From IMG/VR virus record IMGVR_UViG_3300034069_000619, positions 1 through 64,000 of that record: a DNA stretch of 64,000 nucleotides. One strand, given 5' to 3'. The notes under the pieces were generated by a model. The model saw only the letters and a program-made list of their open reading frames with translations. It searched no databases and was not told the origin of the DNA. This document shows positions 1 to 64,000 of the stretch, piece after piece. Source of the DNA: a virus. The translations under genes and the position numbers were made by a program. The number at the start of each line of letters is the position of its first letter. The stretch's first letter is position 1.

Positions 1-120
1 CCCCGCTTCGATACGACCACCGCCGTCATGGTGAAGAAGATCCGCTACCAGCCCGAGGCTGGGCGGCTGGGCGACATCACCGTGTCGTTCGACAAGGCCA
101 ACGGGATCTTCAGCCAATGA
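1..120 (+). CDS. 3' fragment of an early-operon gene (start outside window)
   Basis: Frame open from position 1 to TGA 118-120 with GC-rich third positions. It continues the + strand early operon that exits at 64000. Confidence 0.4.
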   Translation, partial: PRFDTTTAVMVKKIRYQPEAGRLGDITVSFDKANGIFSQ

Positions 121-184
121 GCGAGGGCAGCATGATCACCCGTGGCGCTCTGTGTCCTGAGAAGCCTGCAGAGGAGGAGGTGGC

Positions 185-559
185 GTGAGCGTCAAATACG
201 CACTGCGCTTGCTCGAATGGTACACGGGCGACGATCACGGCGTCAGCTCGGAGGCGATCGCAGGCGCCATGTCTGGCGCGGTCGTCCAGCGCCCCTGGAC
301 GCCCAGCGACGGCGGTGATCTCGGTAGGTGCCTTCGGCTGCTGGCACTTTTCCCCGAGTGGACGCCCGAGCGGTTCGCCACGACGATGTCTGCCGTATCG
401 CCTCGGTGGAAGCTTTTTGTCGAGTTCTGGCCGGATCTCGTGGCCTGCTTCGCGGAAGAGGTTGGGCCTGACTTCCCGAGAGGCCGGTCCGCGCCAAAGA
501 CTTACGATCTCATCAAGGCCATTGAAGATCGTGCTCGGGACCCGGAGATCCGCCCATGA
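185..559 (+). CDS. hypothetical phage early protein
   Basis: 124-aa ORF with a GTG start just downstream of a GAGGAGGAGG Shine-Dalgarno. Its stop overlaps the next start (ATGA). Confidence 0.6.
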   Translation: MSVKYALRLLEWYTGDDHGVSSEAIAGAMSGAVVQRPWTPSDGGDLGRCLRLLALFPEWTPERFATTMSAVSPRWKLFVEFWPDLVACFAEEVGPDFPRGRSAPKTYDLIKAIEDRARDPEIRP

Positions 560-891
560 CCCCCGATCTCCAGCGCATCGTGGAGGCGCTGAAAGCGTGC
601 AGGGAGAGGTATCGAATCTCCGATTTCGGACCCGCAGGCCCGTACGTCCTTGAGGAAAATACCTCATGGGATTTAGCGATCAATCTTGGCGAGTTCGTCG
701 AAAAGGAGGATGCCCAGGCCTACGTCGACGCCCGGTGCGCCGAGGCGATGGTGAGGGCAATCAGGGAGCCGTCCACCGAGATGGAAGTGGCCGGCACCGA
801 ACAGTGGCTTTGCGAAGCCGCGATGGAGGATCGGTCCGCCATCAACTGGCGCGCCATGTGTGACGCCATCCTCGGGGAGACCCAGCCATGA
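556..891 (+). CDS. hypothetical phage early protein
   Basis: 111-aa ORF with 4-nt start/stop overlaps on both sides. Confidence 0.6.
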   Translation: MTPDLQRIVEALKACRERYRISDFGPAGPYVLEENTSWDLAINLGEFVEKEDAQAYVDARCAEAMVRAIREPSTEMEVAGTEQWLCEAAMEDRSAINWRAMCDAILGETQP

Positions 892-1325
892 ACGATCTAC
901 AGGAACGGGTGGCGCGGGCGATCGCCTACGCAGCAGGTGACGACTACTACGAGGACAATCCTTACTGGCTCAAGCTCGCCGACGCTGCCATCGCTGCGGG
1001 TGTGGGGGCTGTGCAATGGCGCCCCATGTCTGAAGCGCCCAAGGATGGCACTGAGATCCTGGCGACGAACGCGCGCCTCATTGGTGGCTTTCGGGTCATT
1101 CTGGCTTGGGATGACGAGGTCGACGAGACCGCGACGAAGTCAGGCCACTGCTGGTGGGGCCAGGAGGCCGCTGGACGCTTCGGCTACCACACGGATGCCT
1201 TAACGCACTGGACGATCCCGCCAGAGGGGCCGTCCGGCGATTGCTCACCCGAGCCGGACACGGCCCACGGTTACGTCCGTGAGATCCACACCCCTCCAGC
1301 ACCGCCTAAGACCGGGGAGGCGTAA
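888..1325 (+). CDS. DUF551-like phage protein
   Basis: Motif WRPMSEAPKDGTEILATN resembles the DUF551 signature; coupled to the upstream gene. Confidence 0.65.
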   Translation: MNDLQERVARAIAYAAGDDYYEDNPYWLKLADAAIAAGVGAVQWRPMSEAPKDGTEILATNARLIGGFRVILAWDDEVDETATKSGHCWWGQEAAGRFGYHTDALTHWTIPPEGPSGDCSPEPDTAHGYVREIHTPPAPPKTGEA

Positions 1326-1326
1326 C

Positions 1327-1542
1327 GTGCCGGACATCGCTCTCTGCACCTCCACCGCCTGCCCGTCCCGCTCCTCCTGCCACCGCAACAAGGCCAGAGG
1401 CACCGAGCCATCAAATTGGCAGTGGTACGCCGATTTTGACGCCCAGCGCGCCGGCCTCGACCGCTGCGACAGCTACTGGCCCAAGACGGCTGAGGCCTAC
1501 GTCTACGCCGCCCCCACCATCACGGAGAACCCCCATGCGTGA
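1327..1542 (+). CDS. small Cys-rich phage protein
   Basis: GTG at 1327 directly after TAA 1323-1325. Carries a CTSTACPSRSSCHR...RCDSYW cysteine pattern. The longer 1279 start would overlap the upstream gene. Confidence 0.5.
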   Translation: MPDIALCTSTACPSRSSCHRNKARGTEPSNWQWYADFDAQRAGLDRCDSYWPKTAEAYVYAAPTITENPHA

Positions 1543-2071
1543 CATGCTCGATACCCTCACTCGTGGCCCATTCCGCGACGACACCCACCGAGCAGCGGTC
1601 GAAGCGGCAGCGGAGGATTTGGGGCAGAGGCAGTTGAGGGGAAATTCCCCGCATGTGCCAGATGCCCCTGCGGAGCCCGTAGGCGGCGAAATCAAAGCCG
1701 AGGGTAGGGTGATGAGGGTCGAGGCCGAGGATGGCCGTGTGCGGGCTCGTAATCCAATCCGCAAGCGCAAGGCGTGGACCCCCGCGATGGATGCCGAACA
1801 AACGGTTCATGCGCTCGACACCGCGATCTATGCCGTAGGTCAGATTTACGCCGCAGCCGCCTCCGCCCTCTCCACCGCCGCCCCCCTGCCCCTCGCCAGC
1901 ACGGAACCCTGGTCCGAGACCGACCAAGCCTACCGTGCCCGGCTATCCGACTACCTCGGCTACGACGTCACCTACAGCGGCAGCATGCTGGACGATTACG
2001 GGATCGAAGCCGCTGAGCTGCCGCGCCTCCGCCTCGTACCCGCCACCACCATGCAGGGAGAGCAGGCTTGA
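1535..2071 (+). CDS. hypothetical phage early protein
   Basis: In-frame ATG 1535 (MRDMLDTL...) within ORF 1436-2071, with an 8-nt overlap on the upstream stop. Confidence 0.5.
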   Translation: MRDMLDTLTRGPFRDDTHRAAVEAAAEDLGQRQLRGNSPHVPDAPAEPVGGEIKAEGRVMRVEAEDGRVRARNPIRKRKAWTPAMDAEQTVHALDTAIYAVGQIYAAAASALSTAAPLPLASTEPWSETDQAYRARLSDYLGYDVTYSGSMLDDYGIEAAELPRLRLVPATTMQGEQA

Positions 2072-2340
2072 CCGACCTTCCGGCTGATATCACCGCCGCC
2101 AGCATCAGCCTCGCGCAGATCCAAGCCTTCATCAAAGGTGCGGCATTCGGCGAATGGCGTGAAGCTCAGAACCCGAGCGGTCAGGCATGGCGCTTGGCGC
2201 ATCTTGCAGGTATATTGATGTCAGCAGATGTAGCGGCTGGTGCGCGATGCTTCGATGTTCCCATGTGGATTGATCGTGCCGAAGACCTGCTCGCCGAGGC
2301 GGATCGCCGAGTGACCCTCAAAGACGGAGTAGCTCCTTGA
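2068..2340 (+). CDS. hypothetical phage early protein
   Basis: 90-aa ORF with a TTGA start/stop overlap. Confidence 0.5.
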   Translation: MTDLPADITAASISLAQIQAFIKGAAFGEWREAQNPSGQAWRLAHLAGILMSADVAAGARCFDVPMWIDRAEDLLAEADRRVTLKDGVAP

Positions 2341-3020
2341 GCATCCACGACCATTACGTCGCGCTCTTGGCGCAAGCACAGCACCGCGAGGCTATCCGCC
2401 AGTGTGACCCTCAAGCGATCCGTGAGGACTTGAAGAAGGCCGGCATCACCAACCCCAACGCCACATACCGCTTCGACCCTGCCAAAGGATTTCAACTTCA
2501 GCACCGATGGCTGGTGACAAGCTTTTCGCCTCGCATGCACGCTAAGGTCCAGAAAGGCTGCAAGGAGCGGGGCTGGGCTTTCAACTGCCCGATGGGAACC
2601 GTTTGGCAGCAGGTGAAGCATCCAAAAAAGGGCGAGCCCAAGAAGGTCGCGGTCGAAAAGCCGCTGTTTGGCACTTATGGGTTTCTCCGGCCCGAGGAAA
2701 TCGGCAAGGGCGACCTGCGATCCCTTGAGCGTGTTGACGGTCTCGGTGGCCTCGTTCGCCTATCAATCAGCCATGAACCAGTCACAGTACCTATGGGCGA
2801 AGTCGAGCGCTTCGGCATGGCCCAGGCTGATGGCGAGTTCGACGAGACGCGGATCCGTCCGCCCAAAGTGAAGAAGGGTGATGAGGTGCGGATCCTCAAC
2901 GGACCATTCGAGTCATTTCGCGGTATCGTTGACATGACAATCGGAGAGCGGGTTAAGCTCCTTATGGGTTGGCTTGGTCCTGTTGATCTGCCGATGGACG
3001 CTGTGGAACTCGTGGCCTAG
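2337..3020 (+). CDS. NusG/RfaH-like transcription antitermination paralog
   Basis: NGN-like segment (WLVTSFSPRMHAKVQ...KPLFGTYGFLR) plus a KOW motif (GDEVRILNGPFESFRGIVD...VKLLM). It is the last gene of the early operon, immediately before the late genes. Confidence 0.8.
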   Translation: MSIHDHYVALLAQAQHREAIRQCDPQAIREDLKKAGITNPNATYRFDPAKGFQLQHRWLVTSFSPRMHAKVQKGCKERGWAFNCPMGTVWQQVKHPKKGEPKKVAVEKPLFGTYGFLRPEEIGKGDLRSLERVDGLGGLVRLSISHEPVTVPMGEVERFGMAQADGEFDETRIRPPKVKKGDEVRILNGPFESFRGIVDMTIGERVKLLMGWLGPVDLPMDAVELVA

Positions 3021-3040
3021 CCCAGAGTTTTGCGACAAAG

Positions 3041-3071
3041 TGCTTGCAATCGGTTTTTGAATATGCAAGCA
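3041..3071 (+). promoter_or_regulatory. hairpin / inverted repeat TGCTTGCA-N15-TGCAAGCA downstream of the NusG-like gene
   Basis: Perfect 8-bp inverted repeat read directly from the sequence. No clear U-tract follows. Confidence 0.3.
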
Positions 3072-3198
3072 ATTCGATAACGGACCTAGTCCGCAGGCGA
3101 AGCTCGGTTTCTGTCGGCCTCTCGTGTATGCCGATCATCCCTAGAGATTAGCCTTGACCGGCCCGCGCAAGGGCACGGATGGCGGTTTATCGCCTTTG

Positions 3199-3275
3199 AG
3201 CAGGATAGAGCAGTCGGGTAGCTCGCGTGGCTCATAACCACGAGGCCGCAGGTTCAAATCCTGCTCCTGCCACCA
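3199..3275 (+). tRNA. tRNA-Met(CAU), initiator-like, CCA encoded
   Basis: Hand-folded cloverleaf. Acceptor AGCAGGA/TCCTGCC with an A1xC72 mismatch. D arm GAGC-AGTCGGGTA-GCTC. Anticodon arm CGTGG-CTCATAA-CCACG. Variable loop AGGCC. T arm GCAGG-TTCAAAT-CCTGC. Discriminator A, then CCA. Confidence 0.85.
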
Positions 3276-3344
3276 AGTTTCGAGGGTTGGAGCCCGCTCC
3301 GTAGGCTGCGTTGCCTGTAAGCCAGAAAATCCTAGCCCGTTGTC

Positions 3345-3539
3345 ATGGCGAGCACCCTCGGCCAAAGATTGAGCAACTTCATGCTGACCATCCTCCTCGT
3401 CATTGTGCTGCTGATGGTCTTCGGCGGCGGTTTCTGGGGGATGAGCTCAGGCTACTATGGCGGCGCTGGCTTCGGAGGTATCAGCCTCGGCGGTGTCGTG
3501 CTGCTCTTTCTCGTGTTGCATCTATTCGGCATCCTGTGA
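3345..3539 (+). CDS. DUF3309-like small Gly-rich membrane protein
   Basis: 64 aa with two hydrophobic helices flanking a GGGFWGMSSGYYGGAGFGG segment, typical of DUF3309. Confidence 0.65.
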   Translation: MASTLGQRLSNFMLTILLVIVLLMVFGGGFWGMSSGYYGGAGFGGISLGGVVLLFLVLHLFGIL

Positions 3540-3763
3540 CTGACGTTTGGGCCAAGGGCGATCCGGCCAAAACATTGGCCGACATCGCTAAGCTTTTCGC
3601 CGATCTGATGGCGATGACGGATCAACTCAAGCCGGATCGCATTCTCATCCCTAGGCGGGAAAGCATTCTGCTCCGCAAGGCGGCAAAGCCCTATATACGG
3701 CTGTTCCCGTATCGTCGTCCCTGCTACACCTCTCGCGTGGTTCTTGAGCGGGTTGTGTCGTGA
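3536..3763 (+). CDS. hypothetical protein (weak)
   Basis: GTGA overlap with the upstream stop; this is the C-terminal part of ORF 3311-3763. Codon bias is modest. Confidence 0.3.
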   Translation: MTDVWAKGDPAKTLADIAKLFADLMAMTDQLKPDRILIPRRESILLRKAAKPYIRLFPYRRPCYTSRVVLERVVS

Positions 3764-4015
3764 CCTACCTCGTCTAAATCATCGGTCCAGTCGCCGTTTT
3801 CTTCGGCCTTGTAGTTCTCGTGCTCTGGTGGGGTTTCGGATGGAAGTTCGATTGACCCCCGCAGAACGGAAAGCTGCACAGCAGGCCGAAGCGCAGAGTC
3901 TGGCGAGGCAGGCAGATCGATATAGGCCGAGCCCGGGTTATTATCGCGAGTTTGTCGACCCCTACGTGGACGCCATTGTCCCCCGCATCGGCCCTGGCCC
4001 TGATAGGCCGGTAGT

Positions 4016-4042
4016 GCATTCAAATTGATTTCAATCATTCAA
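4016..4042 (+). promoter_or_regulatory. AT-rich symmetric element CATTCAAA-ttgatttcaat-CATTCAAA upstream of terS
   Basis: 8-nt direct repeat flanking an ATTGA-TT-TCAAT palindrome, 13 nt before the terS ATG. Confidence 0.3.
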
Positions 4043-4055
4043 ACTAGGTTTTCAG

Positions 4056-4391
4056 ATGCCACGCGGCGGAGCCCGTAAAGGCGCCGGCCGTAAGCCAAGC
4101 TCGGCAACGGTTCGGACGCGAGAGATCGCAGAGCGGCTCAGCAAGGACGGCACATCACCGCTAGAGGTGATGCTGGACGCGATGCGCTATTTCCACACTG
4201 CCGCACGACAGGCAGTGGAGGAGAACGAGGGCAAGCCATCCAAGCCTGCCGCTGAAGCTTACGCATCCGCCGCCACCATCGCCAAGGATGCGGCGCCGTT
4301 CATGCACCCGAAGCTCGCGAGCATCGAACACACGAATGGCGACGACGGTCCGTTCCAAATCGTCATCGCGTCCGGCGACGCCGAGTTATAA
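4056..4391 (+). CDS. terS: terminase small subunit
   Basis: N-terminal MPRGGARKGAGRKP motif. The size and the position directly upstream of terL fit. Confidence 0.75.
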   Translation: MPRGGARKGAGRKPSSATVRTREIAERLSKDGTSPLEVMLDAMRYFHTAARQAVEENEGKPSKPAAEAYASAATIAKDAAPFMHPKLASIEHTNGDDGPFQIVIASGDAEL

Positions 4392-5721
4392 TCCAAACCC
4401 TGGACAGGTCAGGGCGCAGAGGCTTCTAGAAGGTCCGCAACGGCACACGCTGATTGCGGGTGGCGCTAGGTCGGGCAAAACCTTTCTGCTCACCCGCGCT
4501 GTATTGGTAAGGGCGTTGCGAGGCGAGGGATCCCGACACGCCATTTTGCGCTTTAGGGCAAACGCGGTTCGATCATCGATCGGGCTCGACACGCTGCCCA
4601 AGGTGGTTTCGACCTGTTTCCCTGGCGTGAAGCTCACTGAGCACCGTCAGGATGGGTTCTTTGAACTGCCGAACGGTTCGCAAATCTGGCTTGGCGGATT
4701 GGACGATAAGGAGCGGGTCGAAAAGATCCTCGGCCAGGAATTCGCGACGCTCTATTTCAACGAGTGCTCGCAGATACCCTATTCGTCGGTGCTGGTGGCT
4801 AGAACACGCTTGGCTCAGACCGGCGTAGGGCTCAAGCAGCGCGCCTACTACGACATGAACCCGGCCGGCACCGGCCACTGGACCTATCACGAGTTCATTG
4901 AGCACCGCGATCCGCAGAGCCGCAAGGAGATGCCGGACGCGGATGATTATCAGCGGGCGTTCATTAACCCGAACGACAACGCTGAAAACCTAGACCCGAC
5001 TTTCCTCCGATCCCTTGCCAACCTGCCCGAAAAACAGCGGCGGCGGTTCTATGAGGGTCACTTCGTTGCCGAAGTCGACGGCGCTCTCTGGGGCTACGAC
5101 AAGCTAGAGGCCTGTCGGGTCGAGGCAATCAAGGATGAGAAGCCGGCCGACACTCTGGCTCGCCTCGGCATCGGCCGTGTCGTGGTCGCTGTAGACCCTT
5201 CCGGTGCTGCAGGCGAGGAAGACACCCGATCCGACATGATCGGCCTCAGCGTTGTCGGGAAGGCCGGGAACGCGGCATACGTTCTGGCCGACCTCACGCT
5301 CCGGGCTGGCCCCGATCAGTGGGCCAGAGCCGCGGTCAAGGCGTTCGACGACTGGAACGCTGACACCATCGTAGCTGAGAAGAACTTCGGTGGTGCGATG
5401 GTTGAGGCTGTGATCCGCACAGCCCGCCAAAGCGTCCCGGTCAAACTCATCACCGCCTCGCGCGGCAAGCATGTTCGGGCTGAGCCTATCGCGGCCCTCT
5501 ATGATGCTGGTCATGCCCATCACGTTGGGCGGTTTCCTGACCTTGAAGACCAGCTCGTGAACTTTTCGTCGTCCGGCTACGTCGGCGAGCGCTCGCCCGA
5601 CCGGGCCGACGCCATGGTGTGGGCGATGTCGGATCTGATGTTGGAACCGGAGCGGCGTATGATCCGGTTTACCCCCGAGGCGGTCGCTCGCTTCAAGACC
5701 CCGATGCAGAGGGCATTTTGA
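4336..5721 (+). CDS. terL: terminase large subunit
   Basis: Walker A motif GGARSGKT and an ATPase/nuclease-sized product. ATG 4336 is the last in-frame start before the conserved region; ATG 4288 is the alternative. Confidence 0.85.
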   Translation: MATTVRSKSSSRPATPSYNPNPGQVRAQRLLEGPQRHTLIAGGARSGKTFLLTRAVLVRALRGEGSRHAILRFRANAVRSSIGLDTLPKVVSTCFPGVKLTEHRQDGFFELPNGSQIWLGGLDDKERVEKILGQEFATLYFNECSQIPYSSVLVARTRLAQTGVGLKQRAYYDMNPAGTGHWTYHEFIEHRDPQSRKEMPDADDYQRAFINPNDNAENLDPTFLRSLANLPEKQRRRFYEGHFVAEVDGALWGYDKLEACRVEAIKDEKPADTLARLGIGRVVVAVDPSGAAGEEDTRSDMIGLSVVGKAGNAAYVLADLTLRAGPDQWARAAVKAFDDWNADTIVAEKNFGGAMVEAVIRTARQSVPVKLITASRGKHVRAEPIAALYDAGHAHHVGRFPDLEDQLVNFSSSGYVGERSPDRADAMVWAMSDLMLEPERRMIRFTPEAVARFKTPMQRAF

Positions 5722-7283
5722 GCAAGGGGCGCGGTCCGGTCGCGCTGGTCAAGAGGGCTATCCGCTTCGGCACTGAGGCCGCTGCCATCTACGGCAGGCG
5801 AGCCAGTGCTGTTCATGAGCCTGACATCGCGAGCATCTTCGCTCCGGCCAAGCCGCCGGTCGGCGTGGTGCCTGAAGGCAAGGCGCTGGCCATGGACGAC
5901 GCCTCGGCGTTCTCCTCAAGCTGGGCCTCTCAGAGCTACGGCGCGAACCTGCAGAACTTCGGTGGCATCGGCGCCGCCATCCCGATGACGGTGCTGGCCT
6001 ACTGGGCGCAGCGGCCAGAGTATCGAAAGATCTCGGACGTTCCCGCGACGGAGATGACCCGCCGCTGGATCAAGGTCACAGCGACGGGTGACGACGGGTC
6101 CAAGCAGGACCGCATCGACGGCATCAACGCTGCTCTGGCGCGGTTCAAGGTCCGCGACGCCTTTCGTGATGCGATCCGCTACGACGGTTTGCTCGGGCGC
6201 GGTCACATTTTCATCGACGTCGGGGCTGTTGACGACGAGCTTGCGCAGCCCATCGGGAACCCTGGCGAGCGCGGCATGCGTGCCAAGGTCAAGAAGGGCT
6301 CGCTGAAGGCCATTCGCTCCATCGACCCGCTGTGGGTCTATGCGAAGAACTATGAGGCTCGGAACCCGCTTTCGCCGGATTTCTACCGCCCATCATCGTG
6401 GTGGATCATGGGCAAGGAAATCCACGCCACTCGCATGCTGACGATTGTCGGCCGCGAGGTGCCGGACATCCTCAAGCCCGCATACAGCTTCGGCGGCTTG
6501 TCGCTGACGCAGCTCTGCGAGCCTTACGTCGAGCGGTGGCTTCGCACGGCGAACAACGTTGCGGATCTGGTCCACTCGTTCAACGTCTTCGTGCTGAAGA
6601 CCAACATGGGCGTTGAGATCCAGGGCGGCAGCGGCGGCGGAACGACCGGCCTTGTGCAGGTTGATCAGGCTGGGTTGGATGGCCGCGTGTCGGCGTTTAA
6701 CTACTATCGGAACAACCTCGGCACGCTGGTCATCGACAAGGACAGCGAGGAGTTTGCCAACGTGGCGGCTCCCATCAATGGGCTTGATCGCATCCAGGCA
6801 CAGGCCTTTGAGTACGTCGTCGCCATGGCCGGGCAGCCCATGGTGAAGTATGCTGGGATCCAGCCTTCGGGGCTCAACGCCTCGTCGGACGGTGAGATCC
6901 GCGTCTTCTACGACGCAATGCATGCCGCGCAGGAAGATCACGTCCGCGATCCGATGCATGTTGTGCTCGACGTGATTCAGTTGAGCGAGTTCGGCGACAT
7001 TGACCCTGACATCCGCTTCGACTTTGAGCCCCTTTGGGCCATGTCGGAGAAGGAGAGGGCCGAGGTCGAAGAGATCGAGGGCCGCACGGACAGCGATCGC
7101 ATCGACCATGGCGTGCTCCGCCCTGAGGAGGTGCGGCAGAACATTGCCGACGATCCCGACAGCCGCTATCCTGGGCTGGATGTCGACGACGTGCCTGACC
7201 TTGAAGAGGAAGAGGCCGAAGGGCTTGAGCCGAAGGGCGAGAGCGGCGCCGAGGACATTGAGAGGCTGTTCGGCGCGGGGTAG
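5718..7283 (+). CDS. portal protein (DUF1073-like)
   Basis: About 520 aa directly after terL. The TTG at 5718 overlaps the terL stop. Acidic C-terminal tail. Confidence 0.75.
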   Translation: MSKGRGPVALVKRAIRFGTEAAAIYGRRASAVHEPDIASIFAPAKPPVGVVPEGKALAMDDASAFSSSWASQSYGANLQNFGGIGAAIPMTVLAYWAQRPEYRKISDVPATEMTRRWIKVTATGDDGSKQDRIDGINAALARFKVRDAFRDAIRYDGLLGRGHIFIDVGAVDDELAQPIGNPGERGMRAKVKKGSLKAIRSIDPLWVYAKNYEARNPLSPDFYRPSSWWIMGKEIHATRMLTIVGREVPDILKPAYSFGGLSLTQLCEPYVERWLRTANNVADLVHSFNVFVLKTNMGVEIQGGSGGGTTGLVQVDQAGLDGRVSAFNYYRNNLGTLVIDKDSEEFANVAAPINGLDRIQAQAFEYVVAMAGQPMVKYAGIQPSGLNASSDGEIRVFYDAMHAAQEDHVRDPMHVVLDVIQLSEFGDIDPDIRFDFEPLWAMSEKERAEVEEIEGRTDSDRIDHGVLRPEEVRQNIADDPDSRYPGLDVDDVPDLEEEEAEGLEPKGESGAEDIERLFGAG

Positions 7284-7286
7284 TGG

Positions 7287-7544
7287 GTGGTTAGCTTCAC
7301 GCTGGGCGACATTGTCGGAGGCGAGCCCCTGTTCGACACGGGGCCTAAGCCTGAGCACGATCTAAACCAGCGTGTTGCCCACTTCCGCAAGCTGTTCCGT
7401 GAAGCCATAGAGGCGATGCGGCGCGGCGATTACGTCGAGGCTAAGGCCTGCATGGACGCGCTCCAATTCGCATTCAACGTGGCGAAAGTCGTCCATGCCG
7501 AGCGTGAGAAGCAAGCCAAAGACGCTCAAGCCGGTCCACGCTAA
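7287..7544 (+). CDS. hypothetical small protein
   Basis: 85-aa ORF with a GTG start 4 nt after the portal stop. Confidence 0.45.
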   Translation: MVSFTLGDIVGGEPLFDTGPKPEHDLNQRVAHFRKLFREAIEAMRRGDYVEAKACMDALQFAFNVAKVVHAEREKQAKDAQAGPR

Positions 7545-8292
7545 CGCAGGCATCGCTGCCGAATTCGGTCGGCGTTTGCGAGCGCTCATCGCCAAGATGC
7601 ACGCGTCGTGCTTGTGGTGGGTGAGGGCAACGTACAAGGCAAATCAGCCCGAGATTGCGCAGGATGCGACGCCAGCCGACATTCTTCGGAGGGCCATCCG
7701 CCGGCTCACAAAGCGGTGGACGACGAAGTTCGACGAGGCAGGCGTCAAGCTCGGCGAGTGGTTCGCCAAGGCAGTCGGCAAGCGCTCTGACGAGGCGCTG
7801 AAGAAGATCCTCAAGGACGCCGGGATCAGCGTCGAGTTCCAGATGACGGCGGCTCAGCGCGACATTGCGCAGGCTACGGTGAGCCAGGCGACGAGCCTGA
7901 TCAAGACCATTCCGCAGCAGCACATGGCCAAGGTGGAGCAGGCCGTCATGCGGTCCGTTCAGACCGGCCGAGATCTCGGGGCGCTATCAAAGGATCTGCG
8001 AGAGATCGCAGGCGTCAGCGAGCGCCGGGCGGCGTTCATTTCGCGTGACCAGAACAACAAGGCCACAGCGGCTTTCACCCGCGCTCGCCAAATCGAGTCG
8101 GGTATCACCGAAGCTGTGTGGTTGCACTCCAGCGCCGGAAAGAAGCCCCGTCCCGCCCACGTCGGCATGAACGGCAAGCGCTACGACGTCGCTAAGGGCA
8201 TGTGGGACGAGGACGAGCGGGAATGGGTGTTCCCCGGCCAGCTCATCCGATGCAGATGTTTGTGTCGACCGGTAGTGAGCGGCTTCAGTTGA
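7495..8292 (+). CDS. head morphogenesis protein, Mu F / SPP1 gp7-like
   Basis: C-terminal motif WLHSSAGKKPRPAHVGMNGKRYD...FPGQLIRCRC is typical of the Phage_Mu_F domain. Confidence 0.8.
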   Translation: MPSVRSKPKTLKPVHANAGIAAEFGRRLRALIAKMHASCLWWVRATYKANQPEIAQDATPADILRRAIRRLTKRWTTKFDEAGVKLGEWFAKAVGKRSDEALKKILKDAGISVEFQMTAAQRDIAQATVSQATSLIKTIPQQHMAKVEQAVMRSVQTGRDLGALSKDLREIAGVSERRAAFISRDQNNKATAAFTRARQIESGITEAVWLHSSAGKKPRPAHVGMNGKRYDVAKGMWDEDEREWVFPGQLIRCRCLCRPVVSGFS

Positions 8293-8366
8293 TGCTATAC
8301 TGCGCGAGCCGCCGAGGCGCTTGCAACACCTACGGCGGCTCTAACCAGCCCGCATAGGAGTGCGAG

Positions 8367-9059
8367 ATGGCTGAGCGCAAGGTAGCTCGAAAAGTCGCTG
8401 TTGGCGACAGGTTCGGACGTTGGATCGTAAAGGCCGAAGCGCCGCCGCAGTTGGTGGGGAAGCGGCAAGCAGTTAGATGGCGCTGGTTCTGTTTGTGCGA
8501 TTGCGGGAATGAAAAAGAGGTTTTGGAAGTTTCTTTAGCGAAAGGACTCTCGCAAAGCTGCGGGTGTCTCAATCGTGAAGCATCCACCGTTCGTCATACC
8601 ACGCACGGCCATTCTAGGCACGGTAGTAGGTCGGCTGAGTACAGTATCTATCATGCTATGCGCAGCCGTTGCGACAGAACCGCAGATAGACGGTTCAACG
8701 ACTATGGCGCAAGGGGCATTTCAGTTGACCCTAGTTGGGCAACTTATGAAGCCTTTTACGAAAGCATGGGGCCACGACCGACACCTCGCCATCAATTAGA
8801 TCGGGTGGATAACGACAAAGGATATGGCCCTGAAAACTGCCGGTGGGTTATGCCGGCCGAAAACATGGTCAACCGTCGAAACACACGGGTTATCATGGTC
8901 GATGGCAAGGCGGTTCCTCTCGCCACTTTGGCGCGGCAGTACCGGTTGCCCTCAAACACGCTTCGCGGACGGATCGAGGCTGGATGGGAGCTACATCGGG
9001 CTCTCAATTCTCCGGTCGGTCCGACCGGCCCACAAAGCGGCAAGCTGAAAACGTCCTGA
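8367..9059 (+). CDS. free-standing HNH homing endonuclease-like protein
   Basis: CLCDCGNEKEV...SCGC zinc-like motif and an HNH-type motif HQLDRVDNDKGYGPENCRWVMPAENMVNRRN. Sits in a visibly AT-richer island between head genes. Confidence 0.75.
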   Translation: MAERKVARKVAVGDRFGRWIVKAEAPPQLVGKRQAVRWRWFCLCDCGNEKEVLEVSLAKGLSQSCGCLNREASTVRHTTHGHSRHGSRSAEYSIYHAMRSRCDRTADRRFNDYGARGISVDPSWATYEAFYESMGPRPTPRHQLDRVDNDKGYGPENCRWVMPAENMVNRRNTRVIMVDGKAVPLATLARQYRLPSNTLRGRIEAGWELHRALNSPVGPTGPQSGKLKTS

Positions 9060-9166
9060 GTTTCAACCTCACGCCGAGTTGTCCATAGGCGTGAGCCCCA
9101 GCCGGCGGTGGGCAAACACCGGCAGCGGGCGCGCGGTCACTTCACCCGCTGCGTGAGCCCGCACAT

Positions 9167-9376
9167 TTACCTAATCGGGTCGGGTGCCCCAAAGTAGTAA
9201 CTCAGCCTCGGGTCTTTTTCTGCGTCTTCAGGAGACGGGTAAAAAAGTCCTGCTGCTTTGATATTTGCGTTCAACACCCTTAGTTGATCTTTGGAAAAAG
9301 ATCTTGGGCCATAAGTCATCATCATGTTGACGGCCCATGCCAAGTTTCTAAGCAGATCCCGCTCTTCGTCGGTCAT
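9167..9376 (-). CDS. hypothetical moron protein
   Basis: ATG 9376 (MTDEERDLL...) preceded by CAGGAGGC. AT-richer, and on the reverse strand inside the head module. Confidence 0.45.
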   Translation of the reverse strand: MTDEERDLLRNLAWAVNMMMTYGPRSFSKDQLRVLNANIKAAGLFYPSPEDAEKDPRLSYYFGAPDPIR

Positions 9377-9389
9377 CGTCGCCTCCTGA

Positions 9390-9602
9390 TCACAAATCAG
9401 CGTCGGTCGGTGAAACCTTGTAGGTGAAGCGCTTGAGGTTGTAGCGAGCCGCATTCAGCGTAGACCCACACCACCGCCGGCCATCCCACTGGATCGTCGC
9501 TAGCCAAACATCTGTCATGCCGTCACCGTCGTCTGCGGTGTTCTCGACAACGTAGAAGCCCTTCTCGCGAGGAGGCTTGTTGAGGGGCATCCACTCCATC
9601 AC
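9390..9602 (-). CDS. hypothetical moron protein (possible DUF551-like)
   Basis: 70-aa reverse-strand ORF. WMPLNKPPREKGFYVV resembles DUF551 N-termini. Confidence 0.5.
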   Translation of the reverse strand: MMEWMPLNKPPREKGFYVVENTADDGDGMTDVWLATIQWDGRRWCGSTLNAARYNLKRFTYKVSPTDADL

Positions 9603-9653
9603 CGCCTCCTGAAAAGTTGAGGCCCAACGCTACCACAGAAAGCACGGTCTCGC

Positions 9654-11096
9654 ATGACCGAAACCACGATCGCGCTCGACCGCGCGTCTGTTCGCCGATC
9701 GGACGACGACGGCCACATGCACGTCAGCTTGACGCCGATCAGCAAGGCCAACGTTTGCGGCTATCTCGGCCGCGAAATCCCTGACTGGCAGAGCCTCGGG
9801 CTCAAGGCTGACCGCATCTACAAGATGTGGCGCCATCCCGAGGAGCTTGAGAAAGCCGCCGATAGTTTCAACGGCAAGCCCCTGCTGTTCGGCCACAACC
9901 CGGTCAGCGCCGCCAAGCACGACCATGACCGCACGGTCGGCGCCGTGTCCGGTGTGCAGTGGAAGCCGCCGTTTCTCATGGCCACGCTTGACATCTGGCC
10001 GAGCAAAGCCATCGACGCCATCGACAGTGGCGAACATGAGGAACTGTCCTCGGCCTACGCCTACAAAGCCGATATGGCCGCCGGCCGCACGCCTGATGGT
10101 GAGCAGTACGACGGCATCATGCGCAACATCCGCGGCAACCACGTCGCGATGGTCAAGGAAGGTCGCGCGGGCTCAGACGTCCGCGTCCTAGACGCCAAAC
10201 CACGTTCCCTCAAGGAGACGTTTCCCATGCCGAAGACGGCTGTACTATCCCGCACGGCCGACGTCGCGCGTGGCGCACTCATGGCCTACGCCAAGCCTCG
10301 GCTGGCGCAGGACGCCAAGATCGACCTTCAGCCCATTCTCAAGGGAGTGACGGCGAAGAACCTCAAGGCGAAGGCCAGCACGATCGCCAAGGCGTTTGAC
10401 GCTGCTGTCCGTCCGAAGCTCGGCCAAGATGCCGACATGGACCAGGCCGATGTTCAGGCCGTCGTCGAGGAAGTCGCCGAACTGATGAAGTCGGAGAGCG
10501 ACGACATCGCCGCTGCTGTGGCCGATCCCGATCCCGCCGCTGCCCCCGACCCTGATGGCAACGATGCCCCCGACATGGACGCCCTCATGTCCTACCTCGG
10601 CGGCGTCCTGACCGACGAGCAGATGGCCAAGGTCAAGTCGATGATGGGCAAGGGCGACGATGACGACGGCGCCGAAGACCGCCGCAAGAAGGGCCTGCCG
10701 GCTGCTCCGAGCGCCCAGGACTCCGACAAGGACAAGGTCCCCGTGATCACCAAGCCAGCCATGGATGCTGCCATCGCACAGGCCCGCAAGGATGCGGCTA
10801 CCGACGCGATGAAGCAGGCCAACGCCATTCGCGACGCCGAGCGCTTCGTCCGTCCCTACGTCGGTGAGATCGCCATGGCCTGCGACAGCGCCGAGGCCGT
10901 CCACCGTGCCGCGCTCGACATTCTCAAGGTGAAACACGAGGGCAAGCACCCCGATGCCTTGGCCGATCTCGTCGAGGTTCATGGGCAGGCGATCAAGGCC
11001 AAGGCCGAGCCCCGCCGGCATCTCGCTCAGGACGCTGCCCCCTCGGGCATCACCTACGACGCCAAGTCGTTCCCGAACTCCAGCCGACTGAAGTGA
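9654..11096 (+). CDS. DUF2213-like prohead protease/scaffold protein
   Basis: N-terminal region (GKPLLFGHNPVSA...GNHVAMVKEGRAG) matches the DUF2213 pattern. The Ala/Asp/Lys-rich C-terminal half looks scaffold-like. Confidence 0.7.
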   Translation: MTETTIALDRASVRRSDDDGHMHVSLTPISKANVCGYLGREIPDWQSLGLKADRIYKMWRHPEELEKAADSFNGKPLLFGHNPVSAAKHDHDRTVGAVSGVQWKPPFLMATLDIWPSKAIDAIDSGEHEELSSAYAYKADMAAGRTPDGEQYDGIMRNIRGNHVAMVKEGRAGSDVRVLDAKPRSLKETFPMPKTAVLSRTADVARGALMAYAKPRLAQDAKIDLQPILKGVTAKNLKAKASTIAKAFDAAVRPKLGQDADMDQADVQAVVEEVAELMKSESDDIAAAVADPDPAAAPDPDGNDAPDMDALMSYLGGVLTDEQMAKVKSMMGKGDDDDGAEDRRKKGLPAAPSAQDSDKDKVPVITKPAMDAAIAQARKDAATDAMKQANAIRDAERFVRPYVGEIAMACDSAEAVHRAALDILKVKHEGKHPDALADLVEVHGQAIKAKAEPRRHLAQDAAPSGITYDAKSFPNSSRLK

Positions 11097-11103
11097 GGTC
11101 GAC

Positions 11104-11607
11104 ATGGCTGATTTCCCCACCTCTGTAAACGTCAACCCCGCGATCGGCCTTCCCGGCGATTTCGCTTCGGTCAACCCGCGCCATTCGGTTGTGGCGCCTC
11201 CCGGCGGCTTCTCTGCTGGCCCTAACGGCCTGACGATCGGTCTCGCTTGCTGGGCGGATAGCGCCACGGGCCAGATCCTGTCGAATAGCGGCAGTGGCCT
11301 GCCCACGGGCATCCTGCATCGCAACATGCAGGCACTGATCACGACCTATCTGACAACCTACGGCTATACGATCCCCGCAGGTTTCGCTGTCGGAGAACTG
11401 TTCGATAACGGCGACCTGTTCGTGAAGAACTTCGGCTCGTCCGCTGTTGCGGTTGGCATGAAGGCGTTCGCCAACACCACCAATGGCACGTGGTCGTTCG
11501 CCGCCGCTGGCACGACCGTTTCCGGTTCTGTCGAGACGGGCTGGTACGCGAAGCTCGCCTGTGCGGCCGGCGAAATCACCATCGTCAACAAGCTCATCCC
11601 GGGCTGA
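11104..11607 (+). CDS. capsid-associated structural (decoration/cement-like) protein
   Basis: 167-aa ORF lying between the scaffold and the major capsid gene. Confidence 0.5.
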   Translation: MADFPTSVNVNPAIGLPGDFASVNPRHSVVAPPGGFSAGPNGLTIGLACWADSATGQILSNSGSGLPTGILHRNMQALITTYLTTYGYTIPAGFAVGELFDNGDLFVKNFGSSAVAVGMKAFANTTNGTWSFAAAGTTVSGSVETGWYAKLACAAGEITIVNKLIPG

Positions 11608-11628
11608 ACCTGAAAGGCGCCTCGGCCC

Positions 11629-12687
11629 ATGACGTACCACAATCCTATTCCTGACGATCTGAAGCGCGACTGGGGCATCGTCACCATCGCGCAGGACTTC
11701 CTGCCGGATGAGTTCCGCCGCGATTACACGCTGTCGGACAAGATCATGATGGCGCTCGACGCCCAGCCTGCGCTGGTGACGACGCCCTCGGCTGGTGTTC
11801 CCTTCTTCGCCACCACCTTCGTCGATCCCGACGTGGTGCGCGTTCTTCAGACCCCGAACAAGGGCGCTGAAATCCTGGGCGAGAAGAAGCTCGGCGATTG
11901 GACCACCACGACCGCTCAGTTCCAGATCGTTGAGAACACGGGTCGTGTCGTCGGCTACGGCGACTTCAACGACGACGGCAACACGAACGTCAACACCGAC
12001 TTCGCGTTCCGCCAGTCGTTCTCTTACCAGACGATCGTTGAGTATGGCGACAAGGCCACCGAACTGGCTGGTCTCGCCAAGCTCAACTACGTCTCGGAGA
12101 TGAAGCTGTCTGCGACCAAGGTCATGGACAAGTTCGCCGATTATTCCTACCACTTCGGCATCGCCGGCCTGCAGAGCTACGGGATCATCAACGACCCGAA
12201 CCTCTCGGCGGCGCTCACCCCGTCCACCAAGGCTGCGGGCGGTACCAAGTGGGTGAACAACGGCATCGTGGTGGCCTCTCCTAACGAGATCACGGTCGAC
12301 GTTCAGGCTCTGGTCGCTCAGCTCATCAGCCAGTCGCCCGGCTACATTGATCCGGCCGAAGAAATCGTCATGGTCGGCCCTCCGATCATTGCGCTCGCCC
12401 TCGGCTCGACCAACTCGTTCGGCCTGACTGCTCAGCAGATGCTGGACAAGGTGTTCAAGCTCACGGTCATCACCGACCCGCGCTATGCCACCGCTGCCGG
12501 AAATCTGATCCAGCTTTGGGCCAAGAGCTACGACGGCAACGACGTCGGCTTTTGCGGCTTCGGTGAGAAGCTTCGGGAGTTCCCGGTTGTCCGTGAGCTT
12601 TCGGCTTCCAAGCAGAAGGTCGCTGGCACCACTTTCGGCGCGATCATCAAGTATCCGCTCGCCGCCGCCCAGATGCTGGGAGTCTGA
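11629..12687 (+). CDS. major capsid protein (DUF2184-like)
   Basis: 352 aa. Position after DUF2213 and the decoration gene is the usual synteny for this capsid family. Confidence 0.75.
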   Translation: MTYHNPIPDDLKRDWGIVTIAQDFLPDEFRRDYTLSDKIMMALDAQPALVTTPSAGVPFFATTFVDPDVVRVLQTPNKGAEILGEKKLGDWTTTTAQFQIVENTGRVVGYGDFNDDGNTNVNTDFAFRQSFSYQTIVEYGDKATELAGLAKLNYVSEMKLSATKVMDKFADYSYHFGIAGLQSYGIINDPNLSAALTPSTKAAGGTKWVNNGIVVASPNEITVDVQALVAQLISQSPGYIDPAEEIVMVGPPIIALALGSTNSFGLTAQQMLDKVFKLTVITDPRYATAAGNLIQLWAKSYDGNDVGFCGFGEKLREFPVVRELSASKQKVAGTTFGAIIKYPLAAAQMLGV

Positions 12688-12690
12688 CAC

Positions 12691-13164
12691 ATGGCTGGTG
12701 GGACCACCGTCGTCGTCGGCTCCAAGCTGGCTATGCCGCTCTCTCTGCGGCTTCAGGTCGACCACGTCGTCCACGCCAACGTCGGCGGCGCGGTCCACCA
12801 GGAGAAGCTTCGGGTTTTCGATCCGTCGCCTGATGCCGAGACCTACGTCGTGAAGGGCTTTTCCCGTCATCACGCTCGGGTGCCTGACGCTAAGATCGTC
12901 GGCGCTCGGCAGGCTAACGACGGCGGCACAATCGGCGGCTATGCCCTGACCTACGTCCCCAAGGATTTCTGGGACAAGTGGGTCGCTCAGAACAAGGACT
13001 TCCCTCCGCTGAAGACCGGCTTCCTCATCGCGTTTGAGAAGCAGGACACCGTCGAGGGGATCGCCAAGGAGAAGGTCGACGTGATGAGCGGCATGGAGCC
13101 GTTCAACCCCGATCGTCCGCCTTCCGAATTCGCTCGCAAGATCAGCAGGGCAGACGCTGCCTAA
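12691..13164 (+). CDS. hypothetical head-module protein
   Basis: 157-aa ORF tightly packed in the head module. Confidence 0.5.
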   Translation: MAGGTTVVVGSKLAMPLSLRLQVDHVVHANVGGAVHQEKLRVFDPSPDAETYVVKGFSRHHARVPDAKIVGARQANDGGTIGGYALTYVPKDFWDKWVAQNKDFPPLKTGFLIAFEKQDTVEGIAKEKVDVMSGMEPFNPDRPPSEFARKISRADAA

Positions 13165-13177
13165 AGGACATTCCACC

Positions 13178-13687
13178 ATGCGCATCAAGTCGACCCTGCC
13201 GATCGGCATCAACATCTCCGAGCCGCACCCCGATCCCGAGCATCCCGGCAACAGCCCGGCGCTGAAGTCTTTCGTCCTCCGTCCTGGCGTCAACGATCTC
13301 AGCGACACTGACGCCGCGACATACAAGGCGTGGGCTGATGCGAGCGGTCAGGGCTTCATCGCGTCTGCTGACGACGTGAAGGCCGGCACCACGGACGGCA
13401 AGGTCTATGACATGACTGAGGATGAGCCGGAAACCGAGTATGGTTTCGAGCCCGCCTTGAAGCGTGCTGTCGATGCTGGCAAGTCTGATGCTGGCAAGGG
13501 GTCGACCGTGACGGAGCCTGGTCCGGTGAAGTCCGATGACATGCGGACGGGTTCGCCTGCTGTTGCGGCTGCTCCGGTCCTGACCGCCAGCGCTCCGCTG
13601 AAGGTTCCCGTGACGGCTGAGGCGCCTGCGGCTTCGCCGGCCGCCAAGGTCGCCCCGCCTGCCCCGGCTGCTACGCCCGCGAAGTGA
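13178..13687 (+). CDS. hypothetical head-module protein with Ala/Pro-rich tail
   Basis: 169-aa ORF with a low-complexity C-terminus (APAASPAAKVAPPAPAATPAK). Confidence 0.5.
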   Translation: MRIKSTLPIGINISEPHPDPEHPGNSPALKSFVLRPGVNDLSDTDAATYKAWADASGQGFIASADDVKAGTTDGKVYDMTEDEPETEYGFEPALKRAVDAGKSDAGKGSTVTEPGPVKSDDMRTGSPAVAAAPVLTASAPLKVPVTAEAPAASPAAKVAPPAPAATPAK

Positions 13688-13693
13688 TCTGAC

Positions 13694-14131
13694 ATGGGTG
13701 TCGTCGCGACCTTCGACTCGGAAGCTTTCAAAGCGGCCTATCCGCAGTTCGCGACGCTCTCGGACGCGCAGCTCGTCAACGCCTTCAATCAGGCGACGCT
13801 CTACCTCGCCAATGACGGCACAGGGCCTGTGTCGGATGTGGCAACGCAGACTACGCTGCTGTGGCTGCTGACAGCCCATGTCTCGCAGTTGATCTATGGC
13901 ACCAACGGGCAGGCACCGTCTGGCCTTGTGGGGCGGGTGAGCAGCGCGTCGGAAGGGTCAGTCAGCGTTTCGACCGACCTCGGAGGCCTGCCCGGCTCGG
14001 CGTCTTGGTTTGCGCAGACGGGGTTCGGGCTGTCATTCTGGCAAGCCACGGCGCGGTTCAGGACGGCGCGGTACATTCCAGGGTTCCAGCGACCCACAGG
14101 GTTCTGGCCTTATGGCGTGGGGAGGTGCTGA
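13694..14131 (+). CDS. head-tail connector protein (DUF4054-like)
   Basis: N-terminus FDSEAFKAAYPQFATLSDAQL is typical of DUF4054. Confidence 0.6.
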   Translation: MGVVATFDSEAFKAAYPQFATLSDAQLVNAFNQATLYLANDGTGPVSDVATQTTLLWLLTAHVSQLIYGTNGQAPSGLVGRVSSASEGSVSVSTDLGGLPGSASWFAQTGFGLSFWQATARFRTARYIPGFQRPTGFWPYGVGRC

Positions 14132-14574
14132 TGGCCTCCGTCATCGGCGGCACCAAGCTTGCCGCTGCCCTTCAGCACATCGCCACGAACGCCACGAAGG
14201 CTAGCAAGGTTGACGTCGGCTTTCTGGCGGGCGCTACCTATCCTGATGGCACGTCTGTGCCGATGGTGGCTGCGCTCAATGAGTTCGGTCGGCCGGACAA
14301 GGGACAGCCGCCCCGCCCCTTCTTCCGTGGCATGATCGCGGACAAGTCGGGTGAGTGGCCTGGCGCTGTCTCCAACCTTCTCAAGGCCAACGACTTCGAC
14401 GCCGCCAAGACATTGGATCAGGCTGGTGGCGCCATCGCTGGCCAGCTTCGGCAGAGCATCGTCAACCTGACGAGCCCACCACTGGCTCAGAGCACCGTTG
14501 ACCGCAAGGGCTTCGACAAGCCCCTGATTGACACGGGTCATATGTCGAACTCGATCGATCATCGGGTTGACTGA
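14131..14574 (+). CDS. HK97 gp10-like head-tail joining protein
   Basis: ATG 14131 overlaps the upstream TGA. Carries LNEFGRPDKGQPPRPFFR and DTGHM motifs. Confidence 0.65.
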   Translation: MASVIGGTKLAAALQHIATNATKASKVDVGFLAGATYPDGTSVPMVAALNEFGRPDKGQPPRPFFRGMIADKSGEWPGAVSNLLKANDFDAAKTLDQAGGAIAGQLRQSIVNLTSPPLAQSTVDRKGFDKPLIDTGHMSNSIDHRVD

Positions 14575-14666
14575 TGGACCACGCTGACTTCATGGCCTAC
14601 GTCATCGTCGGGTTTTTCATCCTCGGCCTTGCGATCGGCTTCGCCATCGGACGGCTTGCACGATGA
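14574..14666 (+). CDS. 30-aa single-TM micro-protein (absent from the ORF track)
   Basis: MDHADFMAYVIVGFFILGLAIGFAIGRLAR. Its ATG overlaps the upstream TGA (TGATG) and its TGA overlaps the next ATG (ATGA). Confidence 0.45.
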   Translation: MDHADFMAYVIVGFFILGLAIGFAIGRLAR

Positions 14667-15040
14667 ATTTGCACGCCATTGTCCGCGGGGCCATCTCGTC
14701 GGTGAACCCCGACATCCCCGTGCAGGTTCAGATCTCGACGGGCTACACCACGACCTCAGCCGGTAAGCGCGTTCCCAGCTACGCGGCGCCCGTCACGATG
14801 ACGGCGCAGGTCCAGGCGCTGACCTCTACCGACCTCCGCAAGCTCGACGGCCTCAACATCCAGGGCTCAATGCGGACGATGTACCTGTCGGGCTCGCTTA
14901 ACGGGGTGTCCCGCCTAAACCAAAAGGGCGGTGACCTCATCACACTGCCGGACGGCACGGTCAATCTGACGACCATGGTGCTGGAGCAGTGGCCCGACTG
15001 GGTCAAGGTAGCTTGCACCCAGCAAGTTAACGCCGTATAA
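14663..15040 (+). CDS. hypothetical neck/tail-completion protein
   Basis: 125-aa ORF in the connector block. Confidence 0.55.
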   Translation: MNLHAIVRGAISSVNPDIPVQVQISTGYTTTSAGKRVPSYAAPVTMTAQVQALTSTDLRKLDGLNIQGSMRTMYLSGSLNGVSRLNQKGGDLITLPDGTVNLTTMVLEQWPDWVKVACTQQVNAV

Positions 15041-15046
15041 TTGGCT

Positions 15047-15703
15047 ATGACATGCGGAATATATTCTATTACGTCTCCTTCCGGTAACTGCTATGTCGGA
15101 AGTTCGGTGCGTTGCAAGCGAAGGTGGTCCGCTCACCGTTACCACCTAAAGCGCGGCAATCATCATAGTGCTGGTCTCCAACGCGCTTACCGAAAATATG
15201 AAGGTGCTCTAGAATACAAAATTTTAATTGTATGCGAACCCAAAGACCTGCTTCTCTATGAGCAGATAGCTATGGACGGCTTAAAACCTCGATATAACAT
15301 GGGGATTTTTGCTGTAAGTAGAAAAGGCGTTGCACACACAGAAGCCGCAAAAGAAAAAAATAGAAACGCGCATTTGGGAAACAGGGCCTCGCCCCACACG
15401 AGAGAAACCTTATCAAGATTGCTCATTGGAAGTCGCCGCTTAGCCGGAAGATCTCTTACCGAAGAGCATAAAGCCGCAATCAGTAAGAGCGTCAAAGGCA
15501 AACCTCATCGAGACAACTTGCGTGTCAGGCTTGGGACTTCAGGTTTGGAAAGCCTCAAGAAAGATTATGCATCAGGGTTAGGTCTAACAGTGCTGCAGCA
15601 GAAATATGGAGCGTGGCATAAAACGATTTCCAATCTTCTGAGGAGCGAAGGTGTGCAAATCAGAAAAAGAGGATCGCCACTCCTACCGATGAACGGATCC
15701 TGA
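15047..15703 (+). CDS. free-standing GIY-YIG homing endonuclease with NUMOD3-like repeats
   Basis: GIYSITSPSGNCYVGSS...RWSAHR...LLYEQIAMD...YN is a GIY-YIG core. Repeated HT.E.K..IS motifs follow. Strongly AT-richer than its neighbours. TTG 15041 is an alternative start. Confidence 0.85.
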   Translation: MTCGIYSITSPSGNCYVGSSVRCKRRWSAHRYHLKRGNHHSAGLQRAYRKYEGALEYKILIVCEPKDLLLYEQIAMDGLKPRYNMGIFAVSRKGVAHTEAAKEKNRNAHLGNRASPHTRETLSRLLIGSRRLAGRSLTEEHKAAISKSVKGKPHRDNLRVRLGTSGLESLKKDYASGLGLTVLQQKYGAWHKTISNLLRSEGVQIRKRGSPLLPMNGS

Positions 15704-15704
15704 C

Positions 15705-16997
15705 GTGCCGTTTGGTCCGACCCCGACGCAGGACGACTATTTCACCGCCCTGCGCGGGTTCATGTTGCTCCAGCTTCCCGCTGGCATTGAGATCGTGCAG
15801 GCCCAGGACAACCGCGTCCCGCAGCCTGCCGGGTCCGACTTCGTCACCATGAACGAAGTCGGCCGCCGTCGTCTCTCGACCAACGTGACGACCTACGCCG
15901 ACTGCGCGTTCGACGGCACGGTGACGGGTTCGACCCTGACCGTAACGGCCATGCACCTCGGCGCCGTTCAAATCGGAAACCGGCTTCTCGGGGCGGGCGT
16001 ACAGACCGGAACGGTGGTTTCGGGGCAATCCTCTGGCTCACCCGGTGGAATTGGCGTCTACGGCCTGTCTGTGGCTCAGCAATCGCCTATTTCGGGCGTC
16101 CCGCTGGCTACGGGTGAGGCTATGATCGCCCAGCCGACCGAGATGACGGTCCAGATCGACGTCTATGGCCCGGCGTCAGGCGACAACACAGGCGTGCTGA
16201 CTACGCTGCTGCGCGACGGCTATGCGGCGCTGTGGTTCCAGCGCGAGGGTTGGGCCGACAAGGGGATCGGCCTTCTCGACGTCGGTGAGCCGCGTCAGAT
16301 GGCGTTCATCGACGGCGAGCAGCAGTATGAGGACCGCTTCTCGTTCGATGTGAAGCTGCAGGTCAATCAGGTCACCTCGCCCGCGCAGGATTTTGCGGAC
16401 GCGATCAGTGCCACCCTCTACGATGTCGACACGCCAACCGACACCGTTCCGGGCAGCACCGGCCCCGTGACGCAGAACGACAACGTCAGCGTGATCGGCT
16501 CGACCACGACGCCGCTGCCTCAGCCCGCGTTCACTGGCTTTGGCTACATCCAGTATGTGGCTTTGACGTCGTCGCCGGTTCTGAACCTGTCGCCTGGCGT
16601 TCGCACGCCGCTGATGATGCAGATCGACCCGACGCAGACGAGCGACACCCTCAAGGGGCCGTTCGCCGGCTTCGCTTTCTGGGACGGCACCACGCTTCGT
16701 GCCCGCGCGGCAGGCGACCTCTACGAGGTTCGGTTCACGCTCACGGCGACCTCGGCGATCTCGGGCGGCACGCTCACCACCGACGTCACCATCAATGGGC
16801 TCACGGTCGCCACTGACAACGACAGCGAGGCGCTGTCCTACCCCGCCGGCCAGCCGCAGCGAGTTGGTTTCAAACTCCGTCTGCTGCCGAAAGCCGGTTT
16901 CGTGTCAGGCGGCGCCAAGATCTATCTGACGTCCACGGTGCCGGTCTCAATCACGAGCGAGGTGCTGGTCATTGATCCGACCAATGCGGGATCCTGA
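15705..16997 (+). CDS. virion structural protein (neck/terminator-like N-terminus plus inserted repeat domain)
   Basis: 430-aa ORF with a GTG start. Contains one copy (aa 69-126) of the ~55-aa module also present in the sheath and baseplate J proteins. Confidence 0.55.
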   Translation: MPFGPTPTQDDYFTALRGFMLLQLPAGIEIVQAQDNRVPQPAGSDFVTMNEVGRRRLSTNVTTYADCAFDGTVTGSTLTVTAMHLGAVQIGNRLLGAGVQTGTVVSGQSSGSPGGIGVYGLSVAQQSPISGVPLATGEAMIAQPTEMTVQIDVYGPASGDNTGVLTTLLRDGYAALWFQREGWADKGIGLLDVGEPRQMAFIDGEQQYEDRFSFDVKLQVNQVTSPAQDFADAISATLYDVDTPTDTVPGSTGPVTQNDNVSVIGSTTTPLPQPAFTGFGYIQYVALTSSPVLNLSPGVRTPLMMQIDPTQTSDTLKGPFAGFAFWDGTTLRARAAGDLYEVRFTLTATSAISGGTLTTDVTINGLTVATDNDSEALSYPAGQPQRVGFKLRLLPKAGFVSGGAKIYLTSTVPVSITSEVLVIDPTNAGS

Positions 16998-17587
16998 TGC
17001 CGACCCGCATCTTCTTCCTCGACAACGAGATCCTGATCGACACGATCCCGACGCCCTTCGTCGCCGGGTCGCTCATCGCTCGCATGAACGGCGAAGACGT
17101 CCAGATTGGCCGGGTCGAAAGCGATTTCGTCTTCACGTCGATCCCTTGGATGGACATCGCCGCGCGTGACGGCAGCACGTTCACAACGCCAGACGACGCG
17201 ATGGCCTATGTCATCGGTCAGTTGTCGATGCGGCGTGCGGTAGGTGGTGTCGCACGATTTGTGGCTGGTACCGACTTGGGCGGGCATAAAGCCTTGATGC
17301 TCGCAGCGGATGGTAGCGCCATTTATGCTGAACCCACTGCTAATGACTACGTCTTCGCTGGTTTGTCGCTAACCGCTGCACATCAGGGCGCTTCCGTTGA
17401 AGCTATGACGAATGGCTTAGTCACGGAGCCATCGTGGTCGTGGGCGGCTCTTCAGCCCGTGTACGTCGCATCTGCGGGCACCCTGACACAGACTGCGCCA
17501 ACTGTGGGCTTGTTCCACCTTCTCGGTTTTGCGGCGACAGAAACCTCAATTCTCGTCGCGCCTACCCCGCTCGTCCTTCTAGCCTGA
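16997..17587 (+). CDS. hypothetical tail-module protein
   Basis: 196-aa ORF; its ATG overlaps the upstream TGA. Confidence 0.5.
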   Translation: MPTRIFFLDNEILIDTIPTPFVAGSLIARMNGEDVQIGRVESDFVFTSIPWMDIAARDGSTFTTPDDAMAYVIGQLSMRRAVGGVARFVAGTDLGGHKALMLAADGSAIYAEPTANDYVFAGLSLTAAHQGASVEAMTNGLVTEPSWSWAALQPVYVASAGTLTQTAPTVGLFHLLGFAATETSILVAPTPLVLLA

Positions 17588-17599
17588 TCGGGCATCATA

Positions 17600-18118
17600 A
17601 TGGCTCTGACCGCACCGCAACGCCTTCTGGCTCAGGGCCTCAAGGCGCTCTACGAATACGTCCCCGTTCTGTTGGGCGGCACGGCCAACGCCTACAACGT
17701 TCCCGCGCTGAACGCCTCGGGGCAGCTCGACATCACCATGATGCCAACTGGCGTGGGTGCCGACACCCAGATCATTACGGCATCGGAGGCGATCACGGCT
17801 GGCGCCCTCGTCAACATCTACTCGAACGCGGGGACGCCGGCCGTTCGCAATGCCGATGGTTCGACCACGGGTAAGCAGGCGCATGGCTTCACCTTGTCGG
17901 CTATCGCGTCTGGCAGCGCCGGCACGATCTATCTCAGTGGCCTCGATACCGCTGTGACAGGTCTGACACCTGGCGATGCGTATCTGTCAGACACGACGCC
18001 TGGCGCCGTCGCTACCGCAGGCGCCACCATCGCTGGACACACCTATCAGCAGGTTGGGGTCGTGACCGCTGCTGGCGTCCTGCAATACGATTACAATCCG
18101 CCTGTCACGCGGGCCTGA
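17600..18118 (+). CDS. hypothetical tail-module protein
   Basis: 172-aa ORF. Confidence 0.5.
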   Translation: MALTAPQRLLAQGLKALYEYVPVLLGGTANAYNVPALNASGQLDITMMPTGVGADTQIITASEAITAGALVNIYSNAGTPAVRNADGSTTGKQAHGFTLSAIASGSAGTIYLSGLDTAVTGLTPGDAYLSDTTPGAVATAGATIAGHTYQQVGVVTAAGVLQYDYNPPVTRA

Positions 18119-18121
18119 TCC

Positions 18122-18562
18122 GTGGCGAACCGAAAGTCCCTTGTTCTTCGGGGATCTGGTCCCGGTTTTGAGGAAAAGCCGTCGACAGACTTCGTTGATG
18201 GCGCGGTCGCCTACAACGTTACTCAGGGCCTAACTGCTGCCCAGCAGGCGCAGGCACGGGCGAACATCTCGGCCGGATCGCACGCCAAGTTCACCGGCAC
18301 GATCACACCGCCTGCCCTCGCCCTGCTCGGTACTTCGACCGTAACCGTCGCGGGCCTAACGCCGGTAACAACGGGCGATAGCCTTACCTATGGCGAGTAC
18401 ATAACCCTGCACATCAACGCAGGATCGTCACTCCCATCCGGCCTCGTGGTCTCCTACGAGCCCCAGGTGACGGCAGCGAACACCGTGACTGTCAAGCTCG
18501 TCGCGACCATCGCGCTGGGTGTCGGCACAGCGGTGCCGGTCACGATCCTCGCCCACCGCTGA
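18122..18562 (+). CDS. hypothetical tail-module protein
   Basis: 146-aa ORF with a GTG start. Confidence 0.5.
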   Translation: MANRKSLVLRGSGPGFEEKPSTDFVDGAVAYNVTQGLTAAQQAQARANISAGSHAKFTGTITPPALALLGTSTVTVAGLTPVTTGDSLTYGEYITLHINAGSSLPSGLVVSYEPQVTAANTVTVKLVATIALGVGTAVPVTILAHR

Positions 18563-18570
18563 CCCTTCCA

Positions 18571-18594
18571 CCTCTCTGGCGGTAGTCTGAGAGG
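18571..18594 (+). promoter_or_regulatory. hairpin presenting an ops-like 12-mer GGCGGTAGTCTG (18578-18589)
   Basis: Stem CCTCTC/GAGAGG. The 12-mer spans most of the 12-nt loop (18577-88) and its last base is the first base of the 3' stem arm. It matches GGCGGTAGnnTG at all specified positions. Lies in the 283-nt leader before the sheath gene. Confidence 0.4.
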
Positions 18595-18602
18595 TAATTC
18601 GC

Positions 18603-18624
18603 GCGGGCCGGGCGCTACTCCGGC
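18603..18624 (+). repeat. 22-nt leader box GCGGGCCGGGCGCTACTCCGGC (copy A)
   Basis: 21 of 22 nt identical to 40372-40393. Can form a GCCGG-N8-CCGGC hairpin. Confidence 0.5.
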
Positions 18625-18845
18625 ACTTATCGTTCGGGCTTAGCTGCCGCGACATCGCTGCCTACAGCTTCACGTCCATCTTCCCGCGGGTTCGCTCCCC
18701 CGCCGCCGCGCGACAGACACCCGACCGGAACCTAACCGGCGTGCAGTGACCGAAGTCACTGTGCATTCGCTCTGCCACGGCTGTCTGCCGCTGGAAGTAC
18801 CACGCCGCCTTTTGCTCGGCAAATCTCAAGGATTAAGGCCAAAAG

Positions 18846-20801
18846 ATGGCAACCATCCCAGCTAGTCAGATCGTCTACATCAACCCCGGCGTCCTCGCTG
18901 CGGGTGGAAACGGCCTCGTCCTCAACGGGTTGATGCTGACGAACTCCACCCGCGTGCCGATCGGCACCGTGCCGTCGTTCCCGACCGCGGCTTCCGTCGG
19001 CGCGTTCTTCGGCCTGTCGTCGCCCGAGTATGCAAAGGCGCAGAGCTACTTCCTCGGCTTCGACGATTCGACGAAGAAGCCCACCGCGCTGCTGTTCGCG
19101 CAGTACCCGTCCTCGGCTGTCTCGGCGTGGCTCAAGTCTGCCCCGATCATCGGCATTCCGCTCACGACCCTGCAAGGGCTGAACCAGAGCCTCACGGTCG
19201 TGTTCGATGGCCAGCCGCGCACCGCGACAGTGAACCTCGCTGGCGCCACCTCCTACAGCGCTGTGGCGGCCCTCATCCAGTCGGCTCTCAACGGCACGCA
19301 GGTCAGCGACGCGACCTTTACGGGCGCCATCGCCACGCAGAACGCTTCGTTCATCGGATCCATCGCTGGTAACACGCTGTCGGTCTCGACCGTGTCGTCC
19401 GGTTCTCTGGCGCCTGGCGCCGCCGTGACCGGCGCCGCGAACGGCACCACCATCACGAGCCAGATCAGCGGCACGACCGGCGGCGCCGGCACCTACATCG
19501 TCTCGGTGCCTCAGCAGCTCGCCGCGACGGCCCTGACGGCGACCTATGGTGTCCTGACGGTCTCTGCCGTCGCTTCGGGCACCATCAGCACCGGCCAGAC
19601 TGTCGTGGCGTCCGGCGTCACCAACGGGACACAAATCACGGGCCTGGGAACGGGTACGGGCCTCGCGGGCACCTACTATGTCTCCCCCGCCCAGACTGTC
19701 GCTTCCGGCACGCTGCAGACCATCGCCACGCCGATCACGGCGTCGTTCGACAGCGTGACGGGTTCGCTGGTCCTCTACTCGGGTGATGTCGGCGCTTCGG
19801 CCTCGGCTGGTTATGCCTCGGGTGCTCTCGCTACCTCGCTTGGCCTGACGCAGGCGTCCGGCGCGACTCTGAGCCAGGGGGCAGATGGCGCTCAGCCCAT
19901 CGCGTTCATGTCGAGCATCGTCAGCGTGACTCAGAACTGGGCCTCGTTCATGACACTGTTCGACCCGGATGGTGGCAACGGCTCCAACGCTCAGAAGCTC
20001 GCCTTCGCGCAGTGGGTCAACTCGACCAACAAGCGTTATATGTACGTCTGCCGCGACACCGATCCGCAGCCGGCGCTCAGCAACGCGGCGTCCACCAGCC
20101 TCGGCGCCCTCATCCGTGCGGGCAACCTGTCGGGCACCTACCTCATGTGGGAGCCGGCTGGTCTGAACCCGGTCGGTGGTCCCTGGAACCACGCCGCGTT
20201 CATCACGTCGATCCCGGCCAGCATCGACTTCGATGCCACGAACGGTCGGACCACGTTCGACTTCAAGGCTCAGACCGGCCTCTATGCCGCCGTCACGGAC
20301 GTCACCACGGCGACCAACCTGAAGGCGAACGGCTACAACTTCTATGGCGCCTATGGCACGGCGAACCAGACCTTCGTGTTCAACGACGATGGTGAGATTT
20401 CTGGTCCGTTCACCCGGGCCGACACCTACGTCAACCAGATCTGGATGAACAACGGCTTCCAGCTTTCGTTCATGCTGCTGCTGACCACGCTGAAGTCGAT
20501 CCCCTACAATATGCAGGGCTATGACCTCATCCGCGCCGCCGGCCAGGACGTCATCAACCGCGCTCTGAACTTCGGCGCGATCCGCGCTGGCGTGGCGCTG
20601 AGCCAGCTTCAGAAGTCGGCCCTGCTCACGGCGGCCGGCAAGGATATCTCGGCGGCGCTCTACCAGAACGGGTACTACTTCCAGGTTCTGGATGCCGACC
20701 CGCAGGTTCGGCAGGCGCGTGCCTCGCCGCCGTGCAATTTCTGGTATATGGACGGCGGTTCCGTCCAGCGCATTACCCTCAACTCCGTCGCTGTTTTGTG
20801 A
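18846..20801 (+). CDS. tail sheath protein (DUF3383-like) with two inserted repeat modules
   Basis: N-terminus MATIPASQIVYINPGVLAAGG matches the DUF3383 sheath pattern. 651 aa, followed by the tube gene. Confidence 0.75.
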   Translation: MATIPASQIVYINPGVLAAGGNGLVLNGLMLTNSTRVPIGTVPSFPTAASVGAFFGLSSPEYAKAQSYFLGFDDSTKKPTALLFAQYPSSAVSAWLKSAPIIGIPLTTLQGLNQSLTVVFDGQPRTATVNLAGATSYSAVAALIQSALNGTQVSDATFTGAIATQNASFIGSIAGNTLSVSTVSSGSLAPGAAVTGAANGTTITSQISGTTGGAGTYIVSVPQQLAATALTATYGVLTVSAVASGTISTGQTVVASGVTNGTQITGLGTGTGLAGTYYVSPAQTVASGTLQTIATPITASFDSVTGSLVLYSGDVGASASAGYASGALATSLGLTQASGATLSQGADGAQPIAFMSSIVSVTQNWASFMTLFDPDGGNGSNAQKLAFAQWVNSTNKRYMYVCRDTDPQPALSNAASTSLGALIRAGNLSGTYLMWEPAGLNPVGGPWNHAAFITSIPASIDFDATNGRTTFDFKAQTGLYAAVTDVTTATNLKANGYNFYGAYGTANQTFVFNDDGEISGPFTRADTYVNQIWMNNGFQLSFMLLLTTLKSIPYNMQGYDLIRAAGQDVINRALNFGAIRAGVALSQLQKSALLTAAGKDISAALYQNGYYFQVLDADPQVRQARASPPCNFWYMDGGSVQRITLNSVAVL

Positions 20802-20818
20802 TCGGGAGCCGATAGTCT

Positions 20819-21268
20819 ATGACCACGATCACTGCAGCCTCAATCGTCCTCACCATCACGGTGGAGACGTACTCGCCTGCCCCTCAGACCATCCAGGGCT
20901 TCAGCCCCGACAACGTGACGGACGGCGAGGCGCAGACCATCGCCGAAATGCAGATGGGCGTCGATGGCTATGCCACCGCCGGCTTCTACAACGTGCCCTT
21001 CGTGCACACGATCGAACTAATGGGCGACTCGCCAAGCTGCGCCTTCTTCGACGGCTGGTATGCCGCTCAGCAGGTGCTCAACGGCGGCGCTGGCGACATC
21101 CTCTACGCCACGCAGGGTTCAATTCTCTATCCCGGCCTCGGCAAGCGGGTTGATCTCACCCGCGGCGTGCTGACGAGCTACAAGCCTGTCCCTCAGGGTC
21201 AGCGCTTGCTTCGCCCTCGCCCCTTCACCATCACATGGGGCCAGCGCACGCCCATGACTGTGGTCTGA
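20819..21268 (+). CDS. tail tube protein (DUF3277-like)
   Basis: 149 aa, directly after the sheath gene. Confidence 0.65.
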   Translation: MTTITAASIVLTITVETYSPAPQTIQGFSPDNVTDGEAQTIAEMQMGVDGYATAGFYNVPFVHTIELMGDSPSCAFFDGWYAAQQVLNGGAGDILYATQGSILYPGLGKRVDLTRGVLTSYKPVPQGQRLLRPRPFTITWGQRTPMTVV

Positions 21269-21277
21269 GGCTGACCA

Positions 21278-21772
21278 ATGCGCAAGTCGGTTGAGGTTCG
21301 CATCGGGCCTGAGGGTGGGCGTGATGCGGGCAAGGTGTTCGTCATCACCGAGATGTCGGCGACCGCTGCGGAGAAGTGGGGCCTGCGCGCGATGCAGGCG
21401 CTCCTCAAGTCCGGCGTAGACATTCCCGAAGACCCCAAGACCATGTCGCTCGCCCTCGTGGCGGCGATCGGGTTCAAGGCGCTGGCGTCGATCTCAAATG
21501 ACGAGGTGGATTGGCTGTTTGACCGCCTCATGGACTGCGTGGCGTTCATCCCCGATCCATCACGCCCCGAGGTGTGGCGCGGTGTCGGCCTTCGTCAGGG
21601 TGCTACAGCACCGAATGGTCCACTGATGGAAAACGACATCGAGGAAGCCAAGACCCGCCTACAGCTCAAGGCGGAGGCATTCGAGGTGACGTTGGGTTTT
21701 TCGATGGCCGCCGTCCGCTCGATCTTCGCTCCTCAGCCGGCGGCAGCGGTCGCGAGCCCGACCACACGATAA
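21278..21772 (+). CDS. tail assembly chaperone (short form)
   Basis: 164-aa ORF between the tube and tape measure genes. Confidence 0.65.
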   Translation: MRKSVEVRIGPEGGRDAGKVFVITEMSATAAEKWGLRAMQALLKSGVDIPEDPKTMSLALVAAIGFKALASISNDEVDWLFDRLMDCVAFIPDPSRPEVWRGVGLRQGATAPNGPLMENDIEEAKTRLQLKAEAFEVTLGFSMAAVRSIFAPQPAAAVASPTTR

Positions 21773-21942
21773 ACGTTCCTCGCGTCATCGGCATGCTGGT
21801 GCCTGAATATGGATCGCTGCACGAGTTCGCAACGATCTACAGCGCCGAGGACATGTACGACATGCTTGAGATCGCCGCTGTGCGGGCTCACAATCAGGCT
21901 GAGGCACATGCCGAGGCCGCCAGGAAGGCGAAGCAGGCGTGA
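21278..21942 (+). CDS. tail assembly chaperone, -1 frameshift fusion product (long form)
   Basis: A slip at 21694-21700 joins the frame of 21278 to the frame of ORF 21574-21942. The product ends 4 nt into the tape measure gene. Confidence 0.55.
21694..21700 (+). promoter_or_regulatory. -1 programmed frameshift slippery heptamer G_GGT_TTT
   Basis: The zero-frame codons are ttG GGT TTT. The -1 frame stays open to 21942 (..VGFFDGRR..). Confidence 0.6.
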
Positions 21943-24827
21943 ACGTTGTAGACAGCCTCATCGTCTCGCTCGGCATCGACGCCACCCCCCTTCAGAAGGG
22001 TGCGCGGGATGCGACGGCTGCTGCTGCATCCATGGCGGCTGGCCTCACGGTCGAAGCTGGTCGGGGTGAGAAGGCGCAGTCCGACGCCGCGCTCAAGATC
22101 GTTCGGGCGCTGGAGCGCATCGCCGACGCCGGCGAGAAGACAACCACAGAGGGAGAAAAACAGGGCAAGCGTCTTGTCGACGCCAATCGGTCGTCCACGG
22201 AAAGCGTCGCGGCGCTCGGCAGGCAGTTTCTCGGTCTCTATGCGCTGCTGACGGCTGGCAAGGGCGTCAAGCAGTTCGTCGAGGACATCACCTCGGCAGA
22301 TGCGGCGCTCGGCCGGACGGCGCACAACCTCGACATGTCGGGGAAGAACCTGTCGGCTTGGCAGAACGCCGCTACCGTGGCAGGCGGCTCCGCCGAGGGC
22401 ATCACCGGTACGCTGAAAGGGCTGACGTCGGAGATGCAGAAGGCTGCCCTCACGGGGCAGTCCGGCATCATCCCTGTGTTCCGGGCGCTCGGCATCAACC
22501 TTGCTGACGCCAAAGGAAAGGCCCGCGACGCGGGTGACGTCCTCGTCGACCTGAACCGTAAGGCTCAGGGAATGGACCCCGCTCGGTTTACCGAGCTGGC
22601 CCACATGGCGGGCATCGACGACGGTACGATTGCCTTGCTCGAAAAGAGCACGGCCGAGTTCGACAAACTGCGCGCCGAGGAACAGAAGTACGCGGCGACG
22701 GCCGAGGACATCGACGCAGCTCAGCAGCGCCAGTCCGGCTGGCGGCAGCTTCTCATCACCTCGACGTCGCTAGGCCGCACAATCCTGACGGCCCTGACGC
22801 CGGCCATCACGACGGCCATGACGGCTATCCAGCGGTGGACCGACGCCAATCAGGAGTGGATCAAGACTAAGGTCGTCGAATATGCGGAGCGCTTCGGCGA
22901 GTGGGTCAAGTCTGTCGACTGGGACAAGGTCGGGACGGACCTAGAGACCATCGCCACGAATGTGGGCTCGGTGGCCAGCGCCTTCGCCAGCGCCGTGAAA
23001 GGCGTCGATAGCGATAGCCCGCTGTTCAAGGCTTTTGAAGCCTTCGGCGTCATGCTTGCGGGGAGCGTGTTGGCGAGGCTTACGGGCATTTCATCAGCCC
23101 TCGCGCTCCTGGGCGGAGCAGCTCTGCCGCGGTGGATGTCGGGGCTGCTGACAAATCCGGTTGTGCTTGGAACGGCTGCCGTGGTCGCTGGTGCGACTGC
23201 CGAGAGCACGCCAGGTGCAGGCGTTCCCGCTGATCCGGTGGAGCGTGCCAAGGTTGCCGAGCAGAACCAGCGCGATACCGACGCCGCGAATGCCAAGCTC
23301 GGCCAGGGCAAGGGCTTCTGGACCGATACCCTGAATTACATCAAAGGCAAGCTCGGTTTCGGCGACGATCCCAAGCTCAAGGAAGGCATCTCCGATACGG
23401 CGAAGGCCACGGGGGAGATGCGGGATATCCTTAAGGCGCAGCGCGAAGGCGTCGGAGGCACCAGCTTTAGCGGCGTCACTGAGTCCAGTGGTGGCACGGG
23501 TGGGAGCGGTCGGCACTTCTCCGGCGAGACCGCGCCTGGCGCCCAGCCAATCGACCGCGCTCGCGGGCGCCATGGTGGTGGGGGCGGTGGTGCTGCTCCT
23601 GCCGTAAACGGTGGTGGCGGCGGCGTTGGACCAGCAGATGCGAATCTGCCTGTGGGCAATGTGCCAGGTGCCACGGGCTACGGCACCATCAACGCCTACT
23701 GGAAGGGGCCACTCGACAAGCGGGGCGAGGGCGGACACACTGGCCCGAAGGAAATGTTCGACTATCTCAAGTCGCAGGGCGCCACGGATAACGAGGCGCT
23801 GCTTCTCACCGGGTCCGCGGCCAGCGAGTCCAGCTTTAATCCGAATGCCGTTCATGATAACGGAACAGGGCATGGATTGTTTGGCCACAAAGATACGCGT
23901 CTAGATATGCGCGGTAAGAACTGGCAGCAGCAGTCGGTTTTGGCTCTTGCCGAAGTTCGTCGCACTCTTGGCAGGCATCTCAGCGCAGCTCGCACACCAG
24001 AAGAGCTTACCGACGTCGAGATGCACAACGAACGTCCGCGGGGGTACAAGCCCAACAATCCTCGGGCTGGCGATAACTACATGGGCCGGCTTAATTCGAT
24101 CCGCCGGTTCAGTGTTCTCACTGGCCATCCGACAGCCACGGCGCCCATCCCCGCCGGAACTTCCGCTCAGGCCGTGTCGGATGCCGAGGTTTTTGCGGCT
24201 CGTCAGCGCATCACCAACGGCGGCCGCGATCCGAAAGACCGCGTCATCGTGGAGCGGTATCAAGCCCAGCAGGCACTGCCGTTGCCGCCTGCACAAACTC
24301 CGCCCGTGCCGGTGCCGAAGACAACGACCACGACGACGGCAGTTCCGCCTTCGCTTGACGTGCCGAGGCAGAAACTTGCGGATGCGATGAACGGTGCGCC
24401 TAATCTCACGGTGAACCATGCCGTTCGGCAGATCATGCAGTCGCTCGCGCACGCTCGGCGTCTCACCACCCACGCCAATGACAACCGCCCTGTCTCTGTC
24501 GAAGTCACGGAGCGGAGCGCCGAGCGCATTGGTAAGAGTGGTCGGGAGATGCTGCATGACCGCCGCTGGGGGGCTCATCGTGCCCACGTTGACCATGCTC
24601 TGGCGCGGTCACACGTAGCATTCTACGGCAACATGGCGCGGGTCGCCGCGGCCGGCCCGACGCAGAACCACACCGTCCATCACACGACGAATAACAGCTA
24701 CGAGAGCCGCGTCGGCGAGATGCACGTCCACCCGCAGACCACGGATGGTCGACGCTTCGCTGATGAGTTCCGCCAGGACATGATGCGGCGCGGTGACGTG
24801 GTTCAGTCGAATGGGGCTTTGGCCTGA
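21939..24827 (+). CDS. tape measure protein with C-proximal lysozyme-like domain
   Basis: 962 aa, helical and Gly-rich. Motif GSAASESSFNPNAVHDNGTGHGLFGHKDTRLDM at about 23800-23900. Confidence 0.85.
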   Translation: MNVVDSLIVSLGIDATPLQKGARDATAAAASMAAGLTVEAGRGEKAQSDAALKIVRALERIADAGEKTTTEGEKQGKRLVDANRSSTESVAALGRQFLGLYALLTAGKGVKQFVEDITSADAALGRTAHNLDMSGKNLSAWQNAATVAGGSAEGITGTLKGLTSEMQKAALTGQSGIIPVFRALGINLADAKGKARDAGDVLVDLNRKAQGMDPARFTELAHMAGIDDGTIALLEKSTAEFDKLRAEEQKYAATAEDIDAAQQRQSGWRQLLITSTSLGRTILTALTPAITTAMTAIQRWTDANQEWIKTKVVEYAERFGEWVKSVDWDKVGTDLETIATNVGSVASAFASAVKGVDSDSPLFKAFEAFGVMLAGSVLARLTGISSALALLGGAALPRWMSGLLTNPVVLGTAAVVAGATAESTPGAGVPADPVERAKVAEQNQRDTDAANAKLGQGKGFWTDTLNYIKGKLGFGDDPKLKEGISDTAKATGEMRDILKAQREGVGGTSFSGVTESSGGTGGSGRHFSGETAPGAQPIDRARGRHGGGGGGAAPAVNGGGGGVGPADANLPVGNVPGATGYGTINAYWKGPLDKRGEGGHTGPKEMFDYLKSQGATDNEALLLTGSAASESSFNPNAVHDNGTGHGLFGHKDTRLDMRGKNWQQQSVLALAEVRRTLGRHLSAARTPEELTDVEMHNERPRGYKPNNPRAGDNYMGRLNSIRRFSVLTGHPTATAPIPAGTSAQAVSDAEVFAARQRITNGGRDPKDRVIVERYQAQQALPLPPAQTPPVPVPKTTTTTTAVPPSLDVPRQKLADAMNGAPNLTVNHAVRQIMQSLAHARRLTTHANDNRPVSVEVTERSAERIGKSGREMLHDRRWGAHRAHVDHALARSHVAFYGNMARVAAAGPTQNHTVHHTTNNSYESRVGEMHVHPQTTDGRRFADEFRQDMMRRGDVVQSNGALA

Positions 24828-25465
24828 TGGCTGACATCCTCGACATCGCTTCCGCTGCTGGCCTGCCTGACATCTTGTTCGGCAGCGTCATCGCGGCGCC
24901 GATCCCGCTCGTGGCAGATGCTCTCACGGCGCTCGCCGCCCTCGGCCCGCAGCCTTGGGGCATCTACTCCGGTGGCGCCCCTGTGGTGATCGCTGACACT
25001 GTTGTGGATCTTGGGTACGTTAAAGGCTACACGATCAGCGATTACCCGATTGAGGATGGTGGGTTTGCGTCCTACGACAAAGTCGAGCTGCCATACGAAG
25101 GGCGAGTCCGTTTTGTGTCGGGTGGCTCACCCAGCGTGAGGCAAGCGCTGCTCGGGAGCGTAGAAGGCATCATCGGCGATCTGAACCTCTACGACGTGGT
25201 CACGCCGGACGAGGTCTACGTCAACGCCAACCTCGTCAGGATGGAATACCGTCGCTCCAATCAGGAAGGCGGAGGTTCTTTGCTGGCGATGGATGTCAGC
25301 GTGCAGGAGGTCAGGGTCTCATCTGACGGCGGCACATCCGGCACCGCCGATCCCGCGAGCGCCGACCAGCAGAACGGTGGCACCGTCCAGCCTCAAGGCA
25401 CGGTTGGTCTGCCGTTCGCCGTGACGGACGGCATCGACCAGACCCCTTCAACCGGCGGTAGCTGA
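24827..25465 (+). CDS. hypothetical distal-tail/baseplate protein
   Basis: 212-aa ORF; its ATG overlaps the upstream TGA. Confidence 0.5.
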   Translation: MADILDIASAAGLPDILFGSVIAAPIPLVADALTALAALGPQPWGIYSGGAPVVIADTVVDLGYVKGYTISDYPIEDGGFASYDKVELPYEGRVRFVSGGSPSVRQALLGSVEGIIGDLNLYDVVTPDEVYVNANLVRMEYRRSNQEGGGSLLAMDVSVQEVRVSSDGGTSGTADPASADQQNGGTVQPQGTVGLPFAVTDGIDQTPSTGGS

Positions 25466-25767
25466 TGCAGATCATCCCGCTCAAGGCTGCACCCAACCAG
25501 ACCGTCACGGTGGGGCTCAGCGGCCAGGTCTGCCAGATCAACGTGCGGCAGCGTCGGACAGGCTTGTTCCTCGACCTCTACGTGGCCAACGTGCTCGTGA
25601 TTGCCGGGGTGCTATGTCAAGACCGGAACCCAATGGTGCGCTCAGCCTATCTCGGGTTCACAGGCGACCTGTCTTGGATCGACACGCAAGGAACGGACGA
25701 TCCGACCTACGATGGTGTCGGATCGCGGTGGTTCCTGACCTATCTGACTGCGGCCGACTTCTCGTAG
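25465..25767 (+). CDS. hypothetical baseplate-module protein
   Basis: 100-aa ORF; its ATG overlaps the upstream TGA. Confidence 0.5.
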   Translation: MQIIPLKAAPNQTVTVGLSGQVCQINVRQRRTGLFLDLYVANVLVIAGVLCQDRNPMVRSAYLGFTGDLSWIDTQGTDDPTYDGVGSRWFLTYLTAADFS

Positions 25768-25928
25768 GCATGCGGGAACCAGGGCTTGGCGCTCTGCCCG
25801 TCTACGACGTAGACGATCACGAGTAGGACAAGGGAGAAACTCAGTTTCACCACCAGCCAAAACAGGCGCGGCAGAATGATCGCGACGAAGGCCGCGACGA
25901 TCACGATCGGGCCAATGATCAGGATCAT
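25740..25928 (-). CDS. small two-TM membrane protein (moron)
   Basis: 62 aa, MILIIGPIVIVAAFVAIILPRLFWLVVKLSFSLVLLVIVYVV. ATGA overlap with the upstream reverse-strand gene. Confidence 0.5.
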   Translation of the reverse strand: MILIIGPIVIVAAFVAIILPRLFWLVVKLSFSLVLLVIVYVVDGQSAKPWFPHAYEKSAAVR

Positions 25929-26245
25929 TCGGGCATCTCAATTGTGGACGATCCCTGGTCGGCTTCGACGTGGATCTCAATGGGGTCGCAATCGAACATC
26001 CTCATGCGAATCTGCTGTCCGAAGCGCATCGGGTGGGGGTAAGATCCATCCATGGTGGCGTGGCAAGCGCCGCGGTTCAGTTCGATGTGTCGGATATCCA
26101 GCGCGTCGCTGCGGTTCGTCAGGATGACGTCCCACATGGTACCCCCATCTCCGATCGGCATCTTGCGGACACTGATCGGCAATTCCTGCGCTGTGGCAGG
26201 GGCGACCATGAGACCGCAGAAAGCAGCAGCGTACAGCCAGCGCAT
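25925..26245 (-). CDS. small secreted protein (moron)
   Basis: Signal-peptide-like MRWLYAAAFCGLMVAPATAQE. ATG 26269 is an alternative start. Reverse strand inside the tail module. Confidence 0.55.
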   Translation of the reverse strand: MRWLYAAAFCGLMVAPATAQELPISVRKMPIGDGGTMWDVILTNRSDALDIRHIELNRGACHATMDGSYPHPMRFGQQIRMRMFDCDPIEIHVEADQGSSTIEMPE

Positions 26246-26296
26246 GTGAGCCCTCGTGTGGGGCGGCATTGAGCACACCTCTTGAGGTAACGCAAC

Positions 26297-27175
26297 GTGG
26301 CGTTCACGCAGAAGATCATTGAGGTCGATTTTTCCCTGGCCCAGGGTAATTTTCAGGGCGGCGGGAACAGCCACACCGCGAGCGGTATGAGGATCACGGC
26401 CGATATCGTGAAGGCCGGTGGCGCATCCATGGGGGCGGCTCAGGTCTCGATCTACGGACTGCCGCTCTCGGTCATGAACCAGCTATCGACATACGGCATG
26501 ACCCTGACCCTGACGGGGAAGAACTCCATCACTGTCAAGGCCGGAGACGACGCGAGCCAACTCACGACTGTGTTTCAGGGCACGATCGCCTCGGCCGCGA
26601 TGGACGGACAGGCGCAGCCGAATGTCGCTTTCCATGTCGAAGCTTATGCCTCGGCGTTCGAGAATGCCAAGCCTGTCGAGCCCACGTCAATGCCGGGTAG
26701 CCAAGACGTCAGCACCCTCATGAGCACGATCGCTCAGAAGGCGGGTCTGCAGTTCGAGAACAACGGCGTAGACGGCAAAATCATGAACCCGTACCTGCCT
26801 GGCACCGCCGTGCAGCAGATGCATGCGCTCGCTGAGGCCGCGCGCATTGAGCGGGTGATCGACTGTGGCACGTTGGCCATTTGGAAGCCTGGGCAGTCGC
26901 GGCAAGGAGGCGGCGGCACGGTGTCCACCACCTACTCCCCACAGACGGGGCTGGTCGCCTACCCCACGTTCAATTCCCAAGGCGTCGTCTTTCGAGCGTT
27001 GTGGGATCCCGGCATACAGTACGGCTCCAAGATCACGATCCAGAGCAGCATGACGCCAGCTTGCGGGGAGTGGGTCATCTACAAACTCGAATATGCGCTG
27101 TCCTGCCTGACCCCGAACGGGCCGTGGTTCTGTGACGTTTGGGCGGCTCGCCCTGGCCAGCAGCCGGTGGCTTAA
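26297..27175 (+). CDS. baseplate hub-like protein
   Basis: 292-aa ORF with a GTG start, positioned before the spike gene. Confidence 0.55.
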   Translation: MAFTQKIIEVDFSLAQGNFQGGGNSHTASGMRITADIVKAGGASMGAAQVSIYGLPLSVMNQLSTYGMTLTLTGKNSITVKAGDDASQLTTVFQGTIASAAMDGQAQPNVAFHVEAYASAFENAKPVEPTSMPGSQDVSTLMSTIAQKAGLQFENNGVDGKIMNPYLPGTAVQQMHALAEAARIERVIDCGTLAIWKPGQSRQGGGGTVSTTYSPQTGLVAYPTFNSQGVVFRALWDPGIQYGSKITIQSSMTPACGEWVIYKLEYALSCLTPNGPWFCDVWAARPGQQPVA

Positions 27176-27176
27176 T

Positions 27177-27836
27177 ATGGCAGACGACGCAAGCGGCTAT
27201 GCCGGACAAGCCGGTCTCACGGCTGGTAACAGCTCGCGCAACGCTGATGATTTTCAGGCACAGCAGCGCACGGCGCACGTCCGCACGATGGTGCCGGTCA
27301 AGGTCATGAAGGTGCATGGCGGTGGGGTGGGGCCGGCGCCGACGCTTGACGTGCAGATCTTGCTCGATCAGCAGGATGGCCAAGGCAACGCGACCCCGCA
27401 TGGGATGATCTACGGCATCCAGGCGCCACGCAATATGTCTGGCAACATGGCTATCATCAACGATCCCGTGGTCGGCGATATGGGTTGGATGCACGTCGCC
27501 GACCGAGACATATCGGCCTTCGTGTCGGCCAATGACAAGGCCAGCCCCGGATCGAACCGCCGTCATTCCATGTCGGACGGTGTCTATCAGAGATCGCATG
27601 ACAGCAAGGGTACGCCGAAGCAGTACATCATGGCGCGTGAAGACGGGATCACAATCGTCGACGTAAACAAAAACAAGCTGGAGTCCGGCAAGAATGGCTG
27701 GACGATCACTGGCGATCTCATGGTCTCTGGCAACGTGACTGCCGGGTTTGGTGGAAACGATTCAGTTTCTATGCAGAACCACACTCACCCGACAGCCCCA
27801 GTGGGGCCGCCGTCCAAGCCAACCGCAGGCTCGTAA
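27177..27836 (+). CDS. baseplate spike protein (gpV / Mu gp45-like)
   Basis: In-frame ATG 27177. The C-terminal SMQNHTHPT His-x-His apex motif is typical of spike proteins. Confidence 0.65.
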   Translation: MADDASGYAGQAGLTAGNSSRNADDFQAQQRTAHVRTMVPVKVMKVHGGGVGPAPTLDVQILLDQQDGQGNATPHGMIYGIQAPRNMSGNMAIINDPVVGDMGWMHVADRDISAFVSANDKASPGSNRRHSMSDGVYQRSHDSKGTPKQYIMAREDGITIVDVNKNKLESGKNGWTITGDLMVSGNVTAGFGGNDSVSMQNHTHPTAPVGPPSKPTAGS

Positions 27837-28186
27837 TGCGCACCGTATTCCTCAACCCCGACACCTGGGACCTCGTCATTGATCGCAGCGGCAACATCGC
27901 GGTGGCGGCCGATCCCTACAGCCAAGCGCAGGATGCCGCGAGCGCGATCAAGACATTCCAGGGCGAGTGCTATTTCAACACCGCGTTGGGCATCCCGTAC
28001 TGGCAGCGCGTGCTGGGGAAATTCCCGCCGGCCGCTCTGATGAAGTCCTATTTCGTTCGCGCCGCGCTGACGGTCCCCGGCGTGCTCAAGGCGCGGTGCT
28101 TCCTCGCTTCGGTCGAAAACCGCACCGTGCGCGGTCAGGTGCAGATCACGAACAGCGCCGGCCTTCCGTCTTACCTTGGGTTCTGA
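27836..28186 (+). CDS. small baseplate protein (gpW / Mu gp46 position)
   Basis: 116-aa ORF between the spike and baseplate J genes. Confidence 0.5.
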   Translation: MRTVFLNPDTWDLVIDRSGNIAVAADPYSQAQDAASAIKTFQGECYFNTALGIPYWQRVLGKFPPAALMKSYFVRAALTVPGVLKARCFLASVENRTVRGQVQITNSAGLPSYLGF

Positions 28187-28189
28187 TTG

Positions 28190-29614
28190 ATGACGGTTCC
28201 GACCCCGACGTTCACGGACACCGGCTTTCAATCTCCCGCTGAGAGCGACATCCTCGCTGGCGTCACGGGCGACATCAACGCAGCGTTCGGCGGGGGCCTC
28301 AACCCCGCCCTCAACACGCCGCAGGGCCAGTTGGCGTCGAGCATCGCGGCCATCGTCGGTAACGTGAACGACGAGTTTGCCAAGCTCGCCAACGACGTCG
28401 ATCCAGCCTTCTCTAGCGGTCGCTATCAGGACGGCATCGCTCGCATCTATTTCATTGAGCGCAGCCCTGCGCTGCCGACATCGGTGCTGGCGCAGTGCAT
28501 CGGAGCGCAGGGCGTCACGATCCCCGTAGGAGCCACTGCGAAGGCCGCTGACGGCAACTCGTACATCGCGACCCAGGCAGGCACCTTTGACGCTACAGGC
28601 GTCCTGGCGCTGCCGTTTGCCTGCACCGTGCCGGGTCCGATCGCTTGCCCGGCCGGGACGCTGACGACGATCTATACCTCGGTGTCTGGCTGGGACGCCA
28701 TCACCAACCCCAACGACGGCATTCCCGGCAAGCTGGTTGAGACCCGCGCCGCCTTTGAGGAACGGCGCCGCTTATCTGTCGCCAAAAACTCAGTTGGTTC
28801 GCTCCCTTCGGTCCTCGGCGCCGTGCTTGCGGTGCCTAACGTCATCGACGCTTTCGCAACCGAAAATGAAACGTCTCTACCCAAGATCGTAGGCGGCGTT
28901 ACCCTCGCCCCAAACACGCTGTATGTGGCCGTGGCGGGAGGCGACCCCGACGCTATCGCACAGGCGATCTGGTCGAAGAAAATCCCTGGCTGCGGGTACA
29001 ACGGCAACACCGAGGTCATTGTCTACGATACCAGCGCTGGCTATGTCCCACCCTACCCAGCCTACACTGTCGCCTATCAGGTGCCAGCTTCGCTACCTAT
29101 TTATTTCGCCATTCAGATCGCCAAGGGACAGTTCGTCCCGAGCAACGCGACGGCTTTGATCCAATTGGCTGTCGTTCAAGCCTTTGCGGGACTCGACGGC
29201 GGCCCACGCGCCAAGATCGGCACGACACTCTATGCGAGCCGGTTTTATGCTCCCATCGCGTCCTTAGGCGCTTGGGCGCAGATCGTGTCCATCCAGATCG
29301 GCGCTCCGAGTGTGCCGAGCGCGAGCTTTTTCGGGTCTATCTCGGGGGCGACACTGACCGTGTCATCCAGTACAGCGGGCGCGCTGGCCATCGGCCAGAT
29401 CATCTCCGATCCGACAGGAGTTGTGTCGGAAGGAACGACGGTTCTCGCCATGGGCAGTGGGACCGGCGGCGCGGGCACTTACACGGTGAGCCAGAGCCAG
29501 ATGACGCCATCTATTGCCATGGTGGGGGCGACCACATCGTCGTTCGACCTCGGCGTGCGTCTTGACCAGATCCCAACTGTGTCGGCCACTGACATCGCTG
29601 TCAGCTTCGTCTGA
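28190..29614 (+). CDS. baseplate J-like wedge protein with C-terminal repeat module
   Basis: About 474 aa in the gpJ position. A copy of the ~55-aa module lies at nt 29327-29500. Confidence 0.7.
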   Translation: MTVPTPTFTDTGFQSPAESDILAGVTGDINAAFGGGLNPALNTPQGQLASSIAAIVGNVNDEFAKLANDVDPAFSSGRYQDGIARIYFIERSPALPTSVLAQCIGAQGVTIPVGATAKAADGNSYIATQAGTFDATGVLALPFACTVPGPIACPAGTLTTIYTSVSGWDAITNPNDGIPGKLVETRAAFEERRRLSVAKNSVGSLPSVLGAVLAVPNVIDAFATENETSLPKIVGGVTLAPNTLYVAVAGGDPDAIAQAIWSKKIPGCGYNGNTEVIVYDTSAGYVPPYPAYTVAYQVPASLPIYFAIQIAKGQFVPSNATALIQLAVVQAFAGLDGGPRAKIGTTLYASRFYAPIASLGAWAQIVSIQIGAPSVPSASFFGSISGATLTVSSSTAGALAIGQIISDPTGVVSEGTTVLAMGSGTGGAGTYTVSQSQMTPSIAMVGATTSSFDLGVRLDQIPTVSATDIAVSFV

Positions 29615-29634
29615 TCGGCTATAAGAGGAAATTC

Positions 29635-30615
29635 ATGGCCGAGACAGGGCCTCCCTATCCCCCGCTACCAGGACCGGGATCAAACGCCATCAGCCATTTG
29701 GCGATTGGCTCTGGACAGATTGGGGATATCGCCGAGTTTGACTGGTGGCAGACGATCATCAGTCAGTATGCTAACTCGTCGCGTCTCACCGGCATCATCG
29801 GCAACATTGCCGGGTATCTGGACCAGACCGCCAACCTTGATGCCTTTTTTGATCTGATCTGGAACGTCAACACAGCCGAGGGCTATGGCCTGGATATCTG
29901 GGGAAGGATCGTAGGGGTCGGTCGCAATCTTCAGATCCTACCAGGCGACTGGTTGGGGTTCGAGGAGGCTCAGCCTGGATCTGACCCATTCAATGACGCT
30001 GGTCCGGTTACGTTTACCCCTGGGTTCGGTTTCGATGAAGGGGACGGCGGTTCCTTTGGCGAAAACTCTTTCGGCCTTGTAGCTACCTTTGGTACTGGAT
30101 TCCTGACTGGAGGTTCATTCTTTTCGAGCTATACCCTTCCTACAAATTACCGCTTGCTTGATGAAGACTACCGCACCCTGATTTTTGCTAAAGCTGCAGC
30201 GAATATTACTGACGGATCCATTCCAGCAATAAATCAAATTTTGATGGGACTTTTTCCTAATCGTGGAAACTGTTACGTTACCGACTGCCCAATGCCGCAG
30301 TCATATTTAGGCTTTGCCGAAGCACTTTACACATCAAGGTCTTTCAATAGTCCTAAAAATGTATCTCAAACCAGCGGTATTGGGTTTGAGGAAGCGGATG
30401 GCGCTCCGTTCGGCACACAGCCTTTTGGTGTTTTCACAACATATGGCGACTCAAATAATACGGGGGGGTTTTTCTATTCCGGAACACCGGATCCCCGTAT
30501 GACTTTGACTTATACGTTCGAGTTTCAGCTAACACCTGTTGAACTCGCGATCATCAAACAATCCGGCGTACTCCCGAAGCCTGTAGGCGTCGCGGCGACG
30601 GTCGTCATCCGTTAG
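29635..30615 (+). CDS. DUF2612-like baseplate/fibre-attachment protein
   Basis: Motif DWWQTIISQYANSSRLTGII...FDLIWNVNTAEGYGLDIWGRIVG. Contains an internal duplicated GFEEA..FG..FG segment. Confidence 0.6.
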   Translation: MAETGPPYPPLPGPGSNAISHLAIGSGQIGDIAEFDWWQTIISQYANSSRLTGIIGNIAGYLDQTANLDAFFDLIWNVNTAEGYGLDIWGRIVGVGRNLQILPGDWLGFEEAQPGSDPFNDAGPVTFTPGFGFDEGDGGSFGENSFGLVATFGTGFLTGGSFFSSYTLPTNYRLLDEDYRTLIFAKAAANITDGSIPAINQILMGLFPNRGNCYVTDCPMPQSYLGFAEALYTSRSFNSPKNVSQTSGIGFEEADGAPFGTQPFGVFTTYGDSNNTGGFFYSGTPDPRMTLTYTFEFQLTPVELAIIKQSGVLPKPVGVAATVVIR

Positions 30616-30625
30616 GGATTTTAAA

Positions 30626-33070
30626 ATGCAGGCGTCCCAGCTCCCGAATTATAAGTTCCCGATCCCGTTTGCAAACTCGGCCAGCGCTCAATATCAGCGC
30701 ACGATTCCCAAGGGTTCGCAGCAGGGCATCATCGATGGTGCGGCATCTCTTGCTGACGGCTTTCCCCCAAAAACATTCATTCCGGTGAATTCGGGTGGAA
30801 CCCCTCCTTTCGGGCAGGACTTCAACGGTCTGCTGAACGCCATCACCGCTTGGACCCGATGGCAGAACGCTGGCGGCCTAGTTACGTTTGACTCCACGTT
30901 TGCAGCCGATATCGGCGGCTATCCCATGGGCGCCATTCTGATGTCGGCGACGCCAGGTCGCTTGTGGCTTAGCACGACTGACAATAATACGACCAACCCT
31001 GATGTTAGCGGCACAGATGGGACGGGTTGGACCTCTATCGTCACGTCTGCGGTGAGATCCTATTTTCAGGCAGGGGACGTTAACGTCAACATCTCTGCGA
31101 ATGATAGTGTGGTGGCGACAAATGTCGTCCTAACTGCTCCGCGCGTCTGGACGCTGCCGCTGGCATCATCTGTTCCGGCAGGGACCACTATTGCGCTGAT
31201 TGACCCTGATGGCGCGGTATCTTCCGCCAACACGATCACGATCGCGTGTTCTGGTTCGGATACAATTAACGGACAAGTGACGGAGGTTCTTTCCACCTCT
31301 TTCTTCCAACTTGAAGCATACTCGGATGGTTTGTCGAGATGGACTTTCCAATATGTTGATCTTAGCCAGATTCCTGGTTATGCGATAACGATCGCTGGAC
31401 TCCAGAGCGGGCTGACGTCGCTGCTGGCACAACTTGCAGCCCTACGAGCTTTCTTTCTTGCAGAGATTGCCGCTCTGCGCGCTAGCCTCACGGCCAGCCA
31501 AACCACAACGAGCAATCAGGGCGTTGGCGCAACCTACTCTGGCATCGATTATTTTGTCGATGAAAGTCAGTGCACCCCATCATTTCCTGGATATAATTGT
31601 CTCGTAGGCCAGGGGCAAGGCCTCACTTTCAAGCCTGGCTCTACTGCGCAGACAAATTTTACGCTCGCCAATCCTTTTGCTGCTAATCCGGCAACATCCT
31701 CGTTGTCAGGTTACACCGCCCTCGGAGTTCAGAGCCAAGTCAACGCCAGTGACCCAGGTCCGATTGCGACGACTATTTCTATTCAACAGCTCCCTGCGGT
31801 AACGCAAACGGTCACCCAGCGTGGACTTCCGAGAGTTCGGTCACTTTATGGTGCTCAGTACACGGCTGGATCAACCAACCAACTACTAATGAGCGGTGAC
31901 CCGACGCGGCTGTTCGGCAACAACACAAACGATTTTACGTACAATCCTGTATGGGGTAATTGGGTCACACCGACGACTGCCCTGGTGCAAAATAAAGGGC
32001 TATGGCAGTACACTGCAGCAAAGGATTACTGGACCCCTATTCTTGCAACGAGCACAACTAACGGTTGGAACGGATTTGTTCAGAGCTACAAGTTTCCATT
32101 TGCGCTCGTTACTACCGGCTTTTTCGTGCCGTTCGTTCCTAGCGGATCGGGACAGGTCCGCATTTTGCTCATGAAGAGCAAATCTGATGGCAGTCCTGAT
32201 TTTTCCAATGTTATAGCAGATCGGACTCTGACAGCAGGTGGAGCTAGTACAGATCCTAATACTGGCGCCCAGGGCACCCCAATGACGTTTGCCCCAACAT
32301 ATATTGCGCCAAACGCAACCATACATGCATGCTTTATCTCAAGCGTCGGTGGGACTTTAACTATGAGCAACAGCGTAGGATACGCTACTGCTTTCTTGGC
32401 CCAGACTGCCGGTAATTTCACGACTTATGGTCCGCAGTTTGCCGACATGACGATGTACGGTCTAAATTTCAACGCCTCTGGTCAGATCAGTTTTTTGGGG
32501 TCAGGAAACATTGTGCTCAGCTCGGGCATAAACAGTATTGACCTATCAATTCCGGCTATTATTCCTGATGGCTGCTCAGTCGATGTTCTGCTGAATGGCA
32601 AGAGCATGGCCACCACAGATCCATCTGTGGTGTTTGCTGGCGCACCCACATCTGTCGGGTTCCAGCTAGTGTTGTATGGTAATGGTGTCGTTACTCCTAT
32701 CGTTGATACCGCCAACATGAAAGTTTGGGCTTCGCAAGGCGGAACCTCGTTTCTCAATGAGAGCGCCACGTTCACGATGCCGTCGCCTGAAAGCACAGTA
32801 GTCGAGAGTGCTATTTTGTCCGGCTACAATCCAGCAGTTCATACCTATGCCGAAATGCTCGAAGCCGGCAGCAGCCCAAGCACGCTTGCTGCAGCGGTCG
32901 CAACGACAGGAACCCCTACGCCAGTCGCGCAGTCGGATGGGACTTATCTGGTCACCAGCACGTGGAGTCTTAGTTCACCAGCGTCGGCCATCCGGTTTCG
33001 GAGGCAGGGCACCACCACAGACGCGACGCAGCAATATCGCGTCGTTCAGGCTAATCGTCAGGCGCACTGA
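30626..33070 (+). CDS. tail fibre protein
   Basis: 814 aa with a conserved fibre-type N-terminus (PNYKFPIPFAN...GFPPKTFIP...GTPPFGQDFNG). The body is AT-richer. Confidence 0.7.
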   Translation: MQASQLPNYKFPIPFANSASAQYQRTIPKGSQQGIIDGAASLADGFPPKTFIPVNSGGTPPFGQDFNGLLNAITAWTRWQNAGGLVTFDSTFAADIGGYPMGAILMSATPGRLWLSTTDNNTTNPDVSGTDGTGWTSIVTSAVRSYFQAGDVNVNISANDSVVATNVVLTAPRVWTLPLASSVPAGTTIALIDPDGAVSSANTITIACSGSDTINGQVTEVLSTSFFQLEAYSDGLSRWTFQYVDLSQIPGYAITIAGLQSGLTSLLAQLAALRAFFLAEIAALRASLTASQTTTSNQGVGATYSGIDYFVDESQCTPSFPGYNCLVGQGQGLTFKPGSTAQTNFTLANPFAANPATSSLSGYTALGVQSQVNASDPGPIATTISIQQLPAVTQTVTQRGLPRVRSLYGAQYTAGSTNQLLMSGDPTRLFGNNTNDFTYNPVWGNWVTPTTALVQNKGLWQYTAAKDYWTPILATSTTNGWNGFVQSYKFPFALVTTGFFVPFVPSGSGQVRILLMKSKSDGSPDFSNVIADRTLTAGGASTDPNTGAQGTPMTFAPTYIAPNATIHACFISSVGGTLTMSNSVGYATAFLAQTAGNFTTYGPQFADMTMYGLNFNASGQISFLGSGNIVLSSGINSIDLSIPAIIPDGCSVDVLLNGKSMATTDPSVVFAGAPTSVGFQLVLYGNGVVTPIVDTANMKVWASQGGTSFLNESATFTMPSPESTVVESAILSGYNPAVHTYAEMLEAGSSPSTLAAAVATTGTPTPVAQSDGTYLVTSTWSLSSPASAIRFRRQGTTTDATQQYRVVQANRQAH

Positions 33071-33474
33071 TGGGCGCGCAATCTTCTCCGGGATGGAGCT
33101 ACGGCTTCGTCCCGACGCCTGCCCAATGGAACAGGGCGTTTTCCGAGAAACAGGATGCATTGGGATTTACGCCGGTTAATCGATCCGGCGACGTGATGAC
33201 CGGCACGTTGACCCTCAAAGCGTCCAGTGTTTTCGGTCCGAGTCTGACAATCACTCCAGGCGTATCGCCTGCTGGCGATGCCAAGGCCGATGGCGATCTC
33301 TGGATGACGTCAGACGGTCTGTTCTATCAGATCAATGGTGAATCCGTAGGTCCCATAGGGGTTGCCCAAACATTCAAAGCCATGTTGACTGCTCTTTGGG
33401 CTTCATTGCCTACGTCGCCACCCCTGACGCCAGGTCTTCCTTGGCGGAACGGTGACACTCTGTCATTCTCGTGA
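33070..33474 (+). CDS. fibre-associated protein
   Basis: 134-aa ORF; its ATG overlaps the fibre stop. Confidence 0.5.
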   Translation: MGAQSSPGWSYGFVPTPAQWNRAFSEKQDALGFTPVNRSGDVMTGTLTLKASSVFGPSLTITPGVSPAGDAKADGDLWMTSDGLFYQINGESVGPIGVAQTFKAMLTALWASLPTSPPLTPGLPWRNGDTLSFS

Positions 33475-35173
33475 GGTTGCTTTGAATCGTACATCATGCC
33501 TTGTTTTGGGCTTTATCGCCATCTTAGCAACCTCAGCGTCTGCCCAGCAAGCAACACCGCCTTTTTTTGCAAGATTTGGAGTTGTATTTGCTGACGGATC
33601 TGTGGTTAAAGGGGTAGGAACTAGTAGCAACACTGTCGCATCAGGCCCAGCTCTCGCGGGAGAGATAGCCAGAGCTACGGCTGCAGAACAAGCCAACGCA
33701 TCTGCGAACGCAATCAATTCATCATCTATTTCAGCAGAAACGGCCCGAGCGCAGACTGCTGAAGCGAATATATCTACTGCTGCGGCACAGAAAAGCGCTA
33801 ATCTGTCGGATCTCGCGTCCGCTTCGACAGCGCGCACAAATCTCGGGCTTGGCACCGCAGCGGTGCAACCGTCGAGTTTCTTCCTCCAGGTTGGCAACAA
33901 CCTCTCCGATCTAGCGTCCGTGACCCTAGCCAGGGCGAACCTTGGGCTTGGGACGATCGCAACTCAGGCGGCGAGCGGCGTCGCCATCACGGGCGGCACG
34001 ATCAACGGTACGGCGGTCGGCGGCACGATGCCCGCGGCCGGCGCCTTCACCACTCTGTCAGCCACGACGCCAGTCTCAGTCGCCTCGGGCGGAACCGGTG
34101 GGTCCACGGCCTCGGCGGCTCGCTCCGGGCTCGGCGCAGCGGCTTCGGGCGCCAACACCGACATCACGAGCATCTCGGGCCTGACCACGGCCCTGAGCGT
34201 CGGGCAGGGCGGCACGGGCGGAACGACAGCCAGTGGCGCCAGGATGGCCCTCAGCGCGGCGGCGAGTGGGGCGAACACCGACATCACGTCGCTTTCGGCC
34301 CCGGCCCTCGGCGCAGCCACTGCAACCACCCAAGCGGCTGGTACGGCCAATTCGACGGTCGCAACAACTGGCTTTGTCGCGACCGCGGTTGGTGGCGGCT
34401 CTGGGAGTTCTGGGTTCCCCTCTACCTTCGCGACCAAGAGCGCGAGCTATACCGTCGCCACGAGTGACGCGGGCACTCAGTTCACGCTCACGGGCTCGTC
34501 GACCCTGACCCTGCCATCGGCAGCTTCCTTCGGGGCCGGCAAGGGCATCTTCGTCAAGAAGACGGACGGCACCGGCACGTGGAGCATCGCGCCATCAAGC
34601 GGCACGGTGGATGGGCTATCCGCGATCGCAATGTATTCCGAAGGCAGCTACGCCATCGTCTCAGACGGCACGAATTGGCAGAGCCAGGGCCGGCCTAAGG
34701 GATGGATCCCGATCAGCTCCGTGGTCGTGTCGTCGGCAGTCGCCAGCATCAATTTTACGACGGGCGGAACCGATCCCGAGCTGACGGACATGCAGATCAA
34801 TGCCGAAAACGTCAATCTCGGATCTGCCAGCGGCTTCGTGATGTACCTGCAGAAGTCAGGATCATACGTCACGAACAGCAACTCTTCGGCCATTCTTTAT
34901 AGCGGTAGCGGAACGGCGAACTCGACGTCCTCAACGAGCTTGACGCCCTTCGTGGGGTCCAACGCAAACGGGCTCTTTGCGACCTTCACGACCTATAATT
35001 TCCGAAGCACCGCGCAACGTGTCGAGATGACGGGGGCTGTCCCACTGACGCCATACATGGGAACAGCGCAGGGGCAGAACACGACGGCCGCGCCGGTCAC
35101 AGGATGGCAGCTAACGCCGGGTGGGCCGAACATCACGGCAGGATCCTTCTTTCAGAAAGGGTTCCGCAAATGA
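33452..35173 (+). CDS. second fibre-like protein with repeats and a signal-peptide-like N-terminus
   Basis: Repeats NLSDLAS..ARxNLGLG and GAAASGANTDITS. N-terminal LVLGFIAILATSASAQQ. Confidence 0.55.
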   Translation: MTLCHSREVALNRTSCLVLGFIAILATSASAQQATPPFFARFGVVFADGSVVKGVGTSSNTVASGPALAGEIARATAAEQANASANAINSSSISAETARAQTAEANISTAAAQKSANLSDLASASTARTNLGLGTAAVQPSSFFLQVGNNLSDLASVTLARANLGLGTIATQAASGVAITGGTINGTAVGGTMPAAGAFTTLSATTPVSVASGGTGGSTASAARSGLGAAASGANTDITSISGLTTALSVGQGGTGGTTASGARMALSAAASGANTDITSLSAPALGAATATTQAAGTANSTVATTGFVATAVGGGSGSSGFPSTFATKSASYTVATSDAGTQFTLTGSSTLTLPSAASFGAGKGIFVKKTDGTGTWSIAPSSGTVDGLSAIAMYSEGSYAIVSDGTNWQSQGRPKGWIPISSVVVSSAVASINFTTGGTDPELTDMQINAENVNLGSASGFVMYLQKSGSYVTNSNSSAILYSGSGTANSTSSTSLTPFVGSNANGLFATFTTYNFRSTAQRVEMTGAVPLTPYMGTAQGQNTTAAPVTGWQLTPGGPNITAGSFFQKGFRK

Positions 35174-35568
35174 GCCAGACCGTTCCGATCCTGCAGGACT
35201 CCGTTGTCATGCAGGTTGCCCCTGATGATCCAAGGGCGCCTGTTGTTGTGTCTCAGGAGCCCGCTGTCCCCGACAACCCGACCCTAGGCGACTGGCGTGT
35301 CGGCCTCACTCTCTGGGGCCGCATGGACGACGTCACCGCCAAAGTGGCCGCGCTCGTTGCATCCTCCGATGCGTCGCAGGCTATGCTCGGCAAGATCGCC
35401 ACCGAGCGGCTTGAGTATTCCAACTTCGTGCAGCGCGCGACGCTGCTGTCCCTGAAGGACGCGCTCGGCTTTACCACCGCCGATGTCGATGAGAGCCTCT
35501 GGCGCGCTCACCAGGTCAGCATTGGCGATCTGTCCGGCACGTGGCCGCTGACGACGACGGCATCTTAG
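35170..35568 (+). CDS. hypothetical protein (fibre assembly position)
   Basis: In-frame ATG 35170 overlaps the upstream TGA. Confidence 0.5.
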   Translation: MSQTVPILQDSVVMQVAPDDPRAPVVVSQEPAVPDNPTLGDWRVGLTLWGRMDDVTAKVAALVASSDASQAMLGKIATERLEYSNFVQRATLLSLKDALGFTTADVDESLWRAHQVSIGDLSGTWPLTTTAS

Positions 35569-35791
35569 CCCTCCCTCTACGTATTAAAAGGCGCGCCATG
35601 ACGTCTCTCGTCTTCGTCCGTGATGTCCCGTCGCTGGGCTTCGCCTCTGGCGACATCGCTACGGACGAAGCATCGGTCCTGGCCTCAACCACACACGCGA
35701 GGCTAGTCGCATCCTCGTGGATCTCCGCTGGGCGGTCCGCTCGTCCCATACCCCATTCCCGGCATCCCGCCGAGAAACCGCGGAGACGCAC

Positions 35792-36190
35792 ATGCACGCC
35801 TCCGAACACCACCCCCTGCTTGAGCGCATCGAGATTTTCCTCGGCTTGGCTCAAGAGCACCACAGCCGCCGACAGGCGGAAATGGAGATGATGATGCAGA
35901 ACCTTCCCGAACTGATTTCCGCTGTGAACAAGCTGATCGCGTCGCGCCAGACGGCTCTGAGCCGGGCTGAAGCGGCCGAGGCTGAGAACGGCAGCCTCAA
36001 GGCGCAGATCGCGTCCGATGAGGAGGCCGCCAAGCACGCTACCGACGTGGTGGATGCCGAGATCGAAGCCGAGATGGGCGCCGCCCCCACGGCTCCGCCG
36101 GCTGATACCGTTGTGAGTGGCCATGAGGACACCGTGACCGGCGCGTTCGGGAACGGTCTCGTCCACGAGGACACCACCGTCGCTCAGTGA
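35792..36190 (+). CDS. hypothetical coiled-coil protein
   Basis: ATG 35792 within ORF 35717-36190. Helical, Ala/Glu-rich. The start is uncertain. Confidence 0.4.
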   Translation: MHASEHHPLLERIEIFLGLAQEHHSRRQAEMEMMMQNLPELISAVNKLIASRQTALSRAEAAEAENGSLKAQIASDEEAAKHATDVVDAEIEAEMGAAPTAPPADTVVSGHEDTVTGAFGNGLVHEDTTVAQ

Positions 36191-36196
36191 TCGTGA

Positions 36197-36224
36197 TGCC
36201 GCCCTATCTTAAGGTGGGGCGGCA
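36197..36224. terminator. GC-rich hairpin between convergent transcription units
   Basis: Stem TGCCGCCC/GGGCGGCA with a 12-nt loop. No clear U-tract on either strand. Confidence 0.3.
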
Positions 36225-36228
36225 CAAT

Positions 36229-36429
36229 CTATTGCCGGTCTGACGAGATTGGCACGATGCGTACGACAAACGGACGCTGGTATCCCTTAACCGGTTTCGG
36301 ACGGACGAAGACGTGTCGGTACGTGGTACCGGCCTTCAAGAGTTGTGAGCCCCCCTCGACGGCGAAGCGGGTCTGGCACGTTTCGGTTCGCCTTCGTTTC
36401 CGCTCTTTCACCCTGTGACGTGTAGCCAA
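36229..36429 (-). CDS. possible small basic protein
   Basis: 66-aa ORF with a TTG start 4 nt after the upstream stop. Hand-counted GC3 is only about 64%. Confidence 0.3.
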   Translation of the reverse strand: MATRHRVKERKRRRTETCQTRFAVEGGSQLLKAGTTYRHVFVRPKPVKGYQRPFVVRIVPISSDRQ

Positions 36430-36432
36430 AAA

Positions 36433-36750
36433 TTATTCCTTATCCAAGTGCGGCTCCGTTGATGCCATCCAAGCGTCGAACGCCGTGCTTGGGTTGGGGT
36501 AGGACAGTACGCCGTTCACCATCCAAGCTTCGCCGCCCATTGCAGGCGAGATGGTCACGGCACCACGAGGATGCCGGCGTCGGTTCTCTTCGTCCTCGGC
36601 CATGCGGACCTTAAGGAGAAAGGCTTCGGCAACTTCTGTTACGTTGGCGTCTTCGTCGAAAAGCGTATATCGAGTTTCGTATTCGCCGTCGATGTAGACG
36701 CGTCCAGCTTCTTCGAAAGCCTCAACCAGCATCTTACCGAGATCCATCAC
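36433..36750 (-). CDS. hypothetical acidic protein
   Basis: 105-aa ORF with a 4-nt overlap on the ParB-like gene. Confidence 0.5.
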   Translation of the reverse strand: MMDLGKMLVEAFEEAGRVYIDGEYETRYTLFDEDANVTEVAEAFLLKVRMAEDEENRRRHPRGAVTISPAMGGEAWMVNGVLSYPNPSTAFDAWMASTEPHLDKE

Positions 36751-37565
36751 CCCACCTCCGCCTCAAGCACCGCGACCGCGTCGGCCATCCCCTTCGATCC
36801 TAGCACGTCTACAGCGTGCCGCAGGGCCGCCTTCCATGCCGGGTGCCTCGTCAGATCCGGCGCCTTTCGCTCGACGTGTTTCGCCGTAGCTCGGGTTTTC
36901 CCTTCGGCCTTGGCTGTAGACACGGCTTTCACCAAGGTTTCCGTAGCCGCAGTCGCGTTGCCCTTGGCGGCCTTGATCGTGTCGAGCGCGAAGCCTGCGC
37001 TGATGGCTCCCGCTTCGACCATGGCGACGACTTCGCGCGGTCCCGAGCGGAGCGTCAGTAGATCGACGACGCGCTGCCGGGTCAAACCGGCTTTGGCGGC
37101 AATGGTGCCCTCGTCCCAGCCGAGATCCAGCAGCTTGGCGAAGACGTTGGCCTTCTCCAAGGGCTCGAACGGCTTACCCGAGTTGCGGACGATCTGAGAT
37201 AGGATCCGGTCGGCCTCGGAGGCGTGCTTAGGCTCTGTCTGGACGGGCACAGAGACGATCTCTGCGCCGAGCGTGTCCATGGCGTAGAGCGTTGCCCGAA
37301 GGCGCCTGTGCCCGTCCGTGATGGTCGGAACGCCGCCTTTCATGACGACCGTCAGCGCCTGTTTGACACCGACCTCAGCGATGGACTTCGCAAGCGCGAT
37401 GTCCTCGGCGTCGTCAGGGTCGAAGTCGCAGGCCCTGGAATTCCATCCTTCCTCAATCCGCAGATCACGCGGGTTCAAGCGGAACAGGTCCACCCGGCCC
37501 ACAGCCAGATCCTGAATGCCGCGCTTCATCGGCTTGGGCTCGGTGACGTCTTCGACGCGAATCAT
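36747..37565 (-). CDS. ParB/Srx-domain protein
   Basis: LNPRDLRIEEGWNSR...ITDGHRRLRA ParB N-terminal motif plus an HTH-like IAAKAGLTRQRV. The ATG at 37565 overlaps the upstream stop. Confidence 0.75.
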   Translation of the reverse strand: MIRVEDVTEPKPMKRGIQDLAVGRVDLFRLNPRDLRIEEGWNSRACDFDPDDAEDIALAKSIAEVGVKQALTVVMKGGVPTITDGHRRLRATLYAMDTLGAEIVSVPVQTEPKHASEADRILSQIVRNSGKPFEPLEKANVFAKLLDLGWDEGTIAAKAGLTRQRVVDLLTLRSGPREVVAMVEAGAISAGFALDTIKAAKGNATAATETLVKAVSTAKAEGKTRATAKHVERKAPDLTRHPAWKAALRHAVDVLGSKGMADAVAVLEAEVG

Positions 37566-37792
37566 AACGGGTCCTTGGGCTTCTGGCGCTCGCAGCGCTC
37601 CGCTTCTAATGCGCGTTCGACGAGCACGCGGACGGCCTTCGCCATCGTCAGGACAGGGCGCTGCTGAATGCGCCACTCCTCAACAGCACGCACAAAGGAC
37701 ATCGGCGCGGTCACGTTGATCCGCCCGGTTTCCTCCTCGTCGCTCAGCTTCGGCGGCATGATGGACCTATCGATTTCACCCATCGTTGCCAT
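37562..37792 (-). CDS. ribbon-helix-helix (CopG/Arc-like) regulator
   Basis: GRINVTAPMSFVRAVEEWRIQQ...MAKAVRVLVERAL fits a beta-helix-helix pattern. First gene of the reverse cassette. Confidence 0.6.
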   Translation of the reverse strand: MATMGEIDRSIMPPKLSDEEETGRINVTAPMSFVRAVEEWRIQQRPVLTMAKAVRVLVERALEAERCERQKPKDPL

Positions 37793-37809
37793 ACCACCGC
37801 CTTGCTCAG

Positions 37810-37825
37810 ATCGCCATTAGGCGAT
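37810..37825. promoter_or_regulatory. inverted repeat ATCGCC-N4-GGCGAT (candidate RHH operator) in a divergent promoter region
   Basis: Lies 18 nt upstream of the RHH gene start. An adjacent ATAATG-tc-ATAATG direct repeat is present. Confidence 0.4.
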
Positions 37826-37858
37826 AATGTCATAATGGTCTCAATGCAAGGGATAGTT

Positions 37859-38047
37859 ATGGCTCACTGGGCTTTGGTCATTTTTTTAGCTGGCGGGTAT
37901 GCGGCAAGCTCACCCGCAACGGGTGCAGTGCCCGGTTTCGACAGCAGAGAGCGGTGCGAAGCCGCTGCAGCGCAGATCAAGTCTCGCGACTGGTATTGCG
38001 TTCAAACGGACGGGCCTTTGATGCCCCCTATAGCCCAATCGCGATAG
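37859..38047 (+). CDS. small secreted/membrane protein
   Basis: MAHWALVIFLAGGYAASSPA signal-like N-terminus and two Cys. AAGGGA sits upstream of the ATG. Confidence 0.45.
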   Translation: MAHWALVIFLAGGYAASSPATGAVPGFDSRERCEAAAAQIKSRDWYCVQTDGPLMPPIAQSR

Positions 38048-38080
38048 CCCTTCAGCCACCCGCTGCGGGGCCGCATCCAC

Positions 38081-38557
38081 ATGCGAGTCCCCATGACATC
38101 TCCATCGCCAACCGCCCTCGCAAATGCTCGCGAGTCGCAGGCCTTCTGGACGCCGTTTGTGCGCCTGCCTGACGTGCATGTCTGGGCGCTGATCGGAAAT
38201 GAGGCCGGGGAGGCAAGCTTCCTAGCGCACCCCGTTGGCGACCATGGTGAAGCGTTCGGCTGCTTCCAGTGGCACCTCCCGCGCATTCTCGACATGGTCA
38301 AGGGCTGCGGAATCGACGTCAGGACGGCATCACACGGCCAGCAGATCGCCGCCGCTCATTGGGAGATGACCAAGGGCTCGTACCGCAAGGTCTGGCCGGC
38401 GCTGATGGCAACCACGACCGTCGAAGAGGCCGTCACCGTCCTCGTGCGGGACTTTGAGCGCAGCGCCAACCAGGCGCGAGACATTCCCCGCCGCGTTGCT
38501 CTCGCGCAGACATGGCGCGACCTGCTGACGAGCGGCAAACCCCGGACATCGCCATGA
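38081..38557 (+). CDS. lysozyme-like (phage tail lysozyme-type) protein
   Basis: GNEAGEASFLAHPVGDHGEAFGCFQWHLPRILDM aligns by eye with the tape-measure internal domain. Confidence 0.55.
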   Translation: MRVPMTSPSPTALANARESQAFWTPFVRLPDVHVWALIGNEAGEASFLAHPVGDHGEAFGCFQWHLPRILDMVKGCGIDVRTASHGQQIAAAHWEMTKGSYRKVWPALMATTTVEEAVTVLVRDFERSANQARDIPRRVALAQTWRDLLTSGKPRTSP

Positions 38558-39336
38558 CCTTGTCTCTCCCTACCCTCAAGTGGGTGGCTTCTCCCAACGT
38601 GTCCGACCGCTCGGTGCCGGTCGACCTCATCGTGATCCACGACTGCGAAGGCAGCTACGCGGGTGCCGTGTCGTGGTTCAGCCAAGCGAGGTCGCAGGTC
38701 TCTGCCCACCTCGTCATCAAGGAGGACGGGACGGAAGCGACGCAGATGGCCGACTTCCGACGCAAGGCGTGGCATGCCATGGCGTTCAACTCGCGTTCCA
38801 TCGGCATTGAGATGGGCGGCATGGCCTCTCGCGGCTTCCCTGACGCGGAATGGCAGACCGCCGCCAATATCACGGCTTATCTGCTCCGCGCTTATGGGCT
38901 GCCTTGCCAGTGGGCTCACGATGGCAAAGGGCCGGGTTTCACCTCGCACTTTGATCTCGGGCAGGCCGGCGGTGGGCACAGCGATCCCACCACGGATCCG
39001 AAGGTCTGGGCCGGCTTCGTCGCCAAGGTGCAGGCTGCCTATGCCGCGGCAAGCGGGCCGCTGCCCTCGTGGGGCGTCGGCCTCCCGGCATCACCCATTC
39101 CCAACGCCAAGCCCGTCCCGGTGTCCCCGCCTGCCCCGACGCTCTCGGTCTCAGACGTGCAGCGGATCCTCAACGCCGCCGGATACCGACCGACGCTCGC
39201 TGTGGACGGCCAGCTTGGCCCCAAGACCAAGGACGCCCTCGCCCGGTTCCAGCAGTCCCGCGGCATCCATGTCGACGGTGCCCTGTCCGTCCTCACGCTC
39301 AACGCCCTCTCCTCTTTCTCAGCCAGCAAGGCCTGA
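38554..39336 (+). CDS. endolysin: N-acetylmuramoyl-L-alanine amidase plus PG_binding_1 domain
   Basis: Motifs IVIHDCEG...SAHLVI...AWHA...NSRSIGIE...HSD are Amidase_2-like. C-terminal LAVDGQLGPKTKDALARFQ is PG-binding-like. Confidence 0.85.
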   Translation: MTLSLPTLKWVASPNVSDRSVPVDLIVIHDCEGSYAGAVSWFSQARSQVSAHLVIKEDGTEATQMADFRRKAWHAMAFNSRSIGIEMGGMASRGFPDAEWQTAANITAYLLRAYGLPCQWAHDGKGPGFTSHFDLGQAGGGHSDPTTDPKVWAGFVAKVQAAYAAASGPLPSWGVGLPASPIPNAKPVPVSPPAPTLSVSDVQRILNAAGYRPTLAVDGQLGPKTKDALARFQQSRGIHVDGALSVLTLNALSSFSASKA

Positions 39337-39337
39337 T

Positions 39338-39838
39338 ATGCTTCGCCTCGCCACCATTCTCGGCGCCCTCGCGTGGGGCGCCATCCTAATCACCGCCGCG
39401 CTCGCCGACACGGCTTCGACTACGACCGTAGCGGCATCGCCGTGGGTCACCCTCGCAGCGCCCTACGTCAATCTGATCGTCGAAGCCCTTGTCGGGGCAG
39501 CCATCACCTGGGGGGTGGCGCTGTTCCAGCGGTGGACCGGTCGCAAGATCCAGGAGAGCTTGGTCAACTCCATCAAGAGCGCCGCGGCAACCGAAGCTGG
39601 CGTCGCGATGGCCAAGGCCGAGAACAACTTGGCTGGGCGATCCATCGACGTGAAGTCGCCCATCGTAGCTCAAGGCGTCACGGCGCTCCAGGGACGCATC
39701 CCCGACATCCTGAAGAATGCGGGCGCCACCCCAGAGGCACTATCGGCCATCGTAGCGGGTGAGATCGGCAAGCTCCAGGCCTCTGCCCCGCCGGCTGCCC
39801 CCGTCGTCATCACCACTGGCATCGGGGGGCAGGCATGA
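39338..39838 (+). CDS. membrane protein (holin or i-spanin candidate)
   Basis: In-frame ATG 39338 two nt after the endolysin stop. Hydrophobic helices MLRLATILGALAWGAILITAALA and VEALVGAAITWGVALF. Confidence 0.55.
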   Translation: MLRLATILGALAWGAILITAALADTASTTTVAASPWVTLAAPYVNLIVEALVGAAITWGVALFQRWTGRKIQESLVNSIKSAAATEAGVAMAKAENNLAGRSIDVKSPIVAQGVTALQGRIPDILKNAGATPEALSAIVAGEIGKLQASAPPAAPVVITTGIGGQA

Positions 39839-40077
39839 ACGTCGCGGCTGGGGGAGAACTCGCCTTCGACCTCATGAACAAGGCGTCCATCGGTATCGGT
39901 GGCGACCTCGTGGTGCTCTACAAGCTCTACCGCGACCTCACGTCCGGCAAGATCAAGTGGAACGCGATCTCTGACGAGCAGGCCGACGCCATCGGGCGGA
40001 TCATCAACGTGGCCGCTGTGACGGTGAAGGATCCAGAGGCCTTCGCGACGGCCAAGACCTTCGTGAGGTCACTCTGA
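39835..40077 (+). CDS. hypothetical lysis-module protein
   Basis: 80-aa ORF with 4-nt overlap coupling. Confidence 0.45.
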   Translation: MNVAAGGELAFDLMNKASIGIGGDLVVLYKLYRDLTSGKIKWNAISDEQADAIGRIINVAAVTVKDPEAFATAKTFVRSL

Positions 40078-40367
40078 TGTCCGACATCGACCTCAACGAG
40101 ATTGAGGCCGGCCTGAAGGCGCTCTCGGGGGTGGACTGGGTGTCGGCTCTAAAAGCCTTCCGATCAGCCGACCTGGCCGGCGAGATCACCGCCGCCGAGG
40201 ATGTCGCCTCCATCATCGCGGTGTTCCTGCCCGAAGCTGTCTACGCCCGTGACGCACTCGTGGTGCTTGGCTTCCTCGTCGAAGCGCAGCGCGACGGCCT
40301 GATCCGACCCGCAGTTCCAGAAGACGAAGCCATGGCCCGTGTCGAGCGGGAGCATGGCGGAAGGTAG
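40077..40367 (+). CDS. hypothetical lysis-module protein
   Basis: 96-aa ORF; its ATG overlaps the upstream TGA. Confidence 0.45.
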   Translation: MSDIDLNEIEAGLKALSGVDWVSALKAFRSADLAGEITAAEDVASIIAVFLPEAVYARDALVVLGFLVEAQRDGLIRPAVPEDEAMARVEREHGGR

Positions 40368-40440
40368 CTGTGCGGGCCGGGCGCTACGCCGGCTCCATCT
40401 GACTCCAGATGGCGTGGCGGTTTCGAACCGCCGAGCTACA
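40364..40440 (+). ncRNA. degenerate tRNA-like cloverleaf (not a canonical tRNA)
   Basis: 6-bp acceptor-like pairing GTAGCT/AGCTAC. D-like hairpin CCGG-N8-CCGG. Anticodon-like hairpin CCATCT-GACTCC-AGATGG. T-like hairpin GGCGG-TTTCGAA-CCGCC. Total length 77 nt. Confidence 0.3.
40372..40393 (+). repeat. 22-nt leader box GCGGGCCGGGCGCTACGCCGGC (copy B)
   Basis: 21 of 22 nt identical to 18603-18624. Lies in the 183-nt leader before the lipoprotein gene. Confidence 0.5.
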
Positions 40441-40550
40441 CGACATCCACCGGTCAAGCCGGACTATTGCCACGCTCATTCCCGATCCGCCGCGTCTGCT
40501 TTCCGCGGTGCCGCACAGACCCCTGTTATCACAGAAGATGGAAATTCACC

Positions 40551-40892
40551 ATGACTAAGCTCGTCATCCTCGGCGCGGCGTGCCTCGCTGCGTCCGTGCT
40601 CTCCGGCTGTGCCCAGATCGAGAGCGGCTTCAACTCTGCCGCCAACTTCATCGACCAGCCCAACGTCCAGCAGGCGGTGGCTACGATCAAGACCGTCAGC
40701 ACTGCGCTGGTTTGCGACGTGGCCGCCGGCTCCTCGCTCGCCAAGAGCATCGAAGCTCAGGCCGGCGCCCATCAGGGCGTGACCAACCTCATCGACGTGT
40801 CCTCCACGGCTGTCTGTGCCGCCCTCCAGGGCAAGGTGGTTGCTGGCGTTACCGAGGCCAACGTGCCTGCTGTGACGGCGGTGAGCCAGTGA
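40551..40892 (+). CDS. lipoprotein
   Basis: In-frame ATG 40551. Signal plus lipobox MTKLVILGAACLAASVLSGC. Confidence 0.65.
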   Translation: MTKLVILGAACLAASVLSGCAQIESGFNSAANFIDQPNVQQAVATIKTVSTALVCDVAAGSSLAKSIEAQAGAHQGVTNLIDVSSTAVCAALQGKVVAGVTEANVPAVTAVSQ

Positions 40893-41056
40893 TCCCTGCC
40901 ATTATCGCCATGTGTCTCAGCAGCGCTCCTAGCCAATGTGAGAGCCATTCGGTTCGCGTCGAGGCTCGCGCTTGCCGCGTCGCCCCGATCCGCGCCGAGG
41001 CGCCCATCTCCGGCGAATGGCGACCCGTGATCGTCAGCATCCGGTGCCGTCCGTAA
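40889..41056 (+). CDS. possible 55-aa Cys-rich protein
   Basis: GTGA overlap with the lipoprotein stop. Hand-counted GC3 about 75%. Four Cys residues. Confidence 0.35.
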   Translation: MIPAIIAMCLSSAPSQCESHSVRVEARACRVAPIRAEAPISGEWRPVIVSIRCRP

Positions 41057-41160
41057 GTCCCCTCTCCAGGCGGGAGACACGCTGCATTGCCGGCAGCGTG
41101 CTCCCTAACCATCCCAGGCCCTAGGAGGCCCGACATGGCTAACCACCGTTGTGATCTGCC

Positions 41161-41661
41161 ATGCTTGCTAAAGGGTTACCTCATGCGGAGGATGACGCTG
41201 CCGTGATCAAAGCGCTGTTCTTGGCTACGCTAGCTGCGCTCGTGGTTTGTCCGATGGTGGCGTGGGCAGATACCCCTGCCCTGCCGGACGCCGGCAGTCT
41301 GGTCCGCGATGGTGGACCCTGGGGGCTGGCAAGCCTGTTCGCGAGTGTGATCGGCATCCTCTGGTACAAGATCGGCACCCTACAGGCCACGATCGCGACC
41401 CTGCAAGACAAGCGGGCCACCGAGAATGCGGAGTGGGCTGGAAAGTTTGCCGCAACGGCGACAACAGCCGCCAATGAGATCCGGCTAACGGCCGAAAAGC
41501 TGGAAGACCAAGGTCGGCTCCTCCAGGCCGTGACCGAGACCGCCAAGGGCTGGCCGACCGCGATCCAGTCCATTCTATCTTCGCTTGATCGCAATGGCGA
41601 GCGAATGGTGAACCTCCCCGAAGCCTTGCGCTCCATCATCCAGCAGTCGAGGGGGACCTGA
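41161..41661 (+). CDS. membrane protein with coiled-coil tail
   Basis: 166 aa. Hydrophobic segments IKALFLATLAALVVCPMVAWA and WGLASLFASVIGILWY, then a helical region. Confidence 0.55.
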   Translation: MLAKGLPHAEDDAAVIKALFLATLAALVVCPMVAWADTPALPDAGSLVRDGGPWGLASLFASVIGILWYKIGTLQATIATLQDKRATENAEWAGKFAATATTAANEIRLTAEKLEDQGRLLQAVTETAKGWPTAIQSILSSLDRNGERMVNLPEALRSIIQQSRGT

Positions 41662-41963
41662 TGGTGGTCCGCGAACTCCTCGCCAAAACCGCGGCCTACT
41701 TCAGTGCATATGCCATGCCTGCTGCGGTCGTGATCCACGACAAGCGCGTTCACGACGCGCGAGAGAAGGCACAGTTCGCTCAGGTCGAGTTGGAGCGAGC
41801 TGTCCGCATGTCTCGGCGAGCACTGAGCCGCACATCATCTCCAGAGGAGATCGAACGACAAGTCGTTGAGATGACCAAGGCGAAAACCCGCATCGACCAG
41901 ATCGTGAAGACCCACGACGAGGACCCTGACTCCGACATCCTCAGAGCTATGGACGCGCCGTGA
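41661..41963 (+). CDS. hypothetical helical protein
   Basis: 100 aa. Its ATG shares a base with the upstream TGA. Confidence 0.5.
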   Translation: MVVRELLAKTAAYFSAYAMPAAVVIHDKRVHDAREKAQFAQVELERAVRMSRRALSRTSSPEEIERQVVEMTKAKTRIDQIVKTHDEDPDSDILRAMDAP

Positions 41964-42505
41964 GCACTCTGATTCTCCGTATCTTCGTCAGGTCCGCATT
42001 CATCTTCGCGTTGATCGCCGGTCCTAGTTTCGCCATCGTCAAAACCGGCAACGTGCCGCTTTGGCTCAACGCCTTGGGTTTTACCGCCATCGCTGTCGCG
42101 ACTGGCGTCATTTTCCTCAACAGCAAGCGCACGGCCAAGTTCTTCACGCGCGACGTGGTGAGCCAGGCGCAAGTCCACGCGCTGTCCATTCAAAGCGTGA
42201 TGATGGCGGTCATCCTCGGCGCGGCCTCCGGTATCCACTGGCGGACGCTCGGGCATGGCTCCCCCCTGATCGATAGCTCCGTCACGGTCGTCGCTCGCGT
42301 GCTCTACGATTTCGGTACCATCGGCTTCTTTCTGACCGCAGGGCAGTTTGAGGAAAATCTGTCCTGGGGCCGCATCGGCAAGGTAGCTATCATTCTCACC
42401 ATGATCCTCGCTGTTTTCATCACGGTCATGCTCACCGATCAGGTTGGGATCCTAACCCAGGAACCTGGTACTGTGATCGCCGTCCCTCAGGGGGTTCGCC
42501 CATGA
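41960..42505 (+). CDS. polytopic membrane protein
   Basis: 181 aa with about 5 hydrophobic helices. GTGA overlap with the upstream gene. Confidence 0.6.
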   Translation: MSTLILRIFVRSAFIFALIAGPSFAIVKTGNVPLWLNALGFTAIAVATGVIFLNSKRTAKFFTRDVVSQAQVHALSIQSVMMAVILGAASGIHWRTLGHGSPLIDSSVTVVARVLYDFGTIGFFLTAGQFEENLSWGRIGKVAIILTMILAVFITVMLTDQVGILTQEPGTVIAVPQGVRP

Positions 42506-43368
42506 TCACGGATGACGAAGACCGCGACGGCGAGCGCTCGTTCGGGGAATACAGCCGCCTCGGCGGCAACATTTCCGGGTTCACGGCCATCACATGCGGC
42601 GTGCTGATCGGCATCGGCGTGTTCGCCCTGCCCCGCCTTGAACTATTCGCTCTCCCGATTTTTCGCACTTACCAGATCCCGCCGAACAGCGTGACCCGGC
42701 TGGGTCAGAACCTTTGCTGGACCCGACTAGGCGAGAAAGCCCGAAACCCACCTCTGACCGACATCGACATCACCGTCGATTACATCTCGGAACGAACCGG
42801 GAAGCTCGCCCATCAACCGACCCCTGGGCTGTTTTTTGAGGCCACTGGGGAAGATTTCACAACCGATGACGTCTCTGAGGTTGGGCCATTCTGGAAGCGG
42901 GTCTGCATCAAACTGTCGGCTCGCATCCGCCCGACACAGCCGGTGCAGGTTCGGCAGATAGCCTATTTCGGGAGCATCACGACGCTTTACAGCGTGCCTG
43001 TCAGTTTGCCCACGATCGTTTTCCCGGCAGGGGCAGGAAGCGTTTTTGCCGTTCACGATCACGCACCATCCCCGGACGCCGTCGCCGGCCCTCCTCCGAC
43101 GCCTAACCGTAAGCCAGCCCATCAGCGCAACGACATCGACGTGACGCCCATGCTGCAAGACATTCAGAGCCTTAAGGGCATCACGGATCCTGACCTCGCG
43201 GCTCGTGTCGAAGCCAGGGTGCCGCAGGAACTGCATGACAGGCTCGACGAGTGGATGGCGCAGAACCATGTGTTCAATCGGTCAGCCGCCGTCCGCCAAC
43301 TGCTCGACGAAGCCCTCGACGCCGAGGACAAGGCGGCAGCAGAGCCTTTTGAGCCGGAGGGACGTTGA
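42502..43368 (+). CDS. membrane-anchored protein with C-terminal ribbon-helix-helix domain
   Basis: TM helix ISGFTAITCGVLIGIGVFALP, a Pro-rich linker, and C-terminal RVEARVPQELHDRLDEWMAQNHVFNRSAAVRQLLDEAL. ATGA overlap with the upstream gene. Confidence 0.6.
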   Translation: MITDDEDRDGERSFGEYSRLGGNISGFTAITCGVLIGIGVFALPRLELFALPIFRTYQIPPNSVTRLGQNLCWTRLGEKARNPPLTDIDITVDYISERTGKLAHQPTPGLFFEATGEDFTTDDVSEVGPFWKRVCIKLSARIRPTQPVQVRQIAYFGSITTLYSVPVSLPTIVFPAGAGSVFAVHDHAPSPDAVAGPPPTPNRKPAHQRNDIDVTPMLQDIQSLKGITDPDLAARVEARVPQELHDRLDEWMAQNHVFNRSAAVRQLLDEALDAEDKAAAEPFEPEGR

Positions 43369-43774
43369 GGGGTGCGGCGCGTTGTGGTAGGGAAGATGGG
43401 CGCGGCGGCGTGGATGGACACGCTCCGATATGTAGGGCTTAGGGCATCAGTCGGTGGCTCCTATGGCGAAAGCTAAGCTGGCGACAGCGTGAGCAAATCC
43501 ACCTACCTAGAGCCGGTATCAAGCCCGGCCCGCGCATCAGTTCAGCCCCGGTGGGCAACGAGGTAGGCCGCCCGCTCTTACCAACCCGACCATACGGGGG
43601 ACGTTAACGGAGCGCATGAAACAACATGGTGCCGACCCGAGCTGTGCACGGCGAAGGACGGTGCGGCCATCAAATTCATGGCGTGACACGGTGATTTCCT
43701 GTCAGCCGTAGGACGCCTTCGGGCGGATCGCATTGCGGGGAGACCGACAGGCCCCGCCGCCATGGACCTTCTCA

Positions 43775-43810
43775 GCCCCGGCGCCTCACGGTTCCGGGGC
43801 TTTTTCGTTT
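43775..43810 (+). terminator. intrinsic terminator
   Basis: Stem GCCCCGG/CCGGGGC with a 12-nt loop, followed by TTTTTCGTTT on the + strand. Confidence 0.6.
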
Positions 43811-44103
43811 CGCCGCAGCACCAACGCGAGTACCCTAGGCGCCCTGTCCGGCGCCGGCCTCTGCGACCGCCAATCTGGCATGGCCCCGATGTCGGTGCCC
43901 TCGCAGCGCTGGCACTGCCAGACGCGGGACTTGGCGATGGCGGGAAACGGGGTGTCGTCCGGCAGGCCCAGGTCGGCCCACGGCACCGCCTGAGCCGCGG
44001 CGCACCGGTTGCAGGACAGCAAAACTGCGTCGATGCGATTGACATCACGCAAAAATGCGATCGTCGGCGGCGAAGGCGGCGCGGGCTTCGGATCCATGAC
44101 CAT
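43786..44103 (-). CDS. CxxC...CxxC zinc-ribbon-like small protein
   Basis: LSCNRCAAAQ...WQCQRCEG. High GC3 through the Cys-containing core. Last gene of the leftward operon. Confidence 0.5.
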   Translation of the reverse strand: MVMDPKPAPPSPPTIAFLRDVNRIDAVLLSCNRCAAAQAVPWADLGLPDDTPFPAIAKSRVWQCQRCEGTDIGAMPDWRSQRPAPDRAPRVLALVLRRNEKAPEP

Positions 44104-44211
44104 GGCCCCGGATAACGCGAGTCGGGAGGGTCGGGAACGTGGCGGGCGGTCGCCGGGGTAAGTGATTGCCCCCGCTATCCACAGCGGGACGAAGGGGGAA
44201 CGTGGGGCAGT

Positions 44212-44445
44212 TTACCGGGGTTTATCGGTGGCGGCCGGAAAACCGAACTGTGCTGCACGCCGAACATTTTCGTAGGCTTCACCTCGCTCGTGACCCCATC
44301 CGTACCGATAGCGCATGACGTGCTGCGAATAGAGCTTTCCGTCTCGGCCTATGGCTCGTGCCTCGTAGTGGTCGCCGAATTCGTCTGACCACTCGCGTTC
44401 CACTACCCGTCCCGCCACCTCCGGCGCGCCTGTGTGGTCGGTCAT
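44212..44445 (-). CDS. hypothetical early protein
   Basis: 77-aa ORF in the tightly packed leftward operon. Confidence 0.5.
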   Translation of the reverse strand: MTDHTGAPEVAGRVVEREWSDEFGDHYEARAIGRDGKLYSQHVMRYRYGWGHERGEAYENVRRAAQFGFPAATDKPR

Positions 44446-44645
44446 GGGGTGGGCTCCGAGAAATCTGTGACGCCATGCACCTTGATCATGTCATTGATGG
44501 CACTCTTGAGCCTTTCCCAATCCATGGCCATGATTGCCACTTTCGGCTTTCCAGAGACGGCGATGGCATTCTGGTCCGCAGTTTTCATACAAATTCGCAG
44601 CCACGCCGCTGCGTCACGTGGCTTGTTATTGTCGTAGGTCGGCAT
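44442..44645 (-). CDS. hypothetical early protein
   Basis: ATG 44645 shares a base with the upstream TGA. AT-richer than neighbours. Confidence 0.5.
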   Translation of the reverse strand: MPTYDNNKPRDAAAWLRICMKTADQNAIAVSGKPKVAIMAMDWERLKSAINDMIKVHGVTDFSEPTP

Positions 44646-44854
44646 CAATCCCAATCCTCATTCCCGGCATCGTCATCGGCATCCAATGCAATCGCCAGAC
44701 GCTGCTCTTGTGTGAATGTCGACCACAGCCCTTTGGTGCGCCCGCCTACGTGGTTTCGCCAGTCGTGAACCTTCCCAGCCTCGTCAAACTCAGGGCTCTC
44801 CAGCCAGTCAGGAGTGAACGGGGCAAGCCTTCTCTCGAAATCCGTCATCATCAT
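44645..44854 (-). CDS. hypothetical acidic early protein
   Basis: Internal ATG 44854 preceded by GGAGAG. Confidence 0.5.
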   Translation of the reverse strand: MMMTDFERRLAPFTPDWLESPEFDEAGKVHDWRNHVGGRTKGLWSTFTQEQRLAIALDADDDAGNEDWD

Positions 44855-44879
44855 CTCTCCATGCCCCTCACGGGGCGCA

Positions 44880-45107
44880 TCACAAAAGCCGCTCGTCGAT
44901 ATCGTCGCCATTCCACCGCGCCAGGGGCTGGTGCTCGTCGCCATCGGCGAAGATCACGATGTCGTCCGGCCCGATATCGCGCTGGGCGCGGCGGTCCCAT
45001 CGACGGTGAATCATCCGCGGGCCGCCCCAGATGCGAAAGGCGCTCCAGTAGCGGTCGTCCGTGAACCCGACATAGTGGACGGTGCGGGGAGCCTCATCCC
45101 CCATCAT
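44880..45107 (-). CDS. conserved hypothetical phage protein
   Basis: 75 aa. The VHYVGFTDDRYWSAFRIWGGP pattern recurs in alphaproteobacterial phages (from memory). Confidence 0.5.
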   Translation of the reverse strand: MMGDEAPRTVHYVGFTDDRYWSAFRIWGGPRMIHRRWDRRAQRDIGPDDIVIFADGDEHQPLARWNGDDIDERLL

Positions 45108-45450
45108 CTCCTCTCTCCATCTCCGCCACCAGCCATGCCCCCACGAGGCTCAGGACCGGCGTAGCGCATGCCTCGTGCCACTGGTCGTGCTCGTCGGATA
45201 CGGTTGCTCCTTCGGTTTGGTCGACCTGCCAGCCGAAGCCGCGGGAGGCGACGAGGGTTGTAGTGGCGTCGAGGGAGGCGGTGAAGTTAGGGATGCCGAG
45301 GCCACCGTTGATTGATGGGAGGCCGCTTGCAGTCTTCCGGCCGAAGTTTTCGCACAGCGAAGCATCCAAATCCCGATCCAAGCCTGTGGCGGCACGGACG
45401 CGGGCGAGGAGGGTATCCAGCACGGCGGGGGTGGGGATGGTGGACGTCAT
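45094..45450 (-). CDS. hypothetical early protein
   Basis: 118-aa ORF. Confidence 0.5.
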   Translation of the reverse strand: MTSTIPTPAVLDTLLARVRAATGLDRDLDASLCENFGRKTASGLPSINGGLGIPNFTASLDATTTLVASRGFGWQVDQTEGATVSDEHDQWHEACATPVLSLVGAWLVAEMERGDDGG

Positions 45451-45653
45451 GCTACCGGCTTCTCACCCAAGGCGCGGATCTTGTGCCGCAGTTCCTCGGC
45501 TTCACGGTCAGCGAGATTGCGAAAAACTTCGATGGTCTGGCGGGTGTGGATCCGCTGAAGCTGACGCTCCAGATCGCGGATTGTTTTAGGCTTCGCGGCT
45601 TCCCGAGCCATCCCAGCGTGAAAGCGGTCGAGTTCACGAGTGCTTAGCATCAT
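45447..45653 (-). CDS. hypothetical helical early protein
   Basis: 68-aa ORF with a 4-nt overlap. Confidence 0.5.
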   Translation of the reverse strand: MMLSTRELDRFHAGMAREAAKPKTIRDLERQLQRIHTRQTIEVFRNLADREAEELRHKIRALGEKPVA

Positions 45654-45654
45654 A

Positions 45655-46086
45655 TCAGTCTCCTAGATTGTCGTTTCGGGTTTGGTGGTGGGCTCCCCTC
45701 GTCTCCTCTCGCGCTGCCGGGTCTGTCGCCTGTCCCGAGAGGGTGGGGGTGGGGTCAAACCAGCCGCTGTCGATCAGTTCTTGCAGCCTTGAGTTATTCG
45801 ACCATACGGCCTTTCCTGTACGCCGGCCGATGAACGTGCCGTTGGGCAGCATGGCGTTCTGCCGGAAGCTGAGGCCGAGGAAGTTCGCGCCTGTGAAGCA
45901 GTCTGTTCGCGCCTCAGTCTGGGCGAGAACGTGCTTGTAATCGTCCGGCGAGACCTCTAGCAGCGTAGCTCCGTTCATCGGGGCAGGCGGCATAGCAGCG
46001 GCCATAGCGTTCAGATTGCGGAGCATCTGCCCGGCGGTCATCTTGGCGTAGGGCGATGCAGCGGCCCGGCGCTTGGCCTCACCCAT
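45655..46086 (-). CDS. hypothetical early protein
   Basis: 143-aa ORF. Confidence 0.5.
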   Translation of the reverse strand: MGEAKRRAAASPYAKMTAGQMLRNLNAMAAAMPPAPMNGATLLEVSPDDYKHVLAQTEARTDCFTGANFLGLSFRQNAMLPNGTFIGRRTGKAVWSNNSRLQELIDSGWFDPTPTLSGQATDPAAREETRGAHHQTRNDNLGD

Positions 46087-46306
46087 GGTGCTCTCCCGTC
46101 GAATTTGAGACGAGGCGCCAGAAACCTCCGCCGTTTGCAGTCGCTGTCTCGACTAGCCCGCGAGCCTGCAACTGACGCATCACCCGGTATGTCTGCGCCA
46201 CGGTTAGGCCGGTGCCGCGGCTCGCCCATGAGGTGCAGAAGCCGTTGGCACCAGAGATGCGGTCCAAGATAATGCGCTGGGCTTCAGTAAGGGGTTTCGC
46301 CGTCAT
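46079..46306 (-). CDS. winged-helix-like small DNA-binding protein
   Basis: Internal ATG 46306. LTVAQTYRVMRQLQARGLVE resembles a MarR/wHTH recognition helix. Confidence 0.5.
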   Translation of the reverse strand: MTAKPLTEAQRIILDRISGANGFCTSWASRGTGLTVAQTYRVMRQLQARGLVETATANGGGFWRLVSNSTGEHHG

Positions 46307-46695
46307 CACTCCCCTCCCTGCTGTGTGGTGGGCGCTTCTGCCTCCTGGGTGGAGGGAGAGGGGATGGGCGCTTCGATTTCTTCGGAGAGGTAGGTAGGGT
46401 TTGTCTCGGCCCAACACCTGAAATGCCAGAGATGTGAAGGATCATCCGGCTGCCGCACCTCAACGATGAGGGATCGCCCCGGATTTCTGGCTAAGCTCCA
46501 ATCGCCGTGAAAATCGTCAGCCTCCGCAAATTTCTCGGCTGCTGTCTCGGCGTCAGGAGCACGGACTAGGGCCGCAGCGTCCCATATGTCTTCGGGCTGA
46601 ATGCCAGGGCAATCCGTGTCGCGAACCTCCCAGACCGGGTAGCATGTGTGCGAGGCTGGACGCCACACCTCGCAGGTGTTGCAATAGGCCGTCAC
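46306..46695 (-). CDS. hypothetical Cys-containing early protein
   Basis: 129-aa ORF. Confidence 0.5.
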   Translation of the reverse strand: MTAYCNTCEVWRPASHTCYPVWEVRDTDCPGIQPEDIWDAAALVRAPDAETAAEKFAEADDFHGDWSLARNPGRSLIVEVRQPDDPSHLWHFRCWAETNPTYLSEEIEAPIPSPSTQEAEAPTTQQGGE

Positions 46696-46982
46696 GCTTC
46701 TGCTCCATGCGCTGCTGTGGTTGGGGTGGGGATGTCGAAGCTCTCTCGCAACAGATCGTCGGTGCTCAGCGTCTCAAAGCGCCGAGCCTCTGCCTCATCC
46801 CCGCTGATGCGAAGCAGGCGAGCAATTTCGGTCTGCGCAGCTTCTGCCGTATAGCCACATCGCTGTTCGGCAGGATCACCTATGCAGACACATGGCGAGT
46901 TGGTGCAGAAGTGGTCTTCAAGGTGCCACCCATCCTTGCCGAGGCAGAGGTCATAGGTGCCGGGGAAATCCTCGTCGCTCAT
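46692..46982 (-). CDS. hypothetical Cys-rich early protein
   Basis: Internal ATG 46982 with an ATGA overlap on the upstream stop. Confidence 0.5.
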   Translation of the reverse strand: MSDEDFPGTYDLCLGKDGWHLEDHFCTNSPCVCIGDPAEQRCGYTAEAAQTEIARLLRISGDEAEARRFETLSTDDLLRESFDIPTPTTAAHGAEA

Positions 46983-47401
46983 GGCGCCGTCACCTCGCGC
47001 GAGGCGGAAGGGGTGGGGCGCAACGCCTGCTCGGCTCGCTCCATGGCTACCGCGCGCATGCCCATGTCGTATGGGTCGCGCGGATCGAGGGCGTCCCACG
47101 ACGGCCTCCCCGACACGCCTTTGCGGCTTTCCTCGTAGAGGCGCCGATCTTCGTCCTTGATCGGCTGCTCCTCTAGAACGGTTTGCAGCGCGTCGTGGAC
47201 CTCGGTGCCTGTGATCTGCTCGTAGACGGTGACGGCAGCGTTCCATGCCTTCGTCGCTCGGATCGCTAGGCGCTCCCCAGAGTGATCAGCATAGAACTTG
47301 AACCCAGCCGGCACCGTGTACCCGGTGTCCATCAAGCCAAGCATGGTCCTGGCGAGGTCGTTCACCTCGGCGACAATTTCGGCATCGGTTTTCGGGCTCA
47401 T
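46979..47401 (-). CDS. hypothetical early protein
   Basis: 140-aa ORF with ATGA overlap. Confidence 0.5.
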   Translation of the reverse strand: MSPKTDAEIVAEVNDLARTMLGLMDTGYTVPAGFKFYADHSGERLAIRATKAWNAAVTVYEQITGTEVHDALQTVLEEQPIKDEDRRLYEESRKGVSGRPSWDALDPRDPYDMGMRAVAMERAEQALRPTPSASREVTAP

Positions 47402-48003
47402 GCCGTAGCTCCATGCGAGGCAGATGGGTTGCTGCGCTCACGAAGGTACTGGTAAGGCGACGTATCGAAGTTCATCGCGTCGATCTCGGCTTGCGGGCTG
47501 TTCTGATAGGCCCAGACTTGCTCCATGCCAGGGATGATGGATGCCGGCCCGAGATCAACAGCACCTTCCCCACGATAAAGGCCGAGGACGTCTTCAATTT
47601 CGGGTGTAATGCGGAACCACTCGCCTCGCATATGGTAGGGGGCGAAGCGCTCGTGCCACATGCGCTCATCGCTGCGGTCGCCATGGACGATCGCTTCCAC
47701 GATGATGTCCCCTGGGCACGATGTCTGGATGCCGCCGATCCGGGATCTCGGGTTGTTTTCCGATAGACCCACCTTCAGGAAGCCGAAGACTCGGATGAAA
47801 TAGTTGAACGGCGGTTCAATGACCTCGCCGAAATAGCCCATAAGCGCATGCGGGCTGAGGTCCTGCCCCTGAGCCTTGACGATCTTCGCTTGCGCTAGCG
47901 GCACGCCTCGCAGGCAGTCAGGGCCGAAATGAAGAATGGGCTGAGGCTGAAACTTCCCACCCCACACGCTACCGCGCGGGTACACGACAACTGGATCTTG
48001 CAT
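47398..48003 (-). CDS. T5orf172/GIY-YIG-superfamily domain protein
   Basis: FLKVGLSENNPRSRIGGIQTSCPGDI...ERMWHERFAPYHMRGEWFRI matches the T5orf172 pattern. Confidence 0.6.
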   Translation of the reverse strand: MQDPVVVYPRGSVWGGKFQPQPILHFGPDCLRGVPLAQAKIVKAQGQDLSPHALMGYFGEVIEPPFNYFIRVFGFLKVGLSENNPRSRIGGIQTSCPGDIIVEAIVHGDRSDERMWHERFAPYHMRGEWFRITPEIEDVLGLYRGEGAVDLGPASIIPGMEQVWAYQNSPQAEIDAMNFDTSPYQYLRERSNPSASHGATA

Positions 48004-48187
48004 GCCCTGATCTCCGGTCAGGCCCGATCGGTTTGCCGATAGGCCAAAAATCCCTTGAAAATCAGCGGTGCACTCTCGTGCGGGTTGCCAACATAACAGT
48101 CTGTTATGTTAGGGTTCCGTCGGTCCCTCCGGGACCGCCACCACTGCCTGTTATACGACTACATATAGGCAGGTTTGCCAATTAAAA
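48004..48187. other. candidate attP region
   Basis: 184-nt AT-richer spacer downstream of int. Contains the perfect palindrome AACATAACAG-T-CTGTTATGTT (48090-48110), three GGT(T)TGCC(A/G) repeats and a CGGTCCC-TCC-GGGACCG hairpin. Confidence 0.5.
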
Positions 48188-49204
48188 TCAGGATGGTTTG
48201 CCACCCTTTTTCGGGAGCTTGTCCATCCCTGAGCGAGAAAGCCGCTTCTGATCCGCGGCCTTCGTGTAGCGCTCAATCTCTTTGAGCGTGACGTGACCGG
48301 TGATCGCGCCAATTTCGTGCGGTGTGGCGCCGGCATCCGCCAACCGGCTCGCTGCGGCTTTTCGAAGCCCGTGCGACGTGCACTCGGCTGGCAATCCTGC
48401 CTTGTGGATAACCCCGTTGATCCAGTTGCTGTAGCCGGCAGGGCTGAAGGGCTTGCCCGCTTCCGTCGCGATGATGGTGGTGCCGCGACGCGGTGCCTTG
48501 TCGAGAATGGCAGCAAGGTCGTCGTGGATCGGCACGTCGAGGCGGGCACCCGTCTTCCGCTGGGCCACACTGATTCGGTCGCCATGGATATGCAGCCACG
48601 TCATGCGATGCACATCGGATGCCCGCTGCGCCGTGTAGAGGTGCAGCGCGAACGCCAGCCGTTCCCGTGATCCGATCGGCCAGAAGGCTTCAAAGGCCGC
48701 AATCTGCCCGTCAGTCCATGTGTGGACCTCACCAATCTTGCTCAGGGCGATGCCGGCCGTTGGGTCAGATGGTGCCATGCCGATATCGACAGCGAACCTC
48801 ATCAGCGTCCGCAGCCGTTTCAGGAAAGAGTGAGCCGCGCCTGGCGTCGGCTCCATCTCCTGAATGATCGTTTTCACAGCCTCCCTCGGCAGTGTCGCCA
48901 CAGCCCGATGTCCATGCTGCGCCGCGAACTTCTCCAGTTTGGAGCGGTAGGCGCGGCGCGTATCGGGGGCCAGCCGACTGAAATCCAAGCTGGCGAAATA
49001 GCGAGAGAGAAGGTGGTTGAACGTGCCCTGCGTCGGCGTCTTCGCCTCGACCTCTTTGGCCCTCAGCGTCTCTGTCGCTTCGGCATAGGCGGCCATGAAG
49101 TCAGCCTCACCCGGCACTCCCGGCAAAGAAACTCGCACGTCTCCCCTGCGGTAGTAGTGTCGGCGCTTGCCGTGCCGGTCCACGAAGGTGTGCACGTAGG
49201 GCAT
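48188..49204 (-). CDS. int: tyrosine integrase
   Basis: C-terminal HGLRKAAASRLADAGATPHEIGAITGH...EIERYT catalytic-domain motifs. The MPYVHTFVDRHGKRRHYYRR start follows the xis stop. Confidence 0.9.
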   Translation of the reverse strand: MPYVHTFVDRHGKRRHYYRRGDVRVSLPGVPGEADFMAAYAEATETLRAKEVEAKTPTQGTFNHLLSRYFASLDFSRLAPDTRRAYRSKLEKFAAQHGHRAVATLPREAVKTIIQEMEPTPGAAHSFLKRLRTLMRFAVDIGMAPSDPTAGIALSKIGEVHTWTDGQIAAFEAFWPIGSRERLAFALHLYTAQRASDVHRMTWLHIHGDRISVAQRKTGARLDVPIHDDLAAILDKAPRRGTTIIATEAGKPFSPAGYSNWINGVIHKAGLPAECTSHGLRKAAASRLADAGATPHEIGAITGHVTLKEIERYTKAADQKRLSRSGMDKLPKKGGKPS

Positions 49205-49206
49205 GG

Positions 49207-49485
49207 TCAGCGGCGCACCACGTCGTCCCATCCCGGCAGCTCCGGCATTTTGATCGGCATATCGCCTTGCCGGGGCAGCGACTTGAAGGCAAGCGTCAGC
49301 TCATCGACGTCCCAGAGCAGGCGAGTCCGCAGGGCGCGAGGGCGGGGCATCGTGCCTTCATCCACAAGCTCGCGGAACATGGTTTCGCTGATGCCGACGA
49401 ACAGGGCGGCTTCGGGGGCGCTCAAGGCGTGTCGGGGCGCGAGCCTAGCGACAGCATGGATGTTGTCTCGCACTGCCCTACCCAT
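49207..49485 (-). CDS. xis: excisionase / AlpA-like HTH protein
   Basis: Internal ATG 49485. LSAPEAALFVGISETMFRELVDEGTMPRP HTH motif, immediately upstream of int. Confidence 0.7.
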   Translation of the reverse strand: MGRAVRDNIHAVARLAPRHALSAPEAALFVGISETMFRELVDEGTMPRPRALRTRLLWDVDELTLAFKSLPRQGDMPIKMPELPGWDDVVRR

Positions 49486-49759
49486 TCCCGTCCCCCTCCC
49501 TTTCTCCACCCGCCTCGGTCGGTGCGGCGGACGCAATCTGGTCGGGATGGCGCCCGAGTTCTCGCAGTGCTTGGTTGCGCTCACACCAAGCGAGGTAGAG
49601 CCTATGTCGAGCGGCCCGGATGATCGCATCAGCGCGATCTTGCTCGCGTCGCACGAACCGCTCTGCGGCATCCACCTCAGCCAGTGCTGCCTCTAAGCGA
49701 GCTTCGGCCAGAGTGTCAGCCAGCCAGCCGGAGTTCAGGTCGAAACCTCTAGCGTTCAC
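49478..49759 (-). CDS. hypothetical early protein
   Basis: GTG 49759 preceded by GAGGGAGAGG. The C-terminus carries the AAPTE junction repeat. Confidence 0.5.
   Translation of the reverse strand: MNARGFDLNSGWLADTLAEARLEAALAEVDAAERFVRREQDRADAIIRAARHRLYLAWCERNQALRELGRHPDQIASAAPTEAGGEREGDGNG
49513..49528 (-). repeat. gene-junction repeat, partial copy (16 nt)
   Basis: CCTCGGTCGGTGCGGC is shared with 49764-49784 and 50014-50034. Confidence 0.6.
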
Positions 49760-50009
49760 GGTCCTCTCCCTCGGTCGGTGCGGCGGCGAAAGCCTTGCGA
49801 ACCCGCTTCCACGTCGCGACGTCGCATTCCATGCCGAGGCCATGCAGCCGTTCGGCCTCGTCGATTTCGCGGATGATCAGCTTGCGATCGTGCTCCGGCA
49901 GGGCGTCGCGATTTTTGATCAGCCAGTTCCCGACATGCTCGGGCATGTAAGTCATTCGGCCCAGGGCGTAGCGGAACGCCGCGATGGCGATCAAACGATC
50001 AGCCTGCAT
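49749..50009 (-). CDS. conserved hypothetical phage protein
   Basis: AIAAFRYALGRMTYMPEHVGNWL pattern. The C-terminus carries the AAPTEGE junction repeat. Confidence 0.55.
   Translation of the reverse strand: MQADRLIAIAAFRYALGRMTYMPEHVGNWLIKNRDALPEHDRKLIIREIDEAERLHGLGMECDVATWKRVRKAFAAAPTEGEDRER
49764..49784 (-). repeat. gene-junction repeat (21 nt)
   Basis: CTCTCCCTCGGTCGGTGCGGC is identical to 50014-50034, exactly 250 nt away. Confidence 0.7.
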
Positions 50010-50349
50010 CAGGCTCTCCCTCGGTCGGTGCGGCCCTCTGTGCCTGGCGGGTGGCGTCTTCTGCCAACACCCGCTGGGTCACACCCTCCCATCGGCGGCG
50101 TGCTAGTTCCTCACGGAAGCCGTTGATGCGTTGCCGCAACTCGCGCCTAGACGGACACTCGTCGCATTCGTCCAAGCCGCAGCATCTCTCCCGCGTGGTG
50201 AAGTCGTCGGGAAAGGCTTCGTACAGGGCGATCACTAGGCGGATCTCCGATGAGTCGCGTGGAATGCGGTCCTCCAACCAGCCACGGGCGGCTTCAATGA
50301 CCTTGGGGCCGTAAAGCTTCGCTCTCGCGGCGTTAATCACCTTACGCAT
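49999..50349 (-). CDS. hypothetical Cys-containing early protein
   Basis: Internal ATG 50349 (MRKVINAARA...). The C-terminus carries the AAPTEGE junction repeat. Confidence 0.5.
   Translation of the reverse strand: MRKVINAARAKLYGPKVIEAARGWLEDRIPRDSSEIRLVIALYEAFPDDFTTRERCCGLDECDECPSRRELRQRINGFREELARRRWEGVTQRVLAEDATRQAQRAAPTEGEPDAG
50014..50034 (-). repeat. gene-junction repeat (21 nt)
   Basis: Identical to 49764-49784. Confidence 0.7.
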
Positions 50350-50584
50350 CCCGGTCTCCGTCTTTCTGTGCCTGGGCGAGGGCGGATTTCCCCTCGTATG
50401 CGGCCTTGAGCGTTGCAAATGCGCCGTTCAGGTCATCAATGATTTTCTGGTAGCCTTCCTCGCGCTTCCACCCTTTGCGGACCAGCGATTGCGAGTGCAG
50501 CAATGCGATTGCTTGGAAGATGACCACCAGCATCAGCACGCCAAGCGGCAGGATCAGAAACTCACCTCCCATCCCGGCCTCCAT
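50342..50584 (-). CDS. small single-TM membrane protein
   Basis: FLILPLGVLMLVVIFQAIALL helix. The start (50584 or 50572) is uncertain. Confidence 0.5.
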   Translation of the reverse strand: MEAGMGGEFLILPLGVLMLVVIFQAIALLHSQSLVRKGWKREEGYQKIIDDLNGAFATLKAAYEGKSALAQAQKDGDRDA

Positions 50585-51371
50585 CTGCAGGGGTCTGGAG
50601 CGCGCGGCGCCGCTGCTCTGTCTCAAGCTCGTCCATGCGTTCGTAGAGGCTTTCGCCAGGCGATCCGCTGTGACCGTCGAACTCGGCGTCGTCGCGCATC
50701 TCGTCGAATGTCGTTTGCAGCAACGTCATCTCCACGTTGATCTGCTCGTCCGTCATGCCCCGAGCCGATTGCTCCCGTCGCACCTCCCCCGCCTCGACAC
50801 CGGGCTCCGGCGCTGGGTGGTCGGACAGGAGGGTGGCGAGTTCGCAGCTCTTGGCATGCGGGTGTCCACCGCAATACGGGCACTGCCCCCAAGGGCCGCC
50901 ACGCTCGATCTCCCGCAGCGCCTCCATTGCCTTGGTGGCGCGGGCTGAGGCGGCGGCGAGAGCTTCGTCACGCAACGCGAGTTCAGCGTCGGCTTGGCCG
51001 AGCAGACCGCTTAGTTCGACGAGCCGCCGGTCCCGGTTGTTTTCGAGTTCAACGTTCCGAGCGCGCAGCCTCTCCACCTCCCCGATCATCTCGTTGGCCT
51101 CACCGCCATGATCCTGAGCGGATCGGACATGGGCGGCGGCTTCGAGGGCGGCGCGAGCGCATCGAAATGCGTCCACCATGTACGACGATCCAGCAAGGTA
51201 CCAGCTACCGAGATCATCGGCTGTGTCGCGATGGAGTTTCAGCTTGCGAGACCAAACGGCATCGTCGCGCATCATCTCGTTGCCATCGGCGATCAGGATA
51301 GCTCTGGCCGCCGCCTCGACCATCTCCTCCGTCACGGCCACCGCTTCGGGGCGGGCTTCGGGGGTCGTCAT
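50562..51371 (-). CDS. hypothetical coiled-coil protein
   Basis: Internal ATG 51371 with ATGA overlap. Contains a CPYCGGHPHAKSC motif. Confidence 0.55.
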   Translation of the reverse strand: MTTPEARPEAVAVTEEMVEAAARAILIADGNEMMRDDAVWSRKLKLHRDTADDLGSWYLAGSSYMVDAFRCARAALEAAAHVRSAQDHGGEANEMIGEVERLRARNVELENNRDRRLVELSGLLGQADAELALRDEALAAASARATKAMEALREIERGGPWGQCPYCGGHPHAKSCELATLLSDHPAPEPGVEAGEVRREQSARGMTDEQINVEMTLLQTTFDEMRDDAEFDGHSGSPGESLYERMDELETEQRRRALQTPADGGRDGR

Positions 51372-51661
51372 GGCGTGGTCTCCTGCTGCACCGCCGCCCT
51401 CGCCTGGTGCGCCCACCCCCGGCGGACCTCGATCGGCACCCCTCGCCCTCGGCTCATGTTGATGCCCTTGATGATCTCGGAGACGGTCTTCTGGGAGGCG
51501 GTGGCGCACCTGTCGAAGCGGTCGCCGATCGACACCACACTTCTCGGCCGGCAGCGGTTTTCGATGAGCTTCTCGCGAACCTCCGCGAAGGTCCGGCCCT
51601 GCATGCGCAGGCGGATCGCGAGGGCTGTCTCTGACGCGCTCCAGGGATGGGTCATGCTCAC
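51368..51661 (-). CDS. hypothetical small DNA-binding-like protein
   Basis: 97-aa ORF with 4-nt overlaps on both sides. Confidence 0.5.
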   Translation of the reverse strand: MSMTHPWSASETALAIRLRMQGRTFAEVREKLIENRCRPRSVVSIGDRFDRCATASQKTVSEIIKGINMSRGRGVPIEVRRGWAHQARAAVQQETTP

Positions 51662-52446
51662 CCCTCCCCCTGGCCCGAGGCGCCGTCGAGCGCGGCGCGG
51701 AGGGTGTTGCGGACCGACCAGAGGCGCTGATAGGCCGACGAGGAGACCGAAACGGTTTCCCGCTCAGCTTCGACGATCTCCAGGGCCTTCTCTATCCCTG
51801 GCCGCAGCCCCTCGACCCGGTCCGCATCCCCCGTCCCGGCCGGGGTGGGCTGCTCGGCGAGGCGGGCGCGAACAGCATCAACAGTGACCTCGGTGCGATC
51901 TGGCAAGCCTAGCAATGTGGCGATGCCGTTTAGCACATGCACATCATCGGCCCACGTCGCACGCTCAAGCTCGTTCAGCGCGTTCACTGGAGGCAGATCC
52001 CCCGCCGGCACCACCCCGCCCTGCTGGCCCGATAGGGTGGCGTCGATCTCGCACCACGAGTGGAACGGGCCGTAGAACCGGCCCACGGTCACGTCGCCGT
52101 TGTAGTGCAGCAGTTCGTAGCCGTGATCGCCGAAGCGGCCACCTTCGCCGTCCTCATGGCGCCACACCCGGACACGCGCATACCACCAGGAACCGTCATC
52201 CAGCCGCATGCGAGCGGTGATCGGGCGGCCGATCGGCTCCTCCGACATGGGACGCCAGCCATCCACCAGCCCTGAGGGCGCAGGCGGGGTCGGGGCGGCG
52301 TACAGGGGCTCAACGAACGCCCAGCCGGATCCCTCCCTCGGCTTTGTGTCCGAGAAAAGCCAGTTTGCTCCGGGATAAGCGTCCCGATAGCGCCATGCCA
52401 CGGGCTGTGCCGCCTCGCCCTCGGGCGCGTCGTGCTTCGGGTTCAT
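51658..52446 (-). CDS. DUF551-like domain protein
   Basis: 262 aa. GWRPMSEEPIGRPI motif. Confidence 0.55.
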   Translation of the reverse strand: MNPKHDAPEGEAAQPVAWRYRDAYPGANWLFSDTKPREGSGWAFVEPLYAAPTPPAPSGLVDGWRPMSEEPIGRPITARMRLDDGSWWYARVRVWRHEDGEGGRFGDHGYELLHYNGDVTVGRFYGPFHSWCEIDATLSGQQGGVVPAGDLPPVNALNELERATWADDVHVLNGIATLLGLPDRTEVTVDAVRARLAEQPTPAGTGDADRVEGLRPGIEKALEIVEAERETVSVSSSAYQRLWSVRNTLRAALDGASGQGEG

Positions 52447-53129
52447 CGGTCGGCTCCAGAGGTAAAAAGGGGCGGTTCAGGGCGCTTCGGAAGCTCGTAG
52501 AAAGGCATCCAGAGCAAGTCCGGCTCGTCGTTGAGGCCGTCGTTCGGATAGCCGTCGAGGATCCGCCACGGAAACGACTTGCCTTCCCGCCATTTGGCCT
52601 TGTTGACGCGGACAAGCTTTGGACCGTCGCTCCAGGCGAGCCAGATCGTGGTCCCGTCCTTCGGTGCCGTGCTGATGTTTTGCCAGGCGCCCGATACGCC
52701 AACCACCTCCGCCCGCAGCGTCGCGAGTTGAGCTTCGGCGGTCTCGGCGCGGGTGCGAGCGTCGTCCCACTCGGTGACGATGGTGCGGACGGCGGAGAGG
52801 AGGGCCTGTTCAGCCGCCAAGCAATCAGCTCGTGAGCCAGCCTGTGAGTCCGTCCAAAAGACATTGATGCTGGCGCTGAATGTCCTGACTAGCCGCTCCA
52901 CCTCCCCCATCGTGTCCGGCTCGGCGGCGCGGCCGGGCGTGGGGGTGGCGAGAGCGGCCGCTAGGCCGTAGGGGTCAACGACCTCGCCGGAAAGCATCGG
53001 TTCGTCGTTGGGGCCGGACATGATCACCCAGGGATGGGCAAGCTCAAACCTCTCGACACGCAGGTGGTACCCACCGGGCAGTTCAATCCGCTCTACGGTG
53101 GGGACGGGGGAGGAAGGGGCGGGGGTCAT
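52443..53129 (-). CDS. DUF551-like domain protein
   Basis: 228 aa. C-terminal WQNISTAPKDGTTIWLAW motif. Confidence 0.55.
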   Translation of the reverse strand: MTPAPSSPVPTVERIELPGGYHLRVERFELAHPWVIMSGPNDEPMLSGEVVDPYGLAAALATPTPGRAAEPDTMGEVERLVRTFSASINVFWTDSQAGSRADCLAAEQALLSAVRTIVTEWDDARTRAETAEAQLATLRAEVVGVSGAWQNISTAPKDGTTIWLAWSDGPKLVRVNKAKWREGKSFPWRILDGYPNDGLNDEPDLLWMPFYELPKRPEPPLFTSGADR

Positions 53130-54219
53130 GGTCGAGCTCGCGGTCTAAATTAGGAATTACGGCGCGGACGAAGGCTGCCGCCGCGGGCGGCGAGATGGCG
53201 TTACCCGCGCCCCGCAGGAGACCCACGCGACCGGATACCCCATGAGCCAGAGGGAAAAGGCCGGGTTGAGTTGGCCGGGCTTTTCCGTCGCGGCAGGGGA
53301 GCCATTCGAGGTCGGACCACGGAGCAAGATCGCTTGCTGGCCGAGCGTCATCCCGAAGCCATTGCCGTTGCCAGTCCTGATCCGGCACTCCTCCCGGCGC
53401 TCCAACATCCGGTCGGCGTCCTTCGCTTCGAACCCGCTGGCGCTCGGTGTCGCCCAGCCCGAAAGCCGAGACACACTCTCGAGTGTCCGCTGCACCTTCG
53501 TGCCGTTCGCTCGCTTGCCGGAGATCACCGCCTCGTCGGAGGAGTTTCGCCCTCCGTTCGGCACCGCAGGCGTCGGCCACGCTGCCAACTGCGCGTGCTC
53601 GTTCAAATTGGCGAAGCCCGGGTTGCCCTTGCCCTCCGCTCGACACCGAGCACGAATTGCCTTGATCTGCTCGGGCGTCTTCGGCGTCGCTGTGTCGTGG
53701 ACCTGCGGCGTCGGCCAGCCCGACCCACCACAGCCGCTGTCGGATGTGCGGAGCGCCGAAGCCCGCAGCGCACAGATCGACCGCCCCGAAGGCGTAATCC
53801 GCTCCTTCCAGGTCAGCCGAAACAAGGTCGAGCCACTGGAGGCCGTCGCGGCTCGCAACCTGCTCTCCAAGGACCGTTGCAGGGCGGCGCTCCGCGATGA
53901 GACGGAAGAACTCAGGCCAGAGGTGGCGAGCGTCGTCAAAGCCGCCTCGCTTGCCGGCTGCCGAGAAGGGCTGGCAGGGGCAGGAGCCGGTCCAGACGGG
54001 CTCGTGATCGGGCACGCCGGCCATGCGGAGCGCGAGGCTCCAGCCCCCGATGCCGGCGAAGAAATGGCACTGCCCGTAAGGCTCCAGGTCGGCAGGTCGA
54101 ACATCGACAATTGAGCGCTCGTCGACGATGCCCGGCGCGATGTGGCCCTCGGCGATGAGCTCGCGGAGCCACGCGGCGGCAAAGGGGTCGTGCTCGTTGT
54201 AGAAGGCTCCGGCATTCAC
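53083..54219 (-). CDS. DNA (cytosine-5)-methyltransferase; reading frame of the central third is questionable
   Basis: Frame A carries FAGIGG (motif I), PCQPFS (IV), GAPHIRQRLWWVG (VIII) and GNAISPP (X). GTG 54219 overlaps the upstream stop. The overlapping same-strand ORF 53157-54215 has better codon bias through the middle (see findings). Confidence 0.7.
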   Translation of the reverse strand: MNAGAFYNEHDPFAAAWLRELIAEGHIAPGIVDERSIVDVRPADLEPYGQCHFFAGIGGWSLALRMAGVPDHEPVWTGSCPCQPFSAAGKRGGFDDARHLWPEFFRLIAERRPATVLGEQVASRDGLQWLDLVSADLEGADYAFGAVDLCAAGFGAPHIRQRLWWVGLADAAGPRHSDAEDARADQGNSCSVSSGGQGQPGLRQFERARAVGSVADACGAERRAKLLRRGGDLRQASERHEGAADTRECVSAFGLGDTERQRVRSEGRRPDVGAPGGVPDQDWQRQWLRDDARPASDLAPWSDLEWLPCRDGKARPTQPGLFPLAHGVSGRVGLLRGAGNAISPPAAAAFVRAVIPNLDRELDHDPRPFLPRPHRRAD

Positions 54220-54629
54220 TTCGACCCCTCCCCACCAGCAGGGGCGGCGCCTTGGGCAATGGCCAGGGCGGAGCAAATCTGCCGTGCCAGACCAAGATCA
54301 ATGGTGATGTTGTCGGCTCCGCGCTCCACGGCCGCTTCAATTCGAAACCGAATGCGAGGTTCGAGGTGACGACTCGGCAAGCGCAGGTTCAAGGCTGCGG
54401 CGATCTCGTTCACCCGCTCTTCTGCCGTCCCGATTTCGCCTTCCGACCAATTCATGGCGGATTGATCGTCAGCTGGATCAATGGTGCAGATTGAGAACCA
54501 AGCCGACAGGCCATTGATGCATGGGTATTGGCGTTCGACCTGCCAATGGCCGGAGAGATGACAGCGAGAGGCACGGTACGGACCAAGCGTCGCCACCTGT
54601 GGGGCGAGACGGGAGGGGGTGGTGCTCAT
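54216..54629 (-). CDS. hypothetical early protein
   Basis: 137-aa ORF with 4-nt overlaps. Confidence 0.5.
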   Translation of the reverse strand: MSTTPSRLAPQVATLGPYRASRCHLSGHWQVERQYPCINGLSAWFSICTIDPADDQSAMNWSEGEIGTAEERVNEIAAALNLRLPSRHLEPRIRFRIEAAVERGADNITIDLGLARQICSALAIAQGAAPAGGEGSK

Positions 54630-54871
54630 GCCGCCCTCGCAGCGTCACGATCCTCGATCACCGCCACGACCGGAACGGTACGCGGATGCTCAATCAGGTC
54701 GAAGATCTGCTGGCGCCGTGTCGGGCCGGCGTCGGCCGCGAAGAACGTCACCGCATCGGCGTCGAACATCTGCTGTTCGCGCTTGCTGAGGCGGATGCCG
54801 GCGGCGGTGAGGTCAGCAGCCTCAAGGAGACCCAGCCGAAGCACAGCAGTGTGGAATGCCTGCGCGTTCAT
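54626..54871 (-). CDS. hypothetical early protein
   Basis: 81-aa ORF with 4-nt overlaps. Confidence 0.5.
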   Translation of the reverse strand: MNAQAFHTAVLRLGLLEAADLTAAGIRLSKREQQMFDADAVTFFAADAGPTRRQQIFDLIEHPRTVPVVAVIEDRDAARAA

Positions 54872-55176
54872 GCTGCTCTCCGCGAGCGATAGGCCGAAAC
54901 CATCTCACGATCCGACCGGGCTTGGTCGAACAGGTCTTCGTCGTGCTGCTTGGCGATCTGCTCCGAGAGCCAAGCCGGAAGGTCGTGGTGCCAGACGCCG
55001 CCGCACTTCACGCTGACGGTGATCCATTCGACCGAGGCAGGCTCGCCAGGAGTGCCGCCGGACGAGTAGGACGGGCCTTCGTCAGGCGTGCCGGGCCAGT
55101 AGCGGAACTGGATTTCGATCTGCTCGAAAGGCGCATCAGCCGGAGCGTCGTAGCGGTGATCGGAATAGCGGGTCAT
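54868..55176 (-). CDS. hypothetical early protein
   Basis: Internal ATG 55176 with ATGA overlap. Confidence 0.5.
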   Translation of the reverse strand: MTRYSDHRYDAPADAPFEQIEIQFRYWPGTPDEGPSYSSGGTPGEPASVEWITVSVKCGGVWHHDLPAWLSEQIAKQHDEDLFDQARSDREMVSAYRSRRAA

Positions 55177-55529
55177 TGGCCGGCCTCCTCGGCGAGGGCG
55201 ATGGCGCGAGTGAACCCAGCCATTATATCGCTGTGCTTGCACTTACTTCTATCGTTCCACTCATAAATCTCATCCTTGCCAATAGCTTTTCTGACAAAGT
55301 TAAGAGTCTTCTCCGATAGGTTCATTCGGAAGGAAGAAAAGCTATCTTCCTTCGTAGCTCTGAGGATAGCGCCTTCCGCGCAGAAGCAGACGGCATCGTC
55401 GTAGATAACATTAGTAGGTAGTCCCTCATCGGTGCGGGCAAGCTCGCCCTTGGTCCACCGCTTCGGATCGCTCAGCAACTCCCGCGCTGCCCTCAGCGCC
55501 TCGCTGGGCTTGGTCGGGGCGGGGGTCAT
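55173..55529 (-). CDS. conserved hypothetical phage protein
   Basis: 118 aa. The ...CFCAEGAI...YEWNDR... pattern is common in phage early regions (from memory). The 3' half is AT-richer. Confidence 0.55.
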   Translation of the reverse strand: MTPAPTKPSEALRAARELLSDPKRWTKGELARTDEGLPTNVIYDDAVCFCAEGAILRATKEDSFSSFRMNLSEKTLNFVRKAIGKDEIYEWNDRSKCKHSDIMAGFTRAIALAEEAGQ

Positions 55530-55750
55530 GGCGTGGTCTCCGCAACAGGATCGCGATAAAGGATGCCGCAGAACGGGCAGAATGTCGGCACGACGCTGAC
55601 GCGATCGCGCTTGCGGGGATTGAGTTTTTCGATCTCAATCACGGGAACCGCGTAAGCCTCAGGCCTCGTAAAAACGATGCCGCATGTGATCTTGGAGTTC
55701 CGTTCGGCCAACTTGGCATCCATGACGGTTATGCAGTCGCAGGCCATCAC
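55526..55750 (-). CDS. small Cys-containing protein
   Basis: 74 aa with CDC...CPFC motifs. Confidence 0.5.
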   Translation of the reverse strand: MMACDCITVMDAKLAERNSKITCGIVFTRPEAYAVPVIEIEKLNPRKRDRVSVVPTFCPFCGILYRDPVAETTP

Positions 55751-56004
55751 GCCCTCCCCGTCAGCGCCGGCACGGTCAGTAACCGATCCAGCTCCGGCCC
55801 CGTCAGATCAGACAAAGCCACAGGCTCAAGCGAGCCCTTGCGGTTGATGAGGACAGCGTCGATGCCGGAGAAGTAGCCGGGACGGCGCATGTAAGCGGGG
55901 GTGCGGTTCCACGCGAGGTCTTCTGTCGCCAGACGATCAAGCACGACACGAGACCGGCCGTAGATCTTGGGATCGCAGTGATTGGAGAGGGCTGAGGAGA
56001 TCAT
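55747..56004 (-). CDS. hypothetical early protein
   Basis: Internal ATG 56004 of ORF 55747-56133. The start is uncertain. Confidence 0.45.
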   Translation of the reverse strand: MISSALSNHCDPKIYGRSRVVLDRLATEDLAWNRTPAYMRRPGYFSGIDAVLINRKGSLEPVALSDLTGPELDRLLTVPALTGRA

Positions 56005-56077
56005 CTGATTGCTCCGGGTGATTGCTGAGGACTGAGCCTCGCGGCTGCCGACCTCGTGAGATCGGCAGTTGGCGAAG

Positions 56078-56521
56078 TCAGGCGGGCTCGTCTTGCAGAG
56101 CGAGGGGCCAGCAGTCGTTAGCAGCGCCAGCAAGGAAGTGGTCGATGGCGCGGACAGCCTGTTCCACTGTGATAGCAGAGAGCATCACATCGGAGTCTGG
56201 AATAAACAGGCCTTCAAGCGAATCAGAGCGTTCCGACATGATGCTATAAATTCCCCTGGCAAGAAGGAAACCACCAATGCAGTGAGCCGTCCCGCAGTCA
56301 GAAAAAGCGGTCCAATTCCTCATATTAAAGCCAGTAGCCCGCGGATCTTTGTTAAAAGAAGGCGTCCAATGAACCTTCGGTTCATGCTTCACCCGCCCAC
56401 TGGCGAGATCATCACGGACCTCAATCAGCCCGGCGCGCTCGCGCTCGGTGATGCCAAGCTCATCAGCGGAGAGGTAGACGAGGGATTTCGGAGTGCGTGC
56501 CAGCATGTTCGGGGGCTCCAA
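56078..56521 (-). CDS. hypothetical protein, first gene of the leftward operon
   Basis: 147-aa ORF downstream of the candidate OL/PL repeats. Confidence 0.5.
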   Translation of the reverse strand: MEPPNMLARTPKSLVYLSADELGITERERAGLIEVRDDLASGRVKHEPKVHWTPSFNKDPRATGFNMRNWTAFSDCGTAHCIGGFLLARGIYSIMSERSDSLEGLFIPDSDVMLSAITVEQAVRAIDHFLAGAANDCWPLALQDEPA

Positions 56522-56565
56522 AGCGATCCGGCGTGTGCGCGGGTCGATGGATGTAGATTACCCGA

Positions 56566-56598
56566 TCTGGGCAACCTGGCAACCCCAATTTGGGTAAC
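56566..56598. promoter_or_regulatory. candidate leftward operator/promoter repeats
   Basis: TGGGCAAC (56568-75), TGGCAAC (56577-83) and TGGGTAAC (56591-98). These are the reverse complement of the GTTGCCCA motif found at the cI/cro region. Confidence 0.45.
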
Positions 56599-56613
56599 TT
56601 GCGCGATCTCGCG

Positions 56614-56653
56614 AAAAAAAATATGGCCGCGTCTCTGAAACTCAGACGCGGCC
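56614..56653 (-). terminator. intrinsic terminator of the repressor gene
   Basis: 10-bp stem GGCCGCGTCT/AGACGCGGCC followed by T8 on the - strand, 32 nt after the cI stop. Confidence 0.75.
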
Positions 56654-56684
56654 GATCCGTAAGGTATTAACTTGTAATTGAATT

Positions 56685-57302
56685 TTAGCTAATTCGTTTG
56701 GACACCTTGCGAACGGTGCGCCTCGGTGCAATCCATGTGACGAAGGCGGCGCTTTCGACCTGCTGTTCGCGCATCGTGTCAGCGGTGGCGCTTTCGAGAT
56801 CAAAGAGACCGGCCGCCCGGCTGTGAAATGGCTTCTTTATGACCACCTGGCCGTCTGCCAGCCACAGCACGCAAAGCTCACCGACCATGTCCTCTGTGAC
56901 CGGCCCGCGCTCGTCGTCGTAATAGATCAACCAGCCGTCCTCAGCGACGCCGCGCATGCTTGTCCCCCGCACCTCCACGGCAACGGTTTTGTCACCGCTG
57001 TCCGGCGGTCGGAGTGCCCAACCGAGTTCGCCGTCTGAAGCTGCATAGGATACGCCGCCGTTAGAACCCGCGCCAACGAGACCCACGATTGAAACTTCTT
57101 GCGGAGTCTCGATCACGATGGACGGATCTACCCCGAAGGCACGCGCAGCGTTGGCGATAGAAGCCTCATTCAACTTCCTGTCGCCACGCTCAAGTTTTAT
57201 GTAGCCGCTCCGCGAAATTCCCATTTCCATAGCGGCCCTCTCGAGGGTCCAGCCACGGTCTTTGCGGAGGTGACGAAGGTTGTTGCCCATGACGGGTGAC
57301 AT
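56685..57302 (-). CDS. CI-like repressor (XRE HTH plus S24 LexA-type peptidase)
   Basis: LRHLRKDRGWTLERAAMEMGISRSGYIKLERG HTH motif. C-terminal GTSM...K S24-like domain. ATG 57290 is an alternative start. Confidence 0.85.
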   Translation of the reverse strand: MSPVMGNNLRHLRKDRGWTLERAAMEMGISRSGYIKLERGDRKLNEASIANAARAFGVDPSIVIETPQEVSIVGLVGAGSNGGVSYAASDGELGWALRPPDSGDKTVAVEVRGTSMRGVAEDGWLIYYDDERGPVTEDMVGELCVLWLADGQVVIKKPFHSRAAGLFDLESATADTMREQQVESAAFVTWIAPRRTVRKVSKRIS

Positions 57303-57374
57303 GCATGCCGATCTTTTTGTTGTCGTTCCCCAAGTTGGGCTTGCAATGTTGCCCATTCCGGGTAACCTATGGGC
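57281..57374. promoter_or_regulatory. cI/cro divergent control region with repeated TGTTGCCCAT boxes
   Basis: TGTTGCCCAT at 57281-90 and 57347-56. Near-palindrome GTTGCCC-N5-GGGTAAC at 57349-67. GCCCAT-N12-ATGGGC also present. Confidence 0.5.
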
Positions 57375-57375
57375 C

Positions 57376-57600
57376 ATGCAGCTCAAGTCCTTCATCCAGG
57401 CCAGCGGCCTCCCCGACCAGCACTTCGCTGAAAAGCTCGGCGTTTCGCTGTCGGGACTGCGCAAGTGGAAAGCCCGCAATCGGGAGCCAGATGCGGCCAC
57501 GATCGCCCGCATTGAAGCTTTGACTGACGGCAAAGTCAGTCTAGCCGACTGGGCAATGCCGAAGCCGAAGCCCGTCCAGAAGGTGGGAGCGGCGGCGTGA
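57376..57600 (+). CDS. Cro-like HTH regulator
   Basis: ATG 57376. FAEKLGVSLSGLRKWKARNREP HTH motif. Divergent from the repressor. Confidence 0.7.
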   Translation: MQLKSFIQASGLPDQHFAEKLGVSLSGLRKWKARNREPDAATIARIEALTDGKVSLADWAMPKPKPVQKVGAAA

Positions 57601-58145
57601 GCGTCGTATATTTCGTTCAGCCGGTAGATGGCGGTCCCGTGCGCGTCGGTACATCTCAGGACGAGATCGGTCGCAGCCTCGCGATCGGTAATTGGCATCC
57701 TCACGGCGTTGAAATTGTAGCGACACTGCCAGGATCTTTCGCCCGTGAGGCGATGATCCATCGGATTTTCGCTGGACAGGCTCTGGGCCGTGATTGGTTC
57801 AAAGCATCTCCCTTGGTCTGGCGCGTCATGCTCGACGCGATCGACAGGCGCATCGACTGGCTCCCTGCTGAACCAACAAAGCAGGAGTGGGTCGAGGTGC
57901 GTAAAAATATGGGTCCAAGGATCAAGGCCGCGTTCGGCGGCCCGTCCAAGATGGCCAAGATCGCCGGATACAGCGCGGGGCATGTGAGCTTCGCTTGCAC
58001 TCCAACCAACTGGAACCCGCCCGCTGGCGTCTATGCAGCCCTTGCGCTGCAGGAAGCTGATCTGCGCGGCGAACTCCCTTCGTATCTCTCTGACCTCTGG
58101 CAAGAGCGGGCAGTGCCCCGCAAAACCAATCGGAGCGTCGCGTGA
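57597..58145 (+). CDS. T5orf172/GIY-YIG-superfamily domain protein
   Basis: VVYFVQPVDGGPVRVGTS...EAMIHRIFAGQALGRDWF pattern. GTGA overlap with the upstream gene. Confidence 0.55.
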   Translation: MSVVYFVQPVDGGPVRVGTSQDEIGRSLAIGNWHPHGVEIVATLPGSFAREAMIHRIFAGQALGRDWFKASPLVWRVMLDAIDRRIDWLPAEPTKQEWVEVRKNMGPRIKAAFGGPSKMAKIAGYSAGHVSFACTPTNWNPPAGVYAALALQEADLRGELPSYLSDLWQERAVPRKTNRSVA

Positions 58146-58351
58146 CCTATTTCCTGTCCCTTGCCGACCACTTCGGCAGCGCCATTCACAGCATCGGCTT
58201 GCTGCTCGCCGGTATTTCTGTCGGGTTCATCGTCGGTGAGAGCCTGCGGCGCACTTACGTGCAGTTCATCGTCAAGCCTCGCAATGCGCAGCTTTTTCAG
58301 GCTGGCGCCGAGATCACGATCATTGACGCCAATCGGACCCGGGTGCTGTGA
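58142..58351 (+). CDS. small membrane protein
   Basis: 69 aa. IHSIGLLLAGISVGFIVG helix. Confidence 0.45.
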   Translation: MTYFLSLADHFGSAIHSIGLLLAGISVGFIVGESLRRTYVQFIVKPRNAQLFQAGAEITIIDANRTRVL

Positions 58352-58473
58352 TGCAGCCCGAGCCTCACATCGAACTCGCGCCGCTCTCTGAGCGGCTGGC
58401 GATCTGGACAATTGCGGCCATCGGGCCGTGGATCTGCATTGCTTGGACTGCTCGTGTGCTGGGGTGGCTGTAA
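58351..58473 (+). CDS. 40-aa hydrophobic micro-protein (absent from the ORF track)
   Basis: Its ATG overlaps the upstream TGA and its TAA overlaps the next ATG (TAATG). LAIWTIAAIGPWICIAW helix. Confidence 0.35.
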   Translation: MQPEPHIELAPLSERLAIWTIAAIGPWICIAWTARVLGWL

Positions 58474-58670
58474 TGCCTCAGTCTCTCCGCCGCGTCACGA
58501 CGAACGCGTTTCCGTGCTTTGCAGGCCTAATCCTGGCCTGTGATCCCCATCCGGCGACCCTACCCGCCGGCAACTTGGCTGCGTCGAGGGCCGCCCTGGC
58601 TCTCCGCAGCTTTCCTTTCTGCCCCTCGGACGACCGCAGCTCGTCATCCGTTCCTGGGAGGTCTGATTGA
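58473..58670 (+). CDS. possible small protein
   Basis: Internal ATG 58473 of ORF 58428-58670, coupled on both sides. Confidence 0.35.
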   Translation: MPQSLRRVTTNAFPCFAGLILACDPHPATLPAGNLAASRAALALRSFPFCPSDDRSSSSVPGRSD

Positions 58671-59185
58671 AAGCTCATCCGTTACCGTCTCTGGCTAGGT
58701 TGTCGGAATTTTTGTCTTATGACCCAGACACGGGTCATTTTACGTGGATCAAGCAGAAAAACTCACGCTCTCTCGTTGGCACACGAGCTGGCTACGAAAA
58801 CCGTGATAAAAAGAAATACACGGCATACGTAGTCATCAGGTTTGACAATCAGATGCTGAGAGCAAGCCGACTGGCTTGGCTATTTCATTATGGTTCTGAT
58901 ACAGACATGCAGGTTGATCATATCAACCTGAATGGCACGGATAACCGTATCTCAAACCTGCGTTTGGCTACGTATTCGCAAAATAAGGCTAACAGTCGAA
59001 AGCCAAAATCGACTAACCCTTATAAGGGCGTTAGATTGAAGGGCAAGCGTGTGGGGTGGTCAGCGACCATCCGATGCAACAACGTTCTTTACAAACTCGG
59101 ATGCTTCAAAACCGCAGAGGAAGCCAAGGCGGCCTACAACGCGAAGGCTTTGGAGCTTTTCGGCGAATTCGCGAGGGTGGCATGA
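58667..59185 (+). CDS. free-standing HNH homing endonuclease with AP2-type DNA-binding domain
   Basis: ASRLAWLFHYG...QVDHINLNGTDNRISNLRLATYSQNKAN is HNH_3-like. YKGVRLKGKRVGWSATI...LGCFKTAEEAKAAYN is AP2-like. AT-rich island. Confidence 0.8.
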   Translation: MKAHPLPSLARLSEFLSYDPDTGHFTWIKQKNSRSLVGTRAGYENRDKKKYTAYVVIRFDNQMLRASRLAWLFHYGSDTDMQVDHINLNGTDNRISNLRLATYSQNKANSRKPKSTNPYKGVRLKGKRVGWSATIRCNNVLYKLGCFKTAEEAKAAYNAKALELFGEFARVA

Positions 59186-59387
59186 CCACGCTCGAAGCCT
59201 GGGGTCGTCGCAACCCTTCTGCCAAGTCGCGCGCGACGTCCCCCAGCTGCTCGAACATATCCAACTGCTTTCCGCCGATGCTGTCCTCCATGCCTGACCT
59301 CCTCTTTCACGAGAGGAATATGAGCATGGGTCCGATTGCATGGGCATCCACCAGCCAGAGACAAAGCATCAACCGGAGCGCCGCCGC

Positions 59388-59756
59388 ATGAGCGCGATCA
59401 CCCATATCGGGCAAGCCAAAGGGCTCATAAAAGGGCTCGAAAGACGAGAGCGCGACCGCAATGGCGGCACGCTGACAGCCGCTCGCGCCCGTGTCGCCCG
59501 CGCTATGGGTGTGATGCCGGGCACGCTCTTCAACCTCGTGTATGACAGGGCGAAACGCATTGATGAGAACCTCCGTGCCCGTCTCTCCGCCTACGCCGTC
59601 GCCGACATCGAGAGGGAAATCGCCGGGCTTCGTCACGAGCTGGCGATCGCTAGCGAAATGGGTGCGGCGCCGGATGCTGCGTCTGTTCGGCGGCTCGAAG
59701 CCGTCATAGCGGAAGCATCTACCCTTCTGTCTGAGATGACGGGAGGGTGGGGTTGA
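59388..59756 (+). CDS. hypothetical early protein
   Basis: Internal ATG 59388 (MSAITHIGQAK...). Confidence 0.5.
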   Translation: MSAITHIGQAKGLIKGLERRERDRNGGTLTAARARVARAMGVMPGTLFNLVYDRAKRIDENLRARLSAYAVADIEREIAGLRHELAIASEMGAAPDAASVRRLEAVIAEASTLLSEMTGGWG

Positions 59757-59974
59757 CCATCGCCTCGCAGACAACCCGCCTAGGGTCGCCCGTCCGCGTC
59801 ATGCTGGACGGCAAGGAGTGGACTGGGGAGTTCGCTGGCGTCGAGATCGCCGGGCTTCACATGGGCCGCGTGCGTATCGGCCATCGTGTTCGCACCGCTG
59901 CGCTGTCCGACATCCACGAGATCGTGCCGCCGGCTGGCGACAGGTGGGCGACCCTGCACATGGGGACGCTGTGA
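59747..59974 (+). CDS. hypothetical small protein
   Basis: 75-aa ORF with a non-ATG start. Confidence 0.45.
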   Translation: MGLTIASQTTRLGSPVRVMLDGKEWTGEFAGVEIAGLHMGRVRIGHRVRTAALSDIHEIVPPAGDRWATLHMGTL

Positions 59975-60402
59975 TGAGCCTCGACAACGACATCATTCAC
60001 CCCAGAAATCAGGGCGTCGGCGTCGATGCTGAGTTCATCGAGCGCTGGGCTGATCGGAAGGCGGCACGAGCCGTATTGACCGCACCCTCTGTTCCGAAGC
60101 GGCAACGTGGTCGCATGTATGACCCCGACTTCCGCAATCGGTTCAAGCGCCTCTATCTGTCCGGCATGACCTATCGGCAGATGTGCGTCGAGCTAGAGGC
60201 GTCTCGTAACTCACTAGACCTCTATCGCGAGGCCATGGATCTGCCTCGTCGAGGGCAACGTCGATCGGCAAACCCCAAACCTTTGTGGGTTCGCGTGTCG
60301 AAAGCGGAGCATGAGGCGATACGTTTGGCCTGCATTGGCAGATACAGTAGCGCGGCGCACTTCATCCGAGCTGCCGTCAAAGAGAAATTGGATGGGCGAT
60401 AG
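59974..60402 (+). CDS. DNA-binding protein with C-terminal RHH-like segment
   Basis: ATG 59974 overlaps the upstream TGA. LWVRVSKAEHEAIRLACIGRYSSAAHFIRAAVKEKL. Confidence 0.5.
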   Translation: MSLDNDIIHPRNQGVGVDAEFIERWADRKAARAVLTAPSVPKRQRGRMYDPDFRNRFKRLYLSGMTYRQMCVELEASRNSLDLYREAMDLPRRGQRRSANPKPLWVRVSKAEHEAIRLACIGRYSSAAHFIRAAVKEKLDGR

Positions 60403-60443
60403 CCCGTTCCGACATCAACGATACTCGCTCAAGGCTGATCGCC

Positions 60444-61016
60444 ATGTGCTCTTGCAGAAAAATCTTCGACGCTGAACGGCAACGCATTCTGACCGCTCGC
60501 GGCACGATGACGGCGGCTGCCGCTGGCAAGCTCTTCGACCGCAACGAATGCACCATCATGCGGGTCTGGAAGTCGGCGCCGGGATATGTGCCGTTCCGCC
60601 GGTTCACCGCCACTGAACTGAGCCCGCGCGAAACGATCGCTGTCGATTTAATGCGTGCCAGTGGCGATGCCGGTGTGCTGCTTTCGGAGATCGTGGCGAA
60701 GGTTCACGATGAAGGGTGGGTCGCTAGCGCGAACACCATCCAGAGCAGCTTCACCTACATCAACGGCAAGTTCGAGCGGAGCGATCTGCCGGATCGTGTC
60801 AAGCGGATTTCCAACGGGAATAAGCCGGCGCGCTATGCGCTCGTGGCTGTTCCTGCCGTCGAGCCTGAGACGGTCTCGGAACCGACCGTCGATGTCGACT
60901 GGACCCCGTCCATCCCGTCCGTTTCTCGTCGCATCACTGGCGACCTCGGCCTCGGCTCTACGCCTGGCGCGATCGGGAGCGTGGCGCGGGTGAGCTTTCT
61001 GGATGGCCACGCGTGA
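60444..61016 (+). CDS. hypothetical early protein
   Basis: 190-aa ORF. Confidence 0.5.
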   Translation: MCSCRKIFDAERQRILTARGTMTAAAAGKLFDRNECTIMRVWKSAPGYVPFRRFTATELSPRETIAVDLMRASGDAGVLLSEIVAKVHDEGWVASANTIQSSFTYINGKFERSDLPDRVKRISNGNKPARYALVAVPAVEPETVSEPTVDVDWTPSIPSVSRRITGDLGLGSTPGAIGSVARVSFLDGHA

Positions 61017-61357
61017 AGCCGGCCCTCCAGGCTCTTGGTCGCCTCAAGATCGGCGAGATGAACAAGCAGGAGGCGGCTTATGCCGTGTTGCTGGAGCTTC
61101 GCCGGCAGGGGGGCGAGATCGCTTGGTATCGCTTTGAGGGCGTGACGCTGAGGCTCGCCGATGGGTGCCGGTATACCCCCGACTTCCTCGTCATGCTGTC
61201 GGATGGCCGACTCGAGGCGCACGAGGTCAAGGGTCACTGGCAGGACGACGCCAGGGTCAAGATCAAGGTGGCCGCGGCCCAATACCCGTTTCGCTTCATC
61301 GCCATGAAGCCCCGCGCCAAGCGCGACGGCGGCGGTTGGCTCGAGGAAGCGTTCTAG
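61013..61357 (+). CDS. DUF1064-like PD-(D/E)XK nuclease
   Basis: YTPDFLV...HEVKG...K.K motif arrangement. Confidence 0.6.
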   Translation: MKPALQALGRLKIGEMNKQEAAYAVLLELRRQGGEIAWYRFEGVTLRLADGCRYTPDFLVMLSDGRLEAHEVKGHWQDDARVKIKVAAAQYPFRFIAMKPRAKRDGGGWLEEAF

Positions 61358-61443
61358 CCGCCCCAGCGGCGTCCGAGATGCGGCGTGGGGTGCCTTGGCC
61401 CCACGACTGAGACCGCGAGGCCAAGGCTAACACGTCAACCTGA

Positions 61444-61722
61444 GTGACGCGCATGAACACAGATAGCACGAAATCCGCGATGGGCCACAACGTGGGTGGG
61501 GAACGTATCCGCTCCTTTCTGGAGCGAGGGCAGCGCTTGGCCGAGGATGCAAAAGCGATCCGCGAAGAGGCCAAAGAGATGTGGTCGGAGGCCCGTGGGG
61601 AAGGCTTCGATGTCAAAGTCCTCAAGCGCCTGCTCAAGATGATGGGCGAGGACAAAGCCAAGCGCGACGAGGAGCAGGAGATCTTGGATCTCTACGCTGA
61701 TGCCGCTGGCGTGGAGATCTGA
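61444..61722 (+). CDS. GapR-like (DUF2312) nucleoid-associated protein
   Basis: RIRSFLERGQRLAEDAKAIREEAKEMWSEARGEGFDVKVLKRLLKMM...EQEILDLYADAAG matches the DUF2312/GapR pattern. Confidence 0.75.
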   Translation: MTRMNTDSTKSAMGHNVGGERIRSFLERGQRLAEDAKAIREEAKEMWSEARGEGFDVKVLKRLLKMMGEDKAKRDEEQEILDLYADAAGVEI

Positions 61723-61725
61723 GCC

Positions 61726-61944
61726 ATGACCACCGCAACCGATCTCGAAATGGCCATCATCAACCGGACGGACAATCTTCGCCGTGAAGTGGACGATCTC
61801 GCCCAGCGCATCAGGACCGTGTGCCCTGAGCACTCGCGCGTTCGGACGGCTAGCGAGCTGCGCGGTATGGCGCACAGCCTCTCTCTGCTGACCGATCATG
61901 TGCTGTCGCGGGCGGACGCCCTGGAGGCCAGCCATGGACGCTGA
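61726..61944 (+). CDS. hypothetical small protein
   Basis: 72-aa ORF. Confidence 0.45.
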   Translation: MTTATDLEMAIINRTDNLRREVDDLAQRIRTVCPEHSRVRTASELRGMAHSLSLLTDHVLSRADALEASHGR

Positions 61945-62689
61945 GAACCCGCGCGCCGTCGTGGGGGACAATGCGCCCCCTGCCCCGACTCCCTATGAGC
62001 TTTCAGTCGAGGAGATCGAAGGCCTCTGGATTGAGGCTGAAAACTTCCTTGATGGCGAGCCTATCAGCTCGCAGGAGCAGGCCGACGCCGTCGCCAAGCT
62101 GCTCGATATGGCGAGGCAGGCTCTCGCCACTGCAGACAGCCGTCGCAAAGACGAGGTCAAGCCCTTCGACGAAGCGAAGAAGGAGGTGCAGGACCGCTAC
62201 CACCCCCTGATTGGCGATACGAAGGCCGGCAAGGGCAAGGCGGTTCTGATCGCTGAGGCCTGCAAGGCTGCGACCACAGTCTGGCTGATCAAGCTGGACG
62301 ATGAGAAGCGCCGGGTGGCTGCCGAAGCCGCCAAGGCGGCCGATGAGGCTCGGAAGGCGGCGGAGGCGGCGTTTGCCACCTCGCACTCCGACGACGTCAC
62401 GAGCCGCGCTCGGGCTGAAAGCCTCGCGGTGCAGGCTGATGCCGCTGACCGTGCCGCGACCCGCGCTGGAAACGACAAGGCGCAGGCCAAGGGAGGCGCT
62501 AGGGCGGTTTCTCTGCGCACCCGGCATGTTGCCAGCCTAACGGACGGAAAAGCCGCCCTGCGCCACGCTGCGGAGTTCTGGGCCGACGATTTGCGCGGCT
62601 GGCTCGTTGAGCGCGCCCAGCAAGACGTGAACCGCGGCATCCGCGCCATCGCTGGCTTCACCATCGACGAAGTGAGGAGCGCGGCATGA
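61934..62689 (+). CDS. hypothetical recombination-module protein
   Basis: Internal ATG 61934. Helical and Ala-rich. Precedes the SSAP gene. Confidence 0.5.
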   Translation: MDAENPRAVVGDNAPPAPTPYELSVEEIEGLWIEAENFLDGEPISSQEQADAVAKLLDMARQALATADSRRKDEVKPFDEAKKEVQDRYHPLIGDTKAGKGKAVLIAEACKAATTVWLIKLDDEKRRVAAEAAKAADEARKAAEAAFATSHSDDVTSRARAESLAVQADAADRAATRAGNDKAQAKGGARAVSLRTRHVASLTDGKAALRHAAEFWADDLRGWLVERAQQDVNRGIRAIAGFTIDEVRSAA

Positions 62690-63408
62690 CCGACAATCTC
62701 GCTCTCTGGAACATGCTCGGCCGCACGGACCCGAGCCAGACCAAGAAGTTTAAGCGCGGCGGCGGATTCGCCGGGACGGCGATCAAGCCCGTCTACACCG
62801 AGCAGAAGATGACCGAGACTTTCGGGCCGGTCGGCATCGGCTGGGGCTTCTCGCAGCCTCAGTTTCAGATCGTGCCGGGCGACAACAAGGAGGTCATGGT
62901 CTTCTGCTGGTTGACCCTTTGGTATGTGCACGACGGCGTGCGTTCGGGCGACATTCCTGGCGTGGGTGGTGACAAGATCATCACTCACATCAAGGCGAGT
63001 GAGCAATACAACCGTCCTGAACGCTGGGAGAACGACGACGAGGCGTTCAAGAAGGCTTTCACCGACGCGCTCGGGAACGCCATGAAGCACCTCGGCATGT
63101 CGGCCGACGTTCACATGGGGCTGTTCGACGACAGCAAATACATTCGTGAGGTTGAGGCCGAGATCCGGCACGAGCGGCAGGCCGAGAAGCCCGCGAATGA
63201 TCGCATCGACTCCGCCACGGTCTACGTCACCAAGGCGCGAGACCACGTCAGGTGTCTCAGCACGGCGGCAGCCATTGAACAGTGGTGGGTAGCCGAGGCA
63301 GGCGCCCGTCAAGCGCATGGGATCGCGAAGGGCGACACGCACTATGCCGCCCTCAGTCAGGTGTGCGCCGATCAGAAGCGCTTGATCAGCCAGGAGAAGG
63401 CCGCATGA
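62686..63408 (+). CDS. Rad52/Sak-like single-strand annealing protein
   Basis: FKKAFTDALGNAMKHLGMSADVHMGLFDDSKY resembles the Rad52-family SSAP core. Confidence 0.6.
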   Translation: MTDNLALWNMLGRTDPSQTKKFKRGGGFAGTAIKPVYTEQKMTETFGPVGIGWGFSQPQFQIVPGDNKEVMVFCWLTLWYVHDGVRSGDIPGVGGDKIITHIKASEQYNRPERWENDDEAFKKAFTDALGNAMKHLGMSADVHMGLFDDSKYIREVEAEIRHERQAEKPANDRIDSATVYVTKARDHVRCLSTAAAIEQWWVAEAGARQAHGIAKGDTHYAALSQVCADQKRLISQEKAA

Positions 63409-63863
63409 GCGCCATCGCCATGGTCAAACACAACGGCGGCCTGATCCCCGCCGATGACGGCGCGGCCGAAGCGCTGCGCCAAGTGAAGCAGGGTCGCGAG
63501 GTGCTGGTCGAGGTGAAGACGCCTCGCAGCCCACGTCAGCACCGGCTCTTTTTTTCGCTGCTGAGCCTTCTCGTCGAGAACGGCGAGGAGTTTCCCACGG
63601 TCGAAGCGGCGCTCACGGCGGTGAAGATCGGTCTGGGCGAATGCGAGCCTGTCATCAACGCTGCGACGGGCGAGGTCGTTTACGTCACCCGCTCCATCGC
63701 GTTTGCGAGTTGCGACCAAACCCGCTTCGGCAAGCTCTTCGACGACGCCACAAAGCTGATCGCTGATCGGTGGCTATGCACCGCTCCGGACGCTCTGCGC
63801 CAGCGGGTCTACGAGATGGTCGACGGCCCGGCCATGTCCTCTCTCGGTAGGAGGGTCGCATGA
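63405..63863 (+). CDS. DUF1367/NinB-like protein
   Basis: Internal ATG 63405 with ATGA overlap. SPRQHRLFFSLLSLLVEN motif. Confidence 0.45.
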   Translation: MSAIAMVKHNGGLIPADDGAAEALRQVKQGREVLVEVKTPRSPRQHRLFFSLLSLLVENGEEFPTVEAALTAVKIGLGECEPVINAATGEVVYVTRSIAFASCDQTRFGKLFDDATKLIADRWLCTAPDALRQRVYEMVDGPAMSSLGRRVA

Positions 63864-64000
63864 GCCTCGTCCCAGCAGTAGGCACTCAGGCCTATCACCG
63901 CTTCCGCGTCCACCAGGCAGTGCTCAAGGGCAAGAACCCCTTCGGCATGACGAAGGCTGTCCGCGACGACATGATCGAACGGCTCTGGGCCACCGGGGTC
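63860..64000 (+). CDS. 5' fragment of an early gene (runs off window)
   Basis: ATG 63860 overlaps the upstream TGA. The frame is open to the window edge. Confidence 0.4.
   Translation, partial: MSLVPAVGTQAYHRFRVHQAVLKGKNPFGMTKAVRDDMIERLWATGV

Follow-up and report, generated by a model that had tools for sequence, protein, structure and literature searches.

The window, a 64,000-nt stretch of DNA from an IMG/VR virus record, contained four plus-strand open reading frames that were first called at 41161-41661, 41661-41963, 41960-42505, and 42502-43368 (gA, gB, gC, and gD). As stated in the original prediction, these are joined by start/stop overlaps that can be read directly in the sequence (TGATG at 41659-41663, GTGA at 41960-41963, and ATGA at 42502-42505). 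The operon, the upstream lysis cassette (38081-41056), and the DNA behind the operon include the following features:

38081-38557, + strand: Phage_lysozyme2 (upstream lysis cassette)
38512-39336, + strand: endolysin with Amidase_2 and PG_binding_1 (upstream lysis cassette)
39338-39838, + strand: 166-aa membrane protein with two segments (upstream lysis cassette)
within 38081-41056, + strand: 80-aa and 96-aa proteins (upstream lysis cassette)
40551-40892, + strand: lipoprotein (upstream lysis cassette)
40889-41056, + strand: 55-aa Cys-rich protein (upstream lysis cassette)
41203-41661, + strand: gA, 152 aa, predicted signal peptide, transmembrane (TM) segment, and coiled coil; an earlier ATG start lies at 41161
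41661-41963, + strand: gB, 100 aa, soluble, all-helical, without a hydrophobic segment
41960-42505, + strand: gC, 181 aa, predicted five-helix inner-membrane protein
42502-43368, + strand: gD, 288 aa, TM segment, Ig-like beta-sandwich, Pro-rich linker, ribbon-helix-helix (RHH)-like domain, and acidic tail
N-terminal part of gD before the TM segment at aa 26-50, + strand: acidic N-tail
42577-42651, + strand: TM segment of gD (aa 26-50), from hydrophobicity and AF2
42661-43023, + strand: Ig-like beta-sandwich of gD with Cys72 and Cys135 (aa 54-174), from AF2
43057-43197, + strand: A.AGP.P motif and Pro-rich linker of gD (aa 186-232)
43198-43314, + strand: RHH-like domain of gD (aa 233-271), from profile matches
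43315-43365, + strand: conserved acidic tail of gD, 17 aa, LDAEDKAAAEPFEPEGR
43369-43560, + strand: conserved non-coding blocks directly 3' of the gD stop
about 43384-43415, + strand: conserved block GTGTGGTAG..GATGGGCGCGGCGGCGTGGAT
about 43528-43560, + strand: conserved block CCCGCGCATCAGTTCAGCCCCGGTGGGGCA
43783-43810, + strand: intrinsic-terminator-like hairpin with a T run, kept in loci L007 and L004

Comparison of the window with locus L001 gave dN/dS values of 0.14 for gA, 0.04 for gB, 0.15 for gC, and 0.10 for gD, at dS of 1.2-1.6, and the order of the gA-gD homologues was kept in other contigs. The four are real genes under purifying selection and not chance high-GC ORFs. The hydrophobic segments also agreed with the original description: gA has two and gC five, gD has a single one at its N-terminus, and gB has none. 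The start of the first gene had to be revised, as GTG 41203 (152 aa) is most likely the start of gA instead of ATG 41161 (166 aa). A GGAGGA sequence lies upstream of this GTG at 41187-41192, the 14-codon leader between the two candidate starts has a GC3 of 0.43, and P0014, which is 99% identical to gA, is 152 aa long. An apparently conserved “EDDEAV” leader was rejected as a part of the gA protein, and corresponds to the Shine-Dalgarno sequence read in frame.

Because gA appears to start at GTG 41203, its first hydrophobic segment would be a signal peptide that ends AWA↓D. This is predicted to be followed by approximately 20 periplasmic aa, one TM segment, a juxtamembrane LQDKRA that is invariant, and a coiled coil of approximately 90 aa, which is predicted to be cytoplasmic because it is rich in K/R and follows a cleavable signal peptide and a stop-transfer TM segment. 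gB is predicted to be cytoplasmic and contains a conserved HD..VHDA motif; its 100-aa type and an 81-aa type were aligned by hhalign with a probability of 84% (E 8e-6). gC has a conserved WR..G.P.W..NSD loop, and its AF2 model showed five TM-length helices (pLDDT 71) and was without a match in the PDB (Foldseek). Furthermore, homology was found between gC and the membrane domain of gC-RHH fusions of 254-297 aa (hhalign A6 vs. A7, E 2.9e-4, colinear), in which the RHH comes after five (or three) helices of an N-in protein. The K/R totals of the gC loops were 125 predicted inside vs. 59 outside, whereas a C-flank with approximately 1.8 K/R per 20 aa counts against the proposed topology. P0057, a candidate for a minimal anchored RHH protein, turned out to be the 3' end left over from a gC-RHH gene that was interrupted by the insertion of a gene on the minus strand.

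In the AF2 model of gD, a single TM helix leads into a beta domain, which is followed by a Pro-rich linker that is disordered and by helices at the C-terminus. The Foldseek matches of gD to Kir channels were dismissed as a generic “TM helix + Ig-like sandwich” resemblance (TM-score ≤0.5), and the matches in BFVD were unnamed proteins. Stand-alone TM+beta-sandwich relatives (n = 27) carried +3.0 K/R vs. 0.5 D/E in the N-flank, and 25 of the 27 contained exactly two Cys; the basic N-flank and the two Cys indicate that the beta-sandwich is a type II periplasmic domain. The N-flank of gD itself is net acidic (2.3 K/R and 3.8 D/E), and its orientation is therefore ambiguous by charge alone.

At gD 228-280, an RHH signal was detected with PHROG 4738 (“transcriptional repressor,” E 9e-8) and PHROG 18767 (E 1.2e-5), with Pfam RHH_1 below its cut-off (E 0.0047; 17.3 bits against 20.5), and weakly with the NCBIfam models YlcI_YnfO_N (0.0026) and NikR (0.019). 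A profile search of PDB sequences found no solved RHH relative, and a literature search for phrases on periplasmic or membrane-anchored RHH returned nothing. The beta-strand pattern is R-x-E-x-R and helix B begins with NRS. In the AF2 monomer, helices 242-255 and 260-271 were modeled with pLDDT of about 75, and the putative strand at 233-240 was of low confidence and not modeled as a strand. In the window, the net charge of the core is -3 and that of the tail -4 (together -7), while values as high as +6 occur for the core in relatives. The Pro-linker, RHH, and acidic tail form an optional module, which may be part of gD, joined to the C-terminal end of gC, or missing; L008 and L011 lack the RHH, and in L013 it is disrupted. 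Considering the type II two-Cys relatives of the gD center and the TM parity in the gC fusions, the RHH-like domain is probably located in the periplasm.

Except for this RHH signal, gA-gD were without a Pfam, PHROG, NCBIfam, or PADLOC family, in agreement with the original prediction. The PADLOC search of eight proteins gave no match at E < 0.06, no Pfam or PHROG holin family matched gA, gC, or their family members, and a Gtr-like role in O-antigen conversion found no support in Pfam. When gD, gA, and gC-type proteins were compared with 50,697 GenBank phages by tblastn, no match was obtained. A locus search with the gD C-terminal alignment recovered one IMG/VR locus and none in the GTDB or metagenome scans. 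The gA family comprised 18 members in 5.8e9 clusters. The module family is very rare, with tens of sequences among billions, all metagenomic, and has no cultured representative; the phages that carry it are uncultivated and temperate and appear to form a small clade. The best similarity was to Acetobacter phage phiAO1 (41%), a weak alphaproteobacterial hint for the host.

The operon has a GC content of 0.60 vs. 0.645 in its neighbors, and a GC3 of 0.71-0.76 in gA-gD vs. 0.80-0.84. The promoter scan, which covered only the E. coli-type consensus, detected no sigma-70-like promoter for the operon. The hairpin at 43783-43810 was the sole terminator-like site found on the plus strand after the operon. 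The non-coding blocks behind gD were present only in loci with an EPFEPEGR tail on the RHH (6/6 loci, five fetched and the window). An attP, tRNA-like, or ncRNA reading of this DNA was rejected, as ARAGORN and Rfam gave no match to the blocks. A 29-mer from the DNA after gD did not occur in 185,579 GTDB genomes, and 17-mer matches in IMG/VR were due to chance except on the L007 contig.

The core trio gA-gB-gC was identified in nine distinct metagenomic phage loci, namely the window, L007, L001, L002, L004, L008, L010, L011, and L013. As for the points fixed beforehand on which the original prediction could fall, TM helices were predicted, the synteny recurred in other phage loci, so that the membrane proteins are indeed found together, and no homology to holins, antiholins, or spanins was seen. 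The trio lies 0-5 nt after, or overlaps, an upstream cassette gene that encodes a holin-like or other small protein, with gaps of 0-5 nt in most loci. The position is the distal end of the lysis cassette rather than the separate slot equivalent to a lambda b-region that had been proposed. Doubt also falls on the earlier view that the operon does not look like a canonical lysis function, as it always adjoins endolysin/holin genes.

The endolysins beside the trio are unrelated across loci (Amidase_2, Phage_lysozyme with or without PG_binding_1, and Glyco_hydro_108). The neighbor in L002 matched GTA_holin_3TM above the cut-off (26.6 bits) and that in L001 matched Phage_holin_10 weakly. The module itself shares with holins the adjacency to endolysin genes and the TM segments, and timed permeabilization of the membrane would be a candidate activity. 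A relationship between the 166-aa membrane protein of the window and 107-111-aa proteins of L011 and L012 was not significant (E 0.78). The phages that carry the trio have tails that are P2-like (gpU/tail X) or contain a baseplate wedge. Between the window and L007, the lysis proteins are 93-97% identical, whereas gA, gB, and gC share 27, 32, and 31% identity, respectively; the pattern is reversed between the window and L001. These patterns show that the trio is exchanged as one unit.

Based on these features, gA-gB-gC, together with gD in the window, may constitute an undescribed, self-contained envelope module at the distal end of the lysis cassette that is expressed late and acts on the membrane step of lysis. 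This reading is tentative and is given somewhat less than an even chance. The operon structure suggests that gA-gD are transcribed by read-through from the endolysin/holin genes up to the terminator-like site at 43783-43810, which would make them late genes. In the inner membrane, gA would form an N-out bitopic protein after removal of its signal peptide and gC a polytopic one, and gB is predicted to bind the cytoplasmic parts of both, the trio co-evolving as an interacting unit. Judging from its position, such a complex may set or gate the time of membrane permeabilization, and a holin-accessory or antiholin-like role would be the likeliest. gD, as a type II protein, would probably display its Ig-like disulfide domain, the Pro-rich linker, a dimeric RHH-like domain, and the acidic tail in the periplasm, and the RHH-tail module may be a dispensable appendage of gC that serves for input or anchoring. 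Against this reading, no holin, antiholin, or spanin was found to resemble the module proteins in sequence or fold, and the C-flank of gC carries K/R (approximately 1.8 per 20 aa). Moreover, the module lies beside at least four unrelated holin-like genes, which argues against an antiholin bound to one specific holin, and identical holin-like genes are found beside gA-gC alleles of approximately 30% identity. Such highly divergent alleles in near-identical phages, along with the lower GC3, would also suit a conflict or accessory cassette.

A superinfection-exclusion or abortive-infection (moron-like) cassette at a post-lysis hotspot, with an inner-membrane complex that blocks or senses incoming phage DNA and a periplasmic RHH that optionally binds this DNA, appears rather unlikely. 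It would account for the allelic divergence within conserved flanks, the GC and GC3 below those of the neighbors, the independence from holin type, a location that closes the late operon in the window, L004, L008, and L010, and the predicted periplasmic location of the RHH-like domain. However, PADLOC gave no match, no promoter was detected and the short upstream gaps leave no room for one in most loci, the RHH core of the window has a net negative charge, and a constant content beside varying lysis genes is the opposite of a defense hotspot.

It is decidedly unlikely that the Pro-linker, RHH, and acidic tail represent the first extracytoplasmic RHH, which would sense ectopic (superinfecting) DNA or an envelope ligand in the periplasm and be wired to a lysis-gating gA-gB-gC complex in the inner membrane. 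The module would then be a lysis-inhibition or superinfection-sensing device similar to T4 RI but built from unrelated parts. The sensor would be a shuffled domain that is carried on gD, fused to gC, or lost.

The original prediction regarded the operon as a membrane-coupled transcriptional switch, in which gD is a membrane-tethered transcription factor (N-out/C-in) with a cytoplasmic RHH, coupled to gA and gC, and its operator is possibly the conserved block 3' of its own gene. The RHH profile matches, the strand and helix B motifs, the net-acidic N-flank of gD (which favors N-out by charge difference), and the co-occurrence of the non-coding block with the EPFEPEGR-type RHH in all six loci are consistent with this model. 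Nevertheless, it is improbable: the RHH is C-terminal to a beta-sandwich whose stand-alone homologues have two Cys and a clear type II topology, it is preceded by an odd number of helices in the N-in gC-RHH fusions, it is dispensable or disrupted in three loci, it is net acidic together with its tail in the window, and the sequence search found no solved RHH relative. Since the RHH-like domain is probably outside the cytoplasm, a gene switch is unlikely, as is a transcriptional role of gA-gD as a whole. Least probable is a spanin substitute that would disrupt the outer membrane or the envelope as the last step of lysis, with gD spanning the periplasm, in phages without Rz/Rz1-type genes. The usual spanin position distal to holin and endolysin, the type II anchor and long linker of gD, and the lack of a lipoprotein gene in the cassettes of L001, L004, L008, and L011 are countered by the predicted cytoplasmic coiled coil of gA, a beta-sandwich instead of a coiled coil in gD, the absence of a lipobox from gA-gD, RHH-less variants without any part that could extend as far as the outer membrane, and a lipoprotein gene, upstream of the module in the window, that also occurs in L010 and L013.

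Among known systems, the T4 lysis-inhibition set (holin T, periplasmic antiholin RI, and cytoplasmic RIII) is likewise a lysis-linked membrane system, in which a sensor domain faces the periplasm and has a small helical protein of about 80 aa as its partner in the cytoplasm. In contrast, the two systems resemble each other neither in sequence nor in fold. RI is small, secreted, and dedicated to holin T, whereas the module is combined with unrelated holins and contains a five-helix protein and a bitopic coiled-coil protein. The lambda Rz/Rz1 spanins share the position distal to holin and endolysin, the tight gene overlap, and the co-evolving components, and their type II anchor and extended periplasmic part are predicted for gD as well. 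On the other hand, the module lacks an outer-membrane lipoprotein partner, its coiled-coil gA faces the cytoplasm, and RHH/gD is dispensable. gD shares a strand-helix-helix pattern of about 45 aa with RHH repressors (Arc/Mnt of P22 immI, CopG, PHROG 4738, and YlcI/YnfO). Unlike in these repressors, the RHH of gD and the gC fusions is C-terminal on membrane proteins, behind a Pro-rich linker and before the acidic 17-aa tail, predicted to be extracytoplasmic, net acidic in the window, and below the Pfam cut-off. ToxR and CadC have an N-terminal cytoplasmic DNA-binding domain and a periplasmic sensor. gD also joins a DNA-binding-type domain and a TM segment in one polypeptide, but the order is reversed and the DNA-binding-like domain lies on the side of the disulfide Ig-like domain. 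Lambda RexAB, P22 SieA, and HK97 gp15 are, similar to the module, small inner-membrane proteins at accessory positions of temperate phages with allelic diversity. These systems are expressed in the prophage from their own promoters, whereas the genes of the module show no homology to them and are fused into the lysis operon.

Five unannotated families or modules were defined, namely gA, gB, gC, the TM+beta-sandwich family, and the RHH-tail module. If the favored reading of a lysis-linked envelope module is true, these would add a new modular component to the lysis cassette, which is regarded as well catalogued (holin, endolysin, spanin, and antiholin). If the predicted topology is right, the ribbon-helix-helix fold would be used outside the cytoplasm, and periplasmic DNA or ligand sensing in lysis control would become testable in a system unrelated to T4.

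The window is a temperate phage genome of the lambdoid type, with the following features:

4288, large terminase
5619, portal
41203..41661, + strand, gA (from its probable start)
41661..41963, + strand, gB
41960..42505, + strand, gC
42502..43368, + strand, gD, with a ribbon-helix-helix (RHH)-like domain near its C-terminus and then a conserved acidic tail (EPFEPEGR type)
48188-49231, - strand, integrase
56685-58103, - strand, cI-like HTH+S24 repressor

The four predicted + strand ORFs and their overlaps, TGATG (41659-41663), GTGA (41960-41963) and ATGA (42502-42505), were confirmed by reading the sequence. Compared with the homologous block of metagenomic phage locus L001 (73% nucleotide identity), dN/dS was 0.14, 0.04, 0.15, and 0.10 for gA, gB, gC, and gD, respectively, with dS of 1.2-1.6; the ORFs are genes rather than high-GC artefacts. 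The start of gA, originally placed at ATG 41161, is more probably GTG 41203, because a GGAGGA precedes it at 41187-41192, GC3 of the 14 leader codons is 0.43 vs. 0.75 for gA, and P0014, a database protein 99% identical to gA, has 152 aa; the 'EDDEAV' leader was rejected as a conserved peptide in relatives, being the Shine-Dalgarno sequence read in frame. The first hydrophobic segment would then be a standard signal peptide, ending ..AWA before D.

Upstream of gA, the gene order is tail fibre, Phage_lysozyme2, Amidase_2+PG_binding_1 endolysin, a 166-aa protein with two hydrophobic segments, 80-aa and 96-aa proteins, a lipoprotein, and a 55-aa Cys-rich protein. Since a scan restricted to the E. 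coli-type consensus found no sigma-70-like promoter on the + strand at 38-45 kb, and the sole + strand terminator-like site downstream of the operon lies at 43783-43810, we infer that the lysis and late transcription unit ends, on its 3' side, with gA-gD. The previously unlisted 55-aa ORF (40889-41056, +) has a GTG start overlapping the lipoprotein stop codon as GTGA, and encodes a hydrophobic N-terminal segment and four Cys; it is also conserved beside the lipoprotein gene in L007 (93%), L010, and L013, and the lipoprotein and this small secreted protein are probably a coupled pair in the lysis cassette. The convergent leftward operon begins with a gene (43786-44103, -) for a 105-aa CxxC...CxxC protein that resembles a zinc ribbon, is 83% identical in L007, and is conserved as DNA in L004; it runs up, at its 3' end, to the + strand terminator, which may be bidirectional. 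A 99-aa leftward gene (44645-44944, -) matched PHROG 9546 'RecX-like filament modulator' (E 1e-11), and a tRNA-Met (CAT) is located at 3199-3275 (+), just upstream of the terminase region.

As originally proposed, the first three proteins belong to no recognised family, with no match to gA, gB, or gC in Pfam, PHROGs, NCBIfam, or PADLOC, nor to further gA and gC family members in Pfam. Residues 228-280 of gD matched RHH profiles only (PHROG 4738, E 9e-8; Pfam RHH_1, 17.3 bits, short of its 20.5 cut-off; YlcI/YnfO, 0.0026; NikR, 0.019). The gA, gC, and gD families are very rare: 5.8 billion clusters yielded 18, 12, and 12 relatives, respectively, IMG/VR yielded one contig, and none were found in 50,697 GenBank phages or GTDB representative genomes. 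Synteny searches showed the set beside lysis-cassette genes in nine distinct loci, the window included, and in all nine gA starts 0-5 nt after, or overlaps, the last upstream lysis-cassette gene. The feature is real, recurrent, and unannotated.

Loci with the gene set besides the window (numbers are product lengths in aa)
L001, upstream HNH, Phage_lysozyme, 32, 107 (weak Phage_holin_10), 130; gA 146, gB 99, gC 181, gD 287
L002, upstream Phage_lysozyme+PG_binding_1 ... 187-aa GTA_holin_3TM (26.6 bits, above cut-off); gA 166, gB 100, gC 176, gD 291
L004, upstream 210, 183; gA 155, gB 81, 267-aa gC-RHH fusion (gC membrane domain with a C-terminal RHH)
L007, upstream window-like; the window's set of four genes
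L008, P2-like gpU/tail X prophage beside argS, upstream lysozyme, 202; gA 171, gB 81, gC 190, no RHH
L010, baseplate-wedge myovirus; gA 158, gB 81, 297-aa gC-RHH fusion
L011, upstream Glyco_hydro_108, 107; gA 151, gB 81, gC 197, no RHH
L013, upstream window-like cassette; gA-like 118, gB 85, gC 218, 168-aa opposite-strand gene, 110-aa RHH remnant

Profile-profile comparison related gC to the fusion membrane domain (E 2.9e-4, colinear 61-157 vs. 59-155) and the 100-aa to the 81-aa gB type (probability 84%, E 8e-6). This homology between subtypes and the synteny of the nine loci identify gA-gB-gC as the conserved core and the RHH part as an optional appendage. At L013 (5821-7333), a gC-RHH fusion gene has apparently been split by the inserted 168-aa gene: the gC part stops right at the conserved A.AGP.P motif, and linker, RHH, and tail remain as the 110-aa ORF (P0057). 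Another locus, L012 (5220-6468), encodes in succession a 112-aa TM+coiled-coil protein, a 111-aa soluble protein, and P0052, a stand-alone TM+beta-sandwich protein; the 111-aa protein resembles the L011 107-aa protein located between endolysin and gA (KYA.DHAPDL motif in common, by eye), a hint that lysis cassettes may draw on a larger pool of exchangeable parts.

Between the window and L007, the 166-aa, p80, p96, lipoprotein, and Cys-rich proteins are 93-97% identical, whereas gA, gB, gC, and gD are 27, 32, 31, and 58% identical, with nucleotide similarity lost at 41208 and regained at 43075. The comparison with L001 is the reverse, with similarity confined to 41298-43671. These mirror images show that gA-gB-gC is swapped as a single unit, whatever endolysin and holin precede it, which argues for a physically interacting set and against an inhibitor dedicated to a single holin. 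Because attachment to lysis genes is constant across virion, endolysin, and holin types while neighbours vary, the favoured reading is a new envelope module within the lysis cassette, its proposed function being read from gene context and the topology prediction. A cassette for exclusion or abortive infection is a serious rival, to which the diversity of alleles, a slightly lower GC3, and independence of holin type all lend weight; however, constant content beside variable neighbours is the reverse of what a defence hotspot shows.

The AF2 model of gD, built on an alignment of 7 sequences, comprises:

residues 26-50, TM helix
residues 54-174, all-beta domain (pLDDT 82-91)
residues 188-238, disordered Pro-rich linker
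residues 242-280, C-terminal helices (pLDDT about 75)

Foldseek matches were limited to generic folds (Ig-like, FNIII, FlaF) and the Kir channel 'TM helix + sandwich' (TM-score <=0.5), and in BFVD to unnamed phage proteins of 140-150 aa. The gC model has five TM-length helices (pLDDT 71), and no structural neighbour was found for it. An exhaustive gD profile search recovered 41 proteins among 1.84 billion, including five full-length proteins, a few gC-RHH fusions (P0044, P0069), and about 30 stand-alone proteins of 150-190 aa with TM and beta-sandwich only. The stand-alone proteins have basic N-termini (M.RWFWRIY..), with on average 3.0 K/R and 0.5 D/E in the N-flank and 1.7 K/R and 1.9 D/E in the C-flank, and exactly two Cys occur in the ectodomain of 25/27 of them and of 8/9 full-length proteins. 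A basic N-flank with two Cys is characteristic of a periplasmic domain that has a type II anchor and a single disulfide. An acidic motif, ..DDEDR..RSFGEYSRLGG, at gD residues 1-23 (42502-42570) is common to RHH-bearing gD proteins and absent from the stand-alone relatives; this peptide may dock gA or gB in the cytoplasm, or may determine topology.

The RHH is thus predicted, with reasonable though not strong confidence, to lie outside the cytoplasm, i.e., in the periplasm, because in gD no additional TM segment separates it from the preceding two-Cys sandwich and, as a second independent line, in the fusions it comes after helix 5 of a protein with N-in topology. Summed over 18 sequences, K/R counts were 34 (N-terminus), 8 (L1), 54 (L2), 18 (L3), and 37 (L4), and both 5-helix and 3-helix models gave C-out. 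Three observations temper this placement: gD's own N-flank has a net acidic charge (2.3 K/R vs. 3.8 D/E), the gC C-flank has about 1.8 K/R per 20 aa, and one subfamily shows only weak hydrophobicity in helices 3 and 4. The charge of the RHH core varies between -3 (window) and +6, and that of the tail is always -3 to -4, except -1 in divergent P0069; DNA binding is therefore not assured, and the RHH module may serve for dimerisation or ligand binding. The original prediction was upheld as an observation and partly as an interpretation. Its membrane-coupled transcriptional switch requires the less favoured topology in both gD and the fusions, as well as a role for a domain that was lost in relatives. 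A literature search by phrase found no periplasmic or membrane-anchored RHH; conceptually, the nearest precedent for a periplasmic sensor of nucleic-acid type that controls lysis is T4 RI (PMC8385771).

The last 17 residues of gD, LDAEDKAAAEPFEPEGR, are identical between proteins otherwise 33-45% identical, and the most distant members have a degenerate form, LD.EDRDALGPYDP..R. Over the last 24 codons, the window and L004 differ at 8 synonymous positions vs. one non-synonymous, an excess indicating that selection acts on the peptide. Directly 3' of the gD stop (43369-43560) are non-coding blocks conserved beyond the gene's synonymous sites, which may form a long-range GCGCGG/CCGCGC stem enclosing a variable insert. 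A 17-mer from these blocks occurs in the window and all five loci examined with an EPFEPEGR-type tail, and in none of nine other loci; the blocks matched no tRNA, tmRNA, or Rfam family and were absent from GTDB genomes. A separate intergenic element, GC-rich, about 185 nt long, and with multiple hairpins, has 86% identity (nhmmer E about 1e-63) between the window (40360-40545, minus orientation), where it lies within the lysis cassette between the 96-aa and lipoprotein genes, and L001 (10875-11060), where it is just 3' of the gD homologue among genes unrelated to the window's. It contains a T-arm-like GGCGGTTCGAAACCGCC, has a fold z-score of -1.7 to -2.2, and had no match in an Rfam search; this element and a weak inverted match to it at 43510-43536 flank the genes from the lipoprotein to gD on either side.

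The module is unlikely to act as a spanin, given the predicted cytoplasmic coiled coil of gA, the lack of a lipobox, and RHH-less variants without anything able to span the periplasm. As an envelope module of the lysis cassette, gA-gD would be expressed late and act at the inner membrane, most plausibly in the timing or gating of membrane permeabilisation, with the RHH-tail as an optional periplasmic appendage.

Follow-up and report, generated by a model that had tools for sequence, protein, structure and literature searches.

The methyltransferase locus on the minus strand of the window, the 64,000-nucleotide stretch of virus record IMGVR_UViG_3300034069_000619 analysed here, very probably encodes a two-polypeptide C5-methyltransferase in which the gene of the smaller chain (beta) is nested inside that of the larger chain (alpha), as described for M.EcoHK31I. 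Two open frames, the conservation of both, selection acting on both and, in relatives of the window gene, an internal start signal for beta were observed.

A previous reading of the letters alone (the sequence-only reading) had noticed two same-strand ORFs that overlap for more than 1 kb, with a coding signal passing from frame A to frame B and back to A. Both minus-strand ORFs were found where it had placed them (Table 1), the computed third-position GC matched its hand counts region by region, and GC3 together with family conservation bore out the order A, B, A. The motifs that it listed were present in the frames to which it assigned them: FAGIGG, PCQPFS, GAPHIRQRLWWVG and RVGLLRGAGNAISPPAAAAFV in frame A, and GWPTPQVHD, AWPTPAVPNGGR, GWATPSASGFE and LNPAFSLWLMGYPVAW, with its WLMG.P..W segment ahead of motif X, in frame B. 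The ORFs stood, and their starts were corrected. Alpha probably begins at GTG 54219, which overlaps the TGA of the upstream gene as GTGA and lies downstream of GGAGG; TTG 54276 is the less likely start. Beta is open from ATG 54215 but probably begins further downstream, TTG 53939 being the most likely start. The two switch points, near 53720 and 53210, hold as places where the dominant constraint is handed over between two overlapping proteins, not as changes of reading frame.

Table 1. Features of the overlapping frames A (alpha) and B (beta) in the window.
Feature	Coordinates	Strand	Details
ORF A (frame A)	53083..54276	minus	397 aa; from the ORF listing
ORF B (frame B)	53157..54215	minus	352 aa; +1 relative to ORF A; from the ORF listing
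Alpha ORF	53083..54219	minus	378 aa, about 41 kDa (40.9); putative large-domain subunit of C5-methyltransferase
Alpha motif I, FAGIGG	54060-54043	minus	AdoMet binding
Alpha motif IV, PCQPFS	53979-53962	minus	catalytic Cys
Alpha motif VI, GEQV	53868-53857	minus	ENV-like
Alpha motif VIII, PHIRQRL	53751-53731	minus	QxRxR
Alpha linker, aa 171-300	53320..53709	minus	R/A/G/D-rich; unconserved as protein, predicted disordered
Alpha RVGLLRGAGNAISPPAAAAFV and the helix after it	53167..53229	minus	motif X-like, by pattern
Beta ORF (+1 frame)	53157..53939	minus	260 aa from TTG 53939, about 27.5 kDa; frame open from 54215
Other candidate beta starts	TTG 53870, TTG 53858	minus	
Shine-Dalgarno-like GAGG	53945..53948	minus	5 nt upstream of TTG 53939, inside alpha codons K-R-G-G
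Beta N-terminal module, LQRSLESRLRA ... GSTLFRLTWKERITPSGRSICALRASALRTS	53742..53882	minus	overprinted on alpha motifs VI-VIII
Beta W(P/A)TP repeats	53445..53717	minus	WPTP 53717-53706, WPTP 53579-53568, WATP 53456-53445
Beta NGNGFGMTLGQ	53369-53337	minus	just downstream of the W(P/A)TP repeats
C-terminal doubly constrained stretch	53250..53339	minus	about 30 codons; alpha ..WSDLEWLPCRDGKARPTQPGLFP / beta ..GPTSNGSPAATEKPGQLNPAFSL
Beta GQLNPAFSLWLMGYPVAW	53223..53276	minus	motif IX-like (LNPxxSxWLMGxPxxW), by pattern
GC3 (computed)	about 54220-53950		frame A 0.83-0.93; frame B 0.63-0.80
GC3 (computed)	about 53710-53500		frame A 0.50-0.63; frame B 0.77-0.83
GC3 (computed)	about 53290-53170		frame A 0.57-0.70; frame B 0.80-0.83

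The region has a GC content of 67%, its opposite strand likewise contains two long open ORFs (209-290 aa), and open frames by themselves mean little at this composition. In the window, the 168-codon middle of frame A had no stops against 3.3 expected under synonymous shuffling of frame B (P = 0.0185), and the openness of the beta frame over alpha codons 88-158 was not significant (P = 0.67). The composition, the opposite-strand ORFs and this last figure would suit a gene in decay or an artefact of sequencing, in which compensating indels had scrambled the middle and high GC had kept both frames open by chance. The 160 best tblastn matches to frame A were fetched. About 130 of 131 homologous loci have the layout of the window; their genomes span 44-70% GC, and phage N15 gene 58 and ETEC H10407 of E. 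coli are among them.

In the 160 loci, frame 0 carries motif I through to RVGRLRxYGNAI, and frame +1 carries the WPTP repeats, found in nearly all loci, and WLMGxPxxW, which lies exactly 7 codons ahead of the frame-0 RVG. The middle of alpha was free of stops in 130 of 131 loci, where synonymous shuffles of beta predict a mean of 3.2, and the third frame, taken as control, contained 7.5 stops against 7.6 expected. At 44-55% GC (N15, ETEC H10407, Yersinia, Morganella) the layout is identical and the third frame has 5-14 stops. As the loci had been selected through frame A, a scan with the N-domain only was also made. Most of its 16 classifiable loci kept frames 0 and +1 open for 200-500 codons and met a stop in frame +2 within 19-82 codons; a fused arrangement was seen in one locus. 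Across the family, the signal that both frames are kept open is overwhelming and beyond chance.

The pattern of substitutions points to the frame under selection in each part of the overlap. In the middle, 28%, 22% and 49% of the mismatches in 47 pairs fell on beta codon positions 1, 2 and 3, and changed codons were synonymous in beta in 70% of cases and in alpha in 6%. On this pattern, selection in the middle acts on beta, and it is purifying. Around motifs VI-VIII both frames are constrained over about 50 codons. Third-codon positions of alpha are almost invariant there (index about 101 to 153, 109 sequences), and near-fixed synonymous sites include P107 (CCT in 108/109), F111 (TTT in 74/74), V127 (GTA in 90/107) and G139 (GGG in 91/91), against an entropy of about 1.8 bits at 4-fold sites further upstream. 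Toward the C-terminus, about 30 codons constrained in both frames are followed by constraint on beta over WLMGxPxxW and then on alpha from RLRxYGNAI. In the doubly constrained stretch the mean entropies at codon positions 1-3 are nearly equal (0.75, 0.84 and 0.86 bits), so that no position wobbles; the wobble moves to alpha position 3 from codon +10, in the motif X-like segment.

The window copy retains each conserved element of both proteins and belongs to a subgroup (with loci L048 and L159) that shares RVGLLRGAGNAI and WLMG(Y/F)P. Decay or artefact is thus effectively refuted by the comparative sequence data and is, for the window copy, extremely improbable. The sequence-only reading had offered three explanations. 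A pseudogene made by compensating indels finds no support for the window copy, because the layout occurs throughout the family and selection acts on each frame, although compensating frameshifts may be the ancient origin of the nested layout. Assembly indels are ruled out by the recurrence of the layout in about 130 loci of independent origin, drawn from isolates, phages and metagenomes. The third, dual coding or recoding, held in its first half only, as set out below.

Alpha contains motifs I, IV, VI and VIII of the C5-methyltransferases, and the columns of these motifs (53731..54060) were invariant in alignments A2 and A4. It matched PF00145 with E = 1e-15 (58 bits, cut-off 22, profile positions 66-168), phrog_363 (DNA methyltransferase) over its full length with 2e-78, and the sequence of M.HhaI with 1e-12 over M.HhaI residues 68-169. 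The whole protein scored 50 bits against TIGR00675, below the cut-off of 100.65. Motif I was scored only weakly by the HMMs (M.HhaI domain 1 was weak). The top matches of the predicted fold were M.HhaI (Foldseek, 4e-7) and M.HaeIII. In the AF2 model pLDDT was 85-95 over residues 1-170, below 50 over the linker and 75-83 over helix 344-363 at the motif X-like C-terminus, and this succession of confident N-domain, disordered linker and confident C-terminal helix fits a large domain. By its sequence pattern, the GNAI helix at the C-terminus looks like motif X.

Beta lies wholly inside alpha in the +1 frame, an arrangement kept in about 130 loci. About two-thirds of the unique family sequences have the consensus AAAGGAG followed by TTG and/or ATG ahead of beta, and about one-third have no start codon at the proposed place. 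In N15 the start region reads GGGAGGAAAATTTGATG, and the nested ORF opens with TTG-ATG after GGGAGG; the signal in the window is just GAGG and TTG. The databases list 4344 beta homologues, each of them labelled hypothetical and none with a Pfam domain, and 11191 representative clusters at 50% identity. Beta matched phrog_1008 (7e-20) and had no family in Pfam or NCBIfam and no match in PDB. Modelled alone with AF2 it reached a pTM of 0.33, and Foldseek returned no match at E <= 1e-3. Its N-terminal module, with the conserved pattern LTWKER..TPSGR..ALRAS, was predicted as a helix and a hairpin (pLDDT 85-88). The W(P/A)TP repeat region that follows is a candidate for the target-recognition part. 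In the motif IX-like segment all of 113 sequences keep W, L, P and W, and the wobble falls on beta position 3; the assignment of LNPxxSxWLMGxPxxW to motif IX is one of pattern. Stretches unique to beta include TLFRLTWKER and LSGWATPSASGFEAK.

Motifs IX and X were not found in one chain after the target-recognition region: alpha carries GNAI and beta LNP..WLMG.P..W, and the nucleotides that encode the two overlap. The HMM comparison of both frames and the A-B-A chimera, a check that the sequence-only reading had proposed, was run, and coverage proved nearly equal for alpha, alpha N-domain plus beta, and A-B-A, ending at about profile position 170-190. In alpha or any chimera PF00145 and TIGR00675 detected just motifs IV-VIII, with motifs IX and X unseen. 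Profiles of the C-terminus (A5 from the chimera, A6 from alpha) found no methyltransferase among PDB sequences. When they were scored on the C-terminal sequences of M.HhaI, M.HaeIII and Dcm, the alignments fell on motifs IX and X with 2-4 bits, and 0-3 of 300 shuffles reached the real score of the chimera profile; we take this as a lead.

These weak alignments of the chimera to the regions of motifs IX and X would be expected if the locus were read by programmed double frameshifting, with a +1 shift once motif VIII is passed and a -1 shift beyond WLMGxPxxW, into one canonical single-chain methyltransferase. The chimera does resemble such an enzyme, with motifs I-VIII, a target-recognition domain, IX and X in order (..LNPAFSLWLMGYPVAW-GLLRGAGNAISPP..), and the hand-over points of constraint are sharp. 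We nevertheless consider this reading very unlikely. A canonical X XXY YYZ slippery heptamer occurs near the B-to-A junction in only 3 of 110 unique sequences and is not conserved. At the A-to-B junction the synonymous sites of alpha are free (R154, R156 and L157, entropy 1.4-1.8 bits), and there is therefore no conserved nucleotide signal. Frameshifting requires neither the open middle of frame A, seen in 130 of 131 loci, nor a conserved beta module upstream of the first shift, nor conservation of alpha for about 30 codons upstream of the second. Two efficient shifts on one mRNA are, to our knowledge, without precedent. Recoding is thus unsupported, since a conserved slippery site is lacking, frame A is open, and beta has its own N-terminal module and start signal; dual coding is supported.

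If both proteins are real, beta might still be a phage protein in its own right, overprinted on alpha (for instance a DNA-binding or anti-defence factor), with alpha alone as the enzyme. Alpha retains all catalytic motifs, beta matches nothing in Pfam, NCBIfam or PDB, and we know of no counterpart of its N-terminal module in classical C5-methyltransferases. Yet from motif VIII to the C-terminal block nothing in the sequence of alpha is conserved, which would leave it without a means of reading the DNA sequence. Moreover, some Pseudomonas and Klebsiella genes of RefSeq isolates fuse the alpha N-domain in frame to the C-part of beta, and the C-terminal end of beta is patterned as motif IX. In M.EcoHK31I such a beta is needed for activity (PMC2836561). 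An independent beta is improbable on these grounds, though less so than double frameshifting.

The nested two-polypeptide methyltransferase would work as follows. Alpha would be the AdoMet-binding and catalytic large domain, made of motifs I-VIII, the linker and the motif X-like helix, and the sole requirement on its linker would be the absence of stop codons. Beta would be translated in the host from an internal ribosome-binding site, probably from TTG 53939 to 53157. It would provide an N-terminal docking module, the WPTP target-recognition region and the motif IX-like segment missing from alpha, parts that together would be the counterpart of a classical enzyme's small domain and hinge. By analogy with M.EcoHK31I, the two chains would associate non-covalently to give the methyltransferase activity, with beta as the presumed reader of the DNA sequence.

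Reported before for one enzyme, M.EcoHK31I, the two-frame layout is present, as judged from sequence, in thousands of phage and bacterial homologues. It is possible, and we propose it tentatively, that the whole N15-gp58-like orphan Dcm family (more than 11,000 clusters at 50% identity) consists of obligate heterodimers made from an overlap of about 260 codons, with the WPTP-module beta as DNA reader. A same-strand overlap of this length may be among the longest conserved in bacteria and phages. If the proposal is true, specificity would be swapped by exchange or duplication of the WPTP modules of beta while the alpha linker is just kept open. A register change of 1 nt near motif VIII would re-partner four half-genes into a fusion of alpha N-domain and beta C-part plus separate beta N and alpha C ORFs, and split and fused architectures could in this way give rise to one another naturally. 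Thousands of natural split C5-methyltransferase variants, together with natural fused forms, would be at hand in this family. In the inspected phage and E. coli records, usually alpha alone is called "DNA cytosine methyltransferase", and more than 4,000 beta-frame proteins are listed as domain-less hypotheticals; if beta holds target recognition, specificity predictions for this very common class of phage methylases rest on the wrong protein. For the evolution of overlapping genes, the family offers a large natural data set at 44-70% GC with both doubly constrained and merely open stretches. The methylase genes sit in prophage early regions and probably protect phage DNA from restriction.

Among known systems, M.HhaI and M.HaeIII have in common with alpha the fold of the catalytic large domain as well as motifs IV-VIII. 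In these enzymes one chain runs from large to small to large domain, whereas here the equivalent of the small domain is a separate chain in the +1 frame. Phage N15 gp58 is a direct homologue, with alpha corresponding to gp58 (positions 1134-2129 of fetched locus L161) and a nested +1 ORF of 215 aa at 1408-2055 of the same locus. GenBank and RefSeq, however, annotate for N15 gp58/phrog_363 alpha only, as a single-gene orphan Dcm-like methylase; beta is unannotated in N15 and ETEC H10407, and of the inspected records that of Xanthomonas phage PhiXhv-28 alone has the two overlapping CDSs. The literature searched contained nothing relevant on a family-wide overlap or on N15 gp58. For M.AquI, we know of no report of its two genes nested in alternative frames. 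M.AquI (CYCGRG) is likewise split in or after the variable region, its small subunit holding part of the recognition region and motif IX, but this beta subunit also has motif X (PMC3404938). M.AquI and M.EcoHK31I are the only natural two-polypeptide C5-methyltransferases named in PMC3404938, and both have found use as targeted-methylation platforms (PMC2836561).

The closest parallel is M.EcoHK31I of E. coli HK31, a C5-methyltransferase (YGGCCR) made of two polypeptides (Lee, Kam & Shaw 1995, as related in PMC2836561 and PMC3404938). According to these later accounts alpha holds motifs I-VIII along with X, beta motif IX. The chains associate non-covalently, as shown biochemically, and beta is required for activity (PMC2836561); deletion of the beta N-terminus weakens the association (PMC2836561; PMC3404938). 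The window gene differs in two respects. M.EcoHK31I is part of a restriction-modification pair, whereas the window gene is a solitary prophage gene, no endonuclease gene having been identified among its scanned neighbours. The published accounts place the predicted target-recognition domain of M.EcoHK31I in alpha, while in the window the VIII-X segment of alpha is unconserved and disordered by prediction, and the sole conserved candidate for recognition is the WPTP repeats of beta. Compared by published description, the two systems agree in the nesting of beta inside alpha and in motifs I-VIII of alpha; a motif X-like segment in alpha and a motif IX-like segment in beta are assigned in the window by pattern and by position of conservation, and beta has a conserved N-terminal module here, where in M.EcoHK31I the beta N-terminus is needed for association. 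The sizes fit as well: the published plasmids pET3a-M38 and pET3a-C23 carry the designations M38 and C23, the N15 chains are 36.6 and 23.3 kDa, and those of the window 40.9 and 27.5 kDa.

The ORF listing returned two overlapping minus-strand frames in the window, with the coordinates and motifs described in the sequence-only reading. Frame A, whose product is here called alpha, contained the C5-methyltransferase motifs FAGIGG, PCQPFS, GAPHIRQRLWWVG and RVGLLRGAGNAISPPAAAAFV; frame B, encoding the nested beta, contained three W(P/A)TP repeats and LNPAFSLWLMGYPVAW. The earlier hand counts of third-position GC, higher in A and then higher in B, were reproduced by computed values. The dual-frame observation is real and not an artefact. 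Within frame A, PF00145 matched in the N-terminal third alone, at residues 96-194 of 397, and a Pfam search matched no family in frame B. GTG 54219 is the likely start of alpha (378 aa from this codon); it shares GTGA with the TGA of the upstream gene and is preceded by GGAGG.

Coordinates of features in the window and of fused arrangements in homologous loci
Feature	Sequence	Position	Strand	Remark
Frame A ORF	window	53083-54276	minus	397 aa
Frame B ORF	window	53157-54215	minus	352 aa, +1 to frame A
Beta N-terminal conserved peptide	window	53882-53742		
Small gene directly upstream of alpha	window	54216-54629	minus	
Small gene upstream of methylase	window	54626-54871	minus	
Small gene upstream of methylase	window	54868-55242	minus	
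Integrase	window	48188-49231		
Repressor-like gene	window	56685-58103		
Fused arrangement	L164	2001-2912		Pseudomonas, P0008
Fused arrangement	L165	2001-3110		Klebsiella, P0033
Fused arrangement	L182			

A chimera of the frame A N-terminal part and frame B was used as query in a protein search. Many single-ORF proteins covered 94-100% of the chimera, and many further proteins matched its N-terminal half alone at about 80% identity. Two types of C-terminus were seen in the homologue alignment, one like window frame B (...LNPAHSRWLMGLPxEWDxCAxTxTPS..RRKSS) and the other like window frame A (...DWLxCRDGKWRPVEPGTFPLAHGxxxRVGRLRGYGNAIVPQVA..FI); they are alternative readings of the same DNA. A set of 160 homologous loci was then assembled. 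GTDB genomes, among them those of Brucella, Yersinia, Morganella, Desulfovibrio, Pseudomonas and Sphingomonas, contributed 80, and IMG/VR viral contigs the other 80. In essentially all of them the frame of motif I also held RVGRLRxYGNAI, the WPTP repeats lay in the +1 frame from just after motif VIII, and the +1-frame WLMGxPxxW stood exactly 7 codons ahead of the frame-0 RVG. As judged from this layout, the A-B-A pattern is a property of the family; it is neither a lesion of the window copy nor an assembly error. The shared layout rules out the earlier suggestion of assembly indels and, with selection on both frames, argues against that of a pseudogene scrambled by indels.

Frame A was stop-free through the middle in 130 of the 131 loci in which all landmarks were found. 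Synonymous-codon shuffles of frame B gave a mean expectation of 3.2 frame-A stops, and P(0) per locus was mostly <0.05 (0.0185 in the window taken by itself, 0.010 in phage N15 with 52% GC, 0.0085 in E. coli ETEC H10407). The third frame, used as control in the same shuffles, had 7.5 stops observed against 7.6 expected; the openness effect is therefore specific to frame A. The conserved protein in the middle is, by its pattern of substitution, that of frame B. Mismatches fell on frame-B codon positions 1, 2 and 3 at 28%, 22% and 49% (47 nucleotide-aligned pairs), and 70% of changed codons were synonymous in B versus 6% in A (three equal-length pairs). The alignments revealed no protein conservation in the frame A middle save islands such as LAD(A/T), an alternative reading of WPTP.

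Synonymous-site entropy in the N-domain was calculated from 109 distinct ungapped sequences. Frame-A 4-fold third positions had about 1.7-1.9 bits up to codon index about 77, and third positions were almost invariant from about 101 to 153. Near-fixed alpha codons included P107 CCT (108/109), F111 TTT (74/74), V115 GTT (105/109), V127 GTA (90/107), E132 GAA (104/108), G139 GGG (91/91) and D142 GAT (78/78). The +1 reading of the invariant stretch is a conserved peptide, LQxSLESRLRAxTAxxGSTLYKLTWKERxTPSGRxIxALRASxRRTS, and no +1 stop occurred beyond codon index 34 in the 108 sequences counted. Conservation of frame B thus starts upstream of the apparent A-to-B switch. In the about 30 codons ahead of WLMG all three positions were constrained (0.75/0.84/0.86 bits); no codon position is free, and therefore both frames are conserved there. 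The wobble position was frame B position 3 over WLMGxPxxW and, beginning with the codon after it, frame A position 3 across RLRxYGNAIV..A..FI. The switch points proposed earlier are the sites at which selective constraint passes from one frame to the other. Both overlapping frames are, on these measures, maintained by selection in the methyltransferase family.

The interpretation of the window gene with the best support is an enzyme made of two polypeptides, the reading frame of beta lying inside that of alpha; beta would be translated separately from an internal start. It is unlikely that programmed double frameshifting yields the product. No slippery site was conserved in the family sequences, synonymous sites at the first junction were unconstrained, and frameshifting leaves unexplained why frame A is open, why a beta module lies upstream and why the alpha frame is conserved ahead of the second junction. 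Of the "dual coding or recoding" once offered, the former is supported and the latter, as ribosomal frameshifting, is not.

In the family sequences, a second block of low synonymous variation (index 78-93) coincided with AAAGGAG followed by a +1-frame TTG (index 88) and/or ATG (index 89), a signal found in about two-thirds of unique sequences. In the nested ORF of N15 (215 aa, L161 1408-2055), TTG-ATG lies five bases past GGGAGG. The window counterpart is TTG 53939 after GAGG, giving a 260-aa product ending at 53157; TTG 53870 and TTG 53858 are other candidates, and the putative start at TTG 53939 is our least certain coordinate.

Alpha matched phrog_363 over its full length and motifs IV-VIII of M.HhaI at 1e-12. 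In the AF2 model, pLDDT was 85-95 for the N-domain (residues 1-170), <50 for residues 174-301, a predicted disordered linker, and 75-83 for a C-terminal helix (344-363); the best fold matches were M.HhaI and M.HaeIII. Family alignments contained no conserved alpha sequence between motif VIII and the C-terminal block. For beta, 4344 database homologues were found (E <= 1e-5), none with a Pfam domain and all named ones "hypothetical protein", as well as representative clusters numbering 11191 (E <= 1e-3); by tblastn, 171 phage records contained the beta frame. Beta matched phrog_1008 and phrog_31772, each labelled DNA methyltransferase. The window carries an intact copy belonging to a very large family of C5-methyltransferase genes borne by phages. 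The fold predicted for beta alone was local only (pLDDT 70, pTM 0.33), with a helix and hairpin of the N-module at pLDDT 85-88, and the model had no PDB fold match. In the M.HhaI structure, the large domain is made up of motifs I-VIII together with X, the small one of the target-recognition domain (TRD) and motif IX. From this layout we infer a mapping of alpha to the large domain, with the small domain and hinge falling to beta. HMMs recognised motif IX or motif X in no construct, and a local motif IX/X test of family C-termini gave a weak score only.

That alpha and beta are functionally linked is supported by in-frame fusions that occur in nature. In genes of Pseudomonas (P0008) and Klebsiella (P0033), a single shift of register, close to motif VIII and the first WPTP, places the alpha N-domain in frame with the beta C-part. 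The beta N-module (+1) and the alpha C-part with GNAI (+2) persisted as separate open frames, and the motif IX/X overlap was kept. One such shift seems to give the four half-genes new partners. In the three fused loci, the beta N-module was a short +1 ORF closing soon after the first WPTP, and the alpha C-part (CRDGKWRPVEPGTFPLADG..RVGRLRAYGNAI) was open in +2 from motif VIII on.

Other loci varied in other ways. In the region L163 1116-2772 of Komagataeibacter phage phiKX1, the 548-aa alpha was lengthened by some 170 aa inserted between CRDGKFRPVEP and motif X. The ORF at L163 2254-2772 had Cys/His motifs resembling an HNH or zinc-finger domain, and its end repeated the beta tail (AWDDCAVTAMPSSRKS); a mobile insertion that duplicated the junction is a possible explanation. 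P0023, P0040 and P0082 have alphas with similarly long inserts. Frame 0 was interrupted in only two fetched loci, L021 (in the linker) and L102 (32 codons past motif I), where true pseudogenes or errors of sequencing are possible; the two illustrate the appearance of a decayed copy.

The surroundings of the methylase gene, which include an integrase and a repressor-like gene, look like a prophage early region. Three small upstream genes (54216-55242, minus), none with a PHROG match, showed successive 4-nt overlaps, the last with the alpha GTG, which points to a phage early operon whose genes are coupled in translation. The opposite strand was open at 53242-54114 and 53271-53900 (290 and 209 aa), probably a consequence of the 67% GC together with the two constrained frames opposite. 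From roughly 0.62 in the rest of the window, GC fell to 0.52-0.54 at 30001-34000; this segment may have been separately acquired. A DUF4406 gene lay upstream of the methylase in N15 (gene 57, L161 821-1153) and ETEC H10407 (L186 1-204), in the latter with a VRR-NUC gene between them, and may be a conserved neighbour of methylases of this family.

Alpha alone is annotated in the N15 and ETEC H10407 records; among the records inspected, one Xanthomonas phage record listed both overlapping CDSs. The literature searched, with incomplete coverage, contained no description of the overlap as a family trait, and novelty is unproven. Two points do not seem to be widely known: how broad the family is, and that the candidate recognition region sits in the nested protein. 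The nested alpha/beta architecture itself is already known. In M.EcoHK31I, beta is encoded wholly within alpha in another frame, activity needs both chains, and truncation of the beta N-terminus lowers their association (PMC2836561; PMC3404938). The window gene matches it in architecture and in its putative motif partition, with motif IX assigned to beta and the others to alpha, a likeness drawn from the published description. Subunit sizes are compatible, the M.EcoHK31I plasmids being named M38 and C23 and N15 alpha and beta being 36.6 and 23.3 kDa. The M.EcoHK31I literature predicted the TRD in alpha, whereas here the conserved WPTP-repeat region sits in beta.
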